Positions 1-52,179 of a DNA stretch of 52,179 nucleotides are shown here, in pieces; positions within the stretch are counted from its first letter, which is position 1, and each line of letters begins with the position of its first letter. Location of the stretch: contig MGKV01000021.1 in assembly GCA_001795795.1 (NCBI GenBank), forward strand, positions 15,855 through 68,033, in the 5' to 3' direction. Below the pieces are notes generated by a model that saw only the letters and a list, made by a program, of their open reading frames with translations, searched no databases and was not told the DNA's origin. This stretch comes from Candidatus Yanofskybacteria bacterium RIFCSPLOWO2_02_FULL_45_18. Its GTDB lineage: Bacteria > Patescibacteriota > Minisyncoccia > 2-02-FULL-40-12 > GWA2-44-9. Both the position numbers and the translations under genes were made by a program.

Positions 1-36
1 ATCGCCCAAAATCCGAATTCTGAAAATTGGCGGAGG
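1..36 (+). repeat. 36-bp exact inverted copy of 51588-51623 (tRNA-Ser 3' end plus recombinase tail; putative att junction)
   Basis: ATCGCCCAAAATCCGAATTCTGAAAATTGGCGGAGG is identical to the reverse complement of 51588-51623. Identity stops 9 nt into each tRNA. Confidence 0.9.
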
Positions 37-112
37 GTGCAGGACTCGAACCTGCAAGGGATTGCTCCCGTCGGTTTTCAAGACCGATGCCATACCATTA
101 GGCGAACCCTCC
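28..112 (-). tRNA. tRNA-Ser(UGA)
   Basis: Reverse complement GGAGGGTTCGCCTAATGGTATGGCATCGGTC-TTGAAA-ACCGACGGGAGCAATCCCTTGCAGGTTCGAGTCCTGCACCCTCCGCCA: acceptor stem, anticodon TGA, long variable arm, TTCGA T-loop, encoded CCA. Confidence 0.95.
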
Positions 113-124
113 ATATAAACTTTG

Positions 125-871
125 TTATTTTACCACAGATTTGGGGTGCTTTCCAGCTCGGATTGCTTTTGCAAACTTGGCGAAAAGACGGTCCAGTTTG
201 CTGTTCCTCATCGCTTCAAGGTGGCATTGGATGCCGAAGCAAAAATAGTTGGTATCGCGATGCTCAATGATCTCCGCTATCCCCTCCTTTGACCTCGCGG
301 AGACGGCGAAATCGGCTCCTGTCGTTTTGACCGCCTGATGGTGGGCGGAGTTAACTTTTAGCGATACTGTTTTTAATATCCGACGGGTTTTACTTTTGGG
401 GTCTATGAAAATTTCGTGGCCGTTATCTTTGGCGAAAAGTTCGGCATATATTCGGGTGCCGTGGTTTTCTTTAAGTTTAAGGTCGGGAAGATGCTGGTGA
501 AGAGTCCCGCCCGAAGCGATAGCCAGCGCCTGGCATCCGCGGCAGATGCCCAGAAATGGTTTTCGGTCGCGCAATATCTTTTTGAGCAAATAAAGTTCAA
601 GTTTGTCCCGCGCCGGCTCAAGACGGTCGTTTCGGGGATGGTTTTTCTCGCCATAATATTTAGCGTCAAAGTCCCCTCCGCCGATGAGTAGCGCCCCCTG
701 GCATTCGTTATAAAGGCAATCAACCGTTTTTCTGCTCATTAATGGTGAAACAAAGATCGGCGCCAGATCAAAACGGCGCATTTTTTCAAGGTATGTTTCA
801 CGGATGAGATTTATGGCAATATTAGTTTTATCAGTTTTTTTGGTGGCAAGCGGAACGATAATCTTGCGCAT
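125..871 (-). CDS. Peptidase C26 / gamma-glutamyl-gamma-aminobutyrate hydrolase family (class I glutamine amidotransferase fold)
   Basis: GGGDFD, PFLGICRG (nucleophile Cys), VNSAHHQAV and GIQCHLE motifs. Confidence 0.88.
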   Translation of the reverse strand: MRKIIVPLATKKTDKTNIAINLIRETYLEKMRRFDLAPIFVSPLMSRKTVDCLYNECQGALLIGGGDFDAKYYGEKNHPRNDRLEPARDKLELYLLKKILRDRKPFLGICRGCQALAIASGGTLHQHLPDLKLKENHGTRIYAELFAKDNGHEIFIDPKSKTRRILKTVSLKVNSAHHQAVKTTGADFAVSARSKEGIAEIIEHRDTNYFCFGIQCHLEAMRNSKLDRLFAKFAKAIRAGKHPKSVVK

Positions 872-914
872 AATAAATTATTGATTTAAACTATCTTAAC
901 AAAGGAGTGGCACC

Positions 915-1787
915 TTGAAAAGAAACCTCGTTCGGTGCTTTTTAATCGCTTTTTTTAGCGTCTTCACGATCTGTGCCGAGAATACTTATACGGCCAAACA
1001 AGCCAGCGTGATTCTTATTGATTTGCCGGCGCAGACTGCCGACACTTCTGTTTTTCTAATTATCTTTCGATGGCCTTTCTATCAGGTTGCGGCCAATAGG
1101 GTTTTGGTTGCGGTTGACGTTGAACAGGAGCCGGGAATTTATCCGATATCTTTGGTCCAAAACCTGCGGCCGCGGCCATTTGGCCAGCTGACGGTGAGAA
1201 AGGGCGTATTTCCGAAGATAAACTTGCCCCGAATTTATGTGGATTCGCAAAAAAAAGTCCGGCTTGAAGAAGAAGAAAGCGCCATTGTCCAAGCATTGGG
1301 GTCAGGCCCGTTACTTTATCCCAGTCAGCAACTTAAAGACAGGTTCGATTATCCGCTTGAGAAGTTGTCGGCGGATAATGTCCGCAGTTACGTAAGCGAT
1401 GGCATCGGTTCAGTTAGGACACGCCTCCGAGTTTGGCCGGATCGCCGCAAGGAATGGCATACCGCCGTTCATCGCGGCGTGGATTTAAAAGCCAGATATG
1501 AAAATGTTAAAGCAATTAATCCGGGCATGGTGGTTTTAACCGGTAATTATCTGGCCGAGGGCCAGTTTATTGTCATCTACCATGGCAGTGATGTCTACTC
1601 GCTTTATATGCATCTTTCCAAAATCTATGCGTTGACGGAACAGTATGTTGCCAAAGGTGAGATTATTGCTCAAAGCGGTGAGAGCGGCAATGCCACAGGA
1701 CCGTGCCTCCACTTTGCTATTCGCGCCTTTGGCGCTTCAGTGAATCCGTTGGAATTTATTGAGATTTATAACCCCTTCCTTGAGTAG
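915..1787 (+). CDS. Secreted M23 family metallopeptidase
   Basis: Signal peptide; HRGVD, SLYMHLS, SGESGNATGPCLHF, VNPL; AAAGGAG RBS before a TTG start. Confidence 0.85.
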   Translation: MKRNLVRCFLIAFFSVFTICAENTYTAKQASVILIDLPAQTADTSVFLIIFRWPFYQVAANRVLVAVDVEQEPGIYPISLVQNLRPRPFGQLTVRKGVFPKINLPRIYVDSQKKVRLEEEESAIVQALGSGPLLYPSQQLKDRFDYPLEKLSADNVRSYVSDGIGSVRTRLRVWPDRRKEWHTAVHRGVDLKARYENVKAINPGMVVLTGNYLAEGQFIVIYHGSDVYSLYMHLSKIYALTEQYVAKGEIIAQSGESGNATGPCLHFAIRAFGASVNPLEFIEIYNPFLE

Positions 1788-1797
1788 AGGCGGGCTT

Positions 1798-1836
1798 GCC
1801 TGCTAAGGTTTTGCTCATCACAAAATCTTGGCAGGC
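1798..1836. repeat. Palindromic REP-like hairpin related to 4017-4057; may act as terminator
   Basis: GCCTGCTAAGGTTTTG-ctcatca-CAAAATCTTGGCAGGC followed by TTTTT. Confidence 0.6.
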
Positions 1837-1945
1837 TTTTTAATTTGACAGATTGAACGTGAATCCGACTGGCGCATTCGATACAATCCGATAAGAGATT
1901 TGGCGGAAAACAAGTAACAGGACGACGCTCAACAGTGAGCGTCTT

Positions 1946-2863
1946 TTAATTTTGTTTTTTATTATGAAATTTTTCATGCACCTCCCGAAGTTGTTTGTCG
2001 GTAACATGAGTATAGATTTGGGTGGTGGTAACATTGGCGTGGCCGAGCATGGCCTGAACCGAGCGGATGTCGGCGCCGTTGCGCAAAAGGTCGGTGGCCA
2101 TGGAATGTCTTAGCGAGTGCGGCGAAACATGCTTGCCGACAATTCCGGCCCTGACGGCGTGCTTGGCCACAATACGCTGAATCGTGCGGGGGGTTAGGCG
2201 CAGATTTGACTCCTTGCCCTGATTTTTGGGAAAGCGGATAAATAGGGCTTCATCGGCATCGCTACGCCCCCCCAAATATTTATTTAGGTGATTCTTTGCT
2301 TCGTACGACAGAAACACCAGCCGTATTTTACTGCCCTTGCCTCGGATTGAGAACTCCCCCCTTTTCAGGTCTATCTTATCGCGGTCTAGCGAACACAGCT
2401 CGGAAACACGCATACCGGTGGAGAAAAGCGTGGCAAGAATTGCGCGGTCGCGCAAAGTATCCAGCTTATCTCCTTTGGGCGAATCAAGCAACCTCTTCAG
2501 CTCGCCCTCTTCTAAAAAAGTCACCTCACGGTCCTCTTGTTTGCCAAGTTCCACCCTCTCGGCCGGGACAGTTTTTACACCAATCTTTGCCAGATACTTG
2601 AGAAAATTGCGCAGGGCGATGACATGGTAGTTTTGGGTAACCTTTTTGAGCGGTTCTCCGTTGGCATCTATAATACGGTTTAGATAAAGGCGGTATTGGC
2701 GGATTTTTTCTTCGCCCAAGTCCCTAATGTCGTTGACCTTGGCAAACGACAAAAACCGCTCCAAATAGCGGCCATAGTTCTCCAATGTTTTGGCCGAACG
2801 ATTCTTTTCAATCTCCAGATATTCAAGATATTGGATTTTGAGTTTTTTGATATTCGCCTCCAC
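1946..2863 (-). CDS. Tyrosine recombinase, XerC/XerD family
   Basis: N-terminal SAM-like domain, TGMRVSEL, RGKGSKIR, SPHSLRHSMAT, LGHANVTTTQIYTHV (R-K-H-R-H-Y catalytic set). Confidence 0.93.
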   Translation of the reverse strand: MEANIKKLKIQYLEYLEIEKNRSAKTLENYGRYLERFLSFAKVNDIRDLGEEKIRQYRLYLNRIIDANGEPLKKVTQNYHVIALRNFLKYLAKIGVKTVPAERVELGKQEDREVTFLEEGELKRLLDSPKGDKLDTLRDRAILATLFSTGMRVSELCSLDRDKIDLKRGEFSIRGKGSKIRLVFLSYEAKNHLNKYLGGRSDADEALFIRFPKNQGKESNLRLTPRTIQRIVAKHAVRAGIVGKHVSPHSLRHSMATDLLRNGADIRSVQAMLGHANVTTTQIYTHVTDKQLREVHEKFHNKKQN

Positions 2864-2954
2864 GATTTCATTCTATACCATTATTGTGCGACAAGTAAGA
2901 GCGCAAGTTTGCAACTCTACAATTTTTATGATATGATAAGCAAATACTAACTTA

Positions 2955-3067
2955 ATCCCTGCGTTGGCTTGAGCGTAGCGAAAGCCAGTCCCGAGGCAAC
3001 TTCTAACTAATCAACGCCGAGGGGCTGGGACCGCTTACTTTTTAGCTGGTTCAGCGGGTATTTTATA
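2955..3067 (+). promoter_or_regulatory. Structured 5' leader of rpsO (putative S15 autoregulatory element)
   Basis: GCGTTG/CAACGC, CAGTCCC/GGGGCTG and CCGCT/AGCGG complementary segments directly upstream of rpsO. S15 leaders are established in many phyla. Confidence 0.45.
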
Positions 3068-3340
3068 ATGTTAACCCCCAAACAGAAAAGCAAGGTCATT
3101 GAGCCGCACAAGCTTCACGAGAAAGATACCGGTTCGGCATCAGCGCAAATTGCGTTATTTACCGAAGAGATAGAAAAATTGGCTAAGCATTTGAAGAAAA
3201 ATCCCAAGGACAACAGCTCCCGCGTCGGTCTTTTAAAAATGGTTGCTAAGCGCAAGCGGCTTCTGGATTATTTAAAGTGCGTCGATTCCAAGCGATATGC
3301 TTCTTTAACCAAATCTCTTGGCTTAAAGCCTAAAGCCTAA
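3068..3340 (+). CDS. rpsO: 30S ribosomal protein S15
   Basis: HEKDTGSASAQIALFT...KDNSSRVGLLKMVAKRKRLLDYL; lies upstream of pnp. Confidence 0.98.
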   Translation: MLTPKQKSKVIEPHKLHEKDTGSASAQIALFTEEIEKLAKHLKKNPKDNSSRVGLLKMVAKRKRLLDYLKCVDSKRYASLTKSLGLKPKA

Positions 3341-3366
3341 CGCCTAATTTCTAAGTTCTATTCTTC

Positions 3367-3906
3367 ATGACTGATAAAATCTCTATCTCCCAAAGGAAAA
3401 ACCACCGTGTCGGTGTGTTTGTTGATGTGTCTAACATGTATCATTCGGCCAGAAACCTTTATAATTCAAGAGTAAATTTCGGCGAACTTCTGAAGGTTGC
3501 AGCCACCGGTCGCGAGCTTGTCCGCGCCGTGGCTTATGTTATTAAGTCCGACACGCCCGAAGAAAAATCGTTCTTTGAAGCTCTTGGCAAGGCTGGTTTT
3601 GAACTGAAAATGAAAGACCTTCAAATTTTCCCCGGCGGCATGAAAAAGGGCGACTGGGATGTGGGCATCTCCATTGACGCAATCAGTCTTTCTAAACAAC
3701 TGGATGTGGTAGTAATTGTTTCGGGCGACGGCGACTTTGTGCCATTAGTAGATTATCTTCAGCATAGCGGTTTGATCGTAGAGGTGGTTGGTTTTGAAAG
3801 AAGCACCAGCGCCAAAGTGATTGAAGCGGCTAATAATTTCATTGACCTTGACCAGCAGCGGAAAGTTTTAATGCGCGCTCCGCGCAGAAAGCCCAAAACC
3901 AGCTAA
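3367..3906 (+). CDS. NYN domain (LabA/DUF88, PIN-like) protein
   Basis: VFVDVSNMY, KGDWDVGISID, VSGDGDFVPL acidic motifs. Confidence 0.92.
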   Translation: MTDKISISQRKNHRVGVFVDVSNMYHSARNLYNSRVNFGELLKVAATGRELVRAVAYVIKSDTPEEKSFFEALGKAGFELKMKDLQIFPGGMKKGDWDVGISIDAISLSKQLDVVVIVSGDGDFVPLVDYLQHSGLIVEVVGFERSTSAKVIEAANNFIDLDQQRKVLMRAPRRKPKTS

Positions 3907-3972
3907 AAATCCAGCGGGAGCTGGATTTTTAAATTGGTTTATGTTAAGCTGAAGTATGGGTGAAACTAATTA

Positions 3973-4091
3973 ACAAATAAGTGTATAGGGATGGGGAACG
4001 AAAGTGTATGGGGCTTTGGCCCGCCTAAGTTTTGTTAAACAAAATTTAGGCGGGCCAGAATCTTGTTACTCATCCTCTCCTATTTATTTGT
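3973..4091 (+). promoter_or_regulatory. Long hairpin in the pnp 5' UTR with an inner REP-like palindrome (4017-4057)
   Basis: ACAAATAA/TTATTTGT and GGATGGGG-AACGA/TTGTT-ACTCATCC outer stems; inner 19-bp stem TGGCCCGCCTAAGTTTTGT/ACAAAATTTAGGCGGGCCA. Confidence 0.55.
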
Positions 4092-4099
4092 CTGTTTAC

Positions 4100-6202
4100 A
4101 TGGTAGCAAAAACATATAAGAAAGAGTTTGCTGGCAGGACTCTTTTCGTGGAAATCGGTCGTCTGGCCGGGCAAGCCAACGGTTCTTGCCGTGTTCAGTT
4201 TGGTGAAACTAATGTTTTGGTAACGGCGACTATGGGTGGAAAAGCTAAGGAAATTGATTACTTTCCCCTCTCGGTGGATTACGAAGAAAAGTATTATGCC
4301 GCTGGCAAAATAAAAGGTTCAAAATGGATAAAGCGTGAAACCCGTCCTTCGGACGAGGCTATCTTATCGGGCCGCTTGATTGACCGCGCTCTGCGCCCGA
4401 GATTTAATCACTTTATGCGCAATGATGTGCAGGTGGTGGCCACCATTCTAACCTTTGACGGCATCAATGATCCGGATGTTCCGGCTCTTTTCGGCGCGTC
4501 TTTGGCGTTGATGATTTCGGATATTCCATTTGATGGTCCGGTAGCAGGGATAAGAGTCGGACGCGTAGACGGAAAGTTAGTATACAATCCAACCTACGAA
4601 GAACGCGAAAAAAGCGATTTTGATATTGTTGTCGCCGGCACTGCCAACAAAATAAACATGATAGAAGCTGGCGCCAAGATTGTTCCTGAAAAAGATATTG
4701 CCAGCGCTATTGCCTCAGGATTTAAGGAAATGCAGGCATTAATTGATTTTCAGAAAGAAATTGCAAAGGATATTGCGCCAAAAAAGAAAGAAATCGCTAT
4801 CCTTGGCCACGACGAGGCGTTGGTTAAAATGGTAAGAGATTTTGTTGGCGCTAAACTTGAAAAGGCCATTTATACCCACTCAAAGCAGGAATATATGGAA
4901 AGCGTAGATGCGATTGGTTTGGAGTTGCAAGCTTATATCAAGAAACAATTTAACGGTCAGGATGATGTGGCAAAAAAACTTAGCGAATCACTGGTTATCT
5001 TTGAAGAGGAAATGGATCGTATCGTCCACAAGAATATACTTGAATCCGAAAAACGCCCCGATGGCCGGAAGTTGGACCAATTGAGGGAAATTACGGCGGA
5101 AATTGCCGTTCTTCCCCATTCGCATGGCACCGGGCTTTTTCAGCGCGGCACGACTCAAGCCCTCTCTTCGTTGACATTGGCTTCTCCCGGTATGGAACAA
5201 TGGGTTGAAACGATGGAAATTGAACTGACCAAGAAACGCTTTATGCACCACTATGTTTTTCCGCCTTTTTGTGTCGGCGAAGTTGGTCGTATGGGCGGTT
5301 CGGGCCGGCGCGAGATTGGTCACGGCGCCCTAGCAGAACGTGCATTATTGCCTATCATACCGTCCAAAGACGACTTTCCTTATACAATCCGTGTTGTTTC
5401 GGAGATATTGTCTTCCAACGGTTCATCTTCAATGGCATCGGTTTGCGGCGCATCGCTGGCCATGATGGATGGCGGCGTGCCGATTAAAACTCCGGCGGCC
5501 GGAATTGCCATGGGGCTGATGTTTGACGACAAAGGTGAGGAGTACAAAATTCTGACCGATATTCAGGGACCGGAAGACCATCATGGCGATATGGATTTGA
5601 AAGTTGCCGGAACCAAAGATGGAGTTACGGCAATGCAAATGGATGTTAAAGTTGAGGGCATCAGTAACGAGATCGTTGAAAAAACCCTTGAACAAGCCAA
5701 ACAAGCGCGCCTTGAAATATTAAGCAAAATAACTGAAGCGATAGCTACTCCGCGCAAAGAGCTGTCGCCGTTTGCTCCGAGGATTAAAACCATCAAAATA
5801 AATCCGGAAAAGATTGGAGCGGTTATCGGTCCGCAAGGCAAGATGATAAACGAGATAATTGAGAAAACCGGAGTCACGATTGATATTGATGATGACGGCT
5901 CGGTGTTCATAACTTCCGATAGCGACGAAAATATGAATAAGGCCATTAGCTGGATTCAGGCGATTGCTTACGAACCCAAACCGGGAGACGAATTTGATGG
6001 CAAGGTTACAAAATTGCTTGATTTCGGAGCTTTTGTGGAGTTTATGCCGGGTAAAGAAGGGATGGTCCATGTTTCGGAAATCTCTCAAGAGCGTATCCGC
6101 AAACCCTCGGATGTTCTTAAGGTTGGCCAAACTGTGCACATCAAAGTGATAAAGATTGATGATTATGGTAGAATAAACTTGACGATGAAAATTAACCATT
6201 AG
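4100..6202 (+). CDS. pnp: Polyribonucleotide nucleotidyltransferase (PNPase)
   Basis: FPLSVDYEEK, RREIGHG, SNGSSSMAS, GDMDLKVAGT, KH and S1 domains; start set at ATG 4100. Confidence 0.98.
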   Translation: MVAKTYKKEFAGRTLFVEIGRLAGQANGSCRVQFGETNVLVTATMGGKAKEIDYFPLSVDYEEKYYAAGKIKGSKWIKRETRPSDEAILSGRLIDRALRPRFNHFMRNDVQVVATILTFDGINDPDVPALFGASLALMISDIPFDGPVAGIRVGRVDGKLVYNPTYEEREKSDFDIVVAGTANKINMIEAGAKIVPEKDIASAIASGFKEMQALIDFQKEIAKDIAPKKKEIAILGHDEALVKMVRDFVGAKLEKAIYTHSKQEYMESVDAIGLELQAYIKKQFNGQDDVAKKLSESLVIFEEEMDRIVHKNILESEKRPDGRKLDQLREITAEIAVLPHSHGTGLFQRGTTQALSSLTLASPGMEQWVETMEIELTKKRFMHHYVFPPFCVGEVGRMGGSGRREIGHGALAERALLPIIPSKDDFPYTIRVVSEILSSNGSSSMASVCGASLAMMDGGVPIKTPAAGIAMGLMFDDKGEEYKILTDIQGPEDHHGDMDLKVAGTKDGVTAMQMDVKVEGISNEIVEKTLEQAKQARLEILSKITEAIATPRKELSPFAPRIKTIKINPEKIGAVIGPQGKMINEIIEKTGVTIDIDDDGSVFITSDSDENMNKAISWIQAIAYEPKPGDEFDGKVTKLLDFGAFVEFMPGKEGMVHVSEISQERIRKPSDVLKVGQTVHIKVIKIDDYGRINLTMKINH

Positions 6203-6272
6203 AAATTAGAAATTAGAAATTAGTTCGCCATTGGCGAATTCTAAGTTCTAGTCGCTAGGTTCTAAGTTCTAT
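6199..6272. repeat. Heptamer tandem repeat with inverted symmetry (TTAGAAA)n...(TTCTAAG)n
   Basis: ttagaaa x3, ttagttc-gccattggcgaa-ttctaag ttctagt cgctagg ttctaag ttctatc. Confidence 0.75.
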
Positions 6273-6274
6273 CA

Positions 6275-7663
6275 GTGGTTGACGACCAAAAGACCAGTAC
6301 GATTGACGACTTGCTTAAGGAACTGACTGAACCAGCCAGCTCGGTTAAGCCTTCTACCGCACCCGTATCCTCACCCGCATTTTCACCTCGGCCATTGCCC
6401 CCACCCCCACTTCCATCCGTAACACCACCACCCCTACCTCCGCAAATTCCAAGAACCCCCCCGGTTCCGCCAGTAGTTCCTCCGGCAATCCCCCCGAGGC
6501 TAGTGGTTAAACCTATCCAATCACCAACTCCTTTAACTTCGGCAATTCCCCCAAGACCGGGACCGGAAATTAAACCTTCCCAACCACTACCTCCCGTAAC
6601 TTCTACAGTGCCCAAAACATACCAATCCTCAATCCGCTCAATGGCGGAGGATTTGGCTCGTTTGCGCGAAGGTCAACCTACCGGTGGCGTTACCGTTGAA
6701 AAGAATATCCCCACTGCTCCGGTTCCGGTTACGCCGCGTTCGGAAATAAAACCGATTTTGCCACTCCCTCAACCACCCAAGATAACCGCTCCGCCCGTAT
6801 TCTCGCCCACGCCTTCGCCTAAGATGGGGCCGGTTTTACCGCCAAAGCCAGAAATTATTACTCCCCCCTCACTCGGAGGCATTAATGTTCCCGGCGGTGG
6901 TTATTTAAGTCCCAGATTATTCTTGATCGGGGCGCTGATAGTGTTATTGGCCGGATTTTCAACTTGGTACTTTGTGATAAGACAGCCAGCGGAAATTACC
7001 GTTTCCCCCACTCCCTCCGAACCGACTGTAACGGAAATTACGTTGGAAGACATATTTCCAGTTTCCACCACCGTTATCAACTTTAGCGACTACGCTGATG
7101 TAGGTTCTCCAGCACAAAAATTTGCCAGCCAACTGGGATTATCTGTTAACCAAGGTGAATTTGAAAGATTAAGTGGAGCAAAAAACGGTCTCGCCGAAAC
7201 AAGAGCCAACGGTTTTATGGATAGTTTGCTGGTTCGGTACCCATTTGAGATGAAGACAGCCTTTTCTGACGATTCCGGAACATTCATCTATGGCCAGAAA
7301 GAAGCTTTTGATATTAGCGGCCAGATGGTGACTGGTGTTCCGGCATCCAGCCATATTGTAATGATCTCTGAAATTAAAGCCGGTCTTGGTATAAATCAAA
7401 CTTTAAATTCGTGGGAGGCCAGCATGATCGGCGATTTAAGCAATCTTTTTGGCCTTGAAAAGAATAAAGCATCTAGCGGAATCTTTTCGGACAATAACTA
7501 TCGGTCTACGCCAATAAGATTTAGGAATTTCCCATTTGCCGATAGCACCATTGATTATGGTATTGTTTCTGCCGGCGGCAAAAGATATTTTATTTTAACA
7601 AGTTCTCGTGAAGCTATGTTCGCAACCATTGATCAGATATTAGATTTTTCTCCCAGCCAATAG
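6275..7663 (+). CDS. Proline-rich single-pass membrane protein, unknown function
   Basis: About 200-aa Pro-rich N-terminus, TM helix LFLIGALIVLLAGFSTWYFV, globular C-terminal domain. Confidence 0.8.
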   Translation: MVDDQKTSTIDDLLKELTEPASSVKPSTAPVSSPAFSPRPLPPPPLPSVTPPPLPPQIPRTPPVPPVVPPAIPPRLVVKPIQSPTPLTSAIPPRPGPEIKPSQPLPPVTSTVPKTYQSSIRSMAEDLARLREGQPTGGVTVEKNIPTAPVPVTPRSEIKPILPLPQPPKITAPPVFSPTPSPKMGPVLPPKPEIITPPSLGGINVPGGGYLSPRLFLIGALIVLLAGFSTWYFVIRQPAEITVSPTPSEPTVTEITLEDIFPVSTTVINFSDYADVGSPAQKFASQLGLSVNQGEFERLSGAKNGLAETRANGFMDSLLVRYPFEMKTAFSDDSGTFIYGQKEAFDISGQMVTGVPASSHIVMISEIKAGLGINQTLNSWEASMIGDLSNLFGLEKNKASSGIFSDNNYRSTPIRFRNFPFADSTIDYGIVSAGGKRYFILTSSREAMFATIDQILDFSPSQ

Positions 7664-7691
7664 CGGTACCAACCCTGTGTTAATTTAAGTT

Positions 7692-7718
7692 CAAAAGAGG
7701 CGCTTGGCGCCTCTTTTG
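7692..7718 (+). terminator. Bidirectional intrinsic terminator
   Basis: CAAAAGAGGCGC-ttg-GCGCCTCTTTTG just after the 7663 stop. Confidence 0.75.
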
Positions 7719-8026
7719 CTGTTACCAATAGTGACATGGTGACAGCATGGTGACATCACCATGTCACCTGGTGCCAGACACCATGTCACCTGGTGCCAAA
7801 ATGGTGACACCAATGGTGACATGGTGCCAACTAGGTGACATCACCATGTCACCTAGTGCCAAATTGTCTGTCACCATGACACCAGACACACATTGCTGGG
7901 TTATTTAATAATCTAGGTATTGCTTTGTATTTGAGGGGCAAAGTGAACATGGTGACATGGTGACACCAATGGTGACATGGTGACCATGTCACCTGGTGCC
8001 AAGGTGTCTGTCACCAAGTGCCAGAG

Positions 8027-8035
8027 TTATCCACA
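8027..8035 (+). promoter_or_regulatory. Perfect DnaA box
   Basis: TTATCCACA. Confidence 0.55.
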
Positions 8036-8045
8036 GTGACACCTC

Positions 8046-8074
8046 TTGTATGTCACCATGTCATCTGTTATCAT
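8046..8074 (+). promoter_or_regulatory. Putative sigma70 promoter with a GTCACC box in the spacer
   Basis: TTGTAT-17 nt-TATCAT with an extended -10 TG. Confidence 0.45.
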
Positions 8075-8309
8075 TTGGTTAGTACCTTTTTGCTGGTGAC
8101 GAGACACCACGTGCGCCACTGGCCATTTCCTTTTTTGAGGCACCACCCACATAATACCATTTTGGTTTAGGGGTCGCGTGCCTCTTTTTTTTGTTTTGAT
8201 TTGACGATGGATGTTTGTTTAATTAATTTGAATAATAAATTTTACTGTGCTATGCTGTATATCCTAAGTTTGAAAATATATAATCTAATTTGGAGGGACA
8301 TTCAATTTT

Positions 8310-8678
8310 ATGGATAAAAATGAATTGAAAAAATTAAGAGAGGACTTGGTTAAAGAAAAAGCAACGGTTGAAGAAGCGTTAATGTCCACTGCTATAAAAA
8401 ATCCGATTGTTAAAGATTACTACGAACAACCGCGGGTTGAGGATATCGGCAGTTCGCCTGATGATACAGCCCTTGAAGCTGTGGATTTTGACCGCATGAT
8501 GGCCTTAAAAAATACGCAGGAACAGAGATTGCACGAGATTAATGAAACATTAGCCCAAATTGACAGCGGTGAATATGGCATATGTGTTAATTGTGCTTCC
8601 GGCATTGGGGCGGCTAGGTTGAAAGTTATACCTGCGGCTACTTTGTGCATTAGTTGTGCCCAGAAAACAGGAAGATAA
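8310..8678 (+). CDS. DksA/TraR family C4 zinc-finger protein
   Basis: Coiled coil followed by YGICVNC...RLKVIPAATLCISCA. Confidence 0.9.
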   Translation: MDKNELKKLREDLVKEKATVEEALMSTAIKNPIVKDYYEQPRVEDIGSSPDDTALEAVDFDRMMALKNTQEQRLHEINETLAQIDSGEYGICVNCASGIGAARLKVIPAATLCISCAQKTGR

Positions 8679-8701
8679 CTCCTTGGAGGGAGGATTTTCT
8701 T

Positions 8702-10234
8702 TTGTCTATCCGTATTTTTTCGGCATCTATAAATGGTATTGATGCTCAAGCCATTGAAGTGGAAGTGGATTCTTCTCCCGGAATCCATTCTTTTAATATT
8801 GTTGGCTTGCCCGATAAAGCTGTTCAGGAATCCAAGGACCGTCTGGCTTCGGCAATAAAAAATAGCGGATTTTTGCCGCCTAACTCCAAAAACAAGAAGA
8901 TTACTATCAATCTTGCGCCGGCTGACATCAAAAAGGAGGGGCCGGCATACGATTTGCCCATAGCTATCGGCTATCTTCTTGAAACCGGCCAGATCAGGTT
9001 TGATGCTTCTAACCGCCTTTTCTTGGGCGAGTTATCTCTAGATGGTTCTTTGCGCCATGCCAATGGCGTGCTGGCCAGCGCTATTTTAGCAAAAAGAATG
9101 GGTTTTAATGAAATAATAATTCCGGCAGAGAATGCTGGAGAAGCGGCTGTAGTTGAAGAAATCGGGGCTATCGGCGCCAGAAGTATCGGCGAGGTTATCA
9201 GCCACCTTGACGGCACAAGAAGGATTGCTCCATTAAAAGCTGAATTTTTAGGAAAGATTCCTAATGTTCACGACAACTCCCTTTTGTTCATAAAAGGCCA
9301 GGAAACCGCCAAAAGAGCTTTGGTGATTGCCGCCGCTGGAGGCCACAATCTGCTTATGGGTGGCGCTCCCGGTACCGGCAAGACTCTTTTGGCTCGCGCC
9401 TTAAGCGAGATCTTGCCTCCCCTGTCTTTCGAAGAAGCTATTGAAGTTGCCAAAATTTATAGCGCCAGCGGTTTAACCAAAGATTCTTCATTGTCTTTCA
9501 GGCGGCCATTTAGAAATCCGCATCACACAACCTCGGCTGTGGCTATGGTTGGCGGAGGAACTTGGCCAAAACCGGGAGAAATAAGTTTGGCTCATCGGGG
9601 CGTGTTGTTTTTGGATGAATTTCCGGAATTTCCCAGAAATGTGCTGGAGAGTTTGCGTCAACCGCTTGAAGACGGACAAGTTACCATTTCGCGGGCTTCC
9701 GGTTCCGTCTCTTTGCCGGCTAAATTTATGCTTGTGGCGGCGATGAACCCTTGTCCTTGCGGAAACTATGGCGATTCGGTTAATGCTTGCATTTGCCCGA
9801 TGACTGCGGTTATGAATTACCGCAAGAAGATCTCCGGCCCGCTAATTGATAGAATAGATATTCAGGTTATGGTTCCGAGAGAAACGGTTTCTTCCGAAGA
9901 AAATGGCACTCTGCCTGAAAAAGTTGAGGAAATTAAGAAAAACATAACGTTAGCCAGACAAATTCAGGCGGAAAGATTTAAAAATTTGCCAATTTTTTGC
10001 AATGCGGAAATAAACCACAAGAATATAGACAAGTGTTGCAAATTAGAGAAAAGTGCGGAGAGCCTCCTAAGACACGCTATAAACGCGAAAGGCCTCTCTC
10101 TGCGGTCTTACCATAAAATTAAGAAAATCTCTCGCACAATCGCAGATTTAGAGCAATCAGAGCCAATTCAACAGCACCATGTCGCCGAAGCCCTCTCTTT
10201 GCGCATCAATGAAAAAATAACGGAGTTGTTTTGA
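8702..10234 (+). CDS. comM: YifB/ComM Mg-chelatase-like AAA+ ATPase
   Basis: IVGLPDKAVQES, INLAPAD, Walker A GAPGTGKT, HRGVLFLDE, AMNPCPCG; TTG start at 8702 after GGAGGGAGG. Confidence 0.93.
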   Translation: MSIRIFSASINGIDAQAIEVEVDSSPGIHSFNIVGLPDKAVQESKDRLASAIKNSGFLPPNSKNKKITINLAPADIKKEGPAYDLPIAIGYLLETGQIRFDASNRLFLGELSLDGSLRHANGVLASAILAKRMGFNEIIIPAENAGEAAVVEEIGAIGARSIGEVISHLDGTRRIAPLKAEFLGKIPNVHDNSLLFIKGQETAKRALVIAAAGGHNLLMGGAPGTGKTLLARALSEILPPLSFEEAIEVAKIYSASGLTKDSSLSFRRPFRNPHHTTSAVAMVGGGTWPKPGEISLAHRGVLFLDEFPEFPRNVLESLRQPLEDGQVTISRASGSVSLPAKFMLVAAMNPCPCGNYGDSVNACICPMTAVMNYRKKISGPLIDRIDIQVMVPRETVSSEENGTLPEKVEEIKKNITLARQIQAERFKNLPIFCNAEINHKNIDKCCKLEKSAESLLRHAINAKGLSLRSYHKIKKISRTIADLEQSEPIQQHHVAEALSLRINEKITELF

Positions 10235-10373
10235 ACAAAAGCATATAATTTAGTCAAGGGTAAGCGGAGCGAATCTGCGGCTGACCCGAAGCGCATGTTT
10301 GTTAGTGGGATTGCCGAAAGGTGCTAGGCGAGCGACTGTTCCATGCGAAACTGAAAAACCCCAACTGGATTTT

Positions 10374-11417
10374 TTAATGTTTTGCAAGAGGATTGTGGGC
10401 GCCGTGGACTTCAAAATGAAGGTGGCATCCGGTAGAGCGTCCGGTGGTTCCCATGAGCATGATTAACTGTCCCCTGGTAACACTTTGACCGACAGAAACT
10501 AGAAGTTTGCTTGAGTGAGAGTAAAGAGTTTCCGTGCCGTTTGAATGGGCAATTTTGATAAATTTACCGAATCCCCCATTCCAACCGCTAGCGTCTGCTG
10601 TGGTAACTTGTCCATCGGCGGCGGCATAAATTGGCGTTCCGCAGGAGTTGGCTATATCCACACCGTTTCTGCCGTGTATTCTTCCCCAATTATATCCGAT
10701 GGCGGGAAGCATGAATAAATCGTCCAAGTTTGGCAGATAAGAAAAGCGTTTATTGCTTGACAAGGCGCTTGTGGCAATAGAACCGGAGCGTGGAGTGGAA
10801 ATACTTATTTTGCCATCAGGAACGATAATTTCGTCATCAACCTGAAGCTGGCCGCTTTGCGGTAGGCTGTTAAAAGCGATTATTTTGGCTTCTTCAACTC
10901 CATATTTCTTGGCAATTGTCGGCAAAGTATCTCCCTTTTTGATTTTGTGGATGACTCCCGATACCGGCGGGATGCGTAGAACTTGGCCGGGATTAATGTT
11001 GCCTACTCCTTTCAAATTATTAGCCCAAATCAAGGAATTTACGCTAACGCCGTAATCCGAAGCGATAAAAGAAAGAGTATCTCCGGGCTGAACGGTGTAA
11101 TCAACGACTTGATTGCGCCGGACACCAATATCATCCAGATAATCAGCGTTTGGCGGGTTGTAAGAAACAAAAGAGTTGTCATTGACGCTGGTTGGATTTA
11201 TTTCCGCCTCCGGTCCCCCTTGCCCCTGATTTTGCGACTCTACTTCGGCTAGCGTAAGACTGCTCGCATTTGCCAATTGGCTCTGCGACCCCTCCAGAGA
11301 AAGAAATGAATCGGCGGTTTCTTCAATATAATTCTTGACGACATTGTTGAAAAAACTGGCCTGCCCTTCGCCGGAGGAACCGCGAAACACTAACACCGAA
11401 ATTGACAAAAAGATCAT
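10374..11417 (-). CDS. LysM x2 + M23 peptidase (cell-wall hydrolase)
   Basis: YTVQPGDTLS and HKIKKGDTL LysM repeats; HGRNGVDIA, LYSH, STGCHLHFEV. Start uncertain. Confidence 0.9.
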   Translation of the reverse strand: MIFLSISVLVFRGSSGEGQASFFNNVVKNYIEETADSFLSLEGSQSQLANASSLTLAEVESQNQGQGGPEAEINPTSVNDNSFVSYNPPNADYLDDIGVRRNQVVDYTVQPGDTLSFIASDYGVSVNSLIWANNLKGVGNINPGQVLRIPPVSGVIHKIKKGDTLPTIAKKYGVEEAKIIAFNSLPQSGQLQVDDEIIVPDGKISISTPRSGSIATSALSSNKRFSYLPNLDDLFMLPAIGYNWGRIHGRNGVDIANSCGTPIYAAADGQVTTADASGWNGGFGKFIKIAHSNGTETLYSHSSKLLVSVGQSVTRGQLIMLMGTTGRSTGCHLHFEVHGAHNPLAKH

Positions 11418-11724
11418 AAGATAAAAACTAAAACGCTCGCCTCTGACGAGTTTGTTTATTTTTGAGCCAATCGAACTATCACATCCCCTCTTCCAAAAAG
11501 AAGAAATTTTTATGTTGAAGATGGTGCTAATAGGATTTGATTAAAGACTTGCGAGCTGATTTTAGGCCATATAAATAGCCCAGCTTCTCCCAAAAAGGCA
11601 AAAATCCTCTTAAAGAGAATTCAGGTAGAATTCTAGCACTTTCGTGGAAAAGACGCAACCATTTGTATCCACAGGGACTTGATGCTAGATTAAGCACTAA
11701 GGAATTCCTAATTTCTAAATAAAG

Positions 11725-12090
11725 ATGAATCGTTCCGATCTTGGCTACTTTGCCGAACACTATGTCGCACAATATCTGGAGGCGAAGGGATATGAAATCA
11801 TGGACCTAAATTTCCGGAAACCGTGGGGAGAGATTGATATTGTGGCTCAAAAAGAGGGGATTTTGGTTTTTGTGGAAGTGAAAGCCAGCAAACAAGCGAC
11901 AGTCGGCTTTGAGCCGGAGTTGAGGGCGGGGAGCGATAAAATGCGCAAAGTTGTCCGCACCGCCCGCACCTATCTTGCTTACCGTAAATATCCGCCGGAC
12001 AAGGAGTGGCAGGTTGATATTGTCTCACTGACGTTTGATAAAGATAGGGGAGTGGCCCAAATCAAGCATTTCAAGAATGTGGAAGTGTGA
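11725..12090 (+). CDS. yraN: YraN family nuclease
   Basis: GYFAEHY, NFRKPWGEIDIVA, LVFVEVK. Confidence 0.92.
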   Translation: MNRSDLGYFAEHYVAQYLEAKGYEIMDLNFRKPWGEIDIVAQKEGILVFVEVKASKQATVGFEPELRAGSDKMRKVVRTARTYLAYRKYPPDKEWQVDIVSLTFDKDRGVAQIKHFKNVEV

Positions 12091-12249
12091 TTTTTGGGCT
12101 GTTTTGCGGGGTTTTTGGGACTATTGACTGGGGGCTTGTTTCTTGGTATAATAACAGATAACAATAGGCATTCGCTTTGGGCGCCTGTTGAGTACTCAAC
12201 AATTGAATTTTTTGGGTCCAGTCGACGGGCTGGGCTTGAGGAGGATCCC

Positions 12250-13050
12250 ATGTTTGAAAAGACAAGGACCGCGGTCCTCCTCGTTCTTGCCGTGCTGGTT
12301 TTTTCAGCACCCGCAGGGGCGGGGATGTTGGACATTGCGTCCAACAACCACCATGACCGGTACGGTGGTTATCGGCAGTACCGGCAACCCTACGGCTATG
12401 GCCAGCCGAGTATTTTAGACGAATGCTCGGCGGCTTTGGCTGATATTCCCTCAAAAGGGGAAAGGATAGCCAAAGCGGGAGTTGACGGCTTATCCGTCGG
12501 GTTCCTGACCAAAGGCCTGACGAAATCGGGCCGATGGGCGGCAGTTGCCGGCGGTTCTACCGCTCTCGTGGAAAGCATCATTATGCTGAAACGGGACGGA
12601 AACCGTCGCAAAGAGTTGCAAGCGGCATGCCTGCAACTCATGCGCGAGCAAGTCGCTCGCGAGCAACAAACCGAACCGGAACCGGACCGCCGCGAGGCGG
12701 ACCGAGAACGGGAAACCGAAAGGGAGTACCGTGAAGCCGAACCGGAATCAGAAATGATTTCGGTGAGGTTTCGAAACCGATTCGTGAAGAAGGAAGTTAC
12801 CGTCGTTATTCTTGGCGGGAACGCTCCTTCTCCGGTGACCTTGTCACCGGGCGAGTCAATAATCATCAGTGTGCCTCAAGGGAGTGGAGTAGAGGCACAC
12901 TATGTCATGACGATAGGTCATGACAAAAACGGAACATCCATTGATGTTCCGACAGTTTTGAAACCGGGTTTCGGAATATACTGGGTCAATGACCAGTATG
13001 AAATCCGCAATCCGTATACGGAAGGAGGCAAAAATGACGATAAGAATTAG
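12250..13050 (+). CDS. Hypothetical secreted protein with glycine-zipper-like segment
   Basis: GAGGAGG RBS before ATG 12250; signal peptide; small-residue hydrophobic segment; charged linker; beta-rich C-terminus. Confidence 0.7.
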   Translation: MFEKTRTAVLLVLAVLVFSAPAGAGMLDIASNNHHDRYGGYRQYRQPYGYGQPSILDECSAALADIPSKGERIAKAGVDGLSVGFLTKGLTKSGRWAAVAGGSTALVESIIMLKRDGNRRKELQAACLQLMREQVAREQQTEPEPDRREADRERETEREYREAEPESEMISVRFRNRFVKKEVTVVILGGNAPSPVTLSPGESIIISVPQGSGVEAHYVMTIGHDKNGTSIDVPTVLKPGFGIYWVNDQYEIRNPYTEGGKNDDKN

Positions 13051-13723
13051 TCCGGTCGTTCTATTTTTGGTGGCGCTTGTCGCCGCCATTGTTCTAGATG
13101 TCTTATTTGTGCCGGCTCGGCTGGCGGCAGCTCTTTTGTGGGTGGTAATCCCAGCGTTTACGCTGGGTCTGCTCATCCACCTATGGATGAGGCCAGCGCC
13201 GACCTTGGCGCCGGGAACAACGGTAAGCTCCGCGGTTACCGTTCCGTATGTAAGCGGAGCGGTAACGCACAAGGTCCCGATACCCGGGACCAATCAAGAA
13301 TTTTTGTTCCGGCCGCCAACGAACGACCGTTGGCATCTGGGACGAAACATGGGCTACGGAATTTTAGTAGCCCTGACTGTTCTGTCCCTGGTGGGGGGTA
13401 TGGTGCATCTTGTTGATGTTTACTATGCTACTCCCGCCACCACGGCCACGGGGGAGCAACCGGCTCCCTTGCCACAACCCCAGCCAGCGGTTGCCGCAGG
13501 CCAGCATGATGGTGACACCGTCACCATCAACCAGCTGAAGCAGGATATTCAAATCCTGCAACAGCGGGTAAACCGTCCGTCCTCGGCGCCACCACATCCT
13601 CTAGTCGCAATTAATGTGACGGGGGGAACGGTGAAGGTGGCTCCGTCGACCCAGCTAGCGGTCAAGCCGGCCGAGACCAAGCCGGTTACCGCTAACCCGT
13701 GGTTGCTCCCCGAAAACCAGTAG
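13034..13723 (+). CDS. Hypothetical membrane protein (3 TM)
   Basis: AAGGAGG RBS, overlap with the upstream gene, hydrophobic helices, Pro/Ala-rich tail. Confidence 0.7.
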   Translation: MTIRISPVVLFLVALVAAIVLDVLFVPARLAAALLWVVIPAFTLGLLIHLWMRPAPTLAPGTTVSSAVTVPYVSGAVTHKVPIPGTNQEFLFRPPTNDRWHLGRNMGYGILVALTVLSLVGGMVHLVDVYYATPATTATGEQPAPLPQPQPAVAAGQHDGDTVTINQLKQDIQILQQRVNRPSSAPPHPLVAINVTGGTVKVAPSTQLAVKPAETKPVTANPWLLPENQ

Positions 13724-13743
13724 GGGAGCAACCACAACCACCC

Positions 13744-13781
13744 TGTCCTATACAATTGGCATATGCCAATTGTATAGGACA
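13744..13781. repeat. Perfect 38-bp palindrome P1
   Basis: TGTCCTATACAATTGGCAT|ATGCCAATTGTATAGGACA. Confidence 0.95.
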
Positions 13782-13819
13782 CACTTTCGGAGCCAAGGAG
13801 GATAAAAATGTGGCTCCAC

Positions 13820-13849
13820 GCACGCTTAAATAAAGCGTGCTTTCTTTTT
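13820..13849 (+). terminator. Intrinsic terminator
   Basis: GCACGCTT-aaata-AAGCGTGC then TTTCTTTTT. Confidence 0.6.
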
Positions 13850-14044
13850 CCAGCATTAACTTTAAATCTGCTATGCCTAAAATTGTCGTTAAAATAGATA
13901 ACACAACCATACTTCCGTGAAATATAAATCGTAGCAAAGGATTATGGCATAGCTTTAAGACAATTTGTATTCAAAGTTAGTGCTGGATTTTGCCCAAATT
14001 TTGTTTCCCATTTGCTTTAAGCGCCATCCTTGATTTATTGTAGC

Positions 14045-14094
14045 AGCACCTGTCCCCCACTTTCAGCAATTGCTGAAAGTGGGGGACAGGTGCT
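14045..14094. repeat. Perfect 50-bp palindrome P2 (38-bp core 14051-14088)
   Basis: AGCACCTGTCCCCCACTTTCAGCAA|TTGCTGAAAGTGGGGGACAGGTGCT. Confidence 0.97.
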
Positions 14095-14141
14095 ATTATG
14101 TTATTAATGTGCTAAATATTTGTTAAATAACGGTTTCGCTT

Positions 14142-14729
14142 ATGTCACGATCTAATATAAAAAATTCGTTTTCTTACAAATTATTAAAAGCTATAGCTGT
14201 TGGCGGAATGGTGATGGTGGCCGCTGGCAATCCATATTTCGGTTTGGGCGCTTTTAAGGCCATAAGAAAAGAGCTTAAACGAAAAAAGTGGCGACAATTT
14301 TATAAAGAACTTTGGAAATTAAAGCATCTTAAGAGGGTTAATGTTTCTTCAAGCCCGGACGGAACTTACGCGGTAGAAATTGCCCAAATGGGCAAGAGTA
14401 CACTTATAAAGTATGACCTAGATAATTTATCCATAAAGCCCATGCATAATTGGGACGGTTATTGGAGGCTTTTCTTTTTTGATATACCAGCTGATAAAAA
14501 AGGGAGACATTCGCTGTTGGCTAAGTTAAGGGAATTGGGTTTTGTTAAAGTGCAGAAAAGCTTATGGGCACATCCGTTTGAGTGTAGGGAAGAGCTTGCC
14601 GTAATATCAAAAGCATTTGAGGTAGAACCCTATGTGAAACATTGTTTAGCGTACGACTTTGACACTGATTGGAAACTTATAAAAGATTTTGAGAGAATAA
14701 ATGGAATAAAACTTAAAGATCGAAATTAG
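14142..14729 (+). CDS. Stand-alone PaaX-like protein: basic wHTH-like N-region + Cas2/VapD-like ferredoxin-fold domain
   Basis: WDGYWRLFFFDIP...LRELGFVKVQKSLWAHPF matches the PaaX central/Cas2-like signature; AT-rich relative to its neighbours. Confidence 0.85.
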   Translation: MSRSNIKNSFSYKLLKAIAVGGMVMVAAGNPYFGLGAFKAIRKELKRKKWRQFYKELWKLKHLKRVNVSSSPDGTYAVEIAQMGKSTLIKYDLDNLSIKPMHNWDGYWRLFFFDIPADKKGRHSLLAKLRELGFVKVQKSLWAHPFECREELAVISKAFEVEPYVKHCLAYDFDTDWKLIKDFERINGIKLKDRN

Positions 14730-14738
14730 TTTGCGAGG

Positions 14739-14776
14739 TGTCCCCTACTTTCAGCAATTGCTGAAAGTAGGGGACA
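14739..14776. repeat. Perfect 38-bp palindrome P3
   Basis: TGTCCCCTACTTTCAGCAA|TTGCTGAAAGTAGGGGACA, starting 10 bp after the stop codon. Confidence 0.97.
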
Positions 14777-14817
14777 GAGATATTAACTAATAAAAACAGA
14801 GATAATAACTAATAAAA
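14774..14817 (+). repeat. 22-bp tandem duplication
   Basis: ACAGAGATATTAACTAATAAAA / ACAGAGATAATAACTAATAAAA (21/22 identical). Confidence 0.9.
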
Positions 14818-14851
14818 GTTGGTTAAGGAGGATCGCTGGAAATAGTGAATT

Positions 14852-15328
14852 ATGCTTATGAAAATTTTATCTAAAAGTCCGAGCCAAACCGAAGAAATCG
14901 GGGCAAAATTAGCTCTTCAGCGGACTCAAGGCAAATTTCAACAAAAACAAGCCATTATAATCGCTTTGGAAGGAGAGCTGGGGGCGGGCAAGACGGTATT
15001 TGTAAAGGGTTTCGCGGCGGCGCTGGGCGTCAAAAAGGGGATTCGTAGCCCCACTTTTAATCTGATGAAACGCTACCCCATCAAAGCCATAGGCCATAGG
15101 CCATTAGCCATAAGCTATTTGTATCATCTTGATTGTTACCGATTGAATAGCGGAAAAGAGTTGGAAGCGCTAGGATTTAAAGAAATTGTATCTGACCCGC
15201 GCAACATTATTCTGATAGAATGGGCGGAGAGGGTAAAGGATGCCTTACCGAGAAAATATGTCAAAGTACACATTGACCATGTTGACGAAACAACAAGAAA
15301 GCTGCAAATTTTTAATTTTCAATTTTAA
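14852..15328 (+). CDS. tsaE: tRNA threonylcarbamoyladenosine biosynthesis ATPase TsaE
   Basis: LEGELGAGKT, SPTF, HLDCYRL, IEWAE. Confidence 0.95.
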   Translation: MLMKILSKSPSQTEEIGAKLALQRTQGKFQQKQAIIIALEGELGAGKTVFVKGFAAALGVKKGIRSPTFNLMKRYPIKAIGHRPLAISYLYHLDCYRLNSGKELEALGFKEIVSDPRNIILIEWAERVKDALPRKYVKVHIDHVDETTRKLQIFNFQF

Positions 15329-15403
15329 ATTTTCAATCAATTTTCAATTATTTAATTTTCAAATCTTGTTTGGAAATTGGAAATTGGAACTTGGAAATTC
15401 AAA
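15304..15403. repeat. Heptamer repeat tract (TCAATTT)n...(TGGAAAT)n
   Basis: Degenerate 7-nt periodicity with inverted halves between tsaE and polA. Confidence 0.75.
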
Positions 15404-18043
15404 ATGAGAAAGCTCATTTTGGTCGATTCCAACGCCTTGGTGCATCGGGCTTTTCACGCTCTGCCGCCGATGAATTCACCCAAGGGCCTGCCGACCAACG
15501 CCGTCTATGGTTTTACTGCGGTATTTTTGAAGATGCTCAAGGATATAAAGCCGGATTATATCGCGGCGACTTTTGATTTGGCGGCGCCGACTTTCCGCCA
15601 CGAAGAATTTGAAGAATACAAGGCCCATCGCATGAAAGCGCCCGACGAGCTTTATATTCAAGTCCAGCCGATTAAAGAACTGCTAATGGCCTTTGGCGTG
15701 CCGATTTACGAAAGGGCGGGTTATGAGGCGGACGACCTCATCGGTTCTCTGGCGGAAAAAGCTAAAAAATCCGAAGACCTGCAGGTTATAATTGTAACCG
15801 GCGATCTGGACACCCTGCAGTTGGTTGATGGCGATAAGGTGGTGGTTTTTACTTTGCGCAAGGGCATTACCGATACGATTACCTATGACGAAAAAGAGGT
15901 TAAAAAGCGCTATGGATTTTTGCCGGAGCGGGTAACGGATTATAAGGGCCTCAGGGGCGATCCGTCGGATAATATCCCGGGGGTAAAAGGCGTAGGGGAA
16001 ACGACGGCGACAACACTGATAAAAAAATATGGCACGATTGAAAAGCTGTACGAAGAAATAGAGCGAAAAGCGAAAAGCGAAAAGCGAAAAGCGACAGTTA
16101 AAAAACCAAAAGAAATAAATATACTGCCGGAAAAACTCGTAGAAAAATTGCTGGCCGACAAAGATATGGCATTTTTCTCTAAGAAACTGGCGACAATCGT
16201 GCGGACAGTTGAGGTTGACTTTGATTTGGACAAAACCGATTGGCGTAAAAACCTTAACCGCGAAGCGCTGGAGAAAATTCTGCGCGACTTGGGTTTTTAT
16301 TCACTGGTGAAGCGTCTGGATGAGTCATTGGGCCAGAATCCGTCTAAACCCGAACAGCTTTCGGTTTTTGCGGATGAAGCAATAAAACCGGCGGTGGAGA
16401 TGGTTGAAATCGCCGACCCTGGCAAATTGCCCCCCGCCGGCGAGCTTGCCATTTGTCTTGGCGATGATTTTGCCAGCTTTGCTTCCAACCCCGACAGGGT
16501 TTACAAAATTAGATTACAGGGACGGAAAATAAGCGACACAATTCTAACCAAAACCCGTCTTATCGGCCATGATCTTAAATATCTTAATCGCCGGGCATTT
16601 CAAGAAAATTTTGAAATTAAAAACGAGGTTTTTGACACCAAAATTGCCGCTTATCTGATTAACCCCGATGGGCGCGACTATGATTTTTACAAGGTATTTT
16701 ACGCCGAACTGGGTTATTCGGCCGATGAAAATCCAGTTTTACGGCCCGCCTACGCCTTGCGGCTTCGGCAGGTACAATGGGAAAAACTCAAATCCAACAA
16801 TCTGATAAAGGTCTTTGAAGATATTGAGATGCCATTGATAAAAGTGTTGGCGTGGATGGAACTTAACGGCATCAAAGTGGATGTTCGTGTGCTTAATGAC
16901 TTGCAGAAACTTTGCGCTAAAGAGCTGGCCCAGCTGAAAAAACAAATCCATATTCTGGCCGGCGATGAGTTCAATATTAACTCCCCTCAACAGCTGGGCG
17001 AGATATTGTTCACGAAACTGGCTTTGAAAGGACGGGTGCGCAAGACGGGCAAAGGGGTGCCCTCAACCGCCGCTCCGGAACTGGAAAAGATTCGTGACGA
17101 ACACCCGATCATCCCACTTGTTCTTGACTATCGCGAGCTTCAAAAGCTCAAGACCGCATACATTGAACCCTTCCCCGAGTTGATAAGTAAGAAAGACGGG
17201 CGTATTCATACGACTTACAATCAAACCGGCACCGGCACGGGGCGCCTTGCTTCGCAAGATCCCAATTTGCAGAATATTCCCACCCGCACCGAGCTAGGGC
17301 AGGAGTTTCGCAAGGCGTTCGTTGCCGGAAAAGGCAATCAACTACTCTCTTTTGACTATTCGCAAATTGAACTGCGCATTGTCGCGCATTTGGCGCATGA
17401 CGAGAAAATGATCGCTGCTTTCAAGCGCGGCGAGGACATCCACACCCGCACCGCTTCGGAGGTCTTTGGGGTTTTGCCGGAAAAAGTAACCAAAGAAATG
17501 CGCCGCCAGGCCAAGGTTTTGAATTTCGGCATTATCTACGGCATGGGTGTTTTGGGTTTCGCGCGCTCGGCGGGAGTAGATCGCAACCGGGCGCGCGAAT
17601 TCATTGACCGCTATTTTCGCGAGTTTGAAGGCGTGGCGCGCTATATGGCCGAAACCAAAAAACTGGCCGACCGGAATGAATATGTTCAGACGCTTTTCGG
17701 CCGGAGACGGCTTCTGCCGGAAATTCACTCGCAAATGCCCCAGCTTCGCGCCCAAGCCGAACGCATGGCCGTCAATCATCCGGTGCAGGGAACGGCGGCT
17801 GACTTGATTAAAATGGCCATGATTACCGTGGATAAATATCTTCAGGGTTCGACATTGAAGAAAGAAAAGATTAAAATGTTACTGCAAGTTCATGACGAGC
17901 TTGTTTTTGAAGTGAATTCCGGTTTTGTCGCCCAAGTCGCCCCCAAGATAAAAGAAATCATGGGGGGAGTTTATAAACTTGATATCCCGCTTGTAATTGA
18001 TGTAAAAGTGGGGGAGAATTGGGCAGAGATGAAGAAATTGTGA
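15404..18043 (+). CDS. polA: DNA polymerase I
   Basis: 5'-3' exonuclease (HRAFHALP, YEADD, GDPSDNIPGV) and polymerase motifs DYSQIELR, AKVLNFGIIYG, QVHDEL; ATG 15404. Confidence 0.98.
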   Translation: MRKLILVDSNALVHRAFHALPPMNSPKGLPTNAVYGFTAVFLKMLKDIKPDYIAATFDLAAPTFRHEEFEEYKAHRMKAPDELYIQVQPIKELLMAFGVPIYERAGYEADDLIGSLAEKAKKSEDLQVIIVTGDLDTLQLVDGDKVVVFTLRKGITDTITYDEKEVKKRYGFLPERVTDYKGLRGDPSDNIPGVKGVGETTATTLIKKYGTIEKLYEEIERKAKSEKRKATVKKPKEINILPEKLVEKLLADKDMAFFSKKLATIVRTVEVDFDLDKTDWRKNLNREALEKILRDLGFYSLVKRLDESLGQNPSKPEQLSVFADEAIKPAVEMVEIADPGKLPPAGELAICLGDDFASFASNPDRVYKIRLQGRKISDTILTKTRLIGHDLKYLNRRAFQENFEIKNEVFDTKIAAYLINPDGRDYDFYKVFYAELGYSADENPVLRPAYALRLRQVQWEKLKSNNLIKVFEDIEMPLIKVLAWMELNGIKVDVRVLNDLQKLCAKELAQLKKQIHILAGDEFNINSPQQLGEILFTKLALKGRVRKTGKGVPSTAAPELEKIRDEHPIIPLVLDYRELQKLKTAYIEPFPELISKKDGRIHTTYNQTGTGTGRLASQDPNLQNIPTRTELGQEFRKAFVAGKGNQLLSFDYSQIELRIVAHLAHDEKMIAAFKRGEDIHTRTASEVFGVLPEKVTKEMRRQAKVLNFGIIYGMGVLGFARSAGVDRNRAREFIDRYFREFEGVARYMAETKKLADRNEYVQTLFGRRRLLPEIHSQMPQLRAQAERMAVNHPVQGTAADLIKMAMITVDKYLQGSTLKKEKIKMLLQVHDELVFEVNSGFVAQVAPKIKEIMGGVYKLDIPLVIDVKVGENWAEMKKL

Positions 18044-18061
18044 GAGCGGGACGGAGCTGTT

Positions 18062-18388
18062 ATGAAGACGACATTGGCTGGCTTTTTAACAACGAAACTG
18101 TATTTAAGGAAGCAAGAATCCAAGAGCCCCCTTATTGCGGTTACGGATAAATTGCGGCTTGGACTTGAAATTAAGAATATCAACGAGATTTTGGAAAAAT
18201 TTTTGAAACTCTTTGACGATACCAGCGGCCGGGATTTTACGTCCGAGGAACAAAAAACCGCCAACAAACTGCGCGAAGAACTCAATGAGATCGGCCTGCA
18301 GATGGTTGATGCAAAAGTTTTCCATACCAAAGAAGGCAACCGTGAAATGGAAATTATTTTTTACGATTATCTGGGCTTGCCCAACTAA
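18062..18388 (+). CDS. Hypothetical protein (similar to the next ORF)
   Basis: GGAG RBS; fills the polA-mutM gap. Confidence 0.6.
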   Translation: MKTTLAGFLTTKLYLRKQESKSPLIAVTDKLRLGLEIKNINEILEKFLKLFDDTSGRDFTSEEQKTANKLREELNEIGLQMVDAKVFHTKEGNREMEIIFYDYLGLPN

Positions 18389-18397
18389 CAGGAGTGA

Positions 18398-18673
18398 ATG
18401 ATGTCACATGGACGGACGGTTGATGATTTGACCGAAGAGGAGAAGGAACGCGCCAAACTTTCGGCAGTTCGTTTTAAAGAATTGTTGGAGATCGCATTTA
18501 ATGTGGATGCGCGCCACAACAAAGCCGAGATGGCTACGGCGCTAAGCGTTCGTAAGGAACTGGAAGAAATGGGTTTTACAATAACGTGGAGCGCCAACAT
18601 GCCTATGGGTTACCATGGAGATTACAGAATCGAAATTGACATTGTGCTATGGTTGCCCAAAATGGTGCAGTAA
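18398..18673 (+). CDS. Hypothetical protein
   Basis: AGGAG RBS; hairpin terminator after the stop. Confidence 0.65.
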   Translation: MMSHGRTVDDLTEEEKERAKLSAVRFKELLEIAFNVDARHNKAEMATALSVRKELEEMGFTITWSANMPMGYHGDYRIEIDIVLWLPKMVQ

Positions 18674-18717
18674 CCGGCCAATTGACGAAATGGCCGGTTT
18701 TTTAAATAATTGCCAAC

Positions 18718-19662
18718 ATGCCAGAGCTTCCTGAAGTACAAACTACCGTCAACTTTCTTCGCAATAAAATAATCGGCCTGAAAATCGTGGATTTTTGGGC
18801 GGATAAAGAAAAACCGATTCGCCAAGCCGGTGGGGCCGCTAAGTTTAAAAAAATGGTGGTTGGCGCAAAGATTAAAAGTGTCTGGCGCCGCGCCAAGTAT
18901 ATCGTCGTTGATTTGGAGGGGCCGTATACAATCTTTATCCACCAGAAGATATCGGGTCATTTGCTGTATGGAAAATGGCAACAATTGACAGTTGACAACA
19001 AACATTTGACAGACAGATACGGTCAAAGGTCTGACGAAGAATGGATAAGCAAAGAAGGGGGGCCATTAAAAAATGATAGGAAAAACCAGTATATCCGCTT
19101 AATTTTCTTTCTTTCAAACGGCTACCAGCTGGCGCTGTCGGATTTGAGGCGGTTTGGGCGGGTAATTTTAGTAAAAGACGATAAACTTACTGATGTCAAA
19201 GAGCTGAAGGGTTTGGGGCCGGAGCCGTTTGACCTGTCCCTGCTTCAATTTAAAAAACTTTTCAGAAAATCCTTCGGCGGAGCTCGGGACAAACGGGGCA
19301 AGTTGAAGCCGGTGCTTATGGACCAGACATTCGTCGCGGGTATCGGCAACATATACGCCGATGAGATATTATGGGAAGCGGGACTGCATCCGTTGTCCCG
19401 CGTGGAGCATCTTTTGACTTACGAGATTGAAAAAATATACAGGGCGATGATTAAAATTTTGAAAAAAGCGGTTGAATTGCGGGGTTCAAGCATGGACGAC
19501 TACCGTTTGCCGTCAGGTGAAATGGGCAGAGCCCAGCTTTACCATAGGGCCTACCAGAAAACTGGCGACAAGTGCGCCAAGCATGACGGCGGCGTAATTG
19601 AACGAATCAAAATCGGGCAAAGATCAGCGCACTTTTGTCCAAAACATCAAGTATTGAAGTAA
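18718..19662 (+). CDS. mutM: Formamidopyrimidine-DNA glycosylase
   Basis: MPELPEV, RRAKY, DLRRFG, LMDQTFVAGIGNIYADE (H2TH), C-terminal zinc finger. Confidence 0.96.
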   Translation: MPELPEVQTTVNFLRNKIIGLKIVDFWADKEKPIRQAGGAAKFKKMVVGAKIKSVWRRAKYIVVDLEGPYTIFIHQKISGHLLYGKWQQLTVDNKHLTDRYGQRSDEEWISKEGGPLKNDRKNQYIRLIFFLSNGYQLALSDLRRFGRVILVKDDKLTDVKELKGLGPEPFDLSLLQFKKLFRKSFGGARDKRGKLKPVLMDQTFVAGIGNIYADEILWEAGLHPLSRVEHLLTYEIEKIYRAMIKILKKAVELRGSSMDDYRLPSGEMGRAQLYHRAYQKTGDKCAKHDGGVIERIKIGQRSAHFCPKHQVLK

Positions 19663-19713
19663 CTAGTTCGTATTGTTATTGACCTTTATTTTTCGGGGTG
19701 ATACATTAGAACT

Positions 19714-19992
19714 ATGGCAGAAATTACTAAAGAATATTTTGATAAGTCGCTTAAAAACCTTGCTACCAAGGGTGATTTGGATAATCTTGCCACCAAGGAT
19801 GACTTAGTTCAGCTTGAGCAAAATTTAAAGAATCATGTTGAAAAAGAAATTTTTAATCTTGCGGAGGTAAATGCCAAGAGCTTTGAGCGTATTGAGAGAA
19901 AACTTGAACAGCGGGAAGAACGGGTTGATCGTCTAGAACATGATGTCAAAATGATTAATCAAGTCCTCTCCACCTTCAAATTCATTCCATAA
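19714..19992 (+). CDS. Small coiled-coil protein with ATKxDL repeats
   Basis: LATKGDLDNLATKDDL and heptad pattern. Confidence 0.75.
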   Translation: MAEITKEYFDKSLKNLATKGDLDNLATKDDLVQLEQNLKNHVEKEIFNLAEVNAKSFERIERKLEQREERVDRLEHDVKMINQVLSTFKFIP

Positions 19993-20282
19993 GAGAAAAG
20001 CCGCCCCACGGTGGCTGAAGCCACTCGCCTACGGCGAGGGCGTTCTCTAATGGGATTCATGAGATAGAATGAGTGCTAGTTTCACCAAAACGGCTCATTG
20101 TATGAGCCGTTTTGGTTCAAAGTAAATATATTTTGTTCAGTTTTGACACTGCACGATGCTTGGCGGAACCAATCATAAACGCCCGATAAGTGTGCGATTG
20201 ACAGCGATTTTTAATTGCGGGATAATCCTCGCATTAGTTAGGTTCCAGCAACTTAACAATTTACCAGTTATAGGAGAAGGAT

Positions 20283-22577
20283 ATGAAGAGGTTATTTTTG
20301 GTTGCCGTATGCTTTTTTGTATTTTTGGCCGCTAATGCGGCTATGGCCGACGACTATCTGATTACGGGAGTCATCGCCACGGAACAGAATGGAGAGCAAA
20401 CCATTATTCCCCGCGCAGTTACTATGAGCGAACAAGAAATGTTTCGGCAGATGATGGCCGATCCGCTTGGGTTGATATTGCCCCAACAACAGGCATATCT
20501 GGACAGTTTGCCATCCGAATATGTGATAATTCCCAAAGAGGGGTATTCTTTTGAAGAAGTTGCTGGGTTTCTTGCGGCGCTTGGCGTAAAAGATGTTGTT
20601 CCGGCTTCAATCGGCGATATTCCCATGTTCAGCGGAGCAATCTTGGTGAAAACTGACAACGTTATCGCCGACAGAATCAACCGAGAGCCGTGGATTAAAA
20701 ACTTTTACAGGAACAATCTGGTTTTTCTTGACGGGGACATGGCCGGTTTTACGGAAAAATATGCCGGTCCCGATAATCCCGATACCTTGACCGCGCGGGG
20801 AAACCGAAAAGTTGTCGTAGGGGTAGTTGATACCGGCGTGTCCAAAAAAATGCGCGGCGCCAATTACGCTCCCGGCCCGGAATCAACCCGTTTTGCGACA
20901 TTCATCCAGCCCGACCGCGTCAAGCATAACTTTAAATTCAAACTGCGGGCGGGGGAGCGGTATATCAACTACACCGTTTTCTGGCCGGGTGTGTTCGGTT
21001 CATTTCCCCAGTCGGATGTGGATATTGACCTTTATTTAAAGGACTCCCACGACCGGATCGTCATCAGAGCAAAAAACCGCGGCAGCGTGCCGCCTTCGGA
21101 AAGAATTGAATATGATGCCGGATTGTCCGACAAGGACAGGACATTCACGGCTGAAATGAGAATCGTCTCTTGGGGCAATTCGCCGGTTTTCAACTATCCC
21201 GCATTTGGCGTGCCCATGTGGGCGAACAAGATAACCATGCGGACGGAAGTGGCCAGCCATCCCCGCAACATTGAAGTAATGCTCGGAGATGAGATTCACC
21301 AGCAACCGCCCGACGGCTTTCCGTCTTGGAACAACACTTGGAAGGTCGGATACTTTACTCTTCGAGGCAAGCGTTATCAAGTGACAGCTAGCGATATGTA
21401 TGACCGGACGCAATGCGCCGGACCGCCGGAGTATGACCAATACAAGCAGTACATTTTCGTCGGAGTTGGAGACGGATTTTCAATCAGAGACATGGATACA
21501 AATACCGAGGTTACCAAGGGTGTCGGCGAGTGCGTTGATACACCCTATGGAAAAATGTATCAACCGCCGCAATTTAATCTTGGCGGAGCAACCTATCAGC
21601 TAAACTATCTTTTTAACGTTTCTTACGAACTCTACCTGCGTTTCGGTTCCATAATTACGCCCCAGCAAACGCTGCTGGGAAATGATGTCATTTCTTTCAC
21701 CAAAGTTTCATGGAATTCCGGTGTTTTCGGACCGGCCGATACTACTTACGACTTTCTTGGTCACGGCACCGGTGTGGCAGGTATTGTTGTCGATAAAAGT
21801 TACGGCTCGGCAAAGATATATAACGCCAAGGCGTTCGGAAGCAGTTATTTGGTCTATGGCGTGTGTTCAAGCAACAGTGTCTGGACTTATTGCGTGCAGG
21901 GCGTTGCCGCTTCCACGGTTGATATTATCAACGCCCTTCACGGTGCCGTTGACCACGGAGCAAAAGTCATTAACGCAAGTTTCAGCGCCCATTACTCTCT
22001 GCCGATAAGATGTTCAGACCTTTTAATGAGCCAGTATATCCAATCATTGGTTGATAGCGGGGTGGTAGTGGTTGCTTCCGCGGGAAATTATGGGACTTCC
22101 AGTCCAATGGGAGCTCCCGCCTGTATACCCGATGTGATTACCGTGGGCGCGGTTGCTACTAGCGACCTTAACCATGTGACGGATTACTCGCAAAGAGGGT
22201 CGACGCTTGAAGGCGTCATGAAACCAGATGTGGTTGCCGAAGGAGGGGATGACCCCGCCGTTACATTGGTATGGGAGCACATCGCCAATTTGAGCGCCAA
22301 CGGGAAACTGGTTTGTCGGTCAAAGCAGGAATGGTCTCGGTTTGGCGTGACAGACCTTGTTTCGCCCAAGCTACACAAAATGTCGGGGACAAGCTTCTCC
22401 GCTCCCGAGGTTTCGGCGCTGGTCGCGCGGATGCTCGCCAAAAACCGGCATCTTACTCCGGCGCAGATTAAAGAGATTATCATGTCCACAACCGATGACT
22501 TGGGTTACCCGCTTGAGGTCCAAGGCGCCGGCCGAATCAATCCCGATGCCGCTCTTGCGGCCACTCCCGATCCATAA
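20283..22577 (+). CDS. Secreted S8 subtilase with a large internal insertion
   Basis: Signal peptide; VGVVDTG (Asp), GHGTGVAG (His), SAGN, SGTSFSAP (Ser), QGAGRIN. Confidence 0.9.
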   Translation: MKRLFLVAVCFFVFLAANAAMADDYLITGVIATEQNGEQTIIPRAVTMSEQEMFRQMMADPLGLILPQQQAYLDSLPSEYVIIPKEGYSFEEVAGFLAALGVKDVVPASIGDIPMFSGAILVKTDNVIADRINREPWIKNFYRNNLVFLDGDMAGFTEKYAGPDNPDTLTARGNRKVVVGVVDTGVSKKMRGANYAPGPESTRFATFIQPDRVKHNFKFKLRAGERYINYTVFWPGVFGSFPQSDVDIDLYLKDSHDRIVIRAKNRGSVPPSERIEYDAGLSDKDRTFTAEMRIVSWGNSPVFNYPAFGVPMWANKITMRTEVASHPRNIEVMLGDEIHQQPPDGFPSWNNTWKVGYFTLRGKRYQVTASDMYDRTQCAGPPEYDQYKQYIFVGVGDGFSIRDMDTNTEVTKGVGECVDTPYGKMYQPPQFNLGGATYQLNYLFNVSYELYLRFGSIITPQQTLLGNDVISFTKVSWNSGVFGPADTTYDFLGHGTGVAGIVVDKSYGSAKIYNAKAFGSSYLVYGVCSSNSVWTYCVQGVAASTVDIINALHGAVDHGAKVINASFSAHYSLPIRCSDLLMSQYIQSLVDSGVVVVASAGNYGTSSPMGAPACIPDVITVGAVATSDLNHVTDYSQRGSTLEGVMKPDVVAEGGDDPAVTLVWEHIANLSANGKLVCRSKQEWSRFGVTDLVSPKLHKMSGTSFSAPEVSALVARMLAKNRHLTPAQIKEIIMSTTDDLGYPLEVQGAGRINPDAALAATPDP

Positions 22578-22696
22578 TAGCCCCTAACAGTTATTTCGTC
22601 TTTTTCGTGACTAGCTTGTCCCCGTACTCATGCGTGAGTATGAGGCAAGCTGGCCGCTTTTTTGTTACTTACATCAGGCGTGATATAATAAACAGT

Positions 22697-23179
22697 ATGA
22701 ATAATGCCAAATTTCAACACGGCATCGCACCGATTATAATAGTACTGATTTTAACTGCCGCGGGGGCGGTACTTTGGCTTTATCAAAATAGTGGCATGGA
22801 CGGCTGGAGTAAAATCGCGGGCGGGGGGAGGATTTTGTCATTTGCCGTTGAACCATCGCGCAAAGAGGGCGGGTGGACGCTATACACTTACGGGGCGAAG
22901 GCAATTTTCAAAGGCGAGAAACTGTTGAGCGTGGAACTACGCTACTCTCCGACTGGCGCAGGAGCAGGAAATGGGCAACCCGATGGCTATAAGCTAGGCA
23001 ATATGGCGCGGCTTGAGCGATGCGCGGCAGGACAGGAGTGTTCGCCAGATATGCCGGACATGTGGTTTTATAACATGCCTAAAAATTTAACAGCCACCAA
23101 CTTTTGGGCCGTTGCCAAAGACGCCCAAGGCAATACGCTAAAAAGCAATGACTTAGGGAATGTGGGATATGAGGAGTAA
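22697..23179 (+). CDS. Membrane-anchored protein with a prepilin-like N-terminus
   Basis: KFQHG|IAPIIIVLILTAAGAVLW; start set at ATG 22697. Confidence 0.65.
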   Translation: MNNAKFQHGIAPIIIVLILTAAGAVLWLYQNSGMDGWSKIAGGGRILSFAVEPSRKEGGWTLYTYGAKAIFKGEKLLSVELRYSPTGAGAGNGQPDGYKLGNMARLERCAAGQECSPDMPDMWFYNMPKNLTATNFWAVAKDAQGNTLKSNDLGNVGYEE

Positions 23180-23256
23180 CCTACAACCCACAATATAGAA
23201 CATAAATCCAGTATTGCGACTGGTTTTTTGTTCTCTTTTGTGATTATCTGGGATAG

Positions 23257-24246
23257 ATGTACCGGCTGAATCTCAACAAAATTTTAGTCATTTTGGGCGT
23301 GATAGCGGTAATTATGGTTGCCGTTTTTTTAACTTGGTTTTATAAGCGGGATATTACGATAAGCAACAAACAGGAAGCAAAGAAAAGCGTAATCACGGGT
23401 TTAGAATGCGAGAATGCCACCCGACGGCCGGTGGCGGTGATGCTGGCGGGGGACAAAGAGGCGCGGCCGCTTTCGGCTATATCGCAGGCGGACTTGGTCG
23501 TAGAAATGCTCGCGGCGCCCAATGGCATCACCCGTTTCATGGCTGTTTATCAGTGTGAAGAACCAAAGGAGATTGGCTCGGTGCGTTCGGCGCGAGACGG
23601 TTTTACCGACCTTGCCGGCAGTTTTGACGCAATTTTTGCTCATTGGGGCGGAGAGCGCGGCGCTTTGGAGCGACTTGACGGTCAGGTAATTGATAATATT
23701 GATGCCATGAAATATGAGGGCGCGACATACTATCGTAAAAAAGGCATCAGGCAACCGCATAACGGTTTTACCTCTTTTGAACTTTTGTGGGGCAAGGCCA
23801 AGGAACTTAAATACCGGTTAGACAATAAATTTGCCGGTTATCCCCACAAGGAAGGCGCCGGCGCCAAGAATCTGGCCAACTTGGTTGATAATATAAAAAT
23901 AAATTATCCCGACCCGTTCGGTTCGGAGTGGAAATATGACACTAAAACAAACGACTACGCGCGTTACCGCGACGGCAAAAAAGAAACCGATGCCAGTGGC
24001 GGGGAGGTTCGCGCCGGCGTGGTTATAGTCATGAAAACAATTTCCGCGCCCCTTCGCGACCAGTATGTTGACGTGGAGGTTTACGGCGAGGGCGAAGCGC
24101 AGATATACCAAAACGAAATATCTATAAGTGGCAAATGGAAAAAAGACCGGACGAGTATTTCAAGCAAGCTGTATTTTTACGACTTCAGCGGCAAAGAGAT
24201 AGAATTCGCCCCAGGCAAGATTTGGATTGAGATTGTAGCAATGTAA
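23257..24246 (+). CDS. DUF3048 (YerB-like) membrane-anchored protein
   Basis: RPVAVM, ARP...ADLVVE...ITRFMAVY, IGSVRSAR, PHN motifs. Confidence 0.88.
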   Translation: MYRLNLNKILVILGVIAVIMVAVFLTWFYKRDITISNKQEAKKSVITGLECENATRRPVAVMLAGDKEARPLSAISQADLVVEMLAAPNGITRFMAVYQCEEPKEIGSVRSARDGFTDLAGSFDAIFAHWGGERGALERLDGQVIDNIDAMKYEGATYYRKKGIRQPHNGFTSFELLWGKAKELKYRLDNKFAGYPHKEGAGAKNLANLVDNIKINYPDPFGSEWKYDTKTNDYARYRDGKKETDASGGEVRAGVVIVMKTISAPLRDQYVDVEVYGEGEAQIYQNEISISGKWKKDRTSISSKLYFYDFSGKEIEFAPGKIWIEIVAM

Positions 24247-24488
24247 ATTTCGCTTCCACCACCCCCCTGTCTCACCGGTGCGGATTACAGTAGGGCAAAA
24301 TCTGCCTCGGCAGCTACGATTTTGGGTAAAAATGCAGGTGTCCCGTCATTAGCATTCTGACCCATTTTTACCACCCATCCGAAATCGCTTAACGCTGGAT
24401 TCGCCAAGTAATTCTCAAAAGCCGTCGCAGGGCGGCCTTTGATTTTATAAACTATAAACTATAAACTAGAAACTAGAAACTTTTATTC

Positions 24489-25442
24489 ATGCTCATCTTT
24501 CTCTACGGCCCTGACAAATACCGCTTGCGCGAGGGGTTGGGCCAAATTATCGTTAGTTACAAGAAAAAGCACTCCAGCGGAGTGAATATTTTTGACTTTG
24601 ACTTCTCTGGGCGCGAGATGACGGCGGAAAAGCTAGCCGATACGGTTAAAAGCGTTGCCTTTTTTAACGAGGTCAAACTTGTTATCGCGAGGGATGTTTT
24701 CTCTGCGGGCGCGGCGCAACAAGTTGAGGAACTTATAAAAGAACAAAAACTGGGCGAATTAAGAGATGTCGTTTTGTTGGTTTGCGAAAACCAAGACGCC
24801 AAAGCGCTAGGGGCCAAAAACAAAAGTTTATTTAAATTATTGAGCGACAAAGCCAAGCCCGTTAAAGAGTACCTCTTCCTTTCCGGCGTTAAACTGGAAC
24901 AATGGGTGAAAAGCCAATTTGCGGCGCGGGGTTGTTCCGCCGATACCGGCGCGGTGCGGCAACTTGTTAATTTGGCTGGCGAGGACAGCTGGGCTTTGAC
25001 AAACGAAACAGACAAGCTAAGCAATTTCCGGCAAAACATCACCACTGCGGATGTCGCGCGGTTGGTTTCGGGCAAAGCAGAACAGAATATATTTGAATTT
25101 ACCGATGCTTTGGCAAACAAACAAAAGGCAAAATCTTTTGAGATTCTTTTTAAAGAATTGTCCGGCGGCCGCGAGCCGCATTATATTTTTTCCATGATTG
25201 TTTACCAGTTCCGTAACCTGCTGGCGGTTAAAGATCTGGCCGAACGGGGGCTTAACTTATCGGCAATCCAGCAGAAACTAAAATTGCATCCGTTCGTGGC
25301 GCGAAAACTTGTCGCGGCATCCCAAAAGTTTTCGTTGCCTGACCTTAAAGCAAAATATCAAATGCTCTGCGGCTTGGACATCGCATTCAAAGAGGGGAGA
25401 GTCGACCTCACCGACTCCCTCTATAATTTTGTGCTGGCTTAA
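24489..25442 (+). CDS. holA: DNA polymerase III delta subunit
   Basis: MLIFLYGPD, NETDKL, NIFEFTDAL, LHPFVARK, DIAFKEG. Confidence 0.92.
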   Translation: MLIFLYGPDKYRLREGLGQIIVSYKKKHSSGVNIFDFDFSGREMTAEKLADTVKSVAFFNEVKLVIARDVFSAGAAQQVEELIKEQKLGELRDVVLLVCENQDAKALGAKNKSLFKLLSDKAKPVKEYLFLSGVKLEQWVKSQFAARGCSADTGAVRQLVNLAGEDSWALTNETDKLSNFRQNITTADVARLVSGKAEQNIFEFTDALANKQKAKSFEILFKELSGGREPHYIFSMIVYQFRNLLAVKDLAERGLNLSAIQQKLKLHPFVARKLVAASQKFSLPDLKAKYQMLCGLDIAFKEGRVDLTDSLYNFVLA

Positions 25443-25463
25443 TAAAAAGCTCCTGATGGGGTA

Positions 25464-26978
25464 TCAGGAGTTGGTGTTTAGCACAATGTGGTCTTTTCCG
25501 TTAAAGGTGAAAAGTTTGCCTTTGTCGCCGAGGCGGGTTTCAAGATGGACCGAGCGTTTCCAGATCTTTTGGATATTCTCAATCGTGTCTTTGGCATATT
25601 CAATATCCATATCTACGCCTTCATGCTGGTGCAAAAGATAAAGCTCGCCACGGTTCTTGTAGTTGGAGTTTACAATGCGGATGATCGGCTGGCCGAAGTT
25701 TGTCAGCAAGAAAAGCAATTTTTGCTTGACGGCCTGAAAGTCGCGGTCGGAGATCTCGTACATGCCGGTTATCTCATTGAGTTTATGGGTAAAAAGCTTA
25801 TGTTTTTCGCAGAATTCTTTGGTCAGGAAATTATCAATGAAAGTAATGTCGTTAGCGACGCGGCGGACATGAAAGATCTTTTGCCGCCCGATGCCCAAAT
25901 GCAAATCCCAGTCTTTACGCTTTTGCATATCGTCGCATTCATTGTATTCCTTGCCAAAACGCCCCTTGTTCCAGCGTTCCTCAACATCACGGTAAAGCTC
26001 AACTCCAAGCTTATAGGGGTTGATGGTGCCCGGCATGGAGCCAAGCGTCCCCGAATGATGATCGGCATAATCAACCAGTTCGGAGTCACGCATGGCCTTT
26101 TCGGTCATAATGGTAGAGTGCCAATAGACGGCCCAGCCCTCGTTCATGATTTTGGTGGCCCGCTGGGGCGCGAAGTAGTAGGCCTCGTCTCGGATGATTG
26201 AAAGAATAACCTTCTGCCAGTTTCCAATAGGCGCGTTATCAATCAGGAACATCAGAATATCCTTTTCCGGATTGAGCGGGAACTTGTATTTCTTCTGCTC
26301 CTCTTCTTTCTTAAGCCGCGCCTCTTCTTCCTTCAGCGCCTCTTCTTTGTTAACAAAGCCACTCATATAATCCTTGGCCGGAAACCGGGTCGGTTGGATT
26401 TTCTCTTTTTCGCTCTCCTCATCCTCTTCCTTTTTATGTATGTCCGCAGTTTTGGAAACAGTTTGCGGCCGCTTGATAAAACAGGAATGAAAGTCAACGA
26501 GGTCGTCAATGGAAAGGCAGATATCCAGGAACTTCTCCACCTCTTCAAAACCGTACTTGTCAATGTATTGCCGGATGAGGGTGGCATGGTTGGCCATGCC
26601 GTCCATCATTTTTCTTGGAGTGGCGGAAAACCAATAATTATTCCTGAAAAAGTCAGTATGCCCGTAGACATGGGCGATCACGATTTTCTGGTCAACTAAA
26701 GCGTTATTCTTGAGCAGGTAGGCGTAGGAAGGGTCGTTGTTAATGACCATTTCGTATATCTTGTGCAGACCGTAAGCATAGGACTTTTTGAGGTGGTCAT
26801 ATTCCATGCCGAAGGTCCAATGCGGGTAGCGGGTGGGGAAGCCGCCAAAACTGGCGACTTCATTCATCTGCTCAAAATCCAAAACCTCAAAGATCGTTTC
26901 AAACGGGTCTAGGCCATATTCAATGGCGTAACCCTTTATTTCATCGCGGACTTGTTCCAGTTCAGGTGTCAGGTTCAT
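25464..26978 (-). CDS. spoVR: SpoVR/YcgB family protein
   Basis: [42 protein letters not shown]. Confidence 0.96.
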
Positions 26979-28078
26979 TTTCCTTTCCCCAAAAATGTCT
27001 TGATGGAGTCCAAAATTTCATCTGTGCTGTTGATTTTGGAAATGGCCACATTCGGCTCTTTGCCGATTTCTGCTTCCATTTCCCCCATAAAATCTCCGCT
27101 GCCGTAAGCGCTTTTGACCTGTCCATAACAAAAAAGGTTTGCCACGGGCAGAAGTTCCGTTTCAATAATTACCAGCGAGTTAATGGTGTCATCATTGTCC
27201 CGATTATCTCCATCGGAGAAATGAAAAAGGTAAATGTTCCAGTCGTTGACGGGAAACTGTTCCTTGATCATTTGGCTGCAGAGCTTATAGGCCGAGGAGA
27301 TCTTGGTCCCACCGCCCTCGCGGATATAAAAGAAAGTATCATGATCAACCTCTTTTGCCACGGCGTCATGGACAATGTATCGCAGTTCTATGTGGGCATA
27401 TTGCGAGCGTAACCAGGTATCAATCCAGAAGGCTTCAAGACGCACAATCTCTTTTTGCTCCGTCCCCATTGAGCCGGAGATGTCCATCATATAGATAATA
27501 ACGGCGTTGCTTTCAGGTACTTCAACAAGTTTCCATGTTCGGTAACGCTCGTCTTCCCGCACTGGAACAATGACCGGGTTCTCAAAATTATAGGTGCCCG
27601 AGGCAATCTGCCGCTTCAGGGCTTCTTTGTAGGTGCGCTTAAAATAGCGCAATGACTTTGGTCCGCTACGGGCGATGCTGGTATATTTTCCTTTTTCGCT
27701 GGAAATATTCTTTTTGCCGCGTGGCTGGATATTGGGCAATTCCAGTTCTTCACCCATCATTTGGGCCAGTTCTTCAAGAGAGATTTCAACTTCAAGGATG
27801 TGAGCGCCGGGCTGGTCGCCGGCTTTGCCGCTGCCTTGGGGACCGGCCGGGCCGAGCACCGTGCCGATATCGCCGTCACCTTGACCGACACCGCCGGTTT
27901 GGTTGGGGTCAAAACGAAAACGCGGCAGGTCAATGCGGGGAACGGGGATAGAAATTATTTGCTTGCCTTTCTTGCCGATGAGCTCGCTGTTAGTTATGTA
28001 TTTCTTGAGCTCTTTTTTGATCTTGCCGTGAACGATCTGACGAAAACGCTGATGGTTTTTCTCAATGTTTAGAACCAT
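26975..28078 (-). CDS. yeaH: YeaH/YhbH (DUF444) vWA-like protein
   Basis: MMDISGSM, GGTKISSAY, WNIYLFHFSDGDN; sits between prkA and spoVR. Confidence 0.93.
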   Translation of the reverse strand: MVLNIEKNHQRFRQIVHGKIKKELKKYITNSELIGKKGKQIISIPVPRIDLPRFRFDPNQTGGVGQGDGDIGTVLGPAGPQGSGKAGDQPGAHILEVEISLEELAQMMGEELELPNIQPRGKKNISSEKGKYTSIARSGPKSLRYFKRTYKEALKRQIASGTYNFENPVIVPVREDERYRTWKLVEVPESNAVIIYMMDISGSMGTEQKEIVRLEAFWIDTWLRSQYAHIELRYIVHDAVAKEVDHDTFFYIREGGGTKISSAYKLCSQMIKEQFPVNDWNIYLFHFSDGDNRDNDDTINSLVIIETELLPVANLFCYGQVKSAYGSGDFMGEMEAEIGKEPNVAISKINSTDEILDSIKTFLGKGK

Positions 28079-28155
28079 ATTTTATCCTGTTTTTAAAGTA
28101 CAATTTCAAGCTTACTCAACAAAAATAGCGGTTTTCACCGCTAAATGCAAGTATG

Positions 28156-30231
28156 TTATTTTTTCTTATTGCTTTGCTGCCCCCGTTTGACATCACCACG
28201 GGCAAAGATGCTGGCGACAAAGTTGAGCACATCAGTGGCGCAGACATCGCAGTAGCCGTAGTTGGAAACCATTCGCTTTTTGACAATGTCTATCTTTTCC
28301 TGGGTTTCCTTGTCAACGACGCTGGAAACAAGACTGGAGAGCTTGATGGAGTCCTTCTGGTCTTCAAAAAGTTTCATTTCCAGAGCGCGATGCAGCCGCT
28401 CGTTGGACTTATAGTCAAAGATCTTGCCACTAACGGCCAGAGCGCCGATGTAGTTCATAACCTCGCGTCGGAAATCATCTTTGCGGTTATCAGGAACGTC
28501 AATTTTCTCTTCAATTGACCGCATTAGGCGTTCGCTCGGCTCTTCGTCACGGCCGGTATATTTGTTTTTTACCTTTTCGCCCTGGGTGTATGCTTTGATA
28601 TTATCGATGTAGTTGCCACACAGGCGCTTGATCGCTTCTTCATCTACGGCAATGGCCCGCTGCACCTCGTTTTTCACTATTTCCTCATACTCCTCCTTAA
28701 CCATGGCCAGCAGTTCCTTGTAACGCTTTCTCACTTCGTCAGTAGTAATGAGACTGTGATGTTTGAGGCCTTCTTCGACCTCATTCATAACCATGAACGG
28801 GTTGACGCAAACTTCGTTGATGTCACTGACCAGGGCATTGGATATCTTATCTTGAACATAGCGTGGGGAAATGCCAAACATACCCTCTTTTTTGGCTTCA
28901 TTCTTGAGCTCTTTGATATTGTCGGCTGTAAATCCGGAAAGAGTTTTGCCGTTGTAAAGCTTCAGTTTTTGCATCAGTGTCAGCTGGTCGGTTTTGGGTT
29001 CTTCCAATCGTGTCAGCACTGCCCACATAGAGGTCACTTCCAGAGTATGCGGGGCAATGTGCTTGCCGCGGATCCTCTCAGGGTTATAGTCTTTCCTATA
29101 GATCTTGACTTCATCGTCTAATTGAGTGACATAGGGGATATCCACCTTCAATGTGCGGTCGCGCATGGCTTCCATGTATTCGTTGGACTGGAGTTTATTG
29201 TACTCCGGCCCGTTGGTGTGGGCAATGATGACCTCATCAATATCAGTCTGTGCAAATTTCTTGGGCTTGATGCTGTGTTCCTGCGAAGCGCCCAGAAGAT
29301 CATAAAGAAATGCCACATCCAATTTGAGAACTTCAATGAACTCAATTATGCCGCGATTGGCAACATTGAATTCGCCGTCAAAGTTAAATGCCCGTGGATC
29401 GGAATCAGAACCATATTCGGCAATCTTGCGATAGTTGATGTCGCCGGTCAGTTCGGTGGAATCCTGATTTTTTTCATCCTTGGGCTGGAATGTGCCGATG
29501 CCAATACGGTCTTTTTCCGAAAGGATAAGGCGGCGAATCCTCGTATGCTCCATAACTTTCTGCCAGTCACCTTGATAGCGTTTCATCAGTTCCCGATAGA
29601 TATAGCGGCATGACGGACAAAGGTCGCCTTCAATGTAAACGCATTCTTCTGATATGTGGTCTTTGTTGAAGTTTGTCAGCCACGTTTCGCGCAATTCTTC
29701 CGGAACAAGATGCAGGGGCTCCTCGTTCATGGGGCACCACTTGATATTAGGAATTTCGTTGTCCTTCGTTAGCTCCGTTATCCAGCCGAAATAATAAAGC
29801 GCGCCTTCATCGGTGCGGGAATATTCTTCCAGCCCGCGCTTTAACAGCCGGACAATAGTGCTTTTGGAACTGCCTACGGGGCCGTGCAGAAGAAGGATCC
29901 GCCTTTCAGGGCCATAGCGCTGGGCGGCAGACTTAAAGATATTGACCAGATTCATCAGCGGTCGCTCAAGGCCATAAACAGCGTCGTTTTTTGAGAATTC
30001 GGGACTGGAAAAAAAGTTATAGCGGATGAGTTTCTCTTTGCCATCACAAATCTCTTCGTAGCCGTGAGACATGATCATGTCATAAATGCGCCGGAATGCC
30101 GTTCGCGCCAGACGCGTATCCCCGGATAGTAAAGCTAGATATTCCGCAAAAGAACCTTCCCAATGGAGTTTTTGAAACCGTTTTGCATCCATTAGGCCGG
30201 TAAAATCAGACAGTTTGATTAAATTATCCAT
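28156..30231 (-). CDS. prkA: PrkA/YeaG family AAA+ serine protein kinase
   Basis: [43 protein letters not shown]. Confidence 0.96.
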
Positions 30232-30359
30232 TAGTTCACCTTCCTTGATTTGATTGGTAAGGGGCGGTTAATTTACCACAGACTATATTAAAAACAGATA
30301 AGTGTCAAACTATTTTAAGTTGCTCAAATATAATTTTCGTGGTATAGCTTGGTAACTAT

Positions 30360-31922
30360 ATGTTTGACGATCTTCATATTGGCCGGGCCGGCGACCTGGC
30401 GGCAAAAGGAAAGCGGCGTGTATATCGGTTTCTGGAAATGGTGCCGGCCGTTTTGGCTTGGGCCACGCTGGCGGCGGTGGTATTTTTGTCTTTTACCGTG
30501 CCGGTGGCGATGGCCGTTTTTATAATTGTTTTTGATGTTTACTGGCTAGTGAAGACGATCTATCTTTCTTTGCATCTGCGTTCGGCCTATAGCCGTTTGC
30601 GCCGCAATCTAAAAATTAACTGGCTCGAGAAACTTAATCAGCTACAAGCTACCAGCTACAAGCTGCAAGTCGTTAAGTCTTGGCAGGACATTTACCACAT
30701 TGTCTTTCTCCCGCTTTATAATGAAAGTTATGAAGTGGCGGCGTCGACAATAGAAGCGTTATTGCGAGCCAACTATCCCAAGACGCGGATGGTGGTGGCT
30801 CTATGCTGGGAAGAAAGAGGGGGAGATGCAACGCGCCAGATCGTCTCGGACATAGAAAAAGAATACGCGCGTCATTTTTTCAAATTTTTGTCTGTGATGC
30901 ATCCGGCCAGCATCCTCGGCGAATTGGCCGGCAAAGGGGCGAATACCGCTTACGGCGGCCGGGCCGTGAAAGACAGGATCGTTGACCCGCTTAAGATTCC
31001 CTACGATCATATACTCGTTTCAAACTTTGACATTGACACGATTGCCCAACCGGAATATTTCGGCATTTTGACTTACGCTTTTCTGACGGCGCCGAATCCG
31101 CTTCATTCTTCCTATCAGCCGATCCCGCTATACGTTAATAACATCTGGGAGGCGCCTTCGTTTGCGCGGATCGTAGCTTTCTCGGCTACTTTCTGGCATT
31201 CATTAAATCAAGAGCGCCCGGAACGGCTGGCTACATTTTCATCGCATTCTATGCCGTGGCAGGCATTGGTTGATGTCGGTTTTTGGCAAAAAAATATGGT
31301 CTCGGAGGACTCGCGCATTTTCTGGCAGTGCTTTTTGCGCTACAACGGGAACTATCGCGTTACGCCTCTTTATTATCCGGTTTCAATGGACGCCAATGTC
31401 GCGCCGACCTTTTGGCGGACGATGAAGAATATCTATAAACAGCAAAGGCGCTGGGGATACGGAGTTGAGAATGTGCCGTATTTTCTGTTCGGATTTTTGA
31501 AAAACCGGCAGATCCCGCGCGCCAAAAAATGGCGTTTGGGTTTTATAACCGTGGAAGGATTCCATTCTTGGGCAACCAACGCAATAATACTTTTCATGCT
31601 TGGCTGGCTACCGGTAATTGTGGGAGGGCCGGCTTTTAATCAGACGGTGTTGTCGTTCAATCTGCCGCATATTACGCGGCTGGTTATGACATTTGCCATG
31701 TTCGGCTTGATTTCATCAGCCGTGCTATCAATTATGCTTTTACCGCCGCGGCCGCTTAAGTTCGGCAAACTCAAATATGTTTGGATGGCGCTGGAATGGA
31801 TTTTGTTCCCTGTTTCCACGATATTTCTGGGGGCTTTGCCGGGACTGGAGGCGCAGACACGCTTAATGCTGGGTCGCTACATGGGCTTCTGGGCTACTCC
31901 GAAGAACAGAAGCACGGAATAA
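30360..31922 (+). CDS. Membrane glycosyltransferase family 2
   Basis: LPLYNE, GKGAN, DID, SEDS, QQRRWG and flanking TM helices. Confidence 0.9.
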   Translation: MFDDLHIGRAGDLAAKGKRRVYRFLEMVPAVLAWATLAAVVFLSFTVPVAMAVFIIVFDVYWLVKTIYLSLHLRSAYSRLRRNLKINWLEKLNQLQATSYKLQVVKSWQDIYHIVFLPLYNESYEVAASTIEALLRANYPKTRMVVALCWEERGGDATRQIVSDIEKEYARHFFKFLSVMHPASILGELAGKGANTAYGGRAVKDRIVDPLKIPYDHILVSNFDIDTIAQPEYFGILTYAFLTAPNPLHSSYQPIPLYVNNIWEAPSFARIVAFSATFWHSLNQERPERLATFSSHSMPWQALVDVGFWQKNMVSEDSRIFWQCFLRYNGNYRVTPLYYPVSMDANVAPTFWRTMKNIYKQQRRWGYGVENVPYFLFGFLKNRQIPRAKKWRLGFITVEGFHSWATNAIILFMLGWLPVIVGGPAFNQTVLSFNLPHITRLVMTFAMFGLISSAVLSIMLLPPRPLKFGKLKYVWMALEWILFPVSTIFLGALPGLEAQTRLMLGRYMGFWATPKNRSTE

Positions 31923-32009
31923 GAAGCACGAAGTAAAAATTACGAATTGACAGAAAAGAGTTAACAGACAGATTTTATGTTATAATTAGCTAAACTAAAA
32001 AATAATTGC

Positions 32010-32321
32010 ATGACCACACCCGAAAGGATATCTCAAAAGTCAAAAATCGGAAACGAGATTCCTTTGACAGACAGGAATTTAATTCAGTCCGAGTTGATTA
32101 AGGAATTTTGCCGCATCATGGAAATCTCCGATCCGCAGGAAATGCAGGTCTGCGCTATAGATTGGATCGGTAAGTATGCTGACAATATTGACCAACTGGA
32201 CACCCATTTAACCAAGGAGTATCTTCGGCTCGTTGAATCCGGCGCCAGTCAGGAGCTTCGCCTTAATGCCCTCAAAAAGATCCAGAACCAGCTTGCGGAG
32301 CTAGATAAGTTATATGGGTAA
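32010..32321 (+). CDS. Hypothetical protein
   Basis: 103-aa ORF with upstream TATAAT and a convergent terminator. Confidence 0.65.
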   Translation: MTTPERISQKSKIGNEIPLTDRNLIQSELIKEFCRIMEISDPQEMQVCAIDWIGKYADNIDQLDTHLTKEYLRLVESGASQELRLNALKKIQNQLAELDKLYG

Positions 32322-32357
32322 AACAGTCGTCTATCAAAAAACCGTCACAGTGGCGGT

Positions 32358-32633
32358 TTAGAACAAGTCCTCTTGTTTCTCTTTTGCATCCATCATCTGG
32401 ATGTAGGTGTCAACAATTTTTCTTGAAATCGGAACCATGCGCTTTTCGGCTTCTTCTAGCGTTATGAGACCTTGATGTCTATCCAAAAGAACCCTACACA
32501 CCTCCGGCTGATACAAGACCGAGGCCTTTTTGTAAGTGGCTTTGTCAAAAACAACTTTTTCCGGATCCTTGGGTTTTTCCTCCAGCGGCTCAAATCCGAT
32601 AGATTCGGCCAATTTGTTGATTTTAGATTCCAT
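32358..32633 (-). CDS. Hypothetical protein
   Basis: AGGAG RBS; 91 aa. Confidence 0.65.
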   Translation of the reverse strand: MESKINKLAESIGFEPLEEKPKDPEKVVFDKATYKKASVLYQPEVCRVLLDRHQGLITLEEAEKRMVPISRKIVDTYIQMMDAKEKQEDLF

Positions 32634-32700
32634 ACCGTAGCTCCTAACGGACTTAAATTATTATACCATATATTGATAAAAAGTAAACTCTTTGTCGGAA

Positions 32701-33807
32701 TTAGCCCATTTTGCGTTTAACAACCTTTTGCCCCTCTGGCACAATCGGCTGGACCACTCTTATTCTTCCTCGCATAACCGCGTAAACTGATTTGATTTCC
32801 TTAACTGGCGCAAAGTAAGCTCGGTGCTTGTACAATTCATGCTTAAAGTCAGTTAGCCTTTGCTCAATCATTTTTATTTCATCTTTGGTTAACGCCGCCA
32901 GAGATTTAAAACTAGCGATTACATCTTCAAGGTGAGATTCTAAGATATATGCGCCCTGTTCCGCGGTTTTATTTTTTAATTCCAGTATCTGATAATAATC
33001 GGGGTTTTTCTCGAGCAGTTTAACTGCTTTTCGCAGAGCGACTTCGGAGTCGTTACATAGCCGTTCCCTATAAAATTCGGGCTTTTCTTCCTTGCGTAAA
33101 ATGGTTTCTCCGGTCTCCTGGTCGGTTATCAGATAGTTAGCCAGCCAATCCTGATGGTTCGCGAGAATGATTTGCGGAGAATCATGTTCTCGGCCGGAAG
33201 ATGTTTTAACCTGAATCAAGTCCAGATTCTCAATAATCGGCTGGTTTTCGGGGCCGCTGGCAGTCATTTCCAGAAGATCAATTTTCCATTTGGCATCCAA
33301 GTAGTCGTTCAGGAAAAAGAGGCGTCTTTGCCCCTCCTCCAACTTGATGTCGTGTCTTTCTTTAATATATTGAATCACGCTTTTGATGCCTTCGGCGGTG
33401 GGCAGATACTGGTCGGGATGTTCTTTGTTTTCAGATTCAAAACGGGCGACCATTTCGATAAATTTCCGCTCATGGCGGGAGTGTTCCCTGAAGTTGCGGT
33501 TAAAGTTATTAACGGCAGAGTCAACATCAGAATCCTTGAGGTCCAGACATGTTCTTAGTATTTCGTTTTCTATTTTGGCTAGTCCTGCCGACGAGCCGCT
33601 GTTGAACTTTTCGTAGATAAAGTCCAATACCCTGTTCATTTTAAATTCCCGTATTCGTTCTTGGGCGGCTTTCAGTTTTTCGTTATATTCTTGGCTAGAA
33701 AGATTCTCCTCGGTTTTCGGGAGGGGAGTTAGGGGCAGTCGCTCAAATCTCTCCTTGCCTTGGGGTGGCGGTTTTCTTTGTATTATCTCAAAAGATTTGG
33801 AACGCAT
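32701..33807 (-). CDS. Hypothetical protein, possible PD-(D/E)XK nuclease fold
   Basis: 368-aa ORF; LDAKWKIDLL...LDLIQVKTS resembles a D...D...QxK motif. Confidence 0.6.
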   Translation of the reverse strand: MRSKSFEIIQRKPPPQGKERFERLPLTPLPKTEENLSSQEYNEKLKAAQERIREFKMNRVLDFIYEKFNSGSSAGLAKIENEILRTCLDLKDSDVDSAVNNFNRNFREHSRHERKFIEMVARFESENKEHPDQYLPTAEGIKSVIQYIKERHDIKLEEGQRRLFFLNDYLDAKWKIDLLEMTASGPENQPIIENLDLIQVKTSSGREHDSPQIILANHQDWLANYLITDQETGETILRKEEKPEFYRERLCNDSEVALRKAVKLLEKNPDYYQILELKNKTAEQGAYILESHLEDVIASFKSLAALTKDEIKMIEQRLTDFKHELYKHRAYFAPVKEIKSVYAVMRGRIRVVQPIVPEGQKVVKRKMG

Positions 33808-33848
33808 AATCCCATTATGCCAATACGACTGATTTTTACAAATTTTTA

Positions 33849-36212
33849 TTATTCAAAGTGAGTAATTTTTTGCATTTGAGCCAACTCATCTTTCAGAAGA
33901 GGATATTTTGAAAGCGACGGATTTTCTTTGAGCAACAGCCGCGCTTCAAGGCGCGCCTTCTTGATTAAATCAACATCGGCCAGCGAGGCCATGGCGAGAT
34001 CGGGAAGGCCCGACTGCTTGACGCCGAAAAATTCTCCCGGGCCGCGAAAGAGCATGTCTTTTTCCGCCAGCTCAAACCCATCGTCGCATTCCGCCAGCGC
34101 CTCAAGGCGGCGGCTATGCTGTCCGTCTGACGCGAAAAGAAGGCAATGTGACTGATATTTATCGCGCCCGACGCGTCCGCGGAATTGGTGCAACTGGGCG
34201 AGGCCAAATCTTTCGGCTGATTCAATCACCATCACGCTGGCGTTGGGCACATCCACGCCGACTTCAATGACCGAAGTTGAGACAAGAATATCAATATAAT
34301 CGGCCTCGTCCTTCGAAGCATTGGCGAAGGAGGACATAATTTGATTTTTTTCTTTTGCCTTCATACGGCCGTGGAGCATCGCCACGCGTAAATCAGGGAA
34401 AATTTCCTTTGAAAGTTTTTTATATTCTTCCTCCACCGCTTTGACTTCGGCCCATAATGCATCCATCTTCAGTTGTTTAACTGGTGACTTACGACTTACA
34501 ACTGACAACTTTTGATTATTATTGGCTGTTGGCTGTTGGTTGTTGGCATTTTCAATCCTTGGACAAACAACAAAAATTTGGCGGCCTTTATTAACTTCAC
34601 CGCGGATAAATTCATACGCTTTAGCAACTTCTTTCGGCGCGACAACTTTTGTTATAATTTTCTGCCGGTTTTTGGGCTTCTCTTTAATAATTGAAATATC
34701 CAAATCACCGTAGATAGTCAGGGCTAGCGTGCGAGGGATGGGGGTGGCAGTCATGCTTAAGAGATGAGGTACGCTCATCTCTTGCACGGACTCGCGCTGA
34801 CTTTTTTCTGCGTTGGTCGACGTATCGTCTGCGTTTTGTCCGCGAACCAGCGCTTTGCGCTGGTTAACTCCGAACCGATGCTGTTCGTCCACCACGACCA
34901 GCGCCAGTTTGTTGAAAGCGACATCTTTCTGCAAAATGGCGTGTGTTCCGATGATTATATTAACTTCTCCGGCAGCAATTTTTTTCTTGAGCTGTGGTTT
35001 TTTAATTTCTTCGCCATTTAATTTTGCGGCTGATGCGGTCAGTAGAGCAATATTTATTTGTGATTTTTGATTTGATATTTGATTGGAAATCGGAAACCCG
35101 AAAAGTCCCGTTGGGGACCTCGGGTCGCCTTTACGGGATTGGAAATTGGGAATTAACGATGTAATCGTTTGATAATGCTGTTGAGCCAGCACCTCCGTCG
35201 GCGCCAGAAAAACCGTCTGGCATCCGGCCAGAGCGGCCTGATACGCCGCAATCAGCGCCACGACGGTCTTGCCGCTGCCGACATCTCCCTCCATCAGGCG
35301 GTTCATCGGATAGGAACGTTGGATGTCTTTTAAAATTTCCCAAGCGGCAATCTTTTGGTCTTTGGTCAATTCAAAGGGCAAAGAATTTATGAATTGCTTA
35401 ACTGCTTCTTGCTGGAATGGAACAGATATTGATTTAAGCTGATTCATTTTGCGCCGTTCAAGTAACGACTTGAGCTGAAGCAATAGCAGGTCGTTGAACG
35501 CCAGACGCTTTCTGGCCACCTCGGCTTGACCGGGCTTGGCCGGATAATGAATGGTTTGAAGGGCGGTGTTCAGTTCTGCCAGCCCGTATCTGGCTCTCAT
35601 ATCTTCCGGCAAGGGATCAATTAGTTTTATGCTTTGCAATAAGGGCTTTATCAAAAAACGCAGATATTTTGAGGTAACGCCTTCCGTTTCAGGATAAATG
35701 GGCACAAGGCCGGAGGTGTGTTTGAGAGGTTGTGGGTCGTAGGTTGTCCCGACTCTGTCGTGGATCCTTGATCTTTCGATCGGGACAGGTTGTAGGTCCG
35801 AAGACCTGGTCTTCTCGTAGATGGGGCTGGCAAGGTGCAGGCCGATTTTACCTAATTTAGCGGTGCCGGCCAAGCTGACGAAAGTCCCTTCGGCAAGATT
35901 ATTTTCAAGATATGGCTGGTTGAACCAGACGCATTTAATTGCTCCGGATTCGTCGCCGACGATAGCGGTGGTGACGGTTAACCGGCGGGGGAAGATGCGG
36001 CGAGTTGAGATTTTGATGACTTGTCCTTGGATATTTACTTTCTGGCCGGTTTCAACTTCGGCGATGGTCAGGTGTTCGGTGTAGTCTTCGTAACGGCTAG
36101 GGAGGTGCCAAAGCAAATCCTTGACGGTCTTGATACCCAAACGGTTAAGCCGCGATTTATTTCTCGGCCCGACGTGGGGAAGTTTTTCTATCGGCAAATT
36201 TAGTTCCACCAT
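33849..36212 (-). CDS. recG: ATP-dependent DNA helicase RecG with several in-frame repeat-derived insertions
   Basis: GDVGSGKT, DEQHRFG, MTATPIPR, QLHQFRGRVGR, RGPGE. Confidence 0.97.
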   Translation of the reverse strand: MVELNLPIEKLPHVGPRNKSRLNRLGIKTVKDLLWHLPSRYEDYTEHLTIAEVETGQKVNIQGQVIKISTRRIFPRRLTVTTAIVGDESGAIKCVWFNQPYLENNLAEGTFVSLAGTAKLGKIGLHLASPIYEKTRSSDLQPVPIERSRIHDRVGTTYDPQPLKHTSGLVPIYPETEGVTSKYLRFLIKPLLQSIKLIDPLPEDMRARYGLAELNTALQTIHYPAKPGQAEVARKRLAFNDLLLLQLKSLLERRKMNQLKSISVPFQQEAVKQFINSLPFELTKDQKIAAWEILKDIQRSYPMNRLMEGDVGSGKTVVALIAAYQAALAGCQTVFLAPTEVLAQQHYQTITSLIPNFQSRKGDPRSPTGLFGFPISNQISNQKSQINIALLTASAAKLNGEEIKKPQLKKKIAAGEVNIIIGTHAILQKDVAFNKLALVVVDEQHRFGVNQRKALVRGQNADDTSTNAEKSQRESVQEMSVPHLLSMTATPIPRTLALTIYGDLDISIIKEKPKNRQKIITKVVAPKEVAKAYEFIRGEVNKGRQIFVVCPRIENANNQQPTANNNQKLSVVSRKSPVKQLKMDALWAEVKAVEEEYKKLSKEIFPDLRVAMLHGRMKAKEKNQIMSSFANASKDEADYIDILVSTSVIEVGVDVPNASVMVIESAERFGLAQLHQFRGRVGRDKYQSHCLLFASDGQHSRRLEALAECDDGFELAEKDMLFRGPGEFFGVKQSGLPDLAMASLADVDLIKKARLEARLLLKENPSLSKYPLLKDELAQMQKITHFE

Positions 36213-36311
36213 AGAAGGGCTATATTATACCACGGAAATTGCGTATATACCATGTTGGGCGAAAGCGCTGTGGCTTTTGCGTCGGTAAGCCATTTAAGAT
36301 AAAATAAGAGT

Positions 36312-36929
36312 ATGACCATATTTTCAATAAGTGAGGCGTTGAGGTTTGGGTGGCGGATTACCAAGAAAAATTTTGCCGTTATTGCCAAGATTATAATTGT
36401 TTCAGCATTGGTTTTTGTTGTGCCGTCGCTTCTGATGCAGATATTCAAATACTTTCCGTTTTTAAGCTTTCTTATTTCGGTAGTATCTTTATATCTGCAG
36501 TTGAGAATATCCATAGCTCTGCTACGGATTGCTATCCGTTTCGTTGACGGCCAGCCGGTCGCGTTGGATGATTTGTGGTTTGCGCCGTCATTCCGGCTCT
36601 TGAGCCGTTATGTCGTCGGCGCGGTCTTATTTTCCTTGATTGTTTTTGCTGGCAGTATTCTTCTGGTAATCCCGGGCATTATTTGGACGGTTAAATACCA
36701 ATTCTTCGGCTATTTGATCGTGGACAAAGGCATGACGGCTTCGGACGCTCTCAAGAAAAGCGGACAAATGACCGCCGGGCTCAAGTGGCAATTGTTTTTG
36801 CTGGGTGTTATAATGTGGGTAGTTAACTTTTTGGGCGCCATGATCTTGGGCATCGGCCTTGTGGTCACGATTCCCGCGACCATGATCGCCCACGCTTATG
36901 TGTATAAAAAATTAGCGGAACATAATTAA
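36312..36929 (+). CDS. Integral membrane protein (DUF975-like)
   Basis: LLVIPGII, ALKKS..MT.G.KWQLF, multiple TM helices. Confidence 0.8.
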   Translation: MTIFSISEALRFGWRITKKNFAVIAKIIIVSALVFVVPSLLMQIFKYFPFLSFLISVVSLYLQLRISIALLRIAIRFVDGQPVALDDLWFAPSFRLLSRYVVGAVLFSLIVFAGSILLVIPGIIWTVKYQFFGYLIVDKGMTASDALKKSGQMTAGLKWQLFLLGVIMWVVNFLGAMILGIGLVVTIPATMIAHAYVYKKLAEHN

Positions 36930-37397
36930 ATGAATATGCGTAACAACAATATTTATTATCTTATTGTGGCGGCAGTTATCGGACTGGTTGCCATTTTTTG
37001 GATTAAGATTCCGGCAGGGGAGAGAGTGGCGACGCCTACGCCTATTCCAACGGCGCCGGAAAATTTACTGGGCCGGCCCCTTTTGATAAAAGCCGGCAAG
37101 ACTGTTGCCGTTGATTCGGGCAAGCTGGCAATTACTTTTGCCAATGTTCTTCAGGATAATCGTTGCCCGATAGATATTCGCTGCCTTGTAATTGGGCAAG
37201 CGACAATACAAATTAAGGCCTCGCAAAACGGCCGCGATCTCGGTTCGGTCAATCTGATAAGCGGTCCCGACAAAACATTAGCCAGCCGTAAAATCGGCGG
37301 TTATGCCATTACTCTTATAAAAGTTGACCCCCAGCCGGTCAGCACCAAAAAGCTGGAGTTCAAGGACTACACGATTACGGTGGTGGTGACGAAGTAG
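36930..37397 (+). CDS. Membrane-anchored hypothetical protein with DxRCP-x4-C motif
   Basis: N-terminal TM; DNRCPIDIRCLVIGQA. Confidence 0.75.
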   Translation: MNMRNNNIYYLIVAAVIGLVAIFWIKIPAGERVATPTPIPTAPENLLGRPLLIKAGKTVAVDSGKLAITFANVLQDNRCPIDIRCLVIGQATIQIKASQNGRDLGSVNLISGPDKTLASRKIGGYAITLIKVDPQPVSTKKLEFKDYTITVVVTK

Positions 37398-37499
37398 GCG
37401 CTAGGCATTAGGAAATTAGCATAAATAGGCCGAAAAACGGCCTATTTACTTTTGGTAGAAAATGTGGTATAATGGTAGGTAACTGGAGGTGAAAGAAAC

Positions 37500-37727
37500 A
37501 TGAAAAAGTTTTTCCACCCCGAAGTTGAGGTTTTGCGCCTCACTTTGAGGGTAGGGAATCAAGAGGTTATTTTAATTGAGGGGGCGGACGGCAGGCCGAA
37601 AATTACGGCTAGAGGAGGCGAAGCCGTGCCAGCGCTCCTAAAAGCGGCCATCCGCACTGCCGCGATCATTTTCCGGATGTGCAATCATCCGATGAAGAAA
37701 GATTCGCGGCAGGAGGAACTTTTTTGA
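37500..37727 (+). CDS. Small hypothetical protein
   Basis: GGAGGTGA RBS and TGGTATAAT promoter upstream. Confidence 0.6.
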   Translation: MKKFFHPEVEVLRLTLRVGNQEVILIEGADGRPKITARGGEAVPALLKAAIRTAAIIFRMCNHPMKKDSRQEELF

Positions 37728-37909
37728 GGGCCTTGTGCCCTCTTTTGTTTTTCCAGCGCTAACTTTGAATAAAATAAAAGCCCGTGAGGGCTTCATGTGA
37801 AATATGGCTTGAGGCGCTCTCCGAGTTTGGTTCGGTCGCAGAAAACACAATTATTGTCCCTCATTTTCAAATATCCCCGACAGATTAGCTGTTTAAATAT
37901 TTAATGTCA

Positions 37910-37941
37910 ACAAAATACCCCCCAGTAAGGGGGTATTTTGT
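37910..37941 (-). terminator. Terminator hairpin after tRNA-Arg
   Basis: ACAAAATACCCCC...GGGGGTATTTTGT. Confidence 0.7.
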
Positions 37942-37943
37942 AT

Positions 37944-38018
37944 TGGTGTCCCCACGTGGAATCGAACCACGATCAGAAGATCCGCAATCTTCCGTTTTAT
38001 CCATTAAACTATGGGGAC
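37944..38018 (-). tRNA. tRNA-Arg(GCG)
   Basis: GTCCCCATAGTTTAATGGATAAAACGGAAGA-TTGCGGA-TCTTCTGATCGTGGTTCGATTCCACGTGGGGACACCA; anticodon GCG. Confidence 0.93.
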
Positions 38019-38022
38019 ATTT

Positions 38023-38625
38023 TTATATTTTCCGGGCTAAATGGTCAATCAAAGAGATATCATGTTCTTCCTCGGGGAGGAATTGTAGCATTAAATTGCG
38101 GACTTGGCGAGGGTCTTGATCGCCCAAAGGGAGTTTGACATAAGGGTGATACCATTTGGCTGTTCTGACGCTTAGCTCTTTGGAATCATCGGCATGGTGG
38201 TGAATATGGAAAGAATGCAAGTCCTTAAATCTGTGGTGATAATCATCCATGAAAATGCCGGCCTGATTGACGGTTATTTGGGCAGTGGTCGGTTTGCGGC
38301 TGGCATTAAGAAGCATTGTGCCGGCGGAAAGGGCGAATAAAATCGGCAAAAGGATGTCGCCTTGAACAAAGAAGAGCAAAATTGCGATGCCGAAAAGGGC
38401 GGCGATAAAAATAGTGAAATGCTTTTTGGGAGAATTACGGTAGACTACTGGCGCTTGCCAAGTTAAAGTAGCGGGCAGATTGTTTCGCGTTTCAAGGAGA
38501 TACTGAATCAGAGGATTTGGAGCCGGTTTAACCGGCTCGGCGGGGGATGGCGGCGCTGGCGGCTGAACGGGAGCGGGTTGCGGCGCAGACTCTTCTTTTT
38601 TCCTTAGGTTGATAACCTTATTCAT
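38023..38625 (-). CDS. Hypothetical membrane protein (2 TM + PH-like domain)
   Basis: Pro-rich N-terminus, LTWQAP, two TM helices, LPEEEH C-terminus. Confidence 0.8.
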   Translation of the reverse strand: MNKVINLRKKEESAPQPAPVQPPAPPSPAEPVKPAPNPLIQYLLETRNNLPATLTWQAPVVYRNSPKKHFTIFIAALFGIAILLFFVQGDILLPILFALSAGTMLLNASRKPTTAQITVNQAGIFMDDYHHRFKDLHSFHIHHHADDSKELSVRTAKWYHPYVKLPLGDQDPRQVRNLMLQFLPEEEHDISLIDHLARKI

Positions 38626-38714
38626 TACTCAAATCTTACCAAATCTTAAATGAGCCTACAATGCTAGACGCTTTTTGCTTTTTTGCTAGTATTCTATCAG
38701 CTATCTAATTTCTA

Positions 38715-39713
38715 ATGGCTATGGATTATTTGCGCGATTCAATTTTGGCCACACTGGCCTACTATGATATTTTTGATTTTCCGCTTACGCTTTTGGAGTT
38801 GCATAAATATCTTATCAACCCGGGCCGAGTGGCGAAGCTAACTATGGAAGGCGTTGGTGAAATAAAACTTGCGGATATCCAAAGCGAACTGGAATATTTG
38901 GCTGAAAGCGGGCGGGTTCAAACCAAAAACGGATTTTATTTCTTGCTATCGGGGAGAGCTCTTTTTGGCACGCGAATCATTCGGGAGAAAATATTCGCCC
39001 AAAAGCGGTCAATGCTTGTTAATCTGTGCAGATATTTTGCGTTTGTGCCTTATATCAGAGGTATTTGGGTAAGCGGGTCAATGGCCACGGCCAATACGAC
39101 TGCGGATAGCGACTTTGACCTGATGGTGGTCGCGCGGGCCGGCCGGCTTTATACGGCGCGAATGCTCCTTTCGTTGACGGCTTCGGTTTTAAGGTCGCGC
39201 CGCAAGCGATACGAAGAATCGGCGCCGGACAAATTTTGTTTCAATCACTATCTTGCCGATAACGCGCTTGAGATAAGGCACCGCAGTCTCTATACCGCCC
39301 AAGCTTACATTAATCTCAAGCCGTTGATTAATCGGGAAAACCTGTCGGATAAGTTTTTTAGCGCTAACTCTTGGCTTTATAAATTTGTTATACACGGCGC
39401 GGCGGGAGACATTCTGACCCGGGGATTGAAGCCAAGCCACCTTGCCGAGCTTATTGCAAAAACGGGAGAGCGTGTCTTGGGTGGTTTCTTGGGTGACATG
39501 CTGGAACATGTTTTTAAGAAATACCAGCAGAAAAGAATAAAAGAAAACCCCATGACTTATGAAACGGGCGGAAGGGTGGTTTTCAGCGATAATGAGCTGG
39601 AATTCCACCCACGCTCTTTTGAGGCAGTTGTGATACAAAGATACAATCACAGACTTGAAATGTTGGGCATTTTGGCGCCAGCCAGAGAGGCAGATTCGGG
39701 CCTCTTGACTTAA
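38715..39713 (+). CDS. Nucleotidyltransferase-domain protein
   Basis: VSGSMA...DSDFDL (GS-x-DxD, pol-beta superfamily). Confidence 0.75.
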   Translation: MAMDYLRDSILATLAYYDIFDFPLTLLELHKYLINPGRVAKLTMEGVGEIKLADIQSELEYLAESGRVQTKNGFYFLLSGRALFGTRIIREKIFAQKRSMLVNLCRYFAFVPYIRGIWVSGSMATANTTADSDFDLMVVARAGRLYTARMLLSLTASVLRSRRKRYEESAPDKFCFNHYLADNALEIRHRSLYTAQAYINLKPLINRENLSDKFFSANSWLYKFVIHGAAGDILTRGLKPSHLAELIAKTGERVLGGFLGDMLEHVFKKYQQKRIKENPMTYETGGRVVFSDNELEFHPRSFEAVVIQRYNHRLEMLGILAPAREADSGLLT

Positions 39714-39742
39714 TAAACAGTTCGGCTATTATGTGCTATAAA

Positions 39743-39769
39743 TTGGCACTCAAGCAATAAGACTGCCGA
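39743..39769 (+). promoter_or_regulatory. CIRCE (HrcA operator), degenerate
   Basis: TTGGCACTC-N9-GACTGCCGA versus consensus TTAGCACTC-N9-GAGTGCTAA; downstream of TTGACT..TATTAT and upstream of groES. Confidence 0.8.
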
Positions 39770-39846
39770 CAAGAGGCTTTAGGCATTGGGCATTGGGTCC
39801 TAGCTCAGCTAGCGCCTAGCGTCTAAATCCCTAGGGCCTGATATTT

Positions 39847-40131
39847 ATGTTAAGACCCCTGTCAGACCATGTAGTCATTGAACCCATGCGGGAGGAGAAG
39901 AAAAAGGGTGGCATTATCCTGCCCGAAACGGTGGATAAGGAAAGGCCGGAAAAGGGCAAAGTTATCGCCGTCGGTCCGGGCAAAATAGGTGAGGACGGCA
40001 AGCGCCGGCCACTGGAAGTTAAAAAAGGCGATGTGGTGTTATTTACCAAATACGGCCCCAATGAAATCAAGGTTGACGGCAAGGAATATCTTATTGCGAA
40101 GGAAGACGACATTCTAGCCATTATTTCATAA
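39847..40131 (+). CDS. groES: Co-chaperonin GroES
   Basis: LRPLSDHV, GGIILP, VIAVGPG, KYG, EDDILA. Confidence 0.98.
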   Translation: MLRPLSDHVVIEPMREEKKKGGIILPETVDKERPEKGKVIAVGPGKIGEDGKRRPLEVKKGDVVLFTKYGPNEIKVDGKEYLIAKEDDILAIIS

Positions 40132-40201
40132 TTGCAATCTCTAAATTACTAATTTCTAAACAAATCCAAAATTCAAAATTCTGAATTTTCAAATTATTTA
40201 G

Positions 40202-41857
<1,656 letters not shown>

Positions 41858-41913
41858 CCGACCACGCTTGGCGAAGTCCCGAGCTTGCGAGGGGCGGGAA
41901 GGGGGAATATTAA

Positions 41914-41952
41914 TATAATTCAAAAAGCCCCATAAGGGCTTTTTGAATTATA
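41914..41952. terminator. Bidirectional terminator after groEL
   Basis: TATAATTCAAAAAGCCC-cataa-GGGCTTTTTGAATTATA. Confidence 0.8.
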
Positions 41953-41977
41953 AAAACCGCCTATTGAGATGGGCGGG

Positions 41978-42298
41978 TTATTTTATGGTTTTCAGTAATT
42001 CTTCAAGAAATGTTTTCCACACAATCCTTTCTTCCTTAAACTTAAATTCTTGGTTTTGGGCGTATCGGCGGTATGCTCCGCCCAGAATCAAAATAATCAG
42101 AAATAAAATAAAGACGAGATAATTCGGCAGGTAGTGTTTAATTCCGAGATAAAATATGATGCTTGAGGCGGCGATACAGATAATGACGGCGTATTCCAAT
42201 CGTTTTTTCCAAAACCTTATTTTGTGATTGGCAACCGCAACCCGCTTGCGCAGTTTCGCGACTTTAGTCAAAAAGTTTTCTGCGTGGTTCTCGTTCAC
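41978..42298 (-). CDS. Hypothetical 2-TM membrane protein
   Basis: Two hydrophobic helices; start uncertain. Confidence 0.6.
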   Translation of the reverse strand: MNENHAENFLTKVAKLRKRVAVANHKIRFWKKRLEYAVIICIAASSIIFYLGIKHYLPNYLVFILFLIILILGGAYRRYAQNQEFKFKEERIVWKTFLEELLKTIK

Positions 42299-42478
42299 AG
42301 ACCGGCCCCTTTGATTTTTTGATGTTGTTAACGATCTCTTCGGGTTTGTGGGACATATTGTCTCCCTGATGTGGGTATTGTTTCACGCAATTTGAAAGTG
42401 GTCAAATCAAAATTTTAAATTTACACTCCGCTTAATATTTATGATAGTATTTTATAAATAAACAAAATCGTAGATACT

Positions 42479-43138
42479 ATGAAAAAACTTGAGACAAAAC
42501 CAGCGATAGAACAAAAACCAGACCATGAAAAGAAAGAGCGGGTAAAGTTTATTCTGGGAGATTTAGGGTTAAAATGGGATGATTTGCGCGGCAAGAGAGT
42601 TCTTGATATTGGGTCCGGTCTTGCCCAACTGGCGCGTGTTGCTAATCGCGAAGGGATTAGCATAATATCCAGCGACCCCTATCTTTGGGGACATGAAAAA
42701 GAGGTAAGCAAGGAAGGGTTGAAAAAGTTAACGGAGGGCGTTCCTTTTGTTAAGGCAAGCGCGGATTTGCTGCCGTTTCCGTCAGAAACATTTGATGTCG
42801 CAACTTCGCATGCCGCTCCGCCCTTGGTTGGCGTGAATACGGAAGCGGATGTAGGGTTGGTTATTGACGAGGTTTACCGTGTGCTTAAAAATGGCGGCGA
42901 ATTTCGCTTCGGCCCCGGCTATCTTCCGACTTATGTTTTCGACAAAGAAATTTTTACTTCCGAAGAAGGGGATACTTTCACGGCTGAACAACGCAAGGTA
43001 AGGATTGCTGACAAAACGCTGGAGCTTTTCAAAAACATTAGCCCGCACATTACAAGACACAAAATTGAGAGTGAGATAGATAGGAACTTTGGTCGTTTGT
43101 ATTATTATATTTTACACAAACCCTATGATAATAAATAA
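42479..43138 (+). CDS. Class I SAM-dependent methyltransferase
   Basis: VLDIGSG, ADLLPFPSETFD, EVYRVLKNGG. Confidence 0.88.
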   Translation: MKKLETKPAIEQKPDHEKKERVKFILGDLGLKWDDLRGKRVLDIGSGLAQLARVANREGISIISSDPYLWGHEKEVSKEGLKKLTEGVPFVKASADLLPFPSETFDVATSHAAPPLVGVNTEADVGLVIDEVYRVLKNGGEFRFGPGYLPTYVFDKEIFTSEEGDTFTAEQRKVRIADKTLELFKNISPHITRHKIESEIDRNFGRLYYYILHKPYDNK

Positions 43139-44780
43139 AAAACCTCGTTTTGTTTTTGTGGTGGGCGGGGTGATGTCGGGAATAGGCAAGGGTATCACCA
43201 CGGCCTCCACGGCGCGAATATTCAAGGATTACGGTTTTCGTGTCACCGCCGTCAAAATCGATCCGTATCTGAATATAGATGCGGGCACCATGAACCCCAC
43301 CGAACACGGTGAGGTTTTTGTAACAGATGACGGCATGGAATGCGACCAGGATGTCGGCAATTACGAGCGTTTTTTGGGAGAAGATATTCCCAAGGTCAAC
43401 TATATGACCGCCGGTCTGGTCTATCAGAGTGTTATTGAAAAAGAGCGTAATCTTGCTTATGGCGGCAAATGCGTGGAGGTTATTCCGCACATCACGGATG
43501 AGGTGGAACGTCGGCTGATGAAAGCCGCGCAACTGGCCAAGGCCGATTCGACAGGCTCACGGCAAGCCGATTTTGTGCTGGTGGAGATAGGCGGCACGGT
43601 TGGGGAATATCAGAACCTGATATTTCTTGAAACGGCCAGAATAATGAAGCTTAAAATGCCTGACCGGGTTTTGTTTATGCTGGTCAGTTATTTTCCGATA
43701 CCTAAAATGATCGGCGAGATGAAGACCAAGCCGACCCAGCACGCTGTCAGGGCTCTGAACTCTGCCGGTATCCAGCCGGATATAATTATTGCCCGTTCGG
43801 CGGTGCCGCTGGATGAGTCGCGCAAGCTAAAAGTTTCGGTGTTTTGCAACATGCAACCGCAGGATATTATCTCGGCACCCGATATCGCCAGTATTTATGA
43901 AGTGCCGGTGAATTTTGAAGAGGACAACCTTGGCCGAAGAATTCTGGCTAAGTTTGGCTTAAAGACCAAAGCCAAAGGGCTGAAACAATGGAAAGATTTG
44001 GTGGATCGAATAAGAAAATCCCAAAAACCCGCGCGAATAGGTATTGTGGGGAAATACTTTGGCACCGGGGACTTTATATTATCCGACTCTTATCTCTCGG
44101 TGATAGAAGCCGTCAAACAAGCGGCGTTTTCGCTGAACCGTAAAGCGGAAGTTGCCTGGCTGGATGCCGAAAGTTATGAGAGGGATGCCAAATCGGCGGG
44201 GGAGCTTAAAAAGTTTGACGGTATTATCGTGCCCGGCGGATTCGGCGCGCGGGGCGTGGAGGGCAAGATAAAGGCGATTGAGTACGTGCGCAAAAATAAT
44301 ATCCCGTTTTTGGGGCTTTGCTACGGTTTGCAGTTGGCGACGGTTGAATTTGCGCGCAATGTTTGTGGCCTTCGCGACGCCAACACGACTGAAGTTGACC
44401 CTCAAACACCTCATCCGATAATTCATACCATGGCCGAACAAGTGGAGAAGATAAAACAAAAAGATATGGGCGGTTCCATGCGCCTCGGCGCCTATGACTG
44501 TCAGCTTAACCCGCGGTCTATAAGCCATAAGCTATATGCCATAAGCCGCATCAGTGAGCGCCACCGCCACCGCTACGAAGTTAACGAAAAATACGTGCCG
44601 CTGTTAGAAAAGAAAGGCCTGCTGATCGCCGGCCGCAATCCCCAGCGCAACCTTGTGGAGGTCATTGAACTTCCAAAAAATAAATTCTTCATCGCTTCGC
44701 AATTCCACCCTGAATTCAAAGCCCGTCCCCTTAGTCCCCATCCGTTGTTCGTGGGATTTATAAAAGCGGCGACGGAATAA
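43125..44780 (+). CDS. pyrG: CTP synthase
   Basis: GGVMSGIGKG, KTKPTQH, PGGFG, GLCYG, ERHRHRYE, QFHPE; ATG 43125. Confidence 0.98.
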   Translation: MIINKKPRFVFVVGGVMSGIGKGITTASTARIFKDYGFRVTAVKIDPYLNIDAGTMNPTEHGEVFVTDDGMECDQDVGNYERFLGEDIPKVNYMTAGLVYQSVIEKERNLAYGGKCVEVIPHITDEVERRLMKAAQLAKADSTGSRQADFVLVEIGGTVGEYQNLIFLETARIMKLKMPDRVLFMLVSYFPIPKMIGEMKTKPTQHAVRALNSAGIQPDIIIARSAVPLDESRKLKVSVFCNMQPQDIISAPDIASIYEVPVNFEEDNLGRRILAKFGLKTKAKGLKQWKDLVDRIRKSQKPARIGIVGKYFGTGDFILSDSYLSVIEAVKQAAFSLNRKAEVAWLDAESYERDAKSAGELKKFDGIIVPGGFGARGVEGKIKAIEYVRKNNIPFLGLCYGLQLATVEFARNVCGLRDANTTEVDPQTPHPIIHTMAEQVEKIKQKDMGGSMRLGAYDCQLNPRSISHKLYAISRISERHRHRYEVNEKYVPLLEKKGLLIAGRNPQRNLVEVIELPKNKFFIASQFHPEFKARPLSPHPLFVGFIKAATE

Positions 44781-44874
44781 TACTTTGCAAATCGTTATTT
44801 CAGCGGATTTGCGCGGGTGGTTTAATATGCTATTATTCCATCATCTGTTCTTTGAAAATTGAGGTGGTGATTGC

Positions 44875-45144
44875 GTGAAAAAAGAGTATTTCCTGAAATG
44901 TTGGGTGGGGCCGGGCATGTTTCCCGACGAGCGGAGCATTTGTTTCAAAGACAAGGACGGCAATGATATTTCCGGTTTTGTGTGGGCAGGAGCGGTTGAT
45001 GAAGAAAACGGCCTTGTACGCGTTGACATATGCAATGAAACATTAGATGTTTTTCTCGTGACGAACGGCGGATGGGAGCTTTTTATGTCCAGGCGGGTAT
45101 GGGTTCCCAAAGATGCGATTGTAATCAAAAACAAAGAAAAATGA
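44875..45144 (+). CDS. Hypothetical protein
   Basis: GAGGTGGTGA RBS; GMFPDE motif. Confidence 0.65.
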   Translation: MKKEYFLKCWVGPGMFPDERSICFKDKDGNDISGFVWAGAVDEENGLVRVDICNETLDVFLVTNGGWELFMSRRVWVPKDAIVIKNKEK

Positions 45145-45153
45145 CGGTGCGAG

Positions 45154-45546
45154 ATGACATCAATTGAATTCTTAGATGAGTTTTTGACCAAGTTTTTGGT
45201 TTATTTAATTTTTGAAAATAAGGTATCTTGCCGCCATTCCGAGGCGGGATATCATATCACGGCCGGCGGGAAAGAAATTGCCATGATAGAGTGGGAACCG
45301 CCGAAAGACAAAGAATACTCCAAAGAACCAGTTGTGTGGTTGGGGCGCGAGAAACTCATTGGTATGAGATATTTGATACTTGCTGAAGCCGCTCAAGTCA
45401 TAATTCAGCAGAAGATTGATATGGAAAATGACGGATTAAAGAAGATAAACGAGTATATGCTGAACTGGCATCAAGAGGAACGAGAGATGCGCGCGGATGC
45501 CGCGCTTAGGGACATTAAAAAGAAATATTCCGAATTGATAAATTAA
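45154..45546 (+). CDS. Hypothetical protein
   Basis: 130-aa ORF in apparent operon with the previous ORF; terminator follows. Confidence 0.6.
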   Translation: MTSIEFLDEFLTKFLVYLIFENKVSCRHSEAGYHITAGGKEIAMIEWEPPKDKEYSKEPVVWLGREKLIGMRYLILAEAAQVIIQQKIDMENDGLKKINEYMLNWHQEEREMRADAALRDIKKKYSELIN

Positions 45547-45574
45547 AAACCCTCGCCGTGGCGGGGGATTTTTT

Positions 45575-45601
45575 GTGGGGCGCAATCAGATTGCGCCCCA
45601 C
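45575..45601. repeat. REP-like palindrome
   Basis: GTGGGGCGCAATC-a-GATTGCGCCCCAC between convergent genes. Confidence 0.65.
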
Positions 45602-48025
45602 TTATTTTGAATCATTTTCTGCTGACTCTGGATGCGGAGCCACGAAGGGCTTGGCCGGATCGGTAATTTCGGGATAAAAATCTTTGGGCCGGTCTTTGTA
45701 GGCCTCTTCAAGAATTTTCATCAGGACCGGCAAAGCTCTTTTGCCGCCGCTTTCATTCTCGCCATTTTCGGCTTTAAGGGGCAGTTTGTCTTTTCGGCCT
45801 ATCCAGACGACGCCGCACACAGAAGGTGTGCAGGCCTTTATCCAAAGGTCAGTTGCATCGCCGTCTTGGTTGGTGGCGGTGCCGGTCTTAGCTATCAGCC
45901 CCACCCCGAGCGATCTGGCTTTTTGAGCGGTGCCGTGGAGCAGTTCTACCGTAGACCGTAGTCCGCGGATGATCTGCGCTTGTAGATTGTCGGGGAATAT
46001 TTGTTTTCCATTTTGTTGTTGCTGCCGGAAAACGATAGCTCCAGCCGCATCGCTGATTATCTTGACACTGTAGGGCTCAACATAGTTGCCGTTAAAGCCG
46101 GTCATCGCTCTAACCAGTTCAAAGGGCGAGGCCTCGATAGAACCGATGGCTACGGTTAAGCCCGGGTCAAGCGGCGGCTCCTTATCAAGGGCGTAGACGA
46201 TGCGGGCAATCTTCAACTTAGTATCATCGGGGAGGTTCTTTTCCAGAACACCACCCCGGAAAAGAAGTTTGTTAAGTGTCCCGCTATCAAAGTTTTCCGG
46301 TATATGGCATTTACACTTATCTTCAACTCGCTTGACGATATCAATTCCCAGCCGCTGGGCCATTTCCAAAATTTCATATTTGGAAACACGCATGGCGACC
46401 CCGTTAATCACCATTTGAACACCGCTCATTGTCGCGCAATTGCGCGATTGGGTTAGGGCGACTACGGCATCTATGGTGCCCATATAACGAGGCAACCCCT
46501 GATAGGGGAAATTGACGAAAAATTTAAGCACCCCATTACCCATATGGGCTCCCACGCTGGGAGAATCGTTTAGCTGACAAGGTCCATTGCCTTCATCAGC
46601 ACAACTTAGCCGCCCGCCGTCCTCAAGCCATTTGGCATAAAAGTATGGCTTAAAGGTTGAACCGGTTTGGCGCTGGAACTGGTTGAGCGGGTATTGGTTT
46701 TCGCGAAACTGCGGTTCCTGTGTCCAGACTCGGATGGCTCCGGTCTTGGCGTCAACAAGTATGGCGGCTCCCCAAAGATCTTGTTTAAGCATGGGGTTGG
46801 CTGTTTTCATTTTTTCCAATGTCTGATGCAGAGCTTCGTAAGCAACCGACTGTAGGCGGCTATTAATGGTAGTATGAACTCTAATGCCGGTGTCAACTAC
46901 CCTAAACTTATCGCGTAGTCCCAAAAAGACATACTGTGAAAAATGCTGGTTGATTTTGTCTTTTTGACTCCTCTCGGGAATCGGCCGCTTTCCGTATTCT
47001 ATTTTCTGTTTGTAAGTTATCCCGCCGTCTTCGTAGAGCTGTTTCAAAGCGCGGTTTCTTAACGCTTTGAACTCTTTTGGGTTGCGAAAAGGCGAATTGC
47101 CGGGCATTCTGGCTAGGCAGACGATGTCTACCGCACTGCCCTTATCCAGTTCCCAGACATTTTTACGGAAGTAAAACTTGGAAGCGGATTGGATGCCGTA
47201 ACGCCCATAGTCAAAATAAACATTATTAAGCCAGATTTCCAATATTTTATTGCGTGGGAGGTGTGATTCTAAGTGCCAAGCATAGAAAACTTCTGCTATT
47301 TTTCTTTTGATGCCGTCGCTTAATTTTTTAGTTTCCCGCTCTTTCTTAAGATATTCCCGGGCGAAATAATTTTTGGCCACTTGTTGGCTGATAGTTGAAC
47401 CGCCTTGGTTTTTAACTAAGCGCCCGTCTTTGACAGACGCCTTAACATCAGCGGTCAGAGCCCTGATTATCCCGATTATGTCAAAAGCAAAGGGGCGAGT
47501 GTCAAAGCGCCTATCTTCTAGCGCCTTAGCCACCTCCGGAAAGACGCCCATTTCATCCAAATTAAGGGATTCGCGGCAGTAAAGACACCGTTCGTCAATT
47601 ACGCGGCCGTCATTGTCATAGAAGTAAGAACTCTCATATTTGTTGGTTTCAAGACGTGACCAGTCGGGTATGTAAGTGAAATAGAGGTTACCGAGGAAAA
47701 GCAGGACTGCTACGGTAACCAGCAGAGACACTTTAACTGTGCCTTGCCAATGCCTTGCCAGACAACGCAGGGTTTTCCACGGAGAATGAAGCGGCGATAA
47801 TGCTAGCCAGACAAATTTCAGCATTTTGGCTAGGCCGCTTGTGGCCAGAAAGAACTCATCAAAAAGATTAACGCAACCGAACACTAGTGATCTGAAAATT
47901 AATTCAAGCCAATTGCCGATAGTTTCCCTTATGTCTTTTGCGGTTCTGGCCATGACAATTCCGAAGAGCCACAATAATCCGGGTATTAATCCGAAAACAA
48001 ACCAGACAGCTCTAAAAAACCACAT
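45602..48025 (-). CDS. Class A penicillin-binding protein (transglycosylase + transpeptidase)
   Basis: EDRRF, GGSTISQQVAKN, GSTFKP (SxxK), SRN, KTGT. Confidence 0.93.
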   Translation of the reverse strand: MWFFRAVWFVFGLIPGLLWLFGIVMARTAKDIRETIGNWLELIFRSLVFGCVNLFDEFFLATSGLAKMLKFVWLALSPLHSPWKTLRCLARHWQGTVKVSLLVTVAVLLFLGNLYFTYIPDWSRLETNKYESSYFYDNDGRVIDERCLYCRESLNLDEMGVFPEVAKALEDRRFDTRPFAFDIIGIIRALTADVKASVKDGRLVKNQGGSTISQQVAKNYFAREYLKKERETKKLSDGIKRKIAEVFYAWHLESHLPRNKILEIWLNNVYFDYGRYGIQSASKFYFRKNVWELDKGSAVDIVCLARMPGNSPFRNPKEFKALRNRALKQLYEDGGITYKQKIEYGKRPIPERSQKDKINQHFSQYVFLGLRDKFRVVDTGIRVHTTINSRLQSVAYEALHQTLEKMKTANPMLKQDLWGAAILVDAKTGAIRVWTQEPQFRENQYPLNQFQRQTGSTFKPYFYAKWLEDGGRLSCADEGNGPCQLNDSPSVGAHMGNGVLKFFVNFPYQGLPRYMGTIDAVVALTQSRNCATMSGVQMVINGVAMRVSKYEILEMAQRLGIDIVKRVEDKCKCHIPENFDSGTLNKLLFRGGVLEKNLPDDTKLKIARIVYALDKEPPLDPGLTVAIGSIEASPFELVRAMTGFNGNYVEPYSVKIISDAAGAIVFRQQQQNGKQIFPDNLQAQIIRGLRSTVELLHGTAQKARSLGVGLIAKTGTATNQDGDATDLWIKACTPSVCGVVWIGRKDKLPLKAENGENESGGKRALPVLMKILEEAYKDRPKDFYPEITDPAKPFVAPHPESAENDSK

Positions 48026-48215
48026 TTAACGCCTCAAATTGCTTAGATTATTTGTTATTTTGTCAAGAAACTTACCTGAAAGATATACCAAGCGGACTTC
48101 AAAGTCAAAATTTTGATTTATTCAAAAATGTGGTAAATTAAAGCAGTATTGAGGTTATCTCAAACATAAAGCGGTCTGTCGTGTTGCCGAAAAGCAATGA
48201 TAGCCGCAAAATCAT

Positions 48216-48758
48216 ATGTGGTTATATATTATACTTGGATTGGTCGTTTTGTGGCTGGTCGGAATGTATAATTCGCTGGTTGTCTCCCGCAACCGCGTCA
48301 AGGAGGCGTGGTCGGACATTGATGTCCAGTTAAAGCGGCGCTACGACCTGATTCCCAATTTGGTGGAAACGGTTAAGGGTTACGCGGCGCACGAAAGCGG
48401 GGTGCTTGAAAAAGTGATTAGAGCGCGGGCGGAAGCGATGGGCGTCAAGTCGGTGGCCCAGCACGCCGAGGCGGAGAATATGCTTTCCGGCGCATTGAAA
48501 AATCTTTTTGCTCTGGCCGAGGCCTATCCCAACCTTAAAGCGTCCGACAACTTTGTGAAATTGCAGGACGAGGTCACCGATACTGAAGATAAGATACAGG
48601 CCGCCCGCAGGTTCTACAACTCCAATGTTATGACGCTGAATAATAAGGTTGAGGGTTTCCCGACAAACCTGATGGCTGGCCCGTTCGGATTTGCTAAGGC
48701 CGACTTCTTTCAGCTGGGCTTGGAAGCGGAGCGTGAGAATATAAAGATACTGTTTTAA
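48216..48758 (+). CDS. lemA: LemA family protein
   Basis: AWSDIDVQLKRRYDLIPNLV, YPNLKA, ARRFYN. Confidence 0.96.
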   Translation: MWLYIILGLVVLWLVGMYNSLVVSRNRVKEAWSDIDVQLKRRYDLIPNLVETVKGYAAHESGVLEKVIRARAEAMGVKSVAQHAEAENMLSGALKNLFALAEAYPNLKASDNFVKLQDEVTDTEDKIQAARRFYNSNVMTLNNKVEGFPTNLMAGPFGFAKADFFQLGLEAERENIKILF

Positions 48759-48760
48759 AT

Positions 48761-49576
48761 ATGTCAGACAAATTTGAGAAGGAGAGAATAATTTTAGAAA
48801 AGGAAAGAGTTTTGACTTACTCGAAATTGAGTTGTCCGTTAGGATGCCGCTATTGTTTTGTCGGAGATTTGAATATCGAACAGCAAAAGGATGCGGTTTA
48901 CTTGTCCGAAAAACAGACGGAATTGTTATTTCAATTGCCGTCAGAAATTAAATTAATAATGCTCGGCTGTGACACGGAATTCTTACAGGATAAAAAATCT
49001 GCATTGGAAATTCTTGGGAGGCTTATTAAAACTGGGCGGGATATTTCTATTATTACCAAGTTGTCCTTACCGCCCGAGTTTATAAAAAATTTGTCAGAAA
49101 TTAATCGAAAATTAAATAAAAATGGAAATTTTTTGATATTTTCGATAAGTTTGACTTGTCTGGAATCGGCTAAAATTTGGGAACCGAAGGTTCCGGCACC
49201 TGCCAAAAGAATAGAAACGTTAAGAAGCGCCCACGAATCAGGAATTAAAACACTGCTGGCCCTGAGGCCATTATTGCCGACAATATCGGATTCAGAGCTT
49301 GAGAGCGTCATAAAGCTGACAGAGGGAATTTCATGTGGATTTTATTCTGGTCCGCTTTATCTTAAAAACTTAGACGAAGACCCGATTAGAGATATTAAGG
49401 ATTTAATTATTGAAAAAGTTGAGCCTGACTGGATGCCAAAAGGCAATTCTTTTTATAAAGTTGAAAAGGCTGGCCAAATGGAAAATCTCAAAAATGTTAT
49501 AGAAAAATATAATAAAAAGTTATTTGATGGTGTAGCAGAAGCCGTTAAGTATTTGAAAGAAAATGAAAAATATTGA
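48761..49576 (+). CDS. Radical SAM protein (SplB/Rv2578c-like)
   Basis: CPLGCRYC (CxxxCxxC), SIITK, WEP...RIE, RPLLP. Confidence 0.82.
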   Translation: MSDKFEKERIILEKERVLTYSKLSCPLGCRYCFVGDLNIEQQKDAVYLSEKQTELLFQLPSEIKLIMLGCDTEFLQDKKSALEILGRLIKTGRDISIITKLSLPPEFIKNLSEINRKLNKNGNFLIFSISLTCLESAKIWEPKVPAPAKRIETLRSAHESGIKTLLALRPLLPTISDSELESVIKLTEGISCGFYSGPLYLKNLDEDPIRDIKDLIIEKVEPDWMPKGNSFYKVEKAGQMENLKNVIEKYNKKLFDGVAEAVKYLKENEKY

Positions 49577-50081
49577 ATTCAAAGTGTCGCTTGGCGATAA
49601 AATAGTTTCTCCCGGCAAACTAAAAAATCTAGGAGCGGTCTACGAGGGAAGACTTACTCAAAGAGATATTTATTTTAACTGTAAAAAGGGAAGGATTAAA
49701 TTGAGATTTTTAAATGGAAAGAAGGCGGAATTAATTTTTTACAAAAGAGCCGACAACAAAAAATCCAGAGTCTCTAACTATCAAATTTTAGAAATGGGCC
49801 TCGCTTATGCCAGACCAATTTTAAGCATATTAAATCAATCGTTAGGAAAGAGGGCAACTGTTGAAAAATCAAGAGAACTCTGGGTATATAAACACACTAG
49901 AATCCACCTTGATAGGGTTAAGAAACTTGGAAACTATCTTGAACTGGAGACGGCAATTGGCGGGATTAGTTGGAAAAACGGCATGGCCGAACATTTAAAG
50001 GTAAAAAGTGGGTTAGGATTAAATATTTTCAAATCCGTAAGCGAATCTTATGAGGACTTAATCAAATTCTTAAATAATTGA
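49563..50081 (+). CDS. CYTH / class IV adenylate cyclase-like protein
   Basis: NIEFK (ExExK-like), QRDIYF, KLR, YKR, VEKSR, RIHLDRV..LGNYLELE. Confidence 0.9.
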   Translation: MKNIEFKVSLGDKIVSPGKLKNLGAVYEGRLTQRDIYFNCKKGRIKLRFLNGKKAELIFYKRADNKKSRVSNYQILEMGLAYARPILSILNQSLGKRATVEKSRELWVYKHTRIHLDRVKKLGNYLELETAIGGISWKNGMAEHLKVKSGLGLNIFKSVSESYEDLIKFLNN

Positions 50082-50090
50082 AAACCATTA

Positions 50091-50990
50091 ATGCCTAATC
50101 TCTATACCCAAGCCGATTCCAACATCCGCAAGACGTGGTTATTGATAACCGTGTTTTTGGTTTTGATAATTGTGCTGGGATGGGTGTTCGCGCGAGCTTA
50201 TCAGCGGCCGGACATATTGTATTTTGCCGTGGGCTTGAGTTTTTTGATGAACTTTCTGGCCTACTATAAGTCCGACTCCATCGCTTTGGCGATGTCGCAC
50301 GCCCAGCCGGTCAAGCGGGAACAATACGTTGACCTTTTCCAAATCGTTGAGAATCTCTGCATAACCGCCGGACTGCCGATGCCGCGGATGTATATCATTC
50401 CCGAGCTGCAGATTAACGCTTTTGCCACCGGACGCAATGCCAAACATGCGGCGGTTGCCGTAACGCAGGGGGCTTTGCAAAAATTAAACGAAAACGAGCT
50501 TAAGGGCGTGCTGGCCCATGAATTGTCGCATGTCGGCAACCGTGATATTTTGATTTCGTCGGTGGTTGTGGTCTTAGCCGGACTTGTGGCGATATTGTCG
50601 GACTGGTTTTTAAGGGCCAGTTTTTTCCAAGGACGCGGTGACCGTGACCGTGACGGCGGGGGAGGGCTGATCATGCTGATTGGTTTGGCCCTTGCGATAT
50701 TGGCGCCGCTGGCGGCGACATTGATTCGTTTGGCGGTGTCGCGCAAGCGCGAGTATCTGGCCGATGCCTCCGGCGCTTTGCTAACCCGCTACCCCGAAGG
50801 CCTTGCCTCGGCGCTGGAAAAGATAAAGAGTGACGGGAGCGCCATGCGTTTTGCAGCGCACAATGCCACCGCGCATTTATTTTTATCTAATCCGTTTAAA
50901 GGTCAGCATGGTCGAAGCTGGCTGACTAATTTGTTCATGACCCACCCGCCGCTGGAAGATAGAATTAAGACGCTAAGAAGTTTAAGATAA
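50091..50990 (+). CDS. htpX: Zinc metalloprotease HtpX (M48)
   Basis: NAFATGR, LAHELSH (HExxH), SRKREYLAD, THPPLEDRI. Confidence 0.95.
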   Translation: MPNLYTQADSNIRKTWLLITVFLVLIIVLGWVFARAYQRPDILYFAVGLSFLMNFLAYYKSDSIALAMSHAQPVKREQYVDLFQIVENLCITAGLPMPRMYIIPELQINAFATGRNAKHAAVAVTQGALQKLNENELKGVLAHELSHVGNRDILISSVVVVLAGLVAILSDWFLRASFFQGRGDRDRDGGGGLIMLIGLALAILAPLAATLIRLAVSRKREYLADASGALLTRYPEGLASALEKIKSDGSAMRFAAHNATAHLFLSNPFKGQHGRSWLTNLFMTHPPLEDRIKTLRSLR

Positions 50991-51010
50991 CCTTAAATTT
51001 AACAGAACCA

Positions 51011-51448
51011 ATGAACGAAAAAAATAAAATTGAAGAGCCGAAAAAGTTTGATTTTACCAAGATTGATACCGAGTTAATCCGGGACAATAGCGGCAAAGTT
51101 ACCGGCAAAGTGGAAACGATTTCGGTGATTGATGAAGATACCGCGTTTGAACTGGAAGCGATGCTCGGCGGCGACAACCGCGATAAGTCGGGTATTCAGC
51201 GAAAGATTAACGAGTTAAGATGCTACTTTGAATTGGAAGACAGGCATATGGTTCTTAAGAAAGTGAAACTTCTGGATCCCAACGGGGAAGTTCTACAGTA
51301 TCAGAACTTGGAAAAATTGCCGCCCTTGACCATGCGCCATATGGAAGAACTGTTTACCCGATTTCAGGGGAAGGTCATGCTTAATATCCGGGATGCCGAC
51401 AAAGAAAAGAAGCGTCAGCTTGAGGCGAAGCGTTTTGAGATAAATTGA
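51011..51448 (+). CDS. Hypothetical protein
   Basis: 145-aa ORF, ATG start, charged composition. Confidence 0.6.
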   Translation: MNEKNKIEEPKKFDFTKIDTELIRDNSGKVTGKVETISVIDEDTAFELEAMLGGDNRDKSGIQRKINELRCYFELEDRHMVLKKVKLLDPNGEVLQYQNLEKLPPLTMRHMEELFTRFQGKVMLNIRDADKEKKRQLEAKRFEIN

Positions 51449-52179
51449 TTTGATTAGCGCTTGGTATCATTACCAGCGAGTTCTTCGACAGGATGTTTTT
51501 TATTGTGGAGGCGTCGCATAGTGGTCTAGTGCGGTTGCTTGGAGAGCAACTGTATCCGAAAGGGTACCGCTGGTTCGAATCCAGCCGCCTCCGCCAATTT
51601 TCAGAATTCGGATTTTGGGCGATTGTTGCCTCGCCCCGCCAAAGGCAGGGCTCGGCTTCGGCAAGGATTTTGAAGGGATTTTTGAAATCCAAAAACAATT
51701 TCTGCCCGCTCAAACGGAAGTTCGAACCAATCTTTTTCAGAAAATCCCGACCCTGTTCGGGATTTTCTTGCAAAGCGATAATTTCGGCTTGTTTTACGGA
51801 GTTTATGAATTTGGCGGCGAGTTCGAACCGATTATTGCTTTTTTGCTCAAAAGCCGTCATTTTGTCTTTCAAAAGCTGTTTTTGATTGACGAGTTTGTTT
51901 TTGGCTTCCCGATATTCGGCGAGGTTCAAAGCGTTTTCAAGATAGGCGTTCATCAATTTTTCCAGTTTCTCGTCAATCGTTTTTATTTCGTCATCTGTTT
52001 TTTGAGCAAAAAAGCGTGATGATTGGGCTTTCTCATTTTTCTCGCTTTCCAATTCATTTATCATTTTGTCAGCCCAATCATCAGGCAAAGAAACTTTTTG
52101 TATAGCTTCGTTGATTTGAGATGAAATTTTTTCTTCTCTCGTAAAAACATTTTGCGAGCAAATATGGTTTGGATTTTTC
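51381..52179 (-). mobile_element. 3' part of a large serine recombinase gene (open to the window end), reading through tRNA-Ser antisense
   Basis: Frame stays open to 52179 (KNPNHICSQNVFTREEKISSQI..., zinc-ribbon end), then coiled coil (IDEKLEKLMNAYLE...EYREAK) and KKIGSNF; adjacent to a tRNA 3' end. The catalytic domain lies outside the window. Confidence 0.75.
51507..51596 (+). tRNA. tRNA-Ser(GGA)
   Basis: GGAGGCGTCGCATAGTGGTCTAGTGCGGTTGC-TTGGAGA-GCAAC...GGTTCGAATCCAGCCGCCTCCGCCA; anticodon GGA, long variable arm. Confidence 0.95.

Follow-up and report, generated by a model that had tools for sequence, protein, structure and literature searches.

The window analysed here, a stretch of 52,179 nucleotides from the genome of a tiny groundwater bacterium (Candidatus Yanofskybacteria bacterium RIFCSPLOWO2_02_FULL_45_18), contains a short gene enclosed by two perfect palindromes, or dyads. 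The upstream dyad, P_L (14045 to 14094), is 50 bp long and is built of two 25-nt arms (14045-14069 and 14070-14094) that are 100% complementary and leave no loop; its 38-bp core (14051-14088) reads TGTCCC-N26-GGGACA. After a gap of 47 nt follows the start codon of a forward-strand ORF (14142 to 14729) for a protein of 195 amino acids, hereafter mini-PaaX. The downstream dyad, P_R (14739 to 14776), is a perfect palindrome of 38 bp, again loopless, with 19-nt arms (14739-14757 and 14758-14776) of 100% complementarity, and its first base is the 10th base past the stop codon. The 38-bp cores of P_L and P_R differ solely at two mirror positions, C..G in the former and T..A in the latter, and a degenerate pattern of this core is matched twice in the window and never in 100 dinucleotide-preserving shuffles. 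P_R is adjoined by a forward-strand tandem duplication of 22 bp (14774 to 14817; 2 copies, 95% identical, 1 mismatch). The two palindromes, the ORF with its spacings, the mirror differences between the cores and the duplication had been stated in a preliminary description of the locus, and all hold. The same description called the unit AT-rich relative to polA and tsaE; this holds in part, the GC content being 0.35-0.41 for the unit, 0.41-0.57 for polA and 0.37-0.43 for tsaE.

A third palindrome, missing from that earlier list, lies at 13744 to 13781. It is perfect, 38 bp long and of the same style (TGTCC...GGCATATGCC...GGACA), with its centre 307 bp upstream of the P_L centre, and is situated after the stop codon of ORF 12989-13723 and before a conventional terminator-like hairpin (13820-13840); between it and P_L no remnant of a family gene was found. 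The segment 13744-14776 thereby holds all three of the strongest short-range inverted repeats of the whole window. The two flanking dyads were also considered as intrinsic terminators and rejected as such: P_L was flagged for its long stem alone, and neither dyad is followed by a T-run. The neighbouring genes are hypothetical ORFs, tsaE (PF02367, E 4e-35) and polA; no paa genes are found among the immediate neighbours. Cas1 (PF01867) has no match in the whole 627-kb genome (97.7% complete), and no CRISPR-like interspaced repeat array was found within the window, in agreement with the earlier reading.

The mini-PaaX protein matches the Cas2-like Pfam family PaaX_M (PF20803) over residues 102-168 (E 3.8e-15; 56.2 bits against a cut-off of 24), so the assignment to the PaaX central domain proposed from the bare sequence is confirmed; a paralogue in the same genome (C8) matches PaaX_M with E 4.4e-21. 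In the Pfam scan (E<=1) PaaX_M was the sole family returned for the 195-aa protein: the N-terminal winged-helix family of PaaX (PF07848) was undetected, and PaaX_C gave no match, ca. 27 residues remaining after the PaaX_M match. PaaX is a phenylacetyl-CoA-responsive repressor of the paa operons in E. coli and Pseudomonas, and with 20.2 bits our protein stays far under the cut-off of 264.55 for this equivalog (TIGR02277). An ESM Atlas model of the protein aligns with full-length PaaX clusters over residues 1-194 (TM 0.49), which is suggestive only of a winged-helix part followed by the central domain, in the order found in PaaX. The Cas2 likeness resides in a ferredoxin-like signature, FD(I/V)P...R...L...GF...QKS(V/L)(W/F), which aligns with type II Cas2 chains of the PDB (E ~0.03); such weak Cas2 chains were all that the PDB sequence search returned at E<=1, without a PaaX entry. 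The protein itself remains under the cut-off of the Cas2 family TIGR01573 (17 against 24.5 bits), while the C8 paralogue exceeds that of Pfam CRISPR_Cas2 (PF09827; 25.9 against 23.8 bits). PADLOC returned weak Cas2 matches (E 9e-4 for the 195-aa protein, down to 1e-7 for the paralogue), one winged-helix match and nothing else, and a search of PHROGs gave nothing meaningful. Twelve residues are invariant in 22 sequences: L60, G84, D105, R109, F113, D114, P116, L129, Q138, S140, P145 and E151. D114 occupies the position of the catalytic Asp of Cas2. The domain nevertheless differs from Cas2 in being fused to a probable DNA-binding N-terminal part and in having no Cas1 beside it, and it would here serve for dimerisation.

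The layout is a recurrent one. Twin flanking dyads, counted when the flank repeat scores at least 20, are present at 51 of the 77 homologue loci with enough flanking sequence (29 of 41 in a first set and 22 of 36 in a second) against 3 of 532 other genes of this genome; put differently, five of its 534 genes (G000) reach the score, and two of the five are both of its family genes. The search for flanking palindromes at homologues that the preliminary description had proposed thus comes out positive, homologues generally carrying them. The family is very large (5,806 clusters at 50% identity), yet unevenly spread: 32 of 61 genomes have it, with 0 to 8 genes per genome and up to 8 members in a genome of ~1 Mb. 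Every locus examined carries its own dyad sequence, and the C8 paralogue accordingly has a twin pair of a sequence different from that of P_L and P_R. The dyad centres are 542-770 bp apart (median 643), without helical phasing between the two (best R 0.165, matched by 1437 of 2000 jittered sets). No description of the family or of its layout was found in the literature searched, supplements and subscription journals lying outside that search; the titles and the opening lines of abstracts on PaaX_M or PF20803 contain nothing on this layout.

Palindrome and protein diverge together, a positive outcome of another test proposed in that description: distance between operators tracks distance between proteins with r 0.45, a value reached in none of 2000 permutations. 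The partial correlations with the N-terminal and C-terminal halves of the protein are about equal (0.15 and 0.20), so this test cannot tell which domain reads the DNA. Across 64 sites, the symmetry of the dyads amounts to 0.84-0.95 at positions 1-4, 0.70-0.80 at positions 5-8 and 0.84-1.00 at positions 9-18, falling to 0.41 by position 22. Of the 128 half-sites, 121 have G at position 3 and 100 have T at position 13. Both bases are conserved throughout the family and stand 10 bp apart, one helical turn, a spacing suited to recognition of the duplex. In addition the dyads are symmetric through their centre (the central two positions are self-complementary in 84% and 92% of the 64 sites), unlike a hairpin, the loop of which would not need such symmetry. 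Judged by these features, the dyads look like operators for a protein on double-stranded DNA and not like hairpins.

The opposite view, that they act as hairpins, in RNA or in single-stranded DNA, at either end of the transcript and are bound or cleaved by the Cas2-like domain, for example in processing or stabilising its own mRNA, appears highly improbable to us. It can draw on predicted folds of -50.8 and -32.3 kcal/mol (z -11.7 and -8.8; none of 200 shuffles as stable), on the change between the two cores, which preserves pairing, and on the fact that some Cas2 and VapD proteins have been reported as RNases. Mirror-image changes in long near-palindromes, however, can also come from template switching in replication. 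Beyond the self-complementary would-be loop and the one-turn spacing of G3 and T13, what speaks against hairpins is that the mid-stem positions 5-8 are the least symmetric of the stem, that no Rfam family is reached at gathering score (only spurious sub-threshold matches to microRNA hairpins), and that at 20 of 50 loci a -10-like hexamer stands between the upstream dyad and the start codon, 19-30 nt to the right of the dyad centre, which would leave this dyad outside the gene's own transcript. At 11 loci such a hexamer ends merely 5-8 nt ahead of the start codon, implying a leaderless transcript that excludes the upstream dyad. The preliminary description had imagined a self-mobilising element whose Cas2-like domain cuts the cruciform or the RNA hairpin; dyads that are symmetric through the centre, with the upstream one outside the likely transcript in many loci, speak against such cutting, and nothing supports a nuclease action.

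The position of the upstream dyad is that of a promoter operator. Over the homologue loci its centre lies a median of 31.5 nt ahead of the start codon, and at our locus a putative forward promoter (14070 to 14099) has its -35-like TTGCTG (14070-14075) at the P_L centre and, beyond a spacer of 18 nt, a -10-like TATTAT (14094-14099); these elements were read from the sequence, and a stricter promoter scan did not report the site. We regard it as reasonably probable that the gene encodes an autorepressor of truncated PaaX type with two private operators. Mini-PaaX would consist of the winged-helix DNA-binding part and the Cas2-like dimerisation part of PaaX, without the ligand-binding C-terminal domain, and both 38-bp dyads would be its own operators on double-stranded DNA. 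One dimer, or two, might contact each dyad at its centre (C-N4-G) and at outer blocks ~13 bp to either side. As P_L covers the -35 element and the spacer of the gene's presumed promoter, binding there would shut off the gene's own transcription. P_R would be another site for the protein, linked to the gene's end, where it may co-operate with P_L, stop transcription from crossing the unit or control the next gene. That the element is self-regulating, with its winged helix binding the palindrome, was one half of what had been suggested from the sequence, and this predicted half is well supported by the operator-like geometry, the contact-like positions and the overlap with the promoter.

Two known repressor systems come close to this one. 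In the lambda immunity region, cI lies between the OL and OR operators and these are bound by its own product; the operators are tripartite and control outward lytic promoters. The analogy would extend to a repressor gene placed between two operator regions of its own, but mini-PaaX has another protein fold and no phage context, and its downstream site usually lacks promoter elements. The PaaX operator of E. coli is given as TGATTC(N27)GAATCA, and PaaX as a repressor of its own promoter, in a review (PMC9493321), where the PaaX-like structure 3L09 is presented as a wHTH, a dimerisation motif and a C-terminal domain. Like PaaX as portrayed there, mini-PaaX has the central domain, probably preceded by a winged helix, and a long dyad at its own promoter (39 bp in E. 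coli, 38 bp for the predicted operator here). Unlike PaaX, it has no PaaX_C, lies next to tsaE and polA instead of paa genes, is bracketed by two predicted operator copies, and is one of a family in which a genome can hold many divergent members, every one with a dyad of its own. Several observations weigh against an autorepressor: the undetected PF07848, the low equivalog score and the lack of dyad phasing; the invariance of D114, which a pure dimerisation role does not obviously require; the asymmetries of twin dyads, the insertion or deletion of the whole unit between congeners and the solo palindromes, all three discussed below; and a downstream copy without clear regulatory logic.

This downstream copy could serve the promoter of the next gene as its operator, in which case the protein would regulate both itself and its neighbour, here tsaE-polA. 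At 29 loci the next gene runs in the same direction and at 10 it is convergent (no neighbour was called at 2); in most co-directional cases the dyad centre is roughly 20-135 nt ahead of the next predicted start; and at 21 of 48 loci the downstream dyad precedes a G-rich stretch resembling a Shine-Dalgarno sequence, compared to 1-5 of 50 on the other three sides. Other properties of the site nonetheless make such a role quite improbable. The downstream dyad tracks the stop codon of the family gene (its centre is a median of 29.5 nt past it, interquartile range 17.5-44) and not the start of the next gene, the distance to which is unconstrained, the gap between stop and next start varying from 16 to 686 nt. 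It is kept in front of convergent neighbours (for instance at L010, L013, L023, L029 and L036), and is followed by a -10-like hexamer at just 3 of 50 loci. The neighbours moreover differ from locus to locus and are unrelated, and in genomes lacking the unit tsaE has a promoter-like site of its own 5-7 nt ahead of the ATG, so that it needs no such regulator.

Besides these signs of regulation, part of the evidence suggests that the unit may also be selfish or mobile. Empty sites upstream of tsaE, which the preliminary description had proposed to look for, do exist, and congeners are among them: one genome has the whole unit (~790 bp) and its congener lacks it, with homology resuming on both sides, and a second genus displays the same pattern. 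Upstream of tsaE, the unit occurs in only 5 of the 45 genomes examined (out of 57 with a tsaE match). From such data the palindrome-gene-palindrome unit can be viewed as a selfish cassette that is, or at least once was, mobile. The protein would recognise the palindromes as the ends of the element, the Cas2-like domain or a host enzyme would cut there, and units as well as single palindromes would be gained, lost and seeded elsewhere, autoregulation being housekeeping of the element and not a service to the cell. The patchy number of family genes per genome suits this view, as do the invariant D114 and Cas2-like signature together with the paralogue that passes the CRISPR_Cas2 cut-off. So do the imperfect dyads, the twin copies of which often have the same asymmetry, pointing to copying between sites rather than to independent selection on each: of the twin pairs scoring at least 20, 14 match better directly and 7 in inverted orientation, and 30 match about equally well either way.

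Single palindromes away from any family gene are a further argument for dispersal. In this genome (G000) there are three (C7, C17 and C19) plus one diverged neighbour, those of C7 and C17 being identical over 38 of 38 nt. G011 has one perfect palindrome of 56 bp ~200 nt upstream of groES, and G050, in which the family gene was not found, has one as well. The C17 copy lies in frame within a gene for an RluA-family pseudouridine synthase, to which it adds 12 residues, in a loop, that are missing from 19 of 19 aligned orthologues. Solo copies are nevertheless few (0-4 per genome), and G028, G035, G057 and G049 have none for the dyads searched. The other intragenic copy, that of G024, is no clean insertion (net +3 residues relative to the one orthologue compared), and no family-gene remnant is present within 900 nt of the three solo copies of G000. 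Genes beside solo copies belong to no Pfam family, one DsbA-like gene excepted. A further candidate, G010:C1:501, was dismissed as a chance match since it has a 14-nt core match alone and no long palindrome. Rickettsia palindromic elements are likewise short palindromes inserted in frame in genes; the C17 copy resembles them, but it is the one clear case here, copy number is very low, and the gene of the cognate DNA-binding protein is known if the predicted pairing is right.

The genealogy of the unit speaks against a mobile element. Four other genomes, from different genera and two families, have an orthologue ahead of tsaE-polA, and at this place the gene is 47-56% identical, compared to 46-53% for tsaE and 61-66% for polA. 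A divergence much like that of the neighbours, in the same place, agrees with vertical inheritance accompanied by losses. Identity between paralogues of one genome ranges from 22 to 64%, and as no pair exceeds 64% there has been no recent copying. Synteny and paralogue divergence together would fit old resident regulators. In neither of the two genera do the empty sites retain a palindrome, and they bear no target-site duplication or half-site footprint; no known recombinase lies within the unit, and the only Y1 transposase gene of the genome (PF01797; C15:147-488) is located elsewhere, beside an unrelated hairpin. Among the contigs from four other samples none skips the unit; contigs drop rare variants, so a missing joint is no proof that an excised form is absent. 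On these grounds the self-mobilising unit of the preliminary description is not supported, and we consider a cassette of this kind, even a formerly mobile one, rather unlikely.

IS200/IS605-type or other transposons are set apart from the unit by the lack of near-identical copies within a genome and of footprints at the empty sites. The resemblance to REP/RAYT systems goes further. A RAYT is a vertically inherited single gene between its own cognate palindromes, which differ by lineage, with extra palindromes elsewhere. In the arrangement of gene and cognate palindromes, and in the extra copies, the likeness noted earlier stands; in protein family and in copy number it does not, for the flanked protein matches PaaX_M alone and is no Y1 transposase, and there are 0-4 solo copies per genome compared to tens to hundreds. 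The dyads here are moreover perfect and loopless, with conservation of the duplex type. It seems distinctly unlikely that the unit is an undescribed, self-contained selfish module, in which a DNA-binding protein of Cas2 fold maintains and occasionally disperses its own 38-bp palindromes; under such a reading the sites can land in frame in housekeeping genes, and whole blocks can be gained and lost in the smallest bacterial genomes. Should the conserved Cas2-type Asp moreover prove catalytic on the palindromes, the family would link repeat-recognising proteins of Cas2 fold with PaaX-type regulators, and would define a new class of mobile or addictive elements.

Recognisable regulators are few in bacteria of the candidate phyla radiation, and for almost none of them is a binding site known. 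Here each gene of one very large family is accompanied, on either side, by its probable operator. Such a family offers directly testable repressor-operator pairs for organisms that cannot be cultured alone, and a natural collection of repressors and operators, the pairs seemingly orthogonal to one another, from which parts of genetic circuits could be taken. It also poses a puzzle in that several small repressors are retained in minimal genomes with no evident target other than the two ends of their own genes; this retention raises the question whether the units serve the cell or themselves. In the DNA runs of the four other samples, pieces of contigs end at the palindrome centres, and a piece of 680 nt (14065-14744) recurs without differences in X3, X5 and X8.

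The 195-aa ORF at 14142-14729 (plus strand) is bracketed by two dyads: P_L, a perfect 50-bp palindrome (14045-14094) ending 47 nt upstream of the ATG, and P_R, a perfect 38-bp palindrome (14739-14776) whose first base is the tenth after the stop codon and which is adjoined by a 22-bp tandem duplication. Their 38-bp cores differ at only two positions, placed as mirror images, and the degenerate core pattern has two matches in the window and none in any of 100 shuffles. The top three short-range inverted repeats of the entire 52-kb window all lie inside 13744-14776. One of these three, a further perfect 38-bp palindrome in the TGTCC...GGACA style (13744-13781), directly follows the stop of the ORF at 12989-13723 and precedes a terminator-like hairpin of conventional type that carries a T-run (13820-13849); its centre is 307 bp from that of P_L, which leaves no room for a gene in between, and a search of this interval found no gene remnant. 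Directly 5' of the palindrome cluster, two ORFs (12094-13723; 318 and 244 aa) have a GC content of 0.55-0.585, compared with about 0.45 around them, and hold no Pfam family.

The 195-aa protein matches Pfam PaaX_M (E 3.8e-15) and, weakly, Cas2, and no further family. Profile searching of 1.84 billion representative proteins returned 5,806 matches at E<=0.001, of which 3,191 reach E<=1e-10 and 695 reach E<=1e-30; the best 150 of the 5,806 are mostly 170-240 aa long. Source databases name the family hypothetical protein, "DNA-binding transcriptional regulator PaaX", or putative Cas2, and the taxon given for homologues and related records is Patescibacteria, Paceibacterota or Candidatus Yanofskybacteria. 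In the literature that we searched, largely without subscription journals or supplements, neither this family nor its twin-dyad layout is described. What is known is the PaaX-type repressor and its operator; what would be new is its self-bracketed, massively diversified form.

The layout recurs. The source genome (627 kb, 23 contigs, 97.7% complete) encodes a sole paralogue of 176 aa (23% identity) on contig C8, flanked by two near-identical 38-nt imperfect palindromes quite unlike P_L and P_R in sequence. Family genes were found in 32 of 61 related genomes, the source genome included, with up to eight per genome; these genomes are non-independent samples. We fetched 40 family loci from related genomes as a first set and 53 from a species-wide collection as a second (39 new after removal of 14 duplicates), and scored twin repeats by the best gap-free match of the 300 nt before the gene to the 300 nt after it. 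Among loci with enough flank, a score of at least 20 was reached by 51 of 77 (first set, 29 of 41; second set, 22 of 36). The same score was reached by five of 534 crude gene calls of the source genome, two of them family genes and the remaining three bearing non-palindromic repeats of another kind. Dyad sequence differs at nearly every locus. Fifty loci have clear twin dyads; there the median distance is 31.5 nt from the upstream centre to the start codon and 29.5 nt from the stop to the downstream centre, with gene starts and neighbours called by crude ORF rules; the centres are 542-770 bp apart.

Very probably, the dyads are the sites at which the protein of the unit binds duplex DNA. None has a loop, the centre always falling between two bases. 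Mirror symmetry, measured over 64 sites, is 0.84-0.95 at positions 1-4 counted from the centre, 0.70-0.80 at positions 5-8, and 0.84-1.00 at positions 9-18, falling to 0.41 by position 22. Of 128 half-sites family-wide, 121 have G at position 3 and 100 have T at position 13, and these positions lie one helical turn apart. In a hairpin the loop would be free of constraint and the middle of the stem held as tightly as the rest; the pattern seen is matched better by contacts on one face of a duplex. The ESM Atlas model of the protein aligns over residues 1-194 with full-length PaaX clusters (TM 0.49), and the nearest Atlas clusters all carry PaaX_M, with a Cas2 match too in 10-42% of members. As set out in a phenylacetate-pathway review (PMC9493321), PaaX represses its own promoter, and a PaaX-like structure (3L09) comprises a winged helix, a dimerisation motif and a C-terminal domain; the E. 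coli site quoted there, TGATTC(N27)GAATCA, spans almost the same length as the window dyad, TGTCCC-N26-GGGACA.

Promoter context, read as consensus matches, points the same way. In the window the P_L centre reads TTGCTG, with TATTAT 18 nt on (seen by eye, and absent from a stricter promoter scan). Of 50 loci, 20 have a -10-like hexamer that starts 19-30 nt from the upstream dyad centre towards the gene, as expected for an auto-operator; the far side of that dyad has one in 10 loci, and the two sides of the downstream dyad in 3 and 5. The hexamer ends 5-8 nt short of the start codon in 11 loci, an arrangement suggestive of leaderless mRNAs that start past the upstream dyad. This placement also speaks against an upstream palindrome within the gene's own RNA, and a role for the palindromes as RNA hairpins, which accounts for fewer observations, is very improbable. 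The unit's main job is probably autoregulated repression in which the downstream copy serves as a second operator, the reading that fits best of those considered.

The downstream dyad has a context of another kind: 21 of 48 loci have a G-rich run (GGG, GAGG or GGTGG) 19-34 nt past its centre, compared with 1-5 of 50 for the three remaining dyad sides, and the distance from this run to the next start codon is often too great for a ribosome-binding site. The window has none in this span; AAGGAGG stands at 14825-14831, 67-73 nt from the P_R centre. That the protein is an ordinary regulator of the next gene accounts for fewer observations and is improbable.

The history of the unit bears on whether it is a selfish or formerly mobile cassette. 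Its orthologue sits directly 5' of tsaE-polA, the downstream genes in the window, in four further genomes of different genera and two families, having diverged about as much as its neighbours, and family genes of one genome are never more than 64% identical; these observations count for residence. Conversely, of 57 genomes with a tsaE match, 45 were examined and only 5 carry the unit upstream of tsaE; none of 40 newly fetched tsaE-upstream regions (two with <300 nt of upstream sequence) does. An occupied and an empty genome of one genus align through the terminator of the upstream gene and again from tsaE on, differing by the entire palindrome-gene-palindrome block, with no palindrome left at the empty site; a second genus shows the same pattern. 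Of the twin pairs scoring at least 20, 14 match better in direct and 7 in inverted orientation, and 30 about equally in both; asymmetries common to both twins point to copying or conversion from one site to the other. Rare occupancy, the block difference, shared twin asymmetry and solo palindromes all count for mobility or selfishness. A cassette would explain why the unit is present or absent as a block, why solo copies exist and why the Cas2-type Asp is invariant, but there is no sign of recent movement and no evident cutting enzyme, and we consider it rather unlikely as the main explanation. It does not fully exclude autorepression, for a selfish module would autoregulate too.

Three further copies of the palindrome family occur in the source genome. 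The one on contig C7 is intergenic and identical (38 of 38 nt) to that at C17:39666-39703, which lies in frame within an RluA-family pseudouridine-synthase gene, where it adds about 12 loop residues (STVPYFQHMLKI) absent from all 19 of 19 aligned orthologues; its final 7 nt also form conserved Gly-Asp codons of the enzyme. The third (C19:13999-14050), interrupted by 11 N, lies in a divergent intergenic region by a DsbA-like gene. Solo copies are rare elsewhere: among dyads searched, none was found in related genomes G028, G035, G057 and G049. G011 has one, a perfect 56-bp palindrome about 200 nt 5' of groES; G024 has one within a membrane-protein ORF, where a net gain of 3 residues over one orthologue is not a clean insertion; and G050 has one, yet no family gene was found there.

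Many family genes (encoding P0010, P0013, P0019, P0037, P0057, P0058 and others) lie on contigs of only about 650-800 bp, and in four samples contig pieces covering the window locus (14065-14744) stop at the palindrome centres. The dyads thus break up assemblies, an effect that will conceal flanking sequence and skew surveys of the family.

Other repeats were seen alongside. Two further palindrome families of the source genome, AGTGAAAATT(Y)CGC...GCG(R)AATTTTCACT (C17:15366-15417, C18:13656-13695, C19:10448-10483, C7:67002-67037) and CCCCCACAC...GTGTGGGGG (C20:6747-6782, C23:4461-4490), may be sites of other regulators; a palindrome resembling the latter lies 33 nt 5' of tsaE in another genome. 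The window also holds two 74-nt direct repeats (7717-7875; 80% identity, 85 nt start to start) with interleaved GGTGACA and TGTCACC motifs and a nested 25-nt repeat in three copies. Low-complexity AATTTTCAA / TTGGAAAT repeats at the tsaE-polA junction (15244-15405) draw a thousand-fold excess of contig depth from many organisms, a mapping artefact. The single IS200-like, REP-associated-type Y1 transposase gene of the source genome (C15:111-785; PF01797, E 9.9e-17) is close to the end of its contig, with a small GC-rich hairpin 5' of it that is unrelated to the TGTCC palindromes. At the empty tsaE sites of two relatives (loci L067 and L058), a good promoter-like site, e.g. TTGAAA-N17-TAAAAT, ends 5-7 nt before the tsaE ATG, a spacing that suggests leaderless tsaE transcripts in this lineage.
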